Below the pieces are notes generated by a model. That model was not told where the DNA came from and did not search any database. It saw only the letters and a list, made by a program, of their open reading frames with translations. Below are positions 1 to 64,000 of a DNA stretch of 64,000 bases, piece by piece. Source of the stretch: the human T2T-CHM13v2.0 reference genome, Homo sapiens. Made by a program: the position numbers and the translations under genes. Numbering within the stretch: position 1 is the stretch's first letter; each line of letters opens with the position of its first letter. The stretch lies in the NCBI RefSeq assembly GCF_009914755.1, contig NC_060938.1; one strand, written 5' to 3'.

Positions 1-2520
1 TTATAAACAAACTTTAGTTGCAAATTGATTTTACTTTGCTTCTTGAACCTGGTGTAGATTAGTAATAACGTAATCTTTATATGTTTTGTCTTTAATGTAA
101 TGTTAGCATTTGGATTAAGAAACCCAATTTATCTGATTGTCTACTGTAAAATCATCCCACTAGTTTTAATGTGAATATATAATTTTTGACTGAAAACAAA
201 TTCTTGATATCAAATCTTTAAGGTAAGGACAGAAATTAGTATTTTATTAGTCTTAATCCTTTGTCCTAAAAAAGAAGTATAAATATGTTGCATCTTTACA
301 GAAATCTTCTCCTATTATATGTAGATATGTTTTAATTGTTTGAAACATTAAAACATCTAATTTTTGCTGAAGAATATGCAAATGTGCCACTAAATCTGTT
401 TTTTAAGATTTTTCCAGTTTAATGTCTGAATCCAAATTCATAAAGAGTTGGAAAAATGAGATGTCTGAGCTATAGGATTCACAGGGATTTCATATGAAGC
501 CTATTTAATCAGGATAACACTGTTATTAATATTCATAATGTCAGCTGGAACACAAATGACAGACTATGGGGCCTAAAAATTTTACTTGGTGAATTTATTA
601 AAAGTAGCTTAAAAAATTAATGGAATTTAAGTAAAGTTGGTGAATATGAAAATCTTGTGTTAGCAGAAAAAAAATTCTCTATTAGAACTTTCCTTTAAGA
701 CCATTTTGCATTGATGTCTTTTGACAGATTTCATTGGTACTTAAAGAAGAAAGATGCATGAATGGTCATTTAAGAGGATTTAAACACATTGGCACATTAA
801 TTTTTACATGAATAATAAGTACTTTCCAAAAGCAATTAACTTACAGTGTACAAGATATGAATTGAAAAATAAGACTGTGACATCAAGGGCAAAGCAAATG
901 TGCTGTACATTTTAAACTTAGTGACAGGACTTTTTAATATTTTGATTTATTTTATTTTTATGGTTTGTGCTGGTTATGACTTAGAATGTGGTTATTTTAA
1001 TGCATTTAAAAGCAAATTTAAAGGACATTAATTTATTACTCTCTTCGTCTCCAAAAATATTGGTGTAGTGTTAAGCATTATCTTCTGCCAAGGACCATTT
1101 GCATTTTTTGAAGAAGTAAACATTTATTGTGCTAATTGCAATATTTTATCAGAGAAGATGTTCAAATTACAGAAAGGCAATGGGATGATACTGTTTGGGT
1201 TTAAGGCTACTAATACATATTTTTAACACAGGCTTTTTGGTTATAGCATAACTTAAGAGTATAATAAATAAGCTTCTGAAAGTTAGTTGTGAAAAGTTAA
1301 GGACCACTTGAGTAGTTAGTATATAAGTACATTTGTCCTGAATTTTAGCCTAAGAAGGTAAAATGTTGGGAATGACCTAAAACAGGATGCATTTTTGTGT
1401 AGTACTTGTTAGTCTTTACATTTTGAAATATGCCTATAATGACAGTTATGATAGTACTCAGGTTTTTGTTTTGGTTATTGAAGTTTATTAAAAAATTAAT
1501 TTTAGATCATTATTTAAAGTCATAACAGTATTGAATATTTTGTTTTACATTTTCCATGCATATTTTACTACATATAAAAGCATAGTTTAGTTATTATCCA
1601 TAACAGCCAAGTTACGCTTTGCCATTAAGAGAACAGAGGTGTTGACTGGCAGTCTCGTTGGGTACTAGAAGTTTCACTTGCAGTCTGCCATAAGCATTAT
1701 TTTATTTCATTAAAAGTGTAGAAATCACCTATATGAAATAGATGTAGTTTGGGACTCAGAGCTTTATTGGACAAATCATTAATTATCTCAGTGTCCATAA
1801 ATTATCATAATATAGGTATTAATTTAGATTTTTGTTATAAGTCATGGAATCAAATTGGTATATTGGTTATTTTGTCTAGAGGCTTTCTAAAACTTGGGTT
1901 TTGTGGAATTTTTTTGTTTGGCTCTGAGTTATTCCCTTAAATGCCCAGGAGAGGGCAGCATTTTACTACATCAGTCTTACAAAAGAATTTGCCCTGCTTA
2001 GACTGTCAATGTTTCTTGTAATTACTCCCAGTATATTTGTTGCTTGCTTATGAATTAACTTGCATTTATGGAACTAAATCATTCCAATCATTTAATTACA
2101 CCTGAGGAGCTGAACTATAATTGCTTGCTTCCAACTAGGATCTGATATGGCTTGAGCAGTATTAATTTGGTGTTTACTTTTCTGAGTGCTAAAAGCATTA
2201 AAATGATTGTGCAATGGGATTACATTTTACTAATTGCTGGCATTCATTAGCTGGGTAAATGATGAGGAAGAGTGACTGTATATTGCAGAGGGATAAAATT
2301 ATGGTTTTAAATAGTATATTACTAAGCACATTAAGGCCTGTAAGACATGTTTTAAAATACTCCAGAGGTTATTAAAGACTGTATTTTCTACATGTCTTGG
2401 TATATGAATCTCTTATTAAAATACTGCAATTATTATTAACCTTTTTGGGCAATATGTAGGGAAATGGCTTCATTGACTGGAACATATTTCTTTGATATTA
2501 ATAACTTCCTATATTTTCAG

Positions 2521-2658
2521 CTAATCCAAAAGTAAATGAGAAACTTAGAAAAAGATTGCCAATTCCAAATCAACATATTTAGAGAAAATTGGAAAAGGAG
2601 AAGCTTACTACAGCTTTATTTGAGGACTTTTTAAAGAACGCTGGGTTCTATCTGTGAG
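2521..2658 (+). other. MIPOL1: Probable non-coding 5'UTR exon of MIPOL1 (138 nt)
   Basis: Acceptor ttcctatattttcag| ends at 2520 and donor GAG|gtaaat starts at 2659; about 590 nt upstream of the start-codon exon. Confidence 0.7.
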
Positions 2659-3306
2659 GTAAATCTAATTTTATTCTCCTTAAAAGCATAAAAAAAAACT
2701 TGCATAGTGTTTTATCATGTTTACTACAAAAACAAATAAGAGAGAGGAGTATCATTAATTCCACAAGTTAGTGGTGGTCTTTATGTTTTTTAAAATTAGA
2801 GTAATATTCTTAAATTACTTTTATAAGTAAAATTTATTAAAGTAATCTATATGAATATATACACAGTAAATTCAAATCAGTAAATTTGAAATTTTTGGTA
2901 TAAAATTTATGACAAATAAAGTAAAAATGTATTTTTCTTAAATGCTTAAAATTGTAGTTGAAGAAGATTTCAGTTAAATAAATTAAATGGTTCTCTACCC
3001 AAATCAGCATGAATGTCTAAAAAACTTAACCTGAACTGTATATACTAAAATACAAGTGTGAAGAAAAGAACCTTTTTCTGAGAAAAAGATTTAATTTCTC
3101 CTGTTGAAATTCTCAGTTAATTGTCCCATTGTAAATGTTTTAGAAAACCATTTATCCTGTAAATTCTCTGTTAAACAAAGGTAAGATTTAGGTGTGTTCT
3201 GATATATTGTTTTCAGTTTATTTATCTAGAGTTGGCTTTATTTTAGCTGCAAATCTTGGAGCAAAAACCAGAGACATTGCCAGAGCAAACAAGAACAGAA
3301 ATACAA

Positions 3307-3325
3307 ATGGAGAACTGGTCAAAAG
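3307..3325 (+). CDS. MIPOL1: MIPOL1 first coding exon (exon 3247-3325; CDS MENWSK + G)
   Basis: Acceptor ttattttag| ends at 3246; ATG GAG AAC TGG TCA AAA G|gtaagg; phase 1 joins AC at 22362 to give Asp. Confidence 0.92.
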
Positions 3326-3414
3326 GTAAGGACTTTTAAGGTATTAATACCAAGCCCCAGGTGTTGTTCTAGTTCAAGGCACTGAGTGAAGTGTGTTTGT
3401 TCTAACCAATATAT

Positions 3415-4375
3415 TAGACAGAGGTAGACAAGTGCGCACACACACACACAAAACATGCACACAGAGACCCAGGGATTATGAAAGAGATACAAAGAAAGAC
3501 ACACAGAGAAAAGAGACATACACACAGAGAGAAAGGGACACACACATGCACACAGAGGAGACACAGAAAAGACATTGAGAGAGGGAGAAAAAAAAAGACA
3601 CACCAGGAAATAGAAACACGCCTACATACAAAGAGACAGAGGAGACAGAATGACTGTGACAGAGATGTACAGAGCCACATTCAGAGAAAGAAAACACATA
3701 GAGAAGGAGATCCTCAGAGAAAGAGACACAGGAAGGAAGATACTTGAAGAGGGAAACACATAGAGGCACTGACACACACCTGGAGGCACACAGAAAGAGA
3801 AGCATACACAGAGACTCATAGAGAAAGAGAGATACCGCAGTAAGAGACTTGGTAAGAAAGAGACAGATGTATAGTGAGGGACAGAGAAAAAAAAGAGACA
3901 CATTGAGAGTGATAGAGACACAGGCATGCGGACAGATACAGAGAAAGAGATGTACATACAGACAAGAGACACATATAGTGAAAGAGACAAGATATGGCTC
4001 TTTCAGACATATAGCGAAAGAGACAAGATACAGATATCTATATCTATATCTATATATATATCTCTCTCTCTCCTCACACAGAGAGAGAAATGCCAGAGTG
4101 AAAAAGAAAAATCCACCAGAGAAACAGACACACCTAAAGTAAGGAGAGAGAGTAGAGAGAATGAGAGACAGACATGTATATATGCAGACAGAGGAGAAAG
4201 ACATAGATCAGAAGATACATACATTGAAAAATAAATTAAGACACATATATGAGACAGAGAAGAAGAGACTCACAGGTATGCACGTGTGGAGGAACACAGC
4301 CTGAGAGGCAGAGAACAGTCAGAGACAGATAGAATTGGAAAGACTGTCTGAAGACAGAGACAGACTGAGATATGG
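3415..4375 (+). repeat. About 1-kb degenerate (GA/CA)-rich low-complexity tract
   Basis: Continuous AGAGAC/ACAC/GAAAGA units; explains the cluster of biased ORFs at 3319-4234. Confidence 0.9.
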
Positions 4376-4393
4376 CCTGAAAAACAAATGGAA

Positions 4394-4433
4394 GGATGGA
4401 TGGATGGATGGATGGATGGATGGATGGATGGAT
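4394..4433 (+). repeat. (GGAT)10 microsatellite
   Basis: Read directly. Confidence 0.95.
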
Positions 4434-5683
4434 GGGTAGATGGATGGACGGACAGTCAGATAGATAAGAGCAGCAGACATAAGGGAGGGGGCAAGAGATA
4501 TTTAAGATCTATTACAGTAAAATGTTGAAAATTTGGAATCCTTGGGAAATGATTCTTTCTGAATGTGATATTACATATATTTGAAAACTTAAACCTTTAT
4601 GTACATCTTTTAAAATTTCCTCTTGTATTATAATTTAAAAAATAGGATTCTTATTAAAACACTGTGTGCATCTCTTCCTTTTTTGGTTCCCCTTCCCCCA
4701 ACAGGGCTCCTGTTCAGCATAGTCCTGCCACATTTTTATCCTTTTTTGAAGGTTAAAGTCCATTTTTGAGGACCGTTCTATAATCATTGTACTGAATAAG
4801 TTAACAATTATACATTCTTTTGAGTTATAGAAAGATCTGAGTGCCTTTTTCTGATTTCTGGATTTTGTTTTTGATTTTTATACTGTTAACAAATTTTCTT
4901 GCTGTTTTTGCACCCACCATTAGTAATTTCTCTTTTTATTTGTCACTCTGGGCTGCTTATTATGAGTTTAGAATCCAGATAGCTGATGTAATTCTATATA
5001 AAACAATCATATATAATATCTGGGTAAGATAGTTCAAGGTTTTTTGTGCAAAGTTAATAGTGCGTATATTATGTGACACTTAATTTTGGTGTGCTCTATA
5101 TATTCAAGTTGTGGATAAGAATGTATTGGTATGAAGTTAGGAACTAATTTGTTATAGCTGTGTTTATTCATTTATTCAAGTAAGTAAGCAGATACTCTTC
5201 TTTTAAAGAGCTCAAAAGCATTTTACTCAATTGATGTTAAAAAAAAACAAAAAGGAAGCAAATAATGATGCATCTGTTGTGTTTCTCATTCACACATCAT
5301 ATTGCTGTAAGAGTTATATTAAAATTAGAGACCAAACGATCTTTAAGGAGTCAAAGGAGTTATTTTTAATATATCTAAAGAGATAGAGACTGTAGAGGAA
5401 GTACTACTGATAAATGTCCAGTAATCAGGAAGGATGTCAAGGAAGGAGCTGATGAAGCTCTGGGATACTTATGAAAAGGAAAGTTTTATGGTTGAAGATA
5501 CAGATGCATAGACAGTTTACAGTAGGCACAGTAAACTATATAGATGCATAGACAGTTTACAGCAGACATGACTGATACAGCATTAGGAAAATCTACATTT
5601 TTACAGGCATCTTTTTGACATTGGAAAGAGGAATAAGACATTCCCTTTTATAAGGATCCATTATTAAACATTATTAGGAAAAA

Positions 5684-5970
5684 GGTCAGATGCGGTGGCT
5701 TATGCCTGTAATCCCAGCACTTTGAGAGGCGAAGGCAGGTGGGTCACTTGAGGTCAGGAGTTCGAGGCCAGCCTGACCAACATGGTGAAATCCTGTCTCT
5801 ACTAAAAATACACAAATTAGCTGGGTGTTTTGGGCACACCTGTAATCCCAGCTACTCGGTAGTCTGAGGCAGGAGAATCACTTGAACTCCAGTGGCGGAG
5901 GTTGTAGTGAGCAGAGATCATGCCATCACACTCCAGTCTGGGCAACAGAGGGAGACTGTCTCAATAAATT
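5684..5970 (+). mobile_element. Alu (AluS-like)
   Basis: ggtcagatgcggtggcttatgcctgtaatcccagc...gactgtctc; degenerate TSD (tattaggaaa). Confidence 0.9.
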
Positions 5971-6489
5971 AAATAATATTAGGAAATAAAATTAAACATA
6001 AATATTTTAACTTTCAAGTCTTGGGATAACAGATATGTTTAAACAGTAAAATCTCACATCGTCATCTCCCTGATGGCAGGGTTCATGGGATTTATCTTAA
6101 ATCACAAATTGCTTCAAAGCGCTATCTTACATAAATGTTCCTAGTCGGTTCCTTTGAATAGTTATTTTATTTAGTATAATTTTACTAATTTTAAAAGAAA
6201 TTAAGTTAATTAAAACTTGTATTACACAGATATGCCTTTATTTCATCTTACAAATTTCATTTTAAAGAGTGCTGAAGTGACCATTTTTTTCCTAGCTTTA
6301 CTGTAGAAACGCTTCTGAAATATTTTAAGTCAAAGAGTTGATAAGATTGATAATGTAACATATAGAACCATTTATGTTTTTCTTTGTTTTTGTCATTGTA
6401 GACATTTTGGAAAATGGAAAGCTGAGGTTGGTAGATGGGCTGGGTGATGACATCTACAAAATAAACCCAAGTTTTTTTTTATATGTATA

Positions 6490-6785
6490 TTTTTTAAAGA
6501 CAGAGTCTCACTCTGTCATCCTTGCTGGAGTGCAGTGGTATGATCATGGCCCACTGTAACCATGAATTACTGGGCTCAAGCAGTCCTCCTTCCTCAGCCT
6601 CCTGAGTAGCTTGGACTACAGGCATGAGTCACTGTATCTGGCTAATTTTTTTAAAAATGGTTTGTAGGGGTTGGGGGGTCTCACTATGTTGTCCAGGCTG
6701 TTCCCAAACTCCTAGCCTCGAGCAATTCTCCTGCCTCAGACTCCCAAAGCCCTGGGATGACAGGCGAAAACAACTGTATCTAGCC
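6490..6785 (-). mobile_element. Alu (AluJ-like)
   Basis: Antisense Alu; flanked by cccaagttt TSD. Confidence 0.88.
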
Positions 6786-8624
6786 CCCAAGTTTCTTTAA
6801 GGAGTTAAAAAAACAGTCCTGAATGAATGTAGTTTGTAAGTTGATAAAAACAATGTGTGTGTGAATAAACATATATTGCCAGCAAAAAATGTGTTACCAT
6901 CTTCAGGCCTTTTAAGGGGTAAGTGATGTTTTGCGTTTTTGTGAAAACTTCTATTTAAGGGTTCTCTTTTGAAAAAAAAAAAGGAAAAAATGAAATGTCA
7001 TAATCAAAGGAGTTTATACCCTCTGAAATAATGAGTTGTTAAATTATTGTTGTTTAGCCCTTTTTTGTACTTACTTATATACATAACTATGTAAGAAAAA
7101 AGACATAGAGATCGTAAATCTTATATGAATAATTATTTGGAATACTGTTATAAATTCCTGATCATTTCTTAAATTAATGTTTATTTTTATTAGCAGATAC
7201 ATGGTTAAGTAGTTTTATAGCATACAACAATTCTTTGCAAATAGTTTACATATTTACAGGTAAATATGTCTGCCCTAAGTATACATACTTGCAATTTTGT
7301 AGGTAAAAATGAGATCTGGATACCAGTTAAATTTAGAAAATTGTGAAACTTATTTAAATTTAGAACCTTTAGGGGTCAGTGTTCCCTAAGAAAGGTTACA
7401 AAAGGTTACTGTGCCTACCAAAATTAAATATTAAATCTGCTATATTGTAAATATATATATATTTTTTACCAATTTAAGGTAAGAAATGATGAGAATTATA
7501 CCTTGAAGAAGCTTTTGACCAAAACCTTTCAATTTAATGAGTTTGTTCAATATTGTTTTTAGGTTTATTATTTGGGGGGATCATCATATGTAATATATAT
7601 TTTACACACAAGTAGTTATTTTTATTTATGTATTATCTAAATTTAGATATAGATTACATATTTTTAATTTATCTTTAAGCTTAAAACATGATCATGATTC
7701 TAAATCAGGAATCATTGTACTTATTTGAAATAAGGTAAAAAAGCACTTATAGAATGGCTGTGTAAATAGAATTCTTACATTTTTCAGTTTATTGGAGGCT
7801 AGTAAATATTTAACAATTTTTTATCCTACTGAATTTAAGTAAAAAACAGTTGTCTTCTTCCTTATTTTAGAATTGGACTGGCAAGTATCATTTGTATCCA
7901 TGATTCTTACGGTTTTTCTATAAAACACAGTAACACAAATTTTTTTTAAATAAATGAAACTTAATGAAAGGTAACTTGCAAGTGGTTTGGTAGTTTCTTG
8001 TTGAGTCAGAATAATGTTTATTTGTCCTTGGCATTTTGAACCTGTGTGCCACCATCAACCTCTTGTATTATTGATTCATTTATCTTTCTCTCTGTTCACA
8101 AAGTACATATTCTGTTTTACCTTTTGTCTGTCTGCAATTCTGTAATTGAATTATAACTAAAACTATTCCATGATTTGCAGACAATTTGTAAGTGTAGACA
8201 CTGAAGAACCACTGTAGGAAAACATAATTGATGCTTTTAAATGTTGTTGATCATTATGACTAAAATATGATTGTAGAATCTCATATCACTTTTATAAACT
8301 ATTTTATGTTTAAGGCGGAGAAGAAGGAAATGACAAATTGCTTAGAATGGACATTCATTGCTACCAGTAAGATAAGCTGGTAGAAAAAAAGCTATTTCCT
8401 AGACATTATGATTATATACTCCTTGAAATTAAAGGTTTTGAAAATGTCTAGATAACTAATCATTCTGTATTAAATTACAGGACTTAAATTTTAATAATTG
8501 GCTTTCTAGTAAGTAATGGTATATTTTTCATGAAGAAGAAATATAGTTAGTGGTTTTAGCTTATTGCCTATATTTTAAAGTAGAAAGAAGACTGTGTTGG
8601 AAAACCAATACTTTTAATAATGTC

Positions 8625-8840
8625 AGTAAAATGTTATGGTGGAAAGAACACAGGTTTGGAGCTAAACATAAGTTTTAATTTTTAAATCTTTCACTTACTA
8701 CCTACTTGGATTTGGGTACAAGTTTCATAAATCTTTGTAAGCTTGAGTTTTCTTTTATATGAAATAGAGAGATAATCTATTTAGGACCATTGCGAAGATG
8801 AGGAATGCTATATGTAAAGTCCCTACTACAATGTCTGAAA
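8625..8840 (+). mobile_element. MIR remnant
   Basis: gtggaaagaacacaggtttggag...gagttttcttttatatgaaatagagataat resembles the MIR core. Confidence 0.5.
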
Positions 8841-9879
8841 CAGGAAATGAATTTATTTAATCTGTATTTCACATACCAGAGTAATTCTTTCCACCAGTGT
8901 GATGGTGGTAGGTTACAGATGCTAAAATAAATAAATAAATACATAAAATAAAAAAAATTAAAACAAAGGTGGTTGACAAATTTAGAGGACTTTTAAGTAA
9001 ATCGTGGTGATTGTCTTTCTTATTCCTTCTAGCTATGGAAGGTACATTCTACTGAGTTTCAAAAGTATTATGAATCCTTAATAACAGTATTTGAAATGAT
9101 TGTAATAGTATTTTAGGAAGTCTATTTTCTTCCAATACAATGTTCAGAATATCACTGGAACTTTAATTTTCAAAATGGTATGCTTATAGTTAGTATATTT
9201 GATAGACTATAGTATATAATTAATAATATTCATTTAGGATAAAATCTATTTTCGTCTGTATTGAAATTCCAGTTGCAATAAAAATCTCCAGATTAGTGGC
9301 ATCACAGAGTATTTTTATGTGTCTTTTCCTTTTGGCAAGTATGGATTTAAGATTGCATTTAAAAAATTTTCCATGTGCCATTGGGGGTTAAAAGAAGAAC
9401 ATGTCTGAGATCTGATTAAATTTACTACTTATCTCCATAGGACCTAGCCTAATAGAGTGCTAGTAGCTTCTCACACATGACCATCTAGAATATTTGAGAG
9501 AGTGGTTTTAGGAATACTGGCAGCTGGCCAGCAAGGATTGATTCATTTCCTGAGGAGATGCTGAGGCTACTCTTAGAAGAATGATTGAGGTTATAGTCTT
9601 TTATTTTAAAAAATTTCCTTTAATATAAATAAGTTTATTAAATACGATTCTGGAATTCTTTATTTTTTAAGCTTGATGTGAATGATTCTGTTAATACTCT
9701 TGGACTGAGTAGAAAAATGGAATGAAAAAACAAAAAATGTTTACAAGGGCAACTTAGTTTTCTAACTGGTTATGACATTTGTTGTGAACCCTTTTAAGAT
9801 TCATAATTTCTAATATGAATAGTTCATGTTGGTGAGTTTATGCCACAAATTATTTTTTAAATTATGTTTTGGCAGTTTA

Positions 9880-10035
9880 AAAAATAGAGTTTATCTTTCA
9901 GAACAGTTTTAGATTTACAGTAAAATTGAGTTGAAAGTACAGAGTGTTCCCATACATCCCTACCCCCACAAACACCCAACCTCTGTCTCTGCCTATTCTC
10001 TACCACAGTTGTACATTTGTTACAACCAGTGAACT
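9880..10035 (-). mobile_element. Old L1M (MC/MD) 3' end fragment
   Basis: cagttttagatttacag...agtacagagtgttcccatac motif. Confidence 0.6.
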
Positions 10036-12510
10036 AATCCATAAATTCTTAGTAGGGGGAAAATTCGTGAGCTAATAGGATTTCTTCTTTCTCTTTATTT
10101 CTTTCTCTTTTTTCTGTTTTTACTAATTTATAATGTTTTAAATCAGTTCACACTGTACTCTTCATGCAGAATTCTTACATCTTTGGTTCCTGCATTTTAT
10201 ACAAATGATCGTTTCTAGGAAGAATGAGCATGAAAAATGGTAAATTTCCCTTTTAATAGGACCTTTTCTCCCCCGTTTCTATTCTGTTGGTATGATCCTC
10301 TTTGTAGAACTTGTGAGTCTGTTTCTTTAGGTTAAGGAAATACAAACTCTACTTTAAATATGCAAATTCTTTCAAATTTATTTGTGGTCATGAAAACAAG
10401 ATTTTTTTCTTTGAAATAGAAAACAATGACTTGATTTTGTCAAAAGATTTTTGCTTTGTTTTAAATTCTCCATGCTTAAGGTTCTGAACAAATCTTTGCT
10501 AAAAATCCTCATTTATTTCTGGTTATGGCCTTTCATGCCAGAACACCTCTTGTAACACATATTTACAACATGCAGCTTAACGTAATATTACTGAATCTTT
10601 AATTTTCTACACATGAGAATTTCAGCTTGTCATATTTCAGATGACTGTGTGGCCTCCGTAGTATGATTAATATAAAGGTCTGAGTGTGCATTGGCATTTT
10701 GTTGATTTAGGAGACCTGGATCAATATACATTGGTATGTAGACTGAATTGAAGGCCCTTTAGAAGGTTGGTCCAGGTTGACTATAGGGTAGGACTAATGT
10801 GACTTCCTGGACTTAAAGGTATTTTAAATACATTTTTAAAAAGTTTCTTAAATGATAAAATTATATATTTTATGTACATTTACTTAGTACTCTTTGGATG
10901 TAAATAAATTTGTAGTAGTAGAATAAAAATCTTTTGGAGGAGTTCACCAAATACTTCAACTTTTAGTGTTTTGGTTTTATTCGAATCAAAACAACCTGTC
11001 ATGTAGGACGTTATTATCTTTTTGGGATAATTTCAGATACAGTTTTTCTTTGTGTTCTGCTTATTTTAGGGAATATGAAAAAACAAATTTAGAGCAAGTC
11101 AGGCTTCAAAATTTTGAAATTAAGTAGACTATAGTGTAAATGATTGAATTAAAAATATTCTTATCTGTAGCTTTTGGATGAAATTGATAATACTTTGCCA
11201 TATGGTAAAATTGTGTTGAAAAGATGCAAACTAAAAAGTGATTATTTTCAAAAATTGTATTTAAACTTTTATATTTATCTTTTGACAGATTCTAGTTTTT
11301 ACATATAACCATTTAGTACTATAATATTAGGATGCTGATGGGTGAACAATACAAACTGATGGATTTGTATTGATAAAATTATACTTGTGTAGAAACAATG
11401 TTTTTGCTACTCAATATTTTAAAAATTAACAATTAAATGCTCCTTTTAAATACAGTTTTGCTGTCTGTACCAAGATAATTTGATACACTGTAAAATTAAC
11501 ACAGTTAACAAACAATGTTCATTGATGTGAACAGTTTTAGTATAGAAATATAATCACATTCAAGCACAAGATACCATTATTTCTTTCTTTAATTAATGTT
11601 CTCCCCACTCCAGAAAATTCAAAATTTTCAGATTAATATTAATCCCTAGCAGATTAGGGTAGGTATGGTTCATTTAGCATTAGTTTCCTTGAACCAACAA
11701 CAAGTTTTGGAAGAAAGAAATATGATAAGGGAAGACAGAACAAATATGTAGTCCTTAAGGTTTCAGGCCTGTGTACAAATCCTAAGATTTGGAATATGGA
11801 GTATGGATATTCTGTGTCCTTTCCATGAATTATTATAAAAGTGGAAAGAAGTTATAATTTGAAAGAATTTCTATTTTAAGTAGATCAGATGATTTTTAAA
11901 TGTTTATCAAAAAACCAAATGTTGCAAATTTGGAGTCACTGAAGCTATTTTACTCAATTGCTTTTAAGAGTTTAAAGTTAAAAAAAGTAATGATTACAGT
12001 TCAGCAAATCTGTTTCCTTTTGGAAAACTTCATTGCTTATATTTTATAATCAACCAGTATAGAGTTAAAGATTAGGACAAGGCTGCACTAGCCCAGGTAA
12101 GAAGATGACAAAAAATTTTTTTCGTTAAAAAAGCAGTCTTTGATCTCTTGAGAATGCAGTAGAAACCAGCATCAGAGACTTCCTCTGCATTTTTAATAGG
12201 ACTTTTGCTTTCCATGATGTTCTATATTGACCCTTTATTATTTTTTTAAAAAGTCTCTGCCCCTCCCCCAAGTCATTTGAAATGAACACATTACCAAAAA
12301 ACAAATTTACTTTTCTGAGGCTTTATTTTTTTGTTTCAAGTACTTAATGCTTTTTTGAAAAGTTTAAAATGCTAACTCTAACAAGGGGCTGATGATGCTG
12401 TAGTGTAACTAACAAGGGACTAGTTTAGCAGTTACAGTTGATTAATGAAATAGCAGTCTTACCTTTTCCTTTCATGTTTTTCTTTTTGTTTTTTGGGTTT
12501 TTTGGTTTTG

Positions 12511-12513
<3 letters not shown>

Positions 12514-12555
<42 letters not shown>
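12514..12555 (+). repeat. (TG)21 microsatellite
   Basis: Perfect dinucleotide run. Confidence 0.97.
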
Positions 12556-12559
<4 letters not shown>

Positions 12560-14697
12560 AGAAACAAATGGGGAATTTGAATAAAATATATCATTTACAT
12601 AGAAAGTTATGTAATGATGCCATATAGAGTATAATGATTTCCTAAAACCTTGTATTTAAAGTAACCTGAATTACAATGAGAGATAAACAGAATATTTACC
12701 CATCCCTTATGAGGTGCTGCTGATATGTAAATTTATTCTTCTACTTTGCACAAATATACTTTTGAGCTACTGCTTAAACACTTTGAGGTCCTTAGTCAAA
12801 CAGTTTTAATGATGCCTCCAATATTATGAAAGTGTGACATTTGATGAATGTCTCATATAGTTTTGATATCTGGGCACATGTCAACAAAAAAAATTGAGCA
12901 TTGGTTTGTTATGCAACACCTAGATAATTTATAATTTTACTGTTTATATCCATCTTGACATTTTTTATCTGCCAAAGGCAGGTTTCATTTGGAATCTTAA
13001 TCTGAGATTTATTTGGTGGATCTGGAAATCATAGCTAGGGTTCCCACAGGAAATGGTCCATCTACCAACAGATTAAATGGCAGTCCTGCAGTTGTTAGGG
13101 GAGCTCTGCATTTAACACACATGCATACTCATTCAGTCAGCGCTGTGGAGAAAAATTAAAGTAGTAACCCAGGTTTAGGAACAATGTAGCTAAAAAGTCC
13201 CATATTTGCTGAATGACAAAGGGTTATATAGCAGCATTTCATTTTATTATTCGTGCTTGAATTTCTTGTTTGCTTTGTTGAGTCTGCTGACGAATACTAA
13301 TAAATGCCTGCAACAATCCAGACGAGAGATGCCTGGCAACAAAGCTATGCGGTGGACCTCCCTGATCTTCTCCAGTTCACAACCTGACCTTTTGAAAAAT
13401 TGGCTTGGCTAAGCTGCAGAATTTGGGTGTAATGGTTATTGTTAACTCCAGCTTTAGGATTTATTAATTTGTGTGATCAAGACTTACCTATACTTCAAAG
13501 TTTCAAAAGACCAAACACAATCATCCATCCATTAGAACTAACATTGTGTTTCAGTGATTCCCGCTTAGTATCTGACTGGTGATTCTTCTATTTTGTTTTC
13601 CAAATCTAAATATATTCTTAAACAAAATGAGTGGCACATATAAAGAAAGTTTGTTTTTTCCTCTTTATTATTGGAAAATTTATCTTTTATAGATTATTTA
13701 TGAAATTGTTGAATTCACAATTGGTATGTCTTCATTCTTAACAAACAAAAAATACATAATTATTAAACCTATTTTATTGCAGTTGTAGAAATTTCCAGGA
13801 CTTTTCCAGTTCACTCGTGTTTTTAATTAACTTATACAAATTATTCTAATAATAAGAAATTTTGAGAAAGGCTGAAAAGGTTACAAATATATTACAAATA
13901 GCCAAATAGCTCATATCACTGGGGAACAACAAAAAGAGTTATGTTAATCAAATTTTAGGATAGTTTTCACAATCATTTCAGCCTAAATAATATTTGTAGT
14001 GTTTTTAACATTTGTAATAGAAGTTGTACAAACCCTAAATTTGTGATTTATAAGTTAATTATATAGCCTAAGCTGTAGGATATTACGCTATTATATTGTG
14101 CTCATTGCCTTCATATGGTGAAGGATGTTGAAATTTAAAAGCTTAAACATATGATAGAATTTCACAAAATACTTACGTACTTTAAATAGTTCATACAAAG
14201 AAATCGGAACTTTTCCTCAATAGGATGAATATTGATTCATTCGTGACTACTTCAGACTTGGTGAAACAAACAAAAACTTAAAAAAAATTTGTGGCATCAC
14301 CACTTTAAATAGCTGTTTTATCTGAAAAAAAAAAGAATAAAATTTCAGTAAAAGAATTTTCATGAATAGCCAATAGATAGTTTGAAACATGGTACATCAA
14401 GTCATTGAATTGTTGTATCTAAGGTAAAATAATCTCACCACTTCTTTTTGGCATGTGTGTTTATCTAAATATAACCATGTGTAGGAGTATAAAGGATGCA
14501 GTTTATTTTGTATCTCCAACTCTAATGTCCAAATGAATGAGTTATGTGATATTGACAGATTTAGTGATTATCTGGTTTTTCAACCTTAATAAAAGCTTAT
14601 TTCAGTATCTTATAGCTACACGTAGCCTTTACCATTCAATATGTTTTTGACTTCTCTTCAATATGTGTACAATATACCTTATTAAGAATTACATATG

Positions 14698-15009
14698 CAC
14701 TGGGGACAGTGGCTCACACCTATAATCCCAGCACTTTGGGAGGCTGAGATGGGATCGACCTGAGATCACTTGAGCCCAGGAGTTCGAGACCAGCCTGGGC
14801 AACATAGGGGAGACCTTGTCTCTACAAATAATAAAAACAAATTAGCCAGGTGTGGTGGTACATGCCTGTGGTGTTAGCTACTCTGGAAGCTGAAGCTAGA
14901 GGATCGCCAGAGCCTAGAAGGTTGAGGCTGTAGTGAGCCATGATGGTGCCACCTCACTCTAGTCTGAGTGACAGAGTGAGACCCTGTCTTAAAAAAAAAC
15001 AAAAAAAAC
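14698..15009 (+). mobile_element. Alu (AluJ-like)
   Basis: gtggctcacacctataatcccagc...gagaccctgtct followed by an A tail. Confidence 0.88.
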
Positions 15010-15024
15010 ATAAGAAATCACTGT

Positions 15025-15281
15025 CTGTGCTTTCCAATGTGGTAGCTATGGGCACCATGTGGCTACTGAGCACTTAAAATCTGGGTAGTCCAAACTGAGA
15101 TTTGCTGTAATTATAGTACAAAAAAGAATGTAAATTTCTCAAAGCAATTTTTTAATACTACATGTTGAAATGGTCATATTTGAGAAATATAATATTACTC
15201 ATTATTTCTTGTTTGATGAGCTTATGAGAAAATTAAAAATTGTATAAGCAATTTGAGCAATGTATCTTTTGGATAGTGCTG
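15025..15281 (-). mobile_element. MER33-like hAT-Charlie DNA transposon
   Basis: Ends ctgtgctttccaatgtggtagc... and ...ttggatagtgctg resemble MER33 termini. Confidence 0.65.
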
Positions 15282-15547
15282 ATCTATATGATTAAACATA
15301 TCACCGGGACTACCTCATTCTGCCACCAACCTTTTCTTTACTTGTTTGCAAAGGTTATTCATATTGTCTGCCTCCCTCATTCTTTGTCATTTCCCCTGAG
15401 AGCAGATAGAGTTTTTAATTTACCTTTACATCCTACACAGCACCTGGCACTGTGTTGGTACTTAATAAGTGTTGAATAAAGTACTCATTTTCAATACTTG
15501 TTTGCTCTCCATATATTCTTTAGCTGATTTTCTAATTCAGTATTTCT

Positions 15548-15682
15548 GGCCAGATGCGTTAGCTTACACCTGTAACCCCAGCACTTTGGAAGGCCAAGGT
15601 GGGAGGATTGCTTGAGCTCAGGAGTTTGAGAGACCAGTCTGGGCAACATAGTGAGATCTCATCTAAAAAAAAAAAAAAAAAA
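15548..15682 (+). mobile_element. FLAM / Alu monomer
   Basis: Single Alu arm plus A18; degenerate TSD aattcagtat / aatttagtat. Confidence 0.85.
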
Positions 15683-18600
15683 GGAAACCTAATTTAGTAT
15701 CTCCTTTCATTGATTCATTTCATTTCATTGAATGAAAGACCTAATATATCCACTGTTTTGTTCCAGTATATTTTAGGAAGATGAGTATATTAGGGAGCTT
15801 ACAGTCTAGAAAGGGAGACACACATAGATGAGAAGGCTGTGAACTGTAGAAACCACATCTGTGTAACTATTCTCTATTCTTCTATAATGTGGTTGGACAT
15901 AGTTGCTAATGTAATGTTGTTGAACACATTATAGAAGAATAATTACATAGTTGTGGTTGGTAATTAACTTGGTGGTGATATTGAAAAACACATGAAACAG
16001 AAAGATTATCTTATAATTTCATTTATGCTGTTTGTAGAAACAATCTAAAAGTATGTTGGCAAGTTTGTTTAAAGCACAGATAGAGGTTATTAATTATGTA
16101 GACCAATGAAAGTAAAATTATGACTTTATTTTATGACTGTTGAAGCCAAAATACAAATTTAAAAAGCCCTGAGAGAGCTAGTATACGGTATTCATGTAAA
16201 AAGTTTCCATTTTTTAAGCTAAGTTACCTAATTTCCTGTGACTCCTAAATTAGATTCTCAGGAAGATAGGAGCCTGTGGTCTACCAGCTGTGATCCTGAT
16301 TGTAATTAATATCATAGAATATGTAATTAATAACAGATTGTAATTAATAACATAGAAGTATGTTATTTAAATTTCTTGTTTTCCTGCCATGGGATTGAAT
16401 TTACTGTTAATTTTCTTTCTTTGACGGTGAATTTTCTCAGAATCTTTCCTGAATGTCAAGATTTCTAAATTTCAAAGTTGTATTATTTCTGTAATGTATT
16501 AGTTTTATAATCTGATACAAACTTTATTAAACCATTATGTATTAATTACAAGTTTTAACCATCTTAAGTATTTTCTCTTTGTGTTTATGTTTCTCATTGA
16601 ATTAGGTGGCATTCTATTTATTTTTCATTTCCATGTCTTCTGATATTTTAGAAGAATTACATACAATTGTTAACAGAATAAGATTATTTGGGCCAAAAGA
16701 AAAGAGAAAAAGAAAAAAAAAAGAGAAAGTATTAGATACATTAGTATTTCTGAGAGATTTTTTCCCCATAGTTGCTAACATTTCCTGGAAGAAAAAGTAA
16801 ATGTTTAGATAACAACTTGGTTGATTAGGTCAGCTGTACTGATTTTAGCTGTGCAACTATATGCTGACTATTGATCATCAAATAAATTTGTTCAGGAAAT
16901 TGAGAAAATTTAAAATATGAAAACTAGAATAATAACTAGGAAAATAGATACTTTTCTTGCTTTTCTTAATATTTGAGAGAAATTAAAGATATAAATTTGA
17001 ATTGTAAGTTTGAATATGGTCCCAAGATGGTGATGTTATCTCACAGAAAGGTGAGAGAAATCAAAATAGAGAAACTAGCTTTTAGCAAAGCAGATTCTAA
17101 AGATAATAGTAGCTAATATTTATTGTATATTTTGTGCTAACACTTTTCTAAAAGATTTATGTAACTTAGTTTAATTCTCAACATTTTTTTGAGGTAGATG
17201 CTATCATTTTGTACTCTTTACTGCTAGGAAAATTGATGAAAGGTTAAATATTTTGCTAAAGGTTGTACAGCTATATTGTGGAGCCAGAATTCAAACCTTG
17301 TAGTCTGTCTTCAGAATCCATGCACTGACTGTGGTTCTGCTTGGAAGGTCTAAATATATCAGTGGTGTAGTGGTTAGAACACTTGGATGGTCTAAACTTT
17401 TATCTTGTACACACATATTAGGCAGATCTACTATAATGTTATAGAAGTTCCTGATAATGTTATGTGGGGGGAAAAACACATATAATATACATCTGTATTG
17501 CCTAGATGTTGTAGGGGAGCACATATAATATGCATCTCTGTGGAAAGCTAACCCTCTATTCCACAGAAAAGGGAAGCATAGTTGGACATATTTAGTAATG
17601 GAAATAAATATTATTTGTGCACACGGAGACAAAGAAAGTATATACTATATTTAAATTACTTAAGGAATTTGTAGAAGTCATTGGGAGCAATCACTAGTCG
17701 GCATTGTTCTGATTATTTCAAAACTAATATTCATTAAAAAAAAAGTTTTTGCCCATTGAAAAAAGACATCTTTTGTTTAAAATGTGGAACTACTGTAGAA
17801 ATTCCATCATCACATCAAATTTGCACTCCAATAGGAAAAGGAAGTCTTATATTTTGATGTTTTTATATAATATGGTGATGGACCATATAGGAAGGAAAGA
17901 AGCATTAAAGCATGCGATTTGGTTCTTTTTATATTTATAAAATCAGATGCTAAGGTGTAACCTTCTTTTCTCACCCCCCAAAAGACAGAATTTACAGAAA
18001 TAGTGAAGTTATGTTATCAAGTATCAGGGAGCACATTAACAAACTGCCTTTACTATGTTCATTTTAGATATATATGCACTAAGTAGTACCTTCATCTTAA
18101 GAGGCAGGCGATCCATTTATTTGAATGTATTTGCCCCTAATACTTCTATCCACCCTTTCTCTTTCCTGTCTCTGAGCTCCCAGGTAGCTGGGATGTTGCT
18201 ATTCTGAGTAACCCCAGTGGGAACCCTAGAGACAATTCTAGCTCAACCACTCTGAAGAAACAGCTCTGTAAACAGTATTGACCCCCCCAGGGGACCATCA
18301 AATCCGTTTACACAGATACCAGTTGTCACAAACTATTTACAAAGCCAGGCAGAACAGAATTTCCCAGCCTCTGAGAATCCCTATTTGATTCTAGCCACTG
18401 CCTTACTTCTGTATAGTGGTCATTAAATAATAGTTACTTTTGGCAATGAGTCATGATTTATTGGGTAGCATCAATCTGAGTATAGTATATATTAAAAAAT
18501 GTATAATTATCTGAAGAATTGAACTCAAAGGGAATCTCAAAGCTTTCTTTCCTAGAATAGGCAATGGTATTGTAACACTGTTAACTTTCCAGACTAAGGA

Positions 18601-19767
18601 ATTGAGGGTTTAACAACAGCATTAGCATTGAGACAGTTAACAATACTGACACCTCCAGAAGCAAGCAATAATTCATTAGATCATGAAAATGGTTCATTGG
18701 AAACAGCATGAAAGTCACTAGAGAGATACAGGATCCTCAAAGCATACAATGCAGCTGGTCTATGCAGATGTATTAAGTACTAAGATTCTATGCCTAGATG
18801 AATAAACTGTCTAGCAATAGCAGTAGGTGGCATTTTAGGGTAATACCTAGTAGTAATCCATAATATCATTTTTCAGTTGATAGCAGGATAACTTTATGTG
18901 GTAGTGATGGTATGAGACAGTAAATGCAAAAGTTGGGAATTATATTTGGTTTGAAGTGGTCGAATTCTTATGTCTAAATAAAACAGTGTGCCCACAGAAA
19001 AGCAAATGAAGAGATTGATAGTAATCATACATTTTTTCCTGTTGTTTAACTCTGAGAAAAGAAAGTCAGACTTCATAACTTTTGAATGATGAAGAAGAGA
19101 TTGACAGTTTATTCTTTAAGTCCATATGGATAAATGAAGTTGAATAGTATTAATTCAGTTAGTCATAATGTTAGAAGAGTTAACAATGACACTGATTAAA
19201 CACTAAAGTGGATTACTAAAGAGAGTTTCCGTTTCAAACCATATGAAAGAGATAGAGGAATCAACAGGATGGTTTTAGGTTTAAGTTTTCATCTGCCTAG
19301 AGATAAGAGTTTGAATCGAAAGTGAATATCTTTCTGTTTAACATTTGTCTTATCTTTTAAATTGACTAATATGCAAAACAGACCAATAGCTTCACTTTAA
19401 TGGCATTTTATTGGCTTGTGTTTATATTTCTGTATGCAGTTCTTTTTAAAGTGATGGGGCAATACAAATAAGCTCAGCTAAAGCTCTTAGTAGCTTCGTC
19501 TCATTATTGCTTCATAAAGATCCTTCTCCTGGGCTGGAGAGTTTAGGGAAAATAACTGAAGTCTGAACTTAGAGTTACTAACTGCTTTCATCTTCTCTTG
19601 GTTAGAAAAGGTACTAATTCAGAAATAAATTTGGGCTATGAATAAGGTAAAGAAAATTAGGCAAAATGCAAGATGATAGAGCAGTATCTTAAAATTTGTC
19701 TTGAAAAGTCAAAGTGTTTCATGCCTGTTGCTTACTCACTAATGTTTCAGAAAAAAAAAAATTGTAA

Positions 19768-20060
19768 GGTCAGGCATGGTGGCTTATGCCTGTAATCCCA
19801 ATACTTTGGGAGGCAGAGGCAGGAGGATTGCTTGAGCCCAGGAGTTTGAGACCAGCCTGGGCAACATGGCAAGACCCCATCTCTGAAAAAAAAAAAATTA
19901 GTGAGGCATGGCAACACAGCACACAGCTGTAGTCTCAACTATTCGGGGGGCTGAGTTGGGAAAATTGCTTAAGCCCGGGAGGTCAAGGCTGCAGCGAGCC
20001 ATGATTGTGCTACTGCACTCCAACGTGGGTGACGGAGCGAAACCCTCTCAAAAAAAAAAA
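19768..20060 (+). mobile_element. Alu (AluJ-like)
   Basis: Dimeric Alu; TSD aaaaaaaaaattgt. Confidence 0.9.
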
Positions 20061-21147
20061 TTGTGTAGATAGTTATAGAAAGAATGGTTAATAAAGCAAG
20101 CATGATAAAATGTTAATATTTGGGGAGTCTAGGTAAAGGGCATACAGTAATTCTTTGTTTTGCAACTTTCTTATGAGACAAATTATTTCAAAATGAAAAG
20201 GTACAAATGAAGGATTATCTAATGTCAGTTTTTGTCGGCTTTCTCATTTAGCTTGCTTCTGCAGTCATTGAAATCTTTGATGTTTGGCTCTCATTTCTTC
20301 TCTCCATTTTCTGCCATTTTTCTGGATGACTTCAATGCCTTCAAAGGTGGTACTTTCAGCACTTTGACTTTTTGATTTTCTCCACTCCAAGTATGTTCAC
20401 TTTTAATTTATTTCATCAACTCATTTCCAGATGAGCCATACCTTGGACTTTGTCCTTAATACTGATTTTAGAAATTTTCTTCCGACTATAACATCTTGTC
20501 ATTTCAATACAAGAAATGTCTCTTCATTTTTCCTAAATTTATTTCTTCTCCTCTATATCTATTCCTATTCTTCCTATTTTTATAGTCTATTAACTTTTTA
20601 TTTCATCTAACTCTGGCTATCCTTTGGCAGTTTGCTACTTCGCATATCCCTACTTGACCTTTTTTGGAGCAAATGCCTTTGTGAAGTCTTCCTAGAGTCT
20701 TCCAGGTGAGCATTAGTATGTCTAGCATATTGTATGTATATGGCCTCCATAGCCCAAGCATAGTCCTTATTATACTGTATTCAGATCATTAGATGAGTTT
20801 GCCATCCTCACTGTACTAGAGAGTCTTTGAGTGGAGTGTTTGTTTCTTATTCATCTTTGTTTTCCCAGTAGCTACCACAAGACATACCACACTGTAAGTT
20901 TTCAATGAACGATCAGTAAATTAATGAATAAATAAATTAGAAGAGTCAAACTTTTTATACAAATGTTTGAATACTAATATAGTGTAACGCAGGATGGCAG
21001 AGAGGAGAGCATTGAAAGCCTTCAGAGGATTTAACATTGATTTGCTGGAATCATACTTGCCAAAATAGTTGGTCAAAAAAACAAGACAGGCAGGAAAATT
21101 TTTATAAGTCAGCCATGTGTATTCTAAAGTAAAATTAAATTCTCAGA

Positions 21148-21228
21148 CTGGGAGTCTGAGGTGGGAGGATTGCTTAAACCCAGGAGTTTGAGGCCAGCCT
21201 GGGCAACACTGCAAGATCCTGACCTAAA
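21148..21228 (+). mobile_element. Alu/FLAM fragment
   Basis: gggagtctgaggtgggaggattgcttaaacccaggagtttgaggccagcctgggcaaca. Confidence 0.75.
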
Positions 21229-22361
21229 ACATTTTTTTTAAATAAATTTTCAGTAGAAGAGTATGGATAGTCTGATTTGCAGAGCAGGCTCCAAATTTCT
21301 GATGAGCCTTTTGAAATAGAAATCTGAAAGCTTTTACTACTGAACAAAATGAGAAATATCCAGAAATAGAGCCATGTCACACAGTATGGGTTCTTTAAAA
21401 ATATTAAACATTTATAATTAAATTTTAGAATGGAAGTCTGGAGTGTGTCAGAAATTGATGGATTTATTGTAATAAAACTTCAAGGGGTTATAATTACTAA
21501 GACCCAGGAGGGATCAACACAGAGTCTTCTTATTAGGAAGCTCTTATTGGGAAGCTTCTGCATCTCCTCTAAGATTGAAGAAGATAGTGTGGTCACAAGT
21601 TAAATAGTGGTAATTTATCAAGAGTTCAGGGGATCACAAAATTTCACATTAGGTTAAAGCCAAAGAAAGAGAACTATAAAACTAGTAAACAACCATTTAC
21701 ATTTGACAGTTTTAGGAACAGATACATCTGAAGATTACTTGTTCATTCTTGACAGCTCAAAATGCTTACTTGGTTTGCATTAGATGGTCACCATGCTAGT
21801 TTTCTGTAATAGGCTGGCATTAGTATAATGAAACTCTTAAAATCTGAATGACAAAAGTTTATAAACGGGCACTAAGGAAAGCCTCTATATCATTAACAGA
21901 CCATGCTTTCTAACACTAACATAACATTGTAAGTAACTCAAATGAAAAGCAATCAGAAATAGTTACTGAAAGCATTATCAAAATAACAAACATTGCCCCT
22001 AGGGACATATTTTTAAAAAACTCTTAGGCCCCACATTCTTCAGTTTATGAAGTGCCATATTTCTTCAAAAGGAAAAAGGATGGTCCATGGACCACTGCCA
22101 ACTATAAAAGCCCCCAGGTCCCCATGACAGCCCCACAACTGCTTCAGACTCTTAAGTCCCAACTCTTTTTGGCCTATTTGAGACCAAATTTACCATTATC
22201 TACAACTTATCCCAATGCTTATCTGATTACAGTAGGAGTAAGACTAGAAACTATATGTTTAAAGCTAAAGAGTGTTTCCAAAAATATTTATTTGACTGAA
22301 TGATTTAATATGCAGTTATGGTGTTTAATATATCATGTGTTATTTGTTTGTTTAAATACAG

Positions 22362-22593
22362 ACATAACCCACAGTTATCTTGAACAAGAAACTACGGGGA
22401 TAAATAAAAGTACGCAGCCAGATGAGCAACTGACTATGAATTCTGAGAAAAGTATGCATCGGAAATCCACTGAATTAGTTAATGAAATAACATGTGAGAA
22501 CACAGAATGGCCAGGGCAGAGATCAACGAATTTTCAGATCATCAGTTCTTATCCAGATGATGAGTCTGTTTACTGCACTACTGAAAAATACAA
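22362..22593 (+). CDS. MIPOL1: MIPOL1 coding exon (DITHSYLEQ...CTTEKYN), 232 nt
   Basis: tttaaatacag|ACATAACC...TACAA|gtaagt; matches ORF 22310..22597. Confidence 0.95.
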
Positions 22594-22604
22594 GTAAGTG
22601 CTCA

Positions 22605-22923
<319 letters not shown>

Positions 22924-24081
22924 GAGAGAAAGTTAGAATTGGAAGAACTTTTTCTCCCTCCCTTCTTCCCTTTCTTCCTCTTTCCTTCTTTCTTTTTGGT
23001 GTTGGCTAATTCTAAACTTATTAGAACTTGGCGAATCTACCAGGGTTTTCTACTGTTTCCATGGTATGGATATAATATGTCTAGTTAACTAAGTGAAAAA
23101 GCACAAAGTGCATCTGAAGAAAGACAGGTTTAATTCTATTTTATTCAATATTATTTTCTGTGACCTTTCTTTATGTATTTGGAAATAACTGTTAAATTGA
23201 TATACATGACATATCATTCATGAAAGTAAAAAACTGGCAGCTCCAGGACAAGGTAAGCCCAAACATGCATTTTGGTTTGGGTTAGCGCTATTTTTCATTT
23301 AAATGAATTTGATGCTTTTAAAAGGGCCTTGTTCTCTACCATTTGCATTCCTCATTATTTTACTTTCTCAGCTTTTACCCAGTAACCTTGCCTACCTAGC
23401 TCATGAAAGGATTTGAATTTGTGATACCTGATACTTCTACCCATGAGATTAAGGAACTTTGATAATTAGTCATGTGCTAGAAAAATATTATTAGATTTAA
23501 AAAGAAGTTTCAGTGACTAATATATTTTCAGTCTAGACAAAATAATATTTTGCAGCATACTATTTTTAACAGATTTTTGCATAGGAACTTTTATTCTACT
23601 TTCAAATTATTCAGTAGATATGTTAATAGATAGTAACATATAATGAAATAGATGTATTGATATGTTCCCATCCCTTTTTCAGATTCTTACTAAGGTGTAG
23701 GTTGGAGTCCCTTTTGAGGAGTAGAAGCACAGAAGAATGAAGTAGGGATAAACATTTTATAACCACATGGGTAAAGTAAATAGTAGAGATTGGGCTAAAG
23801 TCAGATTATGAGATATCTAGCATAATTACAACAGGAGATGTACATGGTAAATAGAGCTGCACTGACTGTCCCAGCCATCACTAAATTTCTTCTTAGTGAC
23901 TCCAAAATTTACCTGTGCTTACAAATTTAATATAAGGCCTTCAAAAAAACAGCCCATCTCTTTTCCTTTCCCTTCCTTTATGGTGTTTGCTTACAAGTTG
24001 ATACTGTTCTCAAGTAGCATACAAAATGTCAAAAAATTAGTTTATCTTACTCTGAAATGTTAATCAGTTTCTTTATTACAG

Positions 24082-24217
24082 CGTTATGGAACATAGACAT
24101 AATGATATGCATTATGAATGTATGACTCCTTGTCAAGTTACTTCAGACTCAGATAAAGAGAAGACAATAGCATTTCTTCTAAAAGAATTGGATATTCTCA
24201 GAACAAGCAATAAAAAG
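24082..24217 (+). CDS. MIPOL1: MIPOL1 coding exon (VMEHRHNDMHYEC...DILRTSNKK), 136 nt
   Basis: ctttattacag|CGTTATG...AAAAAG|gtata; open in the expected phase. Confidence 0.95.
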
Positions 24218-25245
24218 GTATAATATGGAAAGTCTGATAATTGTATAGTATGGGTTTAGCTGTTGATCTTCTAAATTTCCTTTGTTGCCCATCATAATTC
24301 AGTTTTATTTTGCACTTTAATCATTTAACAGTAGCTTTATGTTTTTGCCATACCTTGCCATCAGGGTATGGTTGAGTTAAGGGGTTGAAAATGAAAGCAT
24401 TTTTTTGATTTCATATCTTGCTGGTCCACATTAGCACTTCCTTTTTCATAAGCCCCTGGTTCCTTGTATACATATCTTTAAAAAAAAAGATTCAAGTTTT
24501 AGTAAAACTCTGCTTCAGTATTATAGAGAATGGGAGATAGAATGCACTGGTTTCATGTTACTATCTTAATTTTTTTTTCTTTATTAGTATCCATGCCCTA
24601 TATTTGACCTCAATAATACATGTAATTAAACATTTCAGTAGCAAGCCTTGGCAATATTGTCATTTACCTTGTGTTAATCTTATACTGCTGCATTTTGTCC
24701 AGTCCAATTTGTCACGTTATGTTTTATCTTCTGTTCTGACTCTTATTCTAGTTATAGTCATGTGATCATTAAATAATTTTATTAAATAATGTGCATTTTC
24801 TGTGTCTTCTTTTTTTTTTAACCTCTACATACTGCTCTGATTTTAATATTCTAGTTGTGTAACCTAATCAAACTGAAGCATGATGTTAGGAATGTTGATC
24901 ATGTTTGGAGGAAAACAACTAAAATGACAAAAACCTAGGGAGGAATTAAAAAAACATGTGGAGGGATTCTGTATGAGATGTTTTCTGTACTTTCATTTAG
25001 CAGTTATTTATTACATGCCACTTATGAGTCAGGTGTCAGTGTCAATTTAAATGGAATATGATGGGGTAGTATTCTCAAAGGGAGATTTGTATCAGATATT
25101 AAGATTATTGTCTTAATTTTGTTTCAGAATATTGGATTTACTAAGATAAACTGTAAAGCAGTGCTATCTGTTATTTTATTAGGCAAATCCCTTCCAAATA
25201 TTTTGCATTAAGAAAAAAGGATGAATGAGACTGCTTTTGCAGTAG

Positions 25246-25552
<307 letters not shown>

Positions 25553-25843
25553 TGCAGTAGTTATTTTTAAGAATAATGTTGGTCCTCTGAATTTAATTTG
25601 CCTGTTCATGCACATATACACATAAATTAAGTGTATATTGGGATGTTTTTACAATTTCTGTATAACTACAGGTAATTATTACTTTATAAATAACTTAAAT
25701 TTTAAATTTTTTTCTGGAGTTATCTATCTAGGAAGTTAAATATAATATAAGAATTAAGAAAAAACCAAAAACTTTGAAATTAATTATATTTTTGCAAGAC
25801 ATTTGTCAAATAAGAATCCATGATTTTTTTCAATGTGCTTTAG

Positions 25844-25949
25844 CTTCAGCAGAAATTGGCTAAAGAAGATAAAGAACAGAGAAAACTAAAGTTTAAGCTG
25901 GAACTCCAAGAGAAAGAAACAGAAGCTAAAATTGCTGAAAAGACAGCAG
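25844..25949 (+). CDS. MIPOL1: MIPOL1 coding exon (LQQKLAKEDKEQRK...IAEKTA), 106 nt, coiled coil
   Basis: gtgctttag|CTTCAGCAG...GCAG|gtatag; phase 0 to phase 1. Confidence 0.95.
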
Positions 25950-28900
25950 GTATAGTAGAGGAGTATTAACACATGGCTTGAAGAATCACACACAAGGTTA
26001 TTATATGATGTATCTTGGTGAATACTAGCATACTGGCTTATTTGCCAAAGGAGGGGAAGCTCTCCTTTTTTTTTTTTTTTTTTTTGGCTGCTTAGAAAAT
26101 AGGTGGCTTTAACATCCTGGTACTGGTATTAGTGAGAGCTTTACCTGTATTCATACTGATTTGGGCATTAAATGCATTGTTAACACCATGTCAATCCAAT
26201 CACAAAAAGGTTGTTTGTTTTGTTGGAAGGGGCTGAACAAACAAGGGGAAATAATGATTACCAGTGCCTCTACCTTTCAACCAGCAGTTCAAATACCACT
26301 TATTGTTTTAGCTCGTTGAGAGGAAATACTTCTCCTTTGTATGAAGATAGTCACATATTCATTGCCAATGGAAACCTACATTTGATTAAAAAATCTGTTT
26401 TGTGCAATTAATAAGTTTTCATCTGATGACGTAGACGCTAATAGAGGTAATATTTTCCCTGAGATTAAAGTGAAAGGTTGCCAAACTTTCAGATTATGAA
26501 TGATTACCTTAAATATATTCTGGAGTCTATGTTTACTCACAGGTCTTTGCAAGCAGAAATTTTTAAATGTATTTTTGATATGTTATAGATACAATGAAAT
26601 GATTCACAATAGTCTATGATCTCCATCTGTGTATGCCACTGTGAATGTATCTCTCACATTGTTTTAGTATGTTAAGGAAAGAGAAATTTCATGGAGTAAT
26701 AGACATTAGCATTCAGAGCCATTTTAGATATCACTGATTTTTAACATTTTTATATCATTTGGAATGCTTTTAAGAAGCAATTGAATTTTGTGATTAGTCT
26801 GAGGTCATAATCATGCTTTACAAGTCACTTAATGGGATTACATAGGTGAAAGAATTATTTTAGGTCAGAAATATGATTAACTAGGAGAGCTTGCTTTAAA
26901 ATATGATTGTGGAAAATAGAACTAAACATTGCTATGAAAATATAACAAAGATGACCATAAATAAATACACCAGCTGAATACTAGATAGTTGCTTTTCTGT
27001 TAATGTTAAACTACCGTAATGTTTTTATTTTTGTGTGTGGGAAAATATGAAAGTAACATATTTTAAGGAAAATTAATAGTTTGTTAAAAATAAGCATTTC
27101 AAATATAAATTTTGAACAATTTGGCAATTTCTTGGCTTTTTATAATCATATATAAATATACTAATTTTTAGGATACTATTAGAAGAAATTTGTTTTGGAT
27201 ACTCTTACAAGAATTTTGATGCATTTGCATAATGTTAACTTTGCATATGTCTTACAGAAATAATTTAATAAGATTAGGGTTTTCATAACCTATTGATAAT
27301 CATGAATTAATGTGTCTGCCCAGCCCATTTATCTCTTGGAGGGGAAACCTAATTAAGCAATAATATTTACTCTTTAATTTTTTTTATAATGTAGCTAAGC
27401 AGATACTTTACATATTTATTTATTGGTATATATTTAAGTGTTCCCATTTGAACAGTTTGAATCAGGCATTCATAACATGGAAATAATTTGATTACTTTGT
27501 TATATTTCTCATTAATAACAAAATATTATATTAATAAATGTCAATTATTTAAAAGATGTTTAATAAAATATTTATAGCATTCTAAATTGATGAAAATAAC
27601 AGTGTTATTTAGTTTCTCTGGAACAAAACAATCTAGTTAAAAGAGATATGTCCAACCATTTGCTTATAAAAATGACACAAAATGAAAATTCCCAAAGTTG
27701 TTTTAAGGGATAAATTTTCAAAGTATATCTTTCCTCTTTAATATTTTACTTCTATCTCATTTTAAGAAGAGACTTAAAGTATTTTTCCTATAACATTAGA
27801 AAGAATTATTGTTATTATGTCAAAATAATATGAATTGCTGAAGAAATTCATTGGTTTAAAACAACAAAAAATTTGGTAACTGACCCTTTCTTTGGTGGAC
27901 TTTTGAACCTTTTCATATTTTCCCATTTTATGTATGGTCTTAATAAACTTGTCTTAAATAAACTTATTTTCTATCTGATGAATAGGAGGTACAGTCAAAA
28001 AGCAAAACAGAACAACAAAAACTACCTTGTCAGTATCTTAATAGAAAAAAGAGCAGTATAGGACTATGATGACATCTAATGAATTCTTTATTTCTTGTAA
28101 TGTGAAAGAACAAATAATCCACATATGCATGGATGTTTGTTTCTATGACTGCTCATTTTTATATTTGAAATAAAAAGTGTATTTGGCAAAATATGTTATA
28201 AGCACGCACACATACATAAGTATTATAACGTAGTTAAGCAGAATATATATGTTTAAAAAGATCAAACCATTTCACAATAAAAGAAATACTTATAAAAACA
28301 TCTGAACTAAACATTGGAAACAGCAAATAGGAGACAATCTGTCTATAGATTTTAAAAATAAAATGTTAATTAAAATATGAGGTACCCTAAGGAAATAGTA
28401 GGCATTTTCTTAGAGTATGTAAAATATAGAGATTTATATTTAAAGATATTCATATAATATTAGTTGCAATAGCAAGAAAATTAAAAACAGTCTAACCATA
28501 AGGGAATTATTAAATAAGTTATGATACATTTATAATTTGAGACATTTTGTAATAATTAAGAATATTTGAGGATATGAGAAAAACTTCATAACTATTAAGT
28601 GAAATAGGGGAAAAACTATAGTATGATTTTATAAAAATAAAAATATACATACATGTATATTATATAAAATAAGAGGCAAATGTTGGTGGTCTTTAAGTGA
28701 AACTATTGATTTTTCAGTGAACAGTTTCTGCCTTTTTCAGATTTTCTATAATGAGCATAGATTTAGTGTTAAAAAAAAACATTGCTTTCAAAAGATGTGA
28801 TTTTTTTTTTAGAAATTACTTGCACTCTAATCTTAAAATTTGAGACATAAAGACTCTATGGTTTTATGAAAACCATATGATGGCTGTGATCCAGTTTTGC

Positions 28901-31900
28901 CATTTTTTACCCACACCCTTTTTTTAGTCTTTCAGCTTTTCCTTGTATTTATTTTTATATATTTATGTTTATTATGTATCTATATATATATTAGTCCATC
29001 TTGTCTTCCAAGGTGATTGTATAATTTAGAAGAATCTGGTACAGTCAAGACCACATAAAACAAAAGATGTCCAGTTCTCTGTAGGCAGTTTGGAGCAATT
29101 GGGAAGACCAAAATCCTTAGAGTCACATTGATCCAGGTTCAAATTACAGCTTGGATACTTGATATTGATTCTCTACCGTTGGGCACGTTATTTAGCCTCT
29201 TTGGGTTTATCTTCTCCGATGTAAAATGTGAATATTAACCAACTTACCAGATTATTTTAAGGATTAGTGTTAATATATGTAAGGACATGGTATATAACTA
29301 GTACTCAGTAAGTTGTGTCTCAAATTAATATTATTTTATTGCTTTTACGTTTATGAAATTCTTAAATCTTTGATGTCATCATTTCCAGCAGTTATGAAAA
29401 GACATTTTATTGTTTGGCTTTTAATTAAAAATTAATGGGTTACTGTTAATAGATTTTGAAAGGGCACTAAACTGAAAAATGGACAAGCAAAAGAAGAAAC
29501 AAAGTATTGGATTATTAATAAAATCACAGTTGAGATATAGATATTTAATATCACTAATACATTTTACTCAAATGTGAATTCAAAATAAAAGAAATGAGAT
29601 GCAAAAGATTTCAGCTTTTCTGCAATATGTACCTATGATAAACTTTCATGTAGACTGTTCCTTAGCTTCAAGTCTTTTTCCTTTGTTTCCCCACTGGTTT
29701 TTTCATAACACAAATCTGTTATTCTAATGTGATTTTATGATAGTTTGAAACTCAGCTCTGTCCCCTATCATGTTAAAATCTCTGATGGTTGACTACCTTT
29801 CTTTTCCTTTCTCACATCACCATCATTACTGTCATTGTCACCATCATTGATACTGTTTATTAAGCACTTAAATGTTTCAGAGGAACTATGCTTACTTCTT
29901 TACAAATCAAACAAATATTTATTGTGGACTCATTATGTTCTAGGCACTGTGTTAGACACTGAATATAGATCAGCATATAAGACAGATTTGGGATCTCAGG
30001 CATTTTTTTGCCTGGTATTACTTCTCAATCATAATACACCATACATGTTGTAAGTAGTGGTTAAATGCGCAGACTTGGGATTCAGACCTTTGTTCTAATC
30101 TTTTTGACACTTATCATGTGTAATGACAGCCTCACTAAGCATTAGTTAAAAATCTACTATAGGTTGTTGTGATGCTTAAGTGAGATAATGTTTACGAAGT
30201 GCTTAACCCATAGAAGGCACTCAATAAATAATAATTATGATGATAAGATGATGATGTAACCATCTTGTTTTCTCAAGACTTCTTCATCTAATAGAGGACA
30301 TACTCAAAGTGTTCCTAATTGTGTGGTTATGTAAATTACTATCCCATACTAATTATATAGATAAGTATGGGATAGCTATTTATATATGGTTTTGTTTCAC
30401 AAGGAATTGATTGTTTATTTCTTTTGTTAAAATAGTTTACAAAGAATTTTTATTTATTATTTAATTTGATCCTCAGTTTTGAGTTTTCCTAGATTTTTAG
30501 AATTAACCTTATTTCAAAAGTGTGCAAATATTTTTTTAAAATTTAAAATCTCTAAAAAAAAGTTAAAATGTGTAATAAATAATTCTTATTTAGTCTTAGG
30601 AAAGCTGAAATGACCATCTCACTCCTTATGTGTTAATGATTTACTTCACTGTAGCTGTTTAAGACTTTTTACTGAGTTTTAGCTCATTAAATTATACATG
30701 TGGGTAATATTATTTGAAAATTGTATGAATGACCTTCAAATACTAGGGGATGTTTTAGAGAAGCAGAGGAGAAACATTGCATTTTTGTTCTTTGAGTATG
30801 TGTCTCTTCTCACCTAAAAAAAGTCATTAAAACACAAGCATTTTAAAATTTATTTTAGTTAAATTGAGTTTAACAATGAGACATAGTATGCTATGGCCTG
30901 ATTTGCATCCATTAATTTGCTCTTATATCAGTGATGATGTGTTTTTATGCCTTTTAAAAATAGCTTGTTCAATTAAACCTTTCATTTTTCCTAAACAGTC
31001 ACAGTGGGCATTATCTAGTGTTTTTGTTTCTTTAATTTTTGTTATTCTATTAAATTCTATTCTATTGCTTTTATAGTATGCAGATGATGCTTGAATTTTA
31101 CATAAAAGTATTTAAATAGTGTTTTATATGTTATTTTGTGATATTTAAAATATTTGTATTTCTTTAAAAGCCTTATTTTTCTATTTCTTAAAAGCTCACT
31201 TTAGAGCCTCTGCTTTATATGTTAGTTATTTTTCTTTCTTGCATGTCATCCATTAAAGATTAGCTGTGGAAGGTTGGAGCATGGAGAGATTATGAATGAC
31301 AGAACAACTCCTGTAGAATAATAATCAGTTTTTGGTATTTAATGCTGTTTGACTTTTGCAGACACATTTCTTATTAACCTTTGGTACAAAGAGAAATCCA
31401 GGTTCCTGATATCTCATGGAGAAGATGAATTTGAGATCCTCTTCCAATTAAACTGAAATAAAGCCAATATTAGGTTTTAGCCAAAAGAACTCCTTAGTTC
31501 CTAAGTCTTGTGTTTTTAAGTCTCTCCCTTTCTCTCTCTCTATTATCTAATCTATCTTACTGCATTTTAACATGTAATTCAATGGTTACATAATTTGCTT
31601 AGCTTACTTGTACTGATGATGCAAGCATTTGATTTTTCTCTTTAAACATAGATTTCTTTCTCTGCATGCAAATTTAGACTGATATTTTGTAAATTAAAAA
31701 AATATATTGTCAATATATTTTTTATTACAGAGAATGTTTATTTTCTTTTGGTAGAGAGAAGAGGAGTTTAATTGTGATTGTTCAAAGGATCAGTCACAGA
31801 ATCCCTGAAACTTACAACTTAAGTTTTTCTATTCAGGTTAAAATGTAAAGGGTAAAAATATAGATTTGTAATCTACCATTATAGCAAGTATATCAAGACA

Positions 31901-34900
31901 CCCCAGTGGATTAAAATGGGAAAAAATTATATTATAGAAAATGTTTACATTATTCTCTTGTAAAAAGATTATCTGTTACTATGTATCATATCTCAGATGA
32001 TGTTGACCATCTAATTAAGAGGAACAAGAGTTAATTTTCTTTACCAGAACAGAAAATGGCATAACTTTTATCTTTAAGAAATAGTACATATTGGAATCTA
32101 ATTTTTCTGTGTATATAATGGGCATCAATAAAATGTGATAGCCTTTAACCTAATACTTGAATGCCTTAATAGTATTAAATTATAATGCTACATTAAATTT
32201 ATATTTGTATTTTTTTAATTTGAAAAGAAAAAGGATTTCAAGAATATGAACACTAATTTCAGATAAGAACATGAAGGCCCATGTCTGTGAAACACAGCAG
32301 GTAGAAATATTGATAGACTATTGATTATATTACTGTCTTTGGCTACAGAATTCTATGGATATGAATCAGAATGAATTCTGACGAGTGCCAGGTCAAATAA
32401 TACTTGAGGAAAGAATATAACCAATTTGTATCCTTGCTTCCTAGAAAAGTTTGGTTTTTTTCTGGAAAAGCAATAAAATTGGAGTAGACGGAGGATCCAT
32501 TATACATAAGAATAGCCAACAGCTGGAAATATTTTATTGGGTTTAACATACAATGGACTTTAGCATAATGTCAAGCCTTTGAAAATATATGTAATTAAGG
32601 TATTTAAAACATAAAAATAACAAAAATAAAACTTTTCAGAAAGTTATCTAAAGACTTTTTCACACGTCTAATGATTCTAAAGAGGAAATGAGATTAGAAA
32701 ATGTTTAGATAGCAGTTATATTTCAAAGAATTTTCATATTGGTATCAAATTTAAGGCTGATAGTCTGTTTAGTAAATAAAAATTTTTTAAGTTATATTTC
32801 AAAAGACATACAATTATCAGTACTGATTTTAATGCTTCAGGGATAAACTTTTCTCTTTCACATTGGAAAAGGTAGCTCCAATATCACATATATTAAATCT
32901 TTGAATGTAAGCATAGAGCATATTTTCAGAAAACTTTTTTAATATAGTCTTTGAGTTTTCTGTAGTAAATACATGTGTATAGTAATCGAGGGTTTTTTAA
33001 AAAATGCTTTTGATTCATTGTCTTGCTACTGAAACATACTATTTTGCATAATTTTCAAATTAATTTTGAACACTTCCTGTACTGATGCTGAGTGTATAAA
33101 TTTACAGCAACTTTACAGAGGAAAATTTGACAGTATATATTAAGAGCTTTAGAAGCTGACTTTTAATCTAGCCATCATACTTCTAGTAATTTTCTTAAGT
33201 AATTAGGTGTGTATATACATAAAGATGTGTATACAAAGATATCCATTACAGTGTTGTTTATATAGCCAATAGTTGGAAATGGTGTACAATCTAATATTAG
33301 GAGCATCTTAGTTGAATCACATATAGCATGTCCAAATGATAAAATTTCACCTGCTATTTTATATTTTTTAAGAATACTGAGGAATATAGGAACATATGCT
33401 GCTTATTTTAATTACAGGGTTACAAAGCTATACTAAATATTTTTCTCCTTTAAATTTTTATGAGTTTGTACTACTGTTTAATCAGAAAAAGTTATTTACA
33501 AAGTAATTGTATAAAATGTTGCAAAGTCCAGTTTTAAAAAAACAAATAGTCTGGTCTATGAAAGAAGTTCTGGAGTAATAAGTTGAATTCAGCATTGTTA
33601 TGCCAAAAACAGAAACATCGAACTAATTTGAGTCGGTTTTGGTTAATTTTCTACTGGTGTGGGGCATCTACCATCTATTTTAAAATTTCCAATAGCCAGT
33701 TTATGCAAAGAAGGAAAAATTACAATTATTAAGGAAATTAAAATATATAATGTTTGTAGTTCTAGAATATATATGTGGTGGTTTTATAAATGTTAATTGT
33801 TCTCATATTTGCAAGAAATGAATTTAACATCATTATAAGTCTTCTCCAGATGGTTATTTCTCATGTAAAACTAATGGTAGATATTCATAGAATTTGAGAT
33901 TCTTTCATATGTAGTAAAGTCTGGTCTTTTACAAAATTATTGTGTATATTATATTGCTTAGAATTTTCCAACATGAATTATTATCCAGTTATTTAATATG
34001 TTTAAAATCCTAATGATTTCTTTTTCCTTCTTTTTAATTTAGCCTTTTATATTTACATAACTACCATAAGATGTTAACAGATGGATTCTTTTTCCTGTGA
34101 AATGTCTATCCTCCCAATTATGTTATTTAGAGAATCATGAGCCAGTGTTTAAACTAGAATGTTATCCAAGGTACTGTCTCACTCGTACTGTATTTTAAAA
34201 GTAGTTTGAAAAGTGTGGAATATGGATTTGCCAATAGACTTGGGTCTACTAAGAAAATATGTACTCTGCCTTGACTCAATAAACTCATACTTAGTGTGGT
34301 TCAGCTTCTTCATATTTACTCTTGCCCATATTAGAAAACAATTAGCTTACTAAACAAATTTGAGTATTTGGTTGAGGGGGGTACGGGTGATCCTCTCTGA
34401 ATCTTTCTCATTTGACTAAGAATTATAGGATATTTGATAACCGTGTTTAAAAATGGAGATATCCAAATATTATTGTAAACACCCAATGATTTGTTTTACC
34501 TACAATATAAGTATTTTACTTGGTTGGCTTACATAGTAGCTAATAATATTTGTTAATGTAATTTAACTGCTGTGAACCTTTACTGAACAAATATTGAAAT
34601 TTATTCAAGTCAAAGAAAGAGAATCTCTAATGACTTTTGTTAAAGCTTCTATTTAACAGTTAAGGAGAAAAGTTTGTATGACATACGAGATGCAATTAAC
34701 AGTAGATTTTACATTTAATAAAAAGAAAGAAGCATGCGTATTTGCTTTATTCATTCCATCATAATTTGCATTAGAGCTGTGGGTGTTTAATGAGCAAATT
34801 CCAACTAAAATGCTATATTGATTTTCTAGTGAACTTTGTTATAGTCATCTACCTTGGAAAAGCTCAGTGTTTACAATTAAGTTTTCTTTACTAAAAATGT

Positions 34901-36060
34901 TTGAGAGTTGCATATTGATCCTTCAAAAGTACTGAATTCCAGAATCAGGATTTTTTATAACCAACAAATTTCACATCTAACCTAATAGATGTTAAAAATT
35001 ATCATGCAGTAAATACCTTAATTTTGGTTTTGAGGGTTTTTTTGTTTTATTTTTAATTGACAAATAATAATCGTATATATTATTCCCTTAATTGATGTAT
35101 GATTTGCAGATTTATGAAGTGCAATGTGATGTTTCAGTACATGTACATACATTGTGAAATGATCAAATCAGTCTGATTAACATATTCACCACCTCAAATA
35201 CTTACTGTTTCTTGGTGATAAGGACATTTAAAATCCATTATTTTAGCTTTTTGAAATATACATTACTCTTCATTATAAGTCACCTTGATGTGTAATAGAT
35301 CACCAGAACCTATTCCTCCTGTCTAACTGAAAATTGTATTTTTTGACCAATATCTCTTCTTTCCTCCTCCACCCTCATCCCCAGCCTCTGGTAGCTATTG
35401 TTCTACTCTTTACTTATGTGAGTTCCACTTTTTTAGATTCCACATATGTGAGATCATGAGGTATTTGTCTCTCTGTGCTTGGCTTATTTCGCCTAGCATA
35501 GTGTCCTCTAGGTTTATCCACGTTGTTGCAAATGACAGAATATCCCTTCTTTTTTTCAGCTTTTCCAGCTGAAAAACCTGAATCCTAGCTTTTAAAGGCT
35601 GTATTGTATTCCATTGTACCACATTAAAAAAACTCATTTATCTATTGTTTGGCACTTCAGTTGTTTCCATATCTTGGCTATTGTGAGTAATGCTGCAGTG
35701 AACATGGGAGTGTAGGCATCTCTTTAACATACTTCTTTCGACTCCTTTGGATACATACCTGAAAGTGGAACTGCTGGATCACATGGTAACTCTACTTTTA
35801 GTTTTTTGTGGAACCTCATACCGTTTTCCAAAATGGCTGTAGTAATTTACAATACCACCAACATTGTGTAATGGTTTGCTTTTCTCCACATCCACACCAA
35901 CACTTGTTATCTTTCGTGTTTTTGATAATAGCCAATCTAACGGGTGAGATGATAGCTCATTGTGATTTTAGTTTGCCTTTCTTTGGTGATTAGAGATGTT
36001 AAGCTTTCTTTATATAACTGTTAACCATTTGTGTGTCTTTTTTTGAGAAATATTTGTTAG

Positions 36061-36306
<246 letters not shown>

Positions 36307-36741
36307 TGAATAGTTCGAGTTCCTTGTATATTTTTGGTATTATTCTTTTCATTAATGTGTCATTTGCAGATATTTTCTCCTACACTGTAAGTTGTCTCAT
36401 TATTGTTTTCTTAACTGTGCAGACGCTTTTTAATTTGATGCAATCCTATTAGTCTTTTTTTACTTTCACTGCCTGTGCGTTTGGGGTCATATTCAAGAAG
36501 TCTGTGTCTAAACCAATGTCATGGAACTTTCCCCCTGTGTTATCTTCTAGTAGTTTTATAATTTCCAGTTTTATGTTTTAGTCTTTAGTGCATTTTAAAC
36601 TGATTCTTGAATAAGGGATGAGATGATGCCTATTTTTATTCTGCATGTGGATATCTAATTTTCCCAGCACCATTTATTGAAGAGATTGTACTTTCTCCAT
36701 TGTGTGTTCTTGGCACTTTGTTGAAAATCAGTTGACCATAA

Positions 36742-37129
<388 letters not shown>

Positions 37130-37662
37130 ATCATGCTGTTTTGATTACTCTGGCTTTGTGATATATTTTAAATGGTAGTTGCTTAAAATTGCTTTGGCTG
37201 TTTGGGGTCTTTTGTGATTCCATATGAATTTTAGATTGTTTTTTCTATTTCTATTTCTGTTCCTATTTCTGTGAAGAATTACAGTAGAATTTTGATAGGG
37301 ATTGCATTGAATCTTTAGAGTAATACCTTAATTTGAAAAACATTCTTATCATTTATAAATTCTATAACCAGATTTTATGTGTTTGTGCATGTGTGTTTTC
37401 TGGCATTTAAATTTTAACCTTAGAATACATAAATGGTAATGTCCTTTAAATGCACATATACATCTTTGGATTTGAAGTAGCATTAAAAAAAAAGTGTTTT
37501 CTCTTGATCACACAGGACCAAAGAAGCCCTCTGTATATAACACTTAAAACTAAAAGAGCATTTCAAAATTTTTCTGAAGTTTATTTTGTAGTTTGACAGT
37601 ATAAATAAAATTTGGTTCAGCGATTCAGGTATTTGAGGCCCTCTTTGTCTAATATTGCAGTA

Positions 37663-37815
37663 ATATTATTATTATTATTATTATTATTTAAGATGGAGTT
37701 TCGCTCTCGTGCAATGGCGTGATATCGGCTCACTGCAACCTCCACCTCCTTGGTTCAAGCGATCTCCTGCCTCAGCCACCTGTGTAGCTAGGATTGCAGG
37801 CATGCACCACCACAT
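37663..37815 (-). mobile_element. Alu right-arm fragment with (ATT)n tail
   Basis: (att)n followed by agatggagtttcgctct...caccaccac. Confidence 0.8.
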
Positions 37816-37857
37816 TGGATCCCTGCCCAAGGATTGTTGCAGATTAATATACAGTTA

Positions 37858-38189
<332 letters not shown>

Positions 38190-38269
38190 AAGGTAGTTAT
38201 GATTTATTTCTTAATTGTGAGTAGTGGAAAAGTGGTGGTAGAGTATTCAGCATGGATCTAATTAGCCAG

Positions 38270-38437
38270 TCAGTTCACACCCTGGGCTAGATGGCATAAA
38301 ATTTCATTACACTACTCAAAACAATATGTAATTTAAAACTTATGAACTGTTTATTTCTGAAGTGTTTCACAATGTTTTCAGACTATGAATAACTGAAACC
38401 ATGGAAAAAGGAACTACAGATAAAACGGGACTGCTGT
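38270..38437. mobile_element. MER8/Tigger-type DNA transposon remnant
   Basis: aatttaaaacttatgaactgtttatttctg...taactgaaaccatggaaa...ggactgctgta. Confidence 0.6.
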
Positions 38438-38454
38438 ATCAATTCCTCATGCTG

Positions 38455-38784
<330 letters not shown>

Positions 38785-39383
38785 CCTCATGCTGTTTTGA
38801 AAGAGCCACTGCACCCAGCCAATATTTTTGATAAACTATTATTAATATAATTGTGGTATGCAGCATACAATATAGAATGGATTCTGAATAATTTCTCTTT
38901 CAGTCTCTTACATAATTTTTGCCTGCCAATGAAAAAGGCTAAAAATTGAGGAATTTTGACTTAGATTTTTAATATGTAAGCAGTACAAATTAATCAAAAC
39001 CACATTATTAATATGTCTAGGAGTTAAGTCACATTGTGCGTCTGTGGTTTGAGTATGGTTACTGTAGTGGTAGAATGGAACTAACATTTGTTGATGATCC
39101 ACTGTATTTTATTTATTCGGCCAAGAGCTTTCATATATTTTCTAATTTAATTTTTCATAACATCATGAATAGTGGTATTTTACCCATTTTATATACCTGA
39201 ACTTCAACTAAAATAATTTAAGAAATTAACACAAACAAGCTTGCTAACCTTTAGTACCTTAAATCACAGTTAAAACTCATATTCTTCCATACACCATACT
39301 GTTTTCCATACTATGCAAGATACACCATGTTGGTTTCTCCAAGCTGTTATTATTGCCCTTACTGGACGGATATTCTGTAGCAC

Positions 39384-39434
39384 TTTGGCCTCCCAAAGTG
39401 CTGGGATTACAGGTGTGAGCCACCATGCCCAGCC
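39384..39434 (-). mobile_element. Alu 5'-end fragment
   Basis: ttggcctcccaaagtgctgggattacaggtgtgagccaccatgcccagcc. Confidence 0.8.
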
Positions 39435-39737
39435 CACATTGCAGTAATGTTTTAAAAATTATGTAAGATTTCAAACATACAAACAATAAAATTATGCCTA
39501 AGAAATGATAATTTTAGATAACATTAAACCTCCTGATATAGTGCTGCAAAAATCTAGATGATGCCATTTGTATTAAAATCTATATCAACAGTGCCCCCTG
39601 CTCTGTGCAGATGTGCACTACTATAACAGCACAGCATTGTCCTATTTTATTCTTCCCTTACCCATTTTCTTTTCTCCCCTTCCACCTTCCCACTGAGATG
39701 ATTACTATTTTGAATTTTGTGTTTATACTTTCCATGA

Positions 39738-40060
<323 letters not shown>

Positions 40061-40735
40061 TGCTCATTGTATTGTTTTTACTAATTGTGTCTATTCATAA
40101 ATAGTTGGTAGAGTTGCTTTACTTTGAAACTTGCTATTTTTGTCAGCATTTTGTTTTTGAGATTTGTCCATTTGTCCATAGTCAAGTCATTTTAAATGCT
40201 GGGTAGTATTCCATTCTGAATGTAATTTATTTATTCCTGTTAATGTTGATGGACATTTGGGTTATGCCTAAGCTTTTGCTATTATAAGCAATGCTACAGT
40301 AAGTATTTTTATACATGTTTACATTTACATATGTGCATGAATTTCTCTAGGCTATATACCAAAGAGGGGATTTGCTAGCCTAGGCCTGTCTTCAACTTCA
40401 ATAAACATTGCCAAATTGCTCTTCAGATGGTTGTAGAAATATATCTGCCTATCTGCAATATGTGTGAGAGTTTTCTTTATTTCACAGGCTTACAACATTT
40501 GCTATTATCAGACCTTTAAATTTTTGCTTTAAATTTTTTAGGGGTATGAAGTGGTATCCCAGTTTTGCAGTACCTATTATTAAAAATAATATTTTATGAA
40601 TTGATTGATTGATATTAATTCAGTTTATTGAGTAGTCCTTACAGTAATAATTACTTATGGCTTTTATTTTTGCTAAAGGTATACATTTGTCCTTTATTTT
40701 GTATGATTGATTGTGCGCTTTATATATTTTGGTAG

Positions 40736-40865
40736 CTCTGGTTGAAGAAGTGTATTTTGCGCAGAAGGAACGTGATGAAGCTGTTATGTCTAGACTGCAA
40801 TTAGCCATTGAGGAGAGAGATGAAGCAATTGCACGAGCCAAGCATATGGAAATGTCTCTAAAAGT
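40736..40865 (+). CDS. MIPOL1: MIPOL1 coding exon (ALVEEVYFAQKERDEA...MEMSLKV), 130 nt
   Basis: tattttggtag|CTCTGGTT...AAAGT|gtatgt; phase 1 to phase 2. Confidence 0.94.
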
Positions 40866-40944
40866 GTATGTACACATTTAAAACTCAGTATGATATTAGG
40901 AACACTTATAAAAGGCATGCTTTAGGTGGTAGTTACATATTTAA

Positions 40945-41309
<365 letters not shown>

Positions 41310-41619
41310 TCTCCAGTCTTTTTCTAAAACCTTTGGCATGCTAGTTTGCCTGTCAGGAATAGCAGTCAGTTTAAAAAAAGAAAGAAAGAAATGCACATCA
41401 CTCTCAATACAATTACTTTCTTTATTTCTTCATAGTTTTGTTGTTTCTTCATATGTGACTCCTCTTTTTATTATCTCCTCTTCTCCTCATTATCACTTTT
41501 AAAATTCATTTCAGCTATCTGAGTCTTTCACTGCTCTCTGCTTAATATCCCTGTTCCTGTTCTTTACTGCTTTTTACTTGCAGTTTTTTTAGCTTTGTTT
41601 TTTAAACGTGAGTGATACT

Positions 41620-41890
41620 TGAATAGGGTGGAGCCTAAGAATCTACATTTTTTAAAGCAACCCAGGTGATTCTGATAGGTAGATGATGGACTACACTTAG
41701 AGAAACAATGCCCTAGAAATATGTACTTTTCAAATTCTAATGTACAATCTGACCACTTGGGAGATCTTGTCAGAGTGCAGATTCTGGTTCATTAGGCCTG
41801 GGTTGGGACTGGAGATTCTGTCCTTATAACAAGCTCCCAGATGTTACACATGATGCTAGTCTAAGGAATATGCTTTGGGTAGAAAGGCCC
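41620..41890. mobile_element. MER5A/B hAT-Charlie remnants
   Basis: ggtggagcctaagaatctacattttt...ccaggtgattctgat and gcagattctggttcattaggcctggg. Confidence 0.65.
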
Positions 41891-42674
41891 TAGAACATCT
41901 AGAAATATGTTACCTGTACAGATAGATAGAATCCAGTAATCTAATATTTAATGATCAATCAGCATACTTATGGCATGTTTACCTTGTCCAGTGTTGTCCT
42001 AGGCTCTGTGGAGGAACAGAGTAAAGTACTAATTAAAACATGGTTCACTGGGGAGACAAAAAGCCATAAATAATTAATAATATGTGTCCAAGTTGTGATT
42101 AGGTAATATTTGTTTTTTGTTTAGATTAATGGCTTCATTTTTTTTGAAGATTGATAGGCTCATTATACAGCATTAAACTCATTGAAAAAAACAAATCAAG
42201 AAACAAAAAAAATCATCTAAATTCCACAATGCCTATTCCAAAATAACCATCTTTATCTATAAGGAAATATTATTTCAAGTATTTTCTCTTATATACCTAA
42301 ACATCATTACCTAGAAGGATAGATGGCTTGGGGTTGATTGGAGGTAGCCATAAATTAATTGGATAAAAATCAATTCATTCTCTATATGTTGTCATATTTG
42401 AAAAGCAGTGTAATGTAGAGACTAAGAGCACAGATTCTGAACCCAGTCTATCTTTGAATATTGGTTCTGCTGCTTCCTTGCTGTATAGCGATGGACAAAT
42501 TACCCAAAGTCTTTAAGGCTCAGTTTTTTTGGTCTACAAAATGTATATAATAGAGCAGGTTATGAGGACTTACACAGGTTGTCATAAGGAGTAAATTACT
42601 TGTTGACTATATATGTATATATGTAAAATATTTTATATATATTTAAAAATATATATATATGTATGGGTTGGTTG

Positions 42675-42971
42675 GTTGTTTAGAGACAGAGTCTTGCTAT
42701 ATCACACAGGCTGGAGTGCAGTGGTGCAATCAGAGCTCATTGCAGACTTGAACTGGGCTCAAGTGATCCTCCTACCTCAGCCTCCCAAGGAGCTATGACT
42801 ACAGGGACTTCAGGCACATGCCACCATGCTTGGCTGATTTTTAAAGTTTTTTGTAGAGGTGGGGTCTCACTGTGTGGCCCAGGCTGGTGTCAAACTCTGG
42901 GCCTCATGTGATCCTCTCACCTTGGCCTTCCAAAGCACTGAGATTACAGGCATGAGCCATTGCACCTAGCC
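42675..42971 (-). mobile_element. AluJ-like, inserted in a MIR
   Basis: Antisense Alu; MIR-like sequence at 42405-42600 and 42975-43030. Confidence 0.85.
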
Positions 42972-43204
42972 AAATCACTGAATATTGAAAAATATGTGGC
43001 TCATAGTGGGTGCTATGTAAGTATTAACTTGAATTTAAGAGTAATAGTCAATTGAAGTGAAACTGAAGAAAATTTTGAACTTCATGCAATATTTTCTCTC
43101 AATAAGCTATATTAATTTTCTAAACGCTCTTCTAACATTAACAAATGAGACTGAAAAAAAAGGTGTTGGAGTCATCAAATTTTTTTCTTTTTCTTTTATT
43201 TAAT

Positions 43205-43346
43205 CTATATTTATTTTTTAAAATTGAATAGAGCCAGGGTTTCACCATGTTGCCCAGGCTGCTCTTGAACTCCTGGACTCAAGCAATCTGCCTGCCTCAG
43301 CCTCCCAAAGTGTTAGAATTACAGGTGTGAGCCACCAGGCCTGGTC
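43205..43346 (-). mobile_element. FLAM / Alu monomer
   Basis: tagagccagggtttcaccatgttgcccagg...gagccaccaggcctgg. Confidence 0.8.
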
Positions 43347-43404
43347 AGAATTTTCTCGTAAATTGTTTCAATTGACAAGATCATGTGACTCTCGGGTATG
43401 AATT

Positions 43405-44347
43405 GACCTTAAAAGAAGAAGTTGAAGTAAAATTAATATAAGTAGAGAGTTTATTGGGGCCAAGCTTGAGGATTGCAGCCTGGGAGCTCAGATTCACGTT
43501 GCCCTGAAATACACTTCTATTAGCAGGAGTTAAGAATGGACTTTTATTAATTGTTTTCTTTTTTTAAGTTTTTGAGGTTTTTTTTGGTTGTTGTTTTGTT
43601 TTTTAATAGAGATGGGGCCTTGCTGTGTTGCCCAGGCTGGTCTTGAACTCCTAAGCTCAAGCAATCTGCCCACCTTGACCCCCCAAAATGCTGGAATTAC
43701 AGGTCTTAGGCACGGCACCTGGCCAGGAGTGAATTTTTAAATGCAAAAAAGAGAGATAGGGAGTGGGCTGATACAAAGTTTGTCAGGAACTGTAATTACT
43801 TTACAAGAAATAACATTAATTAGTGATTGGCTATACATTGTTAAGCTATAGGGTGTGGGTCATAGTGTCTGGTATGGCATTATTAGGTTAATTTATAGCT
43901 ACTTGTGGCAATAGCAAGCAGTTTGAAGAGATGAATAGAGGCCGGACATGGTAGCTCACACCTGTAATCTCAACACTTTGAGAGACTGAGGTAGGAGGAT
44001 TGCTTGAGTCCAGGAGTTCAAGACCATTGTGGGCAACGTAGTGGGATCCTGTTTCTACAAAAAAAATTATTTAAAAGATGTAGCCTGACATGGTGATAAA
44101 TGTCTGTAGTCCCAGCTACTTTATAGGCTGAGGTGGGAGGATCGCTTGAGCCTCAGAGATGGAGGCTGCAGTGAACCTATGCACTCCAGCATGGGTGACA
44201 GAGCAAGATCCTGTCTCAAGAAAAAAAAAAAGATGAATACATAGCTCAGAGGGTGGCAAGTAGGACATGATTGCAGTCTCGTTTTCATTCTTTCTGGGCC
44301 TGATAATTAAAAGGGCTTGCATTCCTCAGATAAAAGTTCTTTTCTCA
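43405..44347 (-). mobile_element. ERV1 (MER4-group) solo LTR, interrupted by a FLAM (43600-43724, -) and an AluJ (43939-44232, +)
   Basis: aaattaatataagtagagagtttattggggccaagcttgagg...cattcctcagataaaagttcttttctca; AluJ TSD agatgaata. Confidence 0.65.
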
Positions 44348-44577
44348 TATGAAAGAAAGAAAGAAGCACTTTAAAACTCTGCTTTTTTCATTATGAATTT
44401 CACATTAAAAAATCTGTAAAAGTTGTATTCATTTCTATAGCCACGTTAGTTTTTATAGCCAAAGTGTGCCCTGTTGTTTAATCTTAACTTTAAAAGGATT
44501 GAATAATCATTGCTGGAAGTTTTATCATAGATGGCATTTTTATCCCTGAATTTTTTATTGTGAGGAATCCCTGGGTG

Positions 44578-45403
44578 TGTCAGTGGAAACAGAAACACAA
44601 ACTCAGTGCACTTCTTTTCTCTTATTCAACACAACAGTCAACACAGAAGCCTTTTTTGGCCAAATGTGTAGTTATTTCCTCCACACACCAAGCAAGTAAT
44701 CAGTTCTGCAGTGGACACCAGCTGAGTGTCCTCCAATTAAATTCTGACACTATCTACCTGGAAAAAGCCTCAGATCCCATAGGTTGAGGGCTCAGTCCCA
44801 CAAGACTGGCCCTGCTTCAGACAAAAATCGTTAAGTCCAGGCCTCTGAAACTTCTAACTGACCAGCTTCAAGTTAGTGTTCATACAGTCCCCTCTTTGGG
44901 TTTGATTAATTTGTTAGAGCAGCTCACAGAACTCAGGGAATCTTACTTACGTTTATTAAAAAGGATATGACAATGGATACAGATGAAGAGATGCAGAGGT
45001 CAAGGTATGGGGGAAGAGGTGCAGAGCTTCCGTGCCCTCCTTGGGTACACCACCCTCCAGGAACCTCCACATGTTCAGCTATTAGGATGCTCTAGGAATC
45101 CTGTTCTTTTGGGCCTTTAATGGAGACTTCATTACATAGGCATGATTGATTAAACCATTGGCCATTGGTGATGAACTTAACTGCCAGGTCCCTCTGCAGA
45201 GGTTGGGGGTTGAAGCTCAAAGTCACAACGTTTTAATCATGCAACCCTCTTCATGACCAGCCTCCATCCAGAAGGTATCTAAGGGCTGCCAGCTATCAGT
45301 TAATCATTAGTGTACAAAAAGACATCACTTTGGAGATTCCCTGTAGGTGAGGAAAGGGGTGGAAGGGTGGAATGATGACCAAATATGTATTTCACAATAT
45401 CAC
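44578..45403 (-). mobile_element. MER39/MER21-group LTR
   Basis: gacactatctacctgg...cagatcccataggttgagggctcagtcccacaagactg; TG...CA ends. Confidence 0.7.
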
Positions 45404-45639
45404 AGCAGGTGAATGAATTTCACTTTCAAAGGAAGAGCTCATAAATACCTTATTCTCTGATTTAACATGCTTCAAATTGGCTGTGTGTTATCCTTGTATT
45501 CAAATTTTTTGTGAATATAATTCTTGAGTCAAATATCCTTTTATTCTAAACATTGTAAAAATGTTACTCGCTTGTCTTCTGACATTGTTTGCCTGAAAAG
45601 AAGTCTTGACAGATTCCCCATCCCCTTGTGTGTGTGGGT

Positions 45640-45943
45640 TTTGTTTGTTTGTTTGTTTTTTGAGACAGAGTCTGGCTCTGTCGCCCAAGCTGGAGAACAG
45701 TGACGTGATCTCGGCTCACCACAACCTCCGCCTCCCAGGTCCGAGCTATTTTCCCACCTCAGCCTCCCAAGTAACTGGGACTACAGGTGAGTGCCACCAC
45801 ACCTGGCTAATTTCTGTATTTTTAGTAGAGATGGGGTTTCACCACATTGGCCAGGCTGGTCTGGAACTCCTGACTTCAAGTGATCCACCCGCCTCAGCCT
45901 CCCAAAGTACTGGGATTACAGACATGAGCCACCGTGCCCAGCT
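45640..45943 (-). mobile_element. AluSx-like
   Basis: Full antisense Alu flanked by tgtgtgtg-like repeats. Confidence 0.9.
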
Positions 45944-46134
45944 GTGAGTGTGTGTTTGTCTGTCTTTTTTTTGTCAGATACCTGAAGGAGTCATCCTTTA
46001 TTCTTAAAGTAGGGCTGAATCAGGGCAATTGTTCATCATTCTTTAATAAGGTTTTAGGGACCACAGCATGCTTTTCAAAGGATTATTTGATTCTTCCTTT
46101 ATTTCATGGAAATTTTACCTTTTTTAAAAAACTT

Positions 46135-46490
46135 AACTTTTATTTTAAGTTCAGGGGTACATTTGCAGGTTATTATATAAGTAAACTTGGGTTGTGGGGT
46201 TTTTTTGTACAGATTATTTCATCACCCCAGTATTAAGCCTAGTATCCATTAGTTATTTTTCCTGATCCTCTACCTCCTTCCATGCCCCACGCTCCAGTAG
46301 GCCCCAGTGTTTGTTGTTCCACAGTATGTGTCCATGTGTTCTCATAAGTTAGCTCCCACTTATGAGTGATAACATGTGGTATTTAGTTTTCTGTTCTGGC
46401 ATTAGTTTGCTAAGGATAATGGCCTCCAGCTCCACCCATGTTCCTGTGAAGGAAATGATCTTGTGCTTTTTTATGGTTCCATACTATTAT
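46135..46490 (-). mobile_element. L1PA13-16-type 3' end fragment, followed by a FLAM at 46520-46641 (-)
   Basis: ttttattttaagttcaggggtacat...gattatttcatcacccc...ctcccacttatgagtga. Confidence 0.8.
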
Positions 46491-47029
46491 TTCATGGAAA
46501 TTTTACTTTCTAAAGAGGTTTTTTTGTAGAGATAGGGTCCTGCTATGTTGCCCAGGCTGGTCTCAAACGCCTGGCTTCAAGCAATCCTCCCTTGGCCTCC
46601 CAAGGTGCTGGGATTATAGCTGTGAGCAATCACAACTGGCTCATGAAAATTTTAGGTCTACAAATGTTTTGGTTTTCTACTTTAGAGACTCCAGATATAC
46701 TTATATGGGACATTTTTGTCCTTACGTGTTATCTGTTCAATAATGATTAATATTTTAATCTGCTTTTGCATTGACTGTGATGATTGTGAATCTTTCCTTT
46801 ATGTTGGTAATACCAATTGTCATTGTTCTTTTCCATGGTCTTTCTAATTAATGTATGTAATGTTATTTATTTGTTTATTTTTGATTCTCAACTTACTTCC
46901 TTAAGTTTTATATTTCTCTTTTCACTTTATTGTGTTAGCCCCTTCTCTTTTATTTTATTGAAATGATTTTCTTTTCTTTTTCTTTATAAAATGCCAACCG
47001 TGGGTAGGAAAATTTTCTTCTTTCCCTTG

Positions 47030-47706
<677 letters not shown>

Positions 47707-47850
47707 CGTTGGTTTATGTTTTCTTGTTTTATTATGAACTAGTTTCTTTTGCATGTTTTGTGTTGTATTTGTGGTGTATTCATAGTTGTCACATCATTTC
47801 TTTGCATCTTGCTCATACTTGAAATAGGCAATTTTGTCAAAAACTTTTAG

Positions 47851-48237
<387 letters not shown>

Positions 48238-49768
48238 TGAGCTGCCATTTCTTGGCAAGGCATTGCTCTTGCTACCTTTCTATATAACCCTAGGGCAATG
48301 GGATGGGAATGGAATTTGGTAAGACCTCTGTGGGACTGTATGCTCCTTTTGCTAGAGGTTCTGTCTTCTGCCTGTGGGATTTTGCTTGGTGCCAAGCATT
48401 AAGGGTTCATGCTATCTGGCCTCTCTATACGTATCCTAATTTCATGGGGATATTGCTTTTGGGCTTTTATTTGTTTCAGTATTGTAGTAAAACATAGCCA
48501 GCCTTGATTCTTGCTTCCTCTGTACAGATTCTTACGTAATAAGGCTTTTCTTCATGAAAAGTTTTTACTTTTCTCTGGGCTGTCTACTCAATTCATTCTC
48601 AGATTACTTCTAAGCTGTGAGGTATCAGTGAAAAATTCTGTTTTATTAGCTCACTATCTTCCCAACACCTGTTTCATAGGTAATCTAGCCAAAATAATCA
48701 TCTTTGCACCCTGCACCCCCTCCCTATTTTAAAAAATTACTACATGGAGCCAAGAGGGCTGAATAGGAACAGCTCCAGTCTACAGCTCCCAGCATGAGTG
48801 ATGCAGAAGACGGGTGATTTCTGCATTTCCAACTGAGGTACCGGGTTCATCTCACTGGGGAGTGCCAGACAGTGGGTGCAGGACAGTGGGTGCAGTGCAC
48901 TGTGCATGAGCCAAAGCAAGGCGAGGCATCGTGTCACCCGGGAAGCGCAAGGGGTCAGGGAATTCCCTTTCCTAGTCAAAGAAAGGGGTGACAGACGGCA
49001 CCTGGAAAATCGGATCACTCCCACCCTAATACTGCGCTTTTCCAATGGGCTTATCAAACGGCACACCAGGAGATTATATCCCACACCTAGATCGGAGGGT
49101 CCTATGCCCACGGAGCCTCTCTCATTGCCAGCACAGTAGTCTGAGATCAAACTGCAAGGTGGCAGCGAGGCTTTGGTGGGGGGTGCCCGCCATTGCTCAG
49201 GCTTGAGTAGGTAAACAAAGTGGCTGGGAAGCTCGAACTGGGTGGGGCCCACCACAGCTCAAGGAGGCCTTCCTGCCTCTGTAGGCTCCACCTCTGGGGG
49301 CAGGGCACAGACAAACAAAAGGCAGCAATAACCTCTGCAGACTTTGAAGAGTCTGTCTGATAGCTTTGAAGAGAGTAGTGGTTCTTCCAGCACGCAGCTT
49401 GAGATCTGAGAACGGGCAGACTGCCTCCTCAAGTGGGTCCCTGACCCCCGAGTAGCCTAACTGGGAGGCATCCCCCAGTAGGGGCGGACTGACACCTCAC
49501 ACGGCCGGGAACTCCTCTGAGACAAAACTTCTAGAGGAACGATCAGGCAGCAGCATTTGCGGTTCACCAATATCTGCTGTTCTGCAGCCACCACTGCTGA
49601 TACCCAGGCAAACAGGGTCTGGAGTGGGCCTCCAGTAAACTCCAACAGACCTGCAGCTCAGGGTCCTGACTGTTAGAAGGAAAACTAACAAACAGAAAGG
49701 ACATCCACACCAAAAACCCATCTGTATGTCACCATCATCAAAGACCAAAGGTAGATAAAACCACAAAG

Positions 49769-50780
49769 ATGGGGAAAAACCAGAGCAGAAAAACCGGAAA
49801 CTCTAAAAATCAGAGCGCCTCTCCTCCTCCAAAGGAACGCAGCTCCTCACCAGCAACAGAACAAAGCTGGATGGAGAATGACTTGACGAATTGAGAGAGG
49901 AAGGCTTCAGAAGATCAAACTAGTCCGAGCTAAAGGAGGAAGTTTGAACCAATGGCAAAGAAGTTAAAAACTTTGAAAAAAAATTAGACGAATGGATAAC
50001 TAGAATAATCAATGCAGAGAAGTCCTTAAAGGACCTGATGGAGCTGAAAACAATGGCACGAGAACTACGTGATGAATGCACAAGCCTCAGTAACCGATGC
50101 GATCAACTGGAAGAAAGGGTATCAGTGATGGAAGATGAAATGAATGAAATGAAGTGTGAAGAGAAGTTTAGAGAAAAAAGAAAAGAAATGAGCAAAGCCT
50201 CCGAGAAATATGGGACTATGTGAAAAGACCAAATCTACATCTAATTGGTGTACCTGAAAGTGACGGGGAGAATGGAATCAAGTTGGAAAACACTCTGCAG
50301 GATATCATCCAGGAGAACTTCCCCAATCTAGCAAGGCAGGTCACTATTCAAATTCAGGAATTACAGAGAACACCACAAAGATACTCCTCAAGAAGAGCAA
50401 CTCCAAGACACGTAATTGTCAGATTCACCAAAGTTGAAATGAAGGAAAAAATGTTCAGGGCAGCCAGAGAGAAAGGTTGGGTTACCCACAAAGGGAAGCC
50501 TATCAGACTAACTGCTGATGTCTCAGCAGAAACTCTACGAGCCAGCAGAGAGTGGGGGCCAATATTCAACATTCTTAAAGAAAAGAATTTTCAACCCAGA
50601 ATTTCATATCCAGCCAAACTAGGCTTCATAAGTGAAGGAGAAATAAAATACTTCACAGACAAGCAAATGCTGAGAGATTTTGTCACCACCATGCCTGCTC
50701 TACAAGAGCTCCTGAAGGAAGCACTAACCATGGAAAGGAACAACCGGTACCAGCCACTGGAAAAACATGCCAAATTGTAA
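49769..50780 (+). pseudogene. L1 ORF1p, disrupted
   Basis: ATGGGGAAAAAC start at 49769; frameshifts and stops; C-terminal fragment KRPNLHLIGVPE...EKHAKL. Confidence 0.92.
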
Positions 50781-50843
50781 AGACCATCAAGGCTAGGAAG
50801 AAACTGCATCAACTAATAAGCAAAATAACCAGCTAACATCATA

Positions 50844-54659
<3,816 letters not shown>

Positions 54660-55019
54660 ACAATGAGAACACAGGAAGGGGAACATCACACACAGGGGAC
54701 TGTTGTAGGGTAGGGAGAGGGGGGCGGGATAGCATTAGGAGATATACCTAATGCTAAATGACGAGTTAATGGGTGCAGCACACCAACATGGCACATGTAT
54801 ACATATGTAACAAACCTGCACGTTGTGCACATGTACCCTAAAACTTAAAGTATAATAATAAAAAAAAATTAAAAAAATAAAAATTACAACATCCTACTTT
54901 CTTTACCATTTGGTTAAGTTGCATATTCTGTTCATGAGTCTCTATGATGGGATAAGTAGATTTTGGTGTTCGGATGTCACTGTGCCATCTTTACTTGGAA
55001 TTCCAATTTTTTAGATATT

Positions 55020-55809
55020 TTTTAAAAAGTGTAGAATAGTTTTATATTTCTAGAACAGTTGTGAAGATCATACAGATAGTTGCTGCATAATCCTCACGAC
55101 TTTCTCTTATTGTTAACATCTTAAATTACCATGATACTTTTGTCACGGGGAGAATTCAGTATTGTTACATAACTATTAACTAAACTGTATACTTTCTTTG
55201 GATTTCACTAATTTTTCTCAAATATCCTTTTATGCTCTAGGATCCTATGCAGGATTGGATTTAGTTTGTATGTCTCCCTAGCCTGTCCTGGGCTGTGACA
55301 TTTTCTCTAACTTTTCTTGTGTTTTAAGACCTTGATAGTTTTGAGGCATATTGATCAAGGTATTTTACACAGAATGTTTCTCAATTTGGGTTTGCCTCAT
55401 GGTTATGTTGGGTTTATGAGATTTTAGGATGAAGACTGTAGAAGTGAGTGCCATTTTCCTTATGTCATTTGAAGGTTATATTTTCCTAATAGGATTTACT
55501 ATCAGTAATATTAACCTTGATCATCTGGCCAAGATATGGTTTGCTAAGTTTCTCCACTGTAAAGTTACTTACCTCCATTCCTTTGTTCATACTCTACTCT
55601 TTGGAAGTAAATCACTAAGTACAGTCCATACTAAAGAATGAAGATGGGAGGTTGTTGAGCCCCACCTCCTGAGGGGAGAATACTTACATACATTATATGT
55701 AATACTTTAATACAGGAGATTTGTCTCTTTTCCCATTTATTCATTTATTCAGCCATTTGTGTCAGTATGGATTCATAGATGTTCATTTAATACTTTGGAT
55801 TATAATCTA
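55020..55809 (-). mobile_element. Old L1MC/MD 3' region (left flank of the L1HS)
   Basis: gaatagttttatatttctagaacag...attaaccttgatcatctggccaag...tactttggattataatc. Confidence 0.7.
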
Positions 55810-55914
55810 TTTTTTTTTTCTACATTTAGTCTTAACTTTATTGAAATAGCCTTTTAGTCTATAGCTATGTTAAATTTATTTCAAAAACTACCAAAAAGAA
55901 AGATGTATAAGTTC

Positions 55915-57064
<1,150 letters not shown>

Positions 57065-57083
57065 ACTCATCTGACAAAGGGCT

Positions 57084-57960
57084 TCTATGTTTGGTGATTT
57101 TGAGTAAAGTTGTTCTAAGTATTCACATACAGGTTTTTGTCTGGACATATATTTTCAAATCAGTTGAGTAAACCCAGTAGCAATACTGCTGAATCATAAG
57201 TTAAATCTATGTTAATTTTATAAGAAACTGCCAAATTCTTTTCCAGAGTGGCTATACTAGCAATGAATCAGAGTTCCTGTTGCTGTATATCCAAGGAATA
57301 TACAAGCATTTGGAACTGTTGTTTTTTTTTTTTTTTTTTTCTTGTTTTGGATGTTAGACATTCTAACAGGTGTGTAGTAGTATCTTAGTATTTTTATTTG
57401 CATTTCCCTGATGACAAATCATATTGAGCATCTTTTTATATGTTTATTTTTCATCTGCATATCTTCTTTGGTAAAGTGTTCAGGTATTTGATAGTTTTTC
57501 AAATTGGATTATTTTTTCCTTGTTGTTTAAAAGAGTTGTTTATATTCTGGATATAAGTCGTTTATCAGATATGTGGCTTGCACATATTTTCTTCTAGTCG
57601 ATGTCTTGTTTTTTTGAGTCTCTTAGTGTGTTTGGCAGAACACAAGTTTTAAATTTTGATAACACTTAAATTTTGATAACATTAAAAAATCTTTTTTTTT
57701 TTTTTTGCTTATGGACATTCTTATATTCTACCACCATTTGTTGGAAAGGCTGTCATTTCTACATTAAATTTCCTTTGCACCTTTGTCAAAAATAAGTTGA
57801 CTATATATCTGTGGGTTAATTTCTGAATTTACTATTCTGTTTCATTAACCTATATGTTAATCCCTTTGTCAATATCACATAATCTTGATAGTGAGTCTTG
57901 AAATCAGGTGTAGTCTTCCAACTTTGCCCTTTTATTACAGAATTGTTTTGGCTATTCTAG
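57084..57960 (-). mobile_element. Old L1M fragment (right flank of the L1HS)
   Basis: aagaaactgccaaattcttttccagagtggc...atttgcatttccctgatg...cctttgcacctttgtcaaaaat. Confidence 0.75.
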
Positions 57961-60403
57961 ATAACCTTTTTACAAAATTTCAGTAATATAGTCATTAAAA
58001 CTTTAGAACTCTTCTTTGGAGATTTGCGGGTACTATAATGTTCAATTTATCAGGCACCAAACAGTGGTATATTATATTTACATGCAATTTATGTTCATAA
58101 ATTTTATTACGTAAATCAGTCACCAATTTTATTCATGAGATTTGCTTCTAAAAAGATTTTTATGCTTTAAAAAAATCAAATTGACCTCCAAAAGACAACA
58201 AATCAATTTTTCATAAAATGTCACAACTCTTTTGAAGTAGGTATATTCATGTTTTATAGATGAAAGAAGCTTAGAGGGCTAGACTACTTGGCCAAAGACT
58301 CAAAGTCAGTCAATTACACATTGTCAGAATGTCTACCTCAGATTTACACAGGCAACTCAAACTTAGCATATCCAAAATGAAACTTATTAATTCATTCTTA
58401 AAACCTGATCCTCCTCCTTAATCCCTTATTCCGATCAGTGTTACAACCATCTGCCTACATATCCAAGCCAAAACTTCTTCCTCAGAACTTCGATTAAACT
58501 GATCTTTTATTTGGTTTATTCTATCTCTTTAACTAAAATATTTAAATTGAGCCTATCATTCTTCCCTATTTTTTACCCTTCATTGCTTATCTACTTTAAT
58601 TTATACATTTATTTGTTACAGTTTTTATTAAAGTATATTGAAATTAGTGTTCCTTGAGACAGAATCTTTTTCATTTTGTCTTTTAGAGTATTAGTATTAA
58701 GGGAAGAATGGGAATGGGAGAAAAGGAATGCATTCAATTCTCAGGCTTTTCTTTTTAATTCATTCAGTAAATATTTATTGACTATACTGTGTCAGGTACA
58801 GTGCTAGTTGCTGGGGACACAGCATTATGGTCAAATTGACTTAAATAAATAAGTAAGTAATCATATAAATGCTTAAAACAATTAACAGTTAATCTGAAGA
58901 ATTTTTGGTTCCTAGTTACAGCTTACAAGAAGGACTCCTTCTGTATCAGAGTCTAGGAGTTCAGGTAGGGGGAAGAGTCAGGGAAGGCCACACATACCAA
59001 GCAAGAAAAGCAACAGCAACAAAGAATATTATGTCAGCATAGTATCAGATGGTTCTATGAGGTTCTTTTCTGCTGAATCTATAGGTTCTGAACTGTCAAG
59101 AGTGTGTTTTAGAGTACATCTTGATAACAGGACCAATGCATAACTGTTTTTGCTTGACTGAAAGGTATATTTGGGGGCATCGAGTATACGATAAAATTAT
59201 ATAAATTGTTCACATCTTTTAAAAAAATTCCTAATTTTTGCTTCCTATAATCTTCAGATCCTTTGTTGTCTTTTTTCTCTCATCTGCTTTGCTACTTCTG
59301 ATCTACATTGTATCTCTGTTACAGTGTCTGCTTTGTCTTATTCTGCCTCTCTCTGCTTTTCTTTACCCCTTGGCTTTAATGCTTTTTCTCTTTTTTGGCT
59401 TTTATCAAAAACTAGGGAAAAAAATAAAAAAGGATTCAAGTTAAAATTACCTACATATACATACTCTTATATACGTTTGCATTTGTATACTTCAGCTTTT
59501 CAGATCATGATACCTTTTCTTCAGTCTCTTTGCTATTGTTGGTACTTTTTTAACATGTTAAGTGTGGTGGTGTGTAGAAAATGAGAGAGAATAAAAGCAA
59601 ACAAATCAGAATTTTCTGATTAGAATAAAAGCCAACAAATAAGAATTTTCAGAAAAATGTGAAATTTGTTTATCATTGGAGGTCAACGTTTGGCATCTTA
59701 GGATTGAACAAGGTGAACGACTGTAGTTTCAGAAAAGAAAAGGGTGATATTGACTGATTTAGGGATAAATCAAGAAATGCGACATTTCACGCATGGATCT
59801 TTTCACTTAGAGTGCAAGGATGTCAGTCAGAATTTGCATGGTATAGGAAATCAATTGAAACTTGAGCCCATAGACATTTACTTCAGCAAAATTCTTACTA
59901 ATTATCATGACTATGTCAAGTTAGACTGTTGAAGGCATAATTTAAAGTTTACAAAAGGTTGAAATTCTTTTGTCTAATTGTGAACCCCATATTAATGAGA
60001 TATAATTTATAGTTCATCAGATATATTTCATATAACACCAACTATTATTTTAAGTCTTTATTTAAATCAGTAAAGTATTATGTGTTGTACATACCACTAG
60101 TAAACCTTAGTACCTTCCCCAAAGTCATTTTAAATAGAAAATTAAAGCCATGTATAGCTGTTTCAAATCACCTCTTTTCTGAAAAGGCAAGTTGTCTAAG
60201 TTTTGTGTTGTTTTAAGTGACACAGTATGTGATATACTTACTGTAGACCTGAATTTCATTTTCTGAAAATTATTTTTGTTGATTCCTAATCTTTAACTAG
60301 ATATTGAATGATCTAGCTTAGAAAATTATGGCAAATATTCCAAATTGGCACTTAACAGTGCATTAACATCAAAGATCTAGTCTCATTTTCCAACACTCTG
60401 TAT

Positions 60404-60620
60404 CAAGGATTTGCAAAGTAAGAACTTATGTTGAAATTCAGCCTGCTACCTGTTTTGTAAATAAAGTTTTATTGGGATACAACTACACTTGATCACTTAT
60501 TGTGTATGGCTGCTTTTGTACTATGGAGGCAGAATTTAGTAGCTATGATAAGAGAGCCTATGGTAAAGCCTAAAATAATTACTATTTGGCCATTTGCAGA
60601 AAAACTTGGCTGATCCCTAC
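60404..60620. mobile_element. MER58A-like hAT-Charlie
   Basis: cagcctgctacctgttttgtaaataaagttttattgg...gcctaaaataattactatttggcc...gctgatccct. Confidence 0.7.
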
Positions 60621-63113
60621 TCTATATAATCTACTTGAGACTAAATTATGACATAATCTATCTTTAATATCTGTGATATCCGTGATATTTCCTGAAACTT
60701 TTAAAAAAATACAAGTAGAGAAATACAAGTATCAACTTTTTCTCTTTCCAGACTCATGTTTGTATTGAAAGTTACTTGCATCTATGCAGATTTTCAAATC
60801 TTGAAGTAATCATTTTTTAATTTTAACTAGTTATATATTTTTTTCCTGGCCATTTATCACTATAATTATATCAGTTATAAAGAATAATAACAAAACAAGA
60901 TTGAGATCCAAATGCTAAGTGGCTGACTTAGCTCACTTACGTCCTGTGTGTCAGACCTAGCACAGCAGCCTTACCAAAAACATACTTGAAATTCACTTAT
61001 CGGCAAAATGACAAGTCAGTATATATTATGTGCTTTTAGCAGCAATCACACAAATTATTTAAAGTCTGAATACTAAATTCATGTGCCAGGGATCTGGAAT
61101 AGCCCTTGATAAGAACTTTTGATTCTGATTTTTTAAAAATGTTTAAATTATTAGTAGGGAATTTTAATATTAGACTAAATACAATTATCTTAAACCTTTC
61201 CTATTGAAAGCTGTTAATTTAAAACGTTTGAACTCTTCATCTTCCTCTCCTTAAAGTAATGCTTTACATTGCAATGCCTGAAGACAGCCTTAAATATTAC
61301 ATAGAAATTCCATACACATTTTTTGTGTGTGTTGATTATTTGGAATATACAGACTAGGTAACCTACTGTTATTTCCTTCCTGGTCATATAAAATTCTTTG
61401 AAACTAAAAATAGAGATTTATAACCTTGGTAACTAAATGTCTTTTGTTGTTGCAAAGGTTCCAGAGGAATCTAACAGTCCAAATATTTAATTGTCCTGTA
61501 TCTGTTCACATTTTAAATCATCAAGGTTAACAAGGTAATTGTGAAGTTTATAAGCATTTTAATTGGATTTTATTGGGTAGCAGCCATAATTAGATCTTAC
61601 TTTGATTTTAGCTAAAAAGAATGGCAATAAAAGATAACATAAGATAAATATTTCTCACCACATATAACTTCCTTAGAAATCGTATTTAGCCAACCAATTA
61701 CTGCTGGTTAAATGCCACTCATTTTCTTCAAATATTTTCACTATGATAATAAATAAATGTAAGAATTTTATTATCTTATACTTTTCTGTTAGGTTTTTCA
61801 ATTGAGATGAAAAGAAGTGTTTATCTTCACAATTCTTGTAGAGCAAACTTTTGTTAGGCAGCATCTTTGAAAATTGTTCATTTATTTTGAAGAAAAAAAG
61901 ATAAGAGATGAAAGTAGTTACCCTTCTTGAAACGTAAACCTAAGTGGATGTTAGTTGTTTGAGATACACTGAATTATATATAACTTAAAATTACTGTACC
62001 TTCCTGTTAACTGATACTATTTATGTCTAGAAATAGCTCTTTAATATATGTGTATATATTTTTTCTGTTAAAATACTAAGTTCTAAAAGTACTACTTTTC
62101 CATGAGTGTAGTAATTTTATCCAGTTGTGAAGTTTGGAACCATTTTGTGGCATATTTATTAGGTGTCTTCTATTATCTTTGGCTAGTATCCTATTTTATG
62201 GTAAATGTCAAATCACAGGAGCACAGAAACGGGGAAAACTTGAGAAAACAGAAACTTGGATATCTAAACTTTTTAGTATAATTTTAAAATAATTGAGATC
62301 CTTTCTAGAATCTATACCTTTTCACTAACATATATCACAAATTTTCTTTTAATTACTTTGAATGGTTGCCTAAATTATATTATAGACATTTTGTAGGTAA
62401 TTTAAAACTACTTTCTTTACCTTTACTGCATTTCTTTAATTTCTCAACATCAGCAAACATTTCAGTAGCCACTACGACTCTTAAAAGACAAAATGCATTT
62501 CTGAGGGGAGCCAGTTTTTATTTTTTGTCTTTATGTCGAATAATTCTACATATATTATGAAGAAGAAAATAACAGTCATCTAAAAATTGTGGTCAGCCTT
62601 CCTATGCATTTGTTTCATAATAACAAATAGGTAACAGCAAGAGATTTTTACTTCAAATTTAGTGTAATTATTTGTCATTGCTTTTAAGGGAACATAGTTA
62701 AACTTTGTAATAAAAATACTAGCCTTGTTTTACTTATGATGGTGTCCAAAAAAAGAGAGGAAATACAGTTTCTGATAAAAATGGAAAGTCCAGGAATAAA
62801 TATAATGATGAGAATGAGTGCTTTTATCACTGGGGAACTTTCTTCATCTAAGCACATATGAACAATTGATCCTTGTAGTCATATATAGCAGTAAACATTA
62901 ATAACTTAACAGTCTGAAGTCAGTGCAGAAGATATGGAGCATTATTGAAAGATGGAGTCGAGCAGGTGGCACTTTAATATGTTCAGTGTCATGGTTGACT
63001 CTAAAGACTAGTCGAATGAAATTACTTGAGGTTCTAAAGATTTAAAAAGCGAACTCATTTTGCTGCACTAAGGAAATGCTACTGATCAGGCTTTCTGTGT
63101 CCCTTTTTTCTAG

Positions 63114-63147
63114 GCTAGAAAATATTAACCCTGAAGAAAATGACATG
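63114..63147 (+). CDS. MIPOL1: MIPOL1 short coding exon (LENINPEENDM), 34 nt
   Basis: ccttttttctag|GCTAGAA...GACATG|gtaagc; completes the GTG Val codon and restores phase 0. Confidence 0.93.
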
Positions 63148-63406
63148 GTAAGCCATTCTCTGAGGAGATTTCTTGATGTCAGTCTTATATCTTAGAGGCT
63201 TAAGTTCAATTGAGTGGGTTTCAAGAACTAAGATGTGGGAAAAAGAAGAATTGACACACTAATAATGTACATCTTTGCTGCAATATGAAAATTCAATAAC
63301 TTCACTCAGTCAATTTACAATTCACATGTGCCTATTAATTAAAACCCTATATTAAATAAAATATATTAAAACTTCATGTCTGACTAACATATAATGGTGT
63401 TGGTAG

Positions 63407-63577
63407 ACATTACAGGAATTACTGAACAGAATAAACAATGCAGACACAGGGATAGCTATTCAGAAGAATGGAGCTATAATTGTGGATAGAATCTACAAGA
63501 CCAAGGAATGTAAAATGAGAATAACTGCAGAAGAAATGAGTGCACTAATAGAAGAACGGGATGCTGCCTTGTCTAAG
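63407..63577 (+). CDS. MIPOL1: MIPOL1 coding exon (TLQELLNRINNAD...EERDAALSK), 171 nt
   Basis: ggtgttggtag|ACATTACAG...TCTAAG|gtaact; 57 codons, open. Confidence 0.93.
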
Positions 63578-64000
63578 GTAACTCTGCATATATCTGTAAA
63601 AGCATATACTTACCATTTTCCTCTCTATTTTTTTAACCATTAAAAACTGACTTTGGCCCAGATATTCTTAATTCACATTAATTTTTAGCACATAATTAAT
63701 ACCACAGTGATTAGCTATATTAAAATAATTATGTATTTTATTATACTACTGTTCAAAATATGAAACCTCATTTTAAATAAAATTTAATGCAGTCTCATTT
63801 CTTAATAAAATTAAACTTGTTTTATTACAGACTAACTTGTTATAGAAATTGTTATATTTTTTCAACTAATCACTTTTATATGGGACTTCTTACTTAAATT
63901 ACAGTTTTCTGAAGGCTGAGACTATGTCTATATTACTGTTTTATTCCCAGTGCCTAATTCAGTACCTTTTAGTAAACCTTGATTAATGGATCAAAATTAT

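What the first reader, a model, noticed from the sequence alone, without database searches (positions are those of the whole stretch)
55810..55914. Apparent 95-nt 3' transduction carried by the young L1HS-Ta
Seen, reading the minus strand: L1 3'UTR, then A13-G-AAA-G-A21 (55915-55953), then 95 nt of non-L1 sequence (55820-55914, gaacttatacatc...), which contains AATAAA (TTTATT at 55837-55842) 17 nt before a second A10 tail (55810-55819). Established: L1 read-through to a downstream poly(A) signal gives exactly this L1-polyA-unique-AATAAA-polyA layout. Inference: the segment is the 3' flank of a source L1 elsewhere in the genome, and its start (AAAAGAACTTATACATC) may be that source's TSD. This would let the parent element be identified.
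Basis: partly seen in the sequence, partly recalled or inferred. Interest (0 to 1): 0.8.

Follow-up and report, generated by a model that had tools for sequence, protein, structure and literature searches.

The report
L1 insertion with chr16 3' transduction
A truncated, fairly young L1 jumping-gene copy in a MIPOL1 intron carries 95 bases copied from chromosome 16, which marks where its parent element once sat; this is a well-known, ordinary mechanism.

Summary
The 95 nt, plus 2 A before and 1 A after, has one other copy in this 3.1-Gb assembly. That copy is a 100% match over 98 nt at contig C16:66833119-66833216.

At C16 the sequence is ordinary unique DNA. The match starts directly after a T5 run at an L1-endonuclease-type site. 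It ends 17 nt after AATAAA, where chr16 continues without a poly(A). These are RNA-type boundaries, so a 3' transduction is strongly supported.

No L1 lies at the C16 site in this assembly. The parent locus is therefore identified, but the parent element is absent here, either polymorphic or lost.

Two points are new relative to the finding:
- The L1 is only 1111 nt long and has a 19-20-nt inverted L1 scrap at its 5' end.
- There is no convincing target-site duplication. About 950 nt of the old L1M element it landed in is missing exactly at the insertion. This suggests an insertion-associated target deletion.

Chimpanzee and empty human alleles could not be checked. The case is an ordinary instance of a known mechanism, of low to moderate interest.

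The parts
57084..57330 (-). Upstream flank: 3' part of ORF2 of an ancient L1M element. Its homology to other L1M copies ends at about 57081-57084.
   Evidence: 39 other genomic copies at 69-79% identity; the profile and the alignment both end at ...AGAAGC (57081).
57065..57083 (+). A 19-nt inverted L1 fragment at the 5' junction (20 nt if 57064 is counted). It is an exact reverse copy of L1 sense positions 56860-56841 of the same insertion. AGC (57083-57081) is also compatible with the L1M flank, giving a 3-nt microhomology.
   Evidence: exact match, longest match 19 nt, plus 1 nt at 57064; the L1M consensus reads GGAAGC at the junction.
55954..57064 (-). 5'-truncated L1HS of 1111 nt, comprising the end of ORF2 and the 3'UTR. 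It carries the Ta-type ACA and G positions.
   Evidence: sequence; 99% identity over the full length to 39 listed copies; 6 of 1111 differences to each of the three closest copies, 4 of them private to this copy.
55915..55953 (-). Internal A-rich tract A13-G-A3-G-A21. Read as the genomic poly(A) tail of the source L1, copied as part of the read-through RNA. The last two A are also present at chr16.
   Evidence: the match to chr16 begins at 55916.
55820..55914 (-). A 95-nt transduced segment, identical to C16:66833121-66833215.
   Evidence: no match to any of the 43 L1M copies compared.
55875..55880 (-). First AATAAA inside the transduced segment. It was bypassed and lies 55 nt before the end of the segment.
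55837..55842 (-). Second AATAAA, the poly(A) signal that was used. It lies 17 nt before the terminal tail.
55810..55819 (-). Terminal A10 tail of the retrotransposed RNA. Its first A is also present at chr16.
55480..55809 (-). Downstream flank: 3'UTR of an ancient L1M element in the same orientation as the upstream flank. Homology to the family starts at about 55807.
   Evidence: 39 other copies at 69-74% identity; alignment; in L012 this part lies 950 nt after the point where the upstream flank ends.

Best explanation
A Ta-type L1HS once sat, in + orientation, at contig C16 position about 66833118/9. It had inserted at the endonuclease-type site TTCTT/AAAAA (bottom strand). I place this site at about 16q21, but that is my own rough conversion and was not computed.

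One of its transcripts ran past the weak L1 poly(A) signal, through the element's own genomic A-tail, and into the flank. It skipped a first AATAAA and was cleaved 17 nt after a second AATAAA, then polyadenylated.

The L1 machinery reverse-transcribed this RNA into an intron of MIPOL1, antisense to the gene. Synthesis stopped after 1111 nt of L1. A 19-20-nt inverted L1 scrap was added at the 5' junction, by twin priming or a template jump.

The result is a 1274-bp insertion (57083-55810) laid out as inverted scrap, L1, A39, 95 nt, A10.

The integration probably removed about 0.95 kb of the ancient L1M target instead of making a normal target-site duplication. I give this sub-claim about 60%. 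The confidence given for this explanation applies to the transduction itself.

What is shown:
- the anatomy of the insertion;
- the unique, identical chr16 copy and its boundaries;
- the absence of an L1 at chr16 in this assembly;
- the missing L1M stretch.

What is inferred:
- that an L1 once lay at chr16;
- that the deletion happened during integration.
For: -: the only other copy in 3.1 Gb is C16:66833119-66833216, 100% over 98 nt. The 1.4 kb around it is otherwise unique.
- the chr16 match starts right after T5 at an endonuclease-type site. Such sites cover 15 of 3091 positions in that locus, about 0.5%.
- the match ends 17 nt after AATAAA. chr16 continues with a T-rich and GT-rich stretch, whereas chr14 has A10.
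- the 95 nt match none of the 19 + 24 (+L012) L1M copies homologous to the flanks. The segment therefore belongs to the insertion, not to the target.
- the L1 body is a young L1HS, with 6 of 1111 differences to its nearest copies.
- the two flanks are parts of one L1M that lie 950 nt apart in the intact copy L012. The missing part is found nowhere else in the window.
Against: - No L1 lies at the chr16 site in this assembly, so the source element is inferred, not seen.
- There is no clear TSD around the composite. Only ATAGA (57088-57084 and 55810-55806) is repeated, and its first A is part of the A10.
- The 3' target junction is not a good T-rich endonuclease site.
- The terminal tail is short (A10).
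- No pre-insertion allele, chimpanzee or human, could be examined.
- The size of the deletion rests on a single intact comparison copy, L012. Some family members carry about 200 nt more there.
Confidence: 0.9

Rival explanations
1. Template-switch chimera or two-step event. A polyadenylated non-L1 transcript from chr16 was reverse-transcribed for its last 95 nt. The enzyme then jumped to the poly(A) end of an L1 RNA. Alternatively, an L1 later inserted exactly beside a 95-nt retrocopy. In either case no L1 ever lay at chr16.
For: No L1 is present at chr16 in this assembly. The integration is untidy in other ways: it has an inverted scrap and no clear TSD.
Against: - The chr16 homology begins exactly at a T5|AA endonuclease-type site. 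Only about 0.5% of positions qualify.
- It is preceded in chr14 by a 39-nt A-tract with two G interruptions. That is what a genomic L1 tail copied into RNA looks like.
- Known L1 chimeras place the other RNA 5' of the L1 part, not 3' of it (recalled, not tested).
- A two-step event needs two insertions at the same base.
Confidence: 0.05
2. The 95 nt is old chr14 sequence, or a DNA-level patch copied from chr16 by gene conversion or templated repair. On this view the two A-runs are incidental.
For: Not excluded by direct comparison, because no orthologous or empty allele is available here.
Against: - The segment ends at a poly(A) cleavage position 17 nt after AATAAA and is followed by A10, which is absent from chr16.
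- It lies between two parts of one L1M to which it has no similarity.
- It shows 100% identity over 98 nt, whereas the surrounding old repeats are about 70% identical to their relatives.
Confidence: 0.02
3. This rival concerns the target site only. The roughly 950-nt gap in the old L1M was not made by the integration. One possibility is that the gap was already there and the L1 inserted at the old junction with a 5-nt TSD (ATAGA). The other is that a later deletion removed the 5' part of a longer L1 insertion together with the neighbouring L1M.
For: - ATAGA is present on both sides.
- Old L1M copies often carry internal deletions (general knowledge).
- A later deletion would also explain the 5' truncation.
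Against: - A pre-existing gap requires the L1 to hit an old deletion junction to within a few bases.
- The two ATAGA copies align to two different L1M positions whose consensus both read TTGGA. They therefore need not be a duplication.
- A later deletion does not explain the exact 19-20-nt inverted L1 scrap at the junction, which is typical of integration itself.
Confidence: 0.3

Closest known systems
L1 3' transduction: read-through of the weak L1 poly(A) signal (recalled: Moran et al. 1999; Goodier et al. 2000; Pickeral et al. 2000). Its use for source tracing is stated in PMC10606232 (passages read) and in the abstract of PMC13009371 (search listing).
   Same: - The layout is L1, tail, unique flank, AATAAA, tail.
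- The flank maps to one other locus and starts at an endonuclease-type site.
- The short length (95 nt) falls within the class of short transductions.
   Different: The source locus carries no L1 in this assembly. The composite lacks a clear TSD.
Non-reference or polymorphic source L1s inferred from transductions (recalled: Tubio et al. 2014; Macfarlane et al. 2013). A source list is given in PMC13009371, Supplementary Data S1 (read).
   Same: A progenitor is inferred at a site that is empty in the genome at hand.
   Different: This locus is not among the chr16 sources in that list of 253 rows. The list holds only 16p11.1-1, 16p11.2-1, 16p12.1-1, 16p13.2-1 and 16q23.3-1. Nothing here shows that the source is still segregating or active.
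L1 insertion-mediated deletion (recalled: Gilbert et al. 2002; Symer et al. 2002; Han et al. 2005). The Han paper is not held, so I read only its reference entry.
   Same: - Target DNA is missing exactly at the insertion.
- There is no proper TSD.
- There is microhomology (AGC) at the 5' junction.
   Different: The timing of the loss is not shown, because no pre-insertion allele was available.
Twin priming / 5' inversion of L1 insertions (recalled: Ostertag and Kazazian 2001).
   Same: An inverted L1 piece sits at the 5' end and joins the direct part with a 1-nt overlap.
   Different: The piece is only 19-20 nt long. It copies positions that lie about 204-223 nt inside the direct part, not upstream of it. 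A fold-back or template jump fits at least as well.

Membership tests
L1 3' transduction | An L1 3' end with its own tail is followed by non-L1 sequence and a second, terminal poly(A). | tested here: met
   GTATAAT, A13GA3GA21, 95 nt, A10.
L1 3' transduction | A poly(A) signal lies 10-30 nt before the terminal tail. | tested here: met
   AATAAA at 55842-55837, 17 nt before the A10.
L1 3' transduction | The extra sequence maps to another locus, where it is contiguous genomic DNA without the tail. | tested here: met
   a single 100% match over 98 nt on C16, and chr16 continues AGATTTT... after it.
L1 3' transduction | At that locus the sequence lies directly 3' of a source L1. | tested here: inconclusive
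   there is no L1 within 1.5 kb upstream in this assembly. The match starts at a T5|AA endonuclease-type site, as expected for the empty allele of a polymorphic L1. Other human genomes are not held.
L1 3' transduction | Target-site duplications frame the whole composite (L1 plus transduced segment). | tested here: not met
   only ATAGA is repeated, and the flanks are 950 nt apart in an intact L1M. Insertions with target deletions lack TSDs, so this result does not argue against the mechanism.
L1 3' transduction | The composite is absent from the pre-insertion allele or from outgroup species. | not testable with these tools
   Only this assembly can be searched (notice: no relatives are held).
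L1HS Ta subfamily | ACA and G at the two 3'UTR diagnostic positions (the definition is recalled). | tested here: met
   GATGACACATTAG and CTTAGAGTAT; the older neighbouring L1 has GACGAGTTAA and CTTAAAGTAT. Ta-0 versus Ta-1 was not resolved.
L1 insertion-mediated deletion | Target sequence present in the empty allele is replaced by the insertion, with no TSD. | tested here: inconclusive
   950 nt of L1M is missing relative to L012, exactly at both junctions. The empty allele itself was not available.

The most novel reading that the evidence does not exclude
The chr14 copy is the only trace in this genome of an L1HS progenitor at the chr16 site. That progenitor is either now lost from humans or survives only as a rare allele, which could still be a source element. 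The same integration also removed about 1 kb of MIPOL1 intron and left a fold-back scrap. A single event would then combine transduction, target deletion and micro-inversion.
Probability: 0.4. Interest if true: 0.3.

Novelty: new member of a known kind. Interest (0 to 1): 0.22.

Why it matters
The 95-nt tag links this dead-on-arrival L1 copy to a precise parental site on chromosome 16 that is empty in T2T-CHM13. This gives a concrete coordinate to check in pangenome assemblies for a polymorphic, possibly still active, source L1.

It is also a clean worked example that a transduction can be verified within a single assembly from its RNA-type boundaries. The probable 0.95-kb target deletion would be a small human-lineage sequence loss in a MIPOL1 intron.

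None of this changes what is known about L1 biology.

Tried and rejected
Earlier notes and literature
- Full-text searches for MIPOL1 with LINE-1/transduction (1 paper) and with L1HS (1 paper, passage read) found nothing relevant.
- A 24-nt stretch of the segment occurs in no paper text.
- In the PCAWG paper's supplements, three 16q terms gave 0 occurrences. The spreadsheet is stored cut, and only two sheets were listed, so this negative result is weak.
- The Tang 2018 supplement holds no per-locus list.
- Han 2005 and Szak 2003 are not held.
- The supplement of the 3202-genome transduction map cannot be read here. These unseen tables may well list this insertion or the chr16 source.
- The pangenome L1 preprint's main text has no chr16 or 16q mention.

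Genome searches
- I looked for other offspring of the chr16 source, with longer, shorter or orphan transductions. There are none in this assembly.
- The weaker hits (30 places, 75-100% identity) fall mainly in the query's L1 end and A-tract. None reaches past the first 32 nt of the segment.

Readings considered and rejected
- I first read the flanks as contiguous L1M with a real TSD. I rejected this after the profile and L012 comparisons.
- Homologous recombination or gene conversion between the L1HS and the L1M is rejected. The L1HS part overlaps the region homologous to the upstream flank instead of continuing it.
- The aligner placed the tail end of the segment (AAATGTAG) against a similar L1M motif. 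I treat this as chance, because the chr16 identity is exact through it.

Full report
**Observation.** The window was read on the minus strand.
- The L1 3'UTR ends with GTATAAT at 55960-55954.
- It is followed by A13 (55953-55941), G, AAA, G and A21 (55935-55915).
- Next come 95 nt of non-L1 sequence (55914-55820) and A10 (55819-55810).
- AATAAA lies at 55842-55837, 17 nt before the A10.

Every coordinate in the finding is correct.

**The L1.**
- The direct L1 part runs from 57064 to 55954, which is 1111 nt, so the element is strongly 5'-truncated.
- It is 99% identical over its full length to each of the 39 other copies listed by the genome search.
- Against the three best copies it differs at 6 of 1111 positions each. 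Four differences are private to this copy, and three of those are C-to-T changes, two of them at CpG.
- It has ACA and G at the two 3'UTR positions that I recall as defining the Ta subfamily. The older, + strand L1 that ends near 54870 has GAG and A there.
- 'Young L1HS-Ta' is therefore fair, although four private changes and a short final tail suggest it is not a very recent insertion.

**Origin of the 95 nt.**
- I searched the whole assembly (24 contigs, 3.1 Gb) with 55810-55960. Besides the window itself there was one strong hit: C16:66833119-66833216, 100% over 98 nt, E 1.2e-42.
- The other 30 hits (75-100% identity) fall mainly in the L1 end and A-tract of the query.
- The reverse search, with 1.4 kb around the chr16 site, found only three things: the site itself, the 98-nt chr14 copy, and a local 165-nt inverted match at 84%.
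- The segment is therefore unique DNA with exactly two copies.
- At chr16 it is embedded in ordinary sequence...AATATTCTTTTT|AAGAACTTATAC... The identity ends at ...AAATGTAG|A, after which chr16 reads GATTTTAACATCTCTGTCTC whereas chr14 has the A-run.

These boundaries are what an RNA intermediate predicts.
- The upstream boundary is an L1-endonuclease-type site, TTCTT/AAAAA on the bottom strand. That is where an L1 inserted in + orientation would end, and where its 3' TSD would begin.
- By a simple rule, such sites cover 15 of 3091 positions of that locus and about 0.45-0.5% of the window.
- The downstream boundary is a cleavage point 17 nt after a canonical signal, followed by a T-rich and GT-rich stretch.
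- The interrupted 39-nt A-tract between the L1 and the segment is best read as the source element's own genomic tail, copied as part of the read-through transcript.

**What is missing.**
- There is no L1 at or within 1.5 kb upstream of the chr16 site in this assembly.
- L1 insertions are not excised precisely. The chr16 site here is therefore the ancestral empty allele, and the source L1 must have been polymorphic, absent from this genome, or since lost.
- The parent locus is identified. The parent element is not.
- No other descendant carrying this tag exists in this assembly.

**The target site.** Both flanks are ancient L1M sequence in the same orientation as the insertion.
- The upstream flank (57084-57330) matches the 3' part of ORF2 in other L1M copies at 69-79% identity (19 copies, L012-L030, were used).
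- The downstream flank (55480-55809) matches an L1M 3'UTR family at 69-74% (24 copies, L032-L055, were used).
- None of these 43 copies matches the 95 nt.
- Only one copy, L012, holds both parts. In it they are 950 nt apart.
- The stretch between them is continuous L1M, overlapping both families, and holds no Alu or other insert.
- A profile of the L1M copies matches the window only up to 57082, and its later part is found nowhere else in the window.
- Family alignments place the two break points at ...AGAAGC (57081) and at GATTATAA (about 55807).

About 0.95 kb of the old element, including the end of ORF2 that every new L1 copy must carry, is therefore missing exactly where the young L1 sits.
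- The only repeat across the insertion is ATAGA. Its two copies align to two different L1M positions that both read TTGGA in the family.
- I therefore read ATAGA as chance or microhomology rather than as a TSD.
- My preferred reading, at about 60%, is an insertion-associated target deletion.
- A pre-existing gap or a later deletion cannot be excluded without an empty allele.

**The 5' junction.**
- Positions 57083-57065 (20 nt with 57064) are an exact reverse copy of L1 sense positions 56860-56841 of the same insertion.
- Chance expectation for a 20-nt exact match within about 2.2 kb of both strands is of the order of 1e-9. This is my own arithmetic.
- AGC (57083-57081) fits both the L1M flank and this scrap.
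- The scrap copies positions inside the direct part rather than upstream of it. A fold-back or template jump fits at least as well as classical twin priming.

**Rivals.** None of the rivals to the transduction reading fits the evidence as well.
- A template-switch chimera or a two-step event would not place the chr16 break at an endonuclease-type site directly after a long interrupted A-tract.
- A DNA-level patch or ancestral chr14 sequence would not end at a poly(A) cleavage point with an added A-run.
- Recombination between the young and old L1 is excluded, because the young L1 overlaps the region homologous to the upstream flank rather than continuing it.

**Literature.**
- Tracing of source L1s by 3' transductions is standard (PMC10606232, passages read; abstract of PMC13009371 seen in the listing).
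- In the 253-row source table of PMC13009371 the chr16 entries are 16p11.1-1, 16p11.2-1, 16p12.1-1, 16p13.2-1 and 16q23.3-1. None is near this locus.
- Text searches found no mention of this insertion.
- Several tables that might list it could not be read.

**Verdict.**
- The 3' transduction reading is supported at about 90%.
- The source locus is found, but it is empty in this genome.
- The insertion probably came with a roughly 0.95-kb target deletion and a micro-inversion.
- This is a new, well-resolved instance of a well-known mechanism, and its interest is low to moderate.

Noticed in passing
window 49358-54892 (+ strand): A long older L1 with 5'UTR sequence at its start and an A-rich tail at about 54870-54892. 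It has GAG and A at the two positions where the young copy has ACA and G, so it belongs to a pre-Ta primate L1 family. It lies about 0.9 kb from the young insertion, in the opposite orientation.
   Followed up: partly
window 57322-57345 (minus strand): A run of about 20 A interrupts the ancient L1M ORF2 sequence just upstream of the region that aligns with other copies. Its origin was not examined; it could be a small insertion, a slippage product or an old tail.
   Followed up: no
L002 1967-2127 versus C16:66835233-66835397: A 165-nt inverted match at 84% lies about 2 kb downstream of the chr16 source site. It is probably two copies of an old repeat and is unrelated to the transduction.
   Followed up: no
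window 35363-35893 and 39882-40472 (minus strand): Two further ancient L1 ORF2-end fragments picked up by the L1M profile (E 2e-33 and 3e-11). Both start at the beginning of the profile, so they are separate elements, not the piece missing at the insertion.
   Followed up: partly
window 55864-55914: NCBI's repeat mask (55864-57085, from the hub's table) runs 51 nt into the transduced segment, although that segment is unique in the genome. The mask edge is therefore not the edge of the L1.
   Followed up: partly
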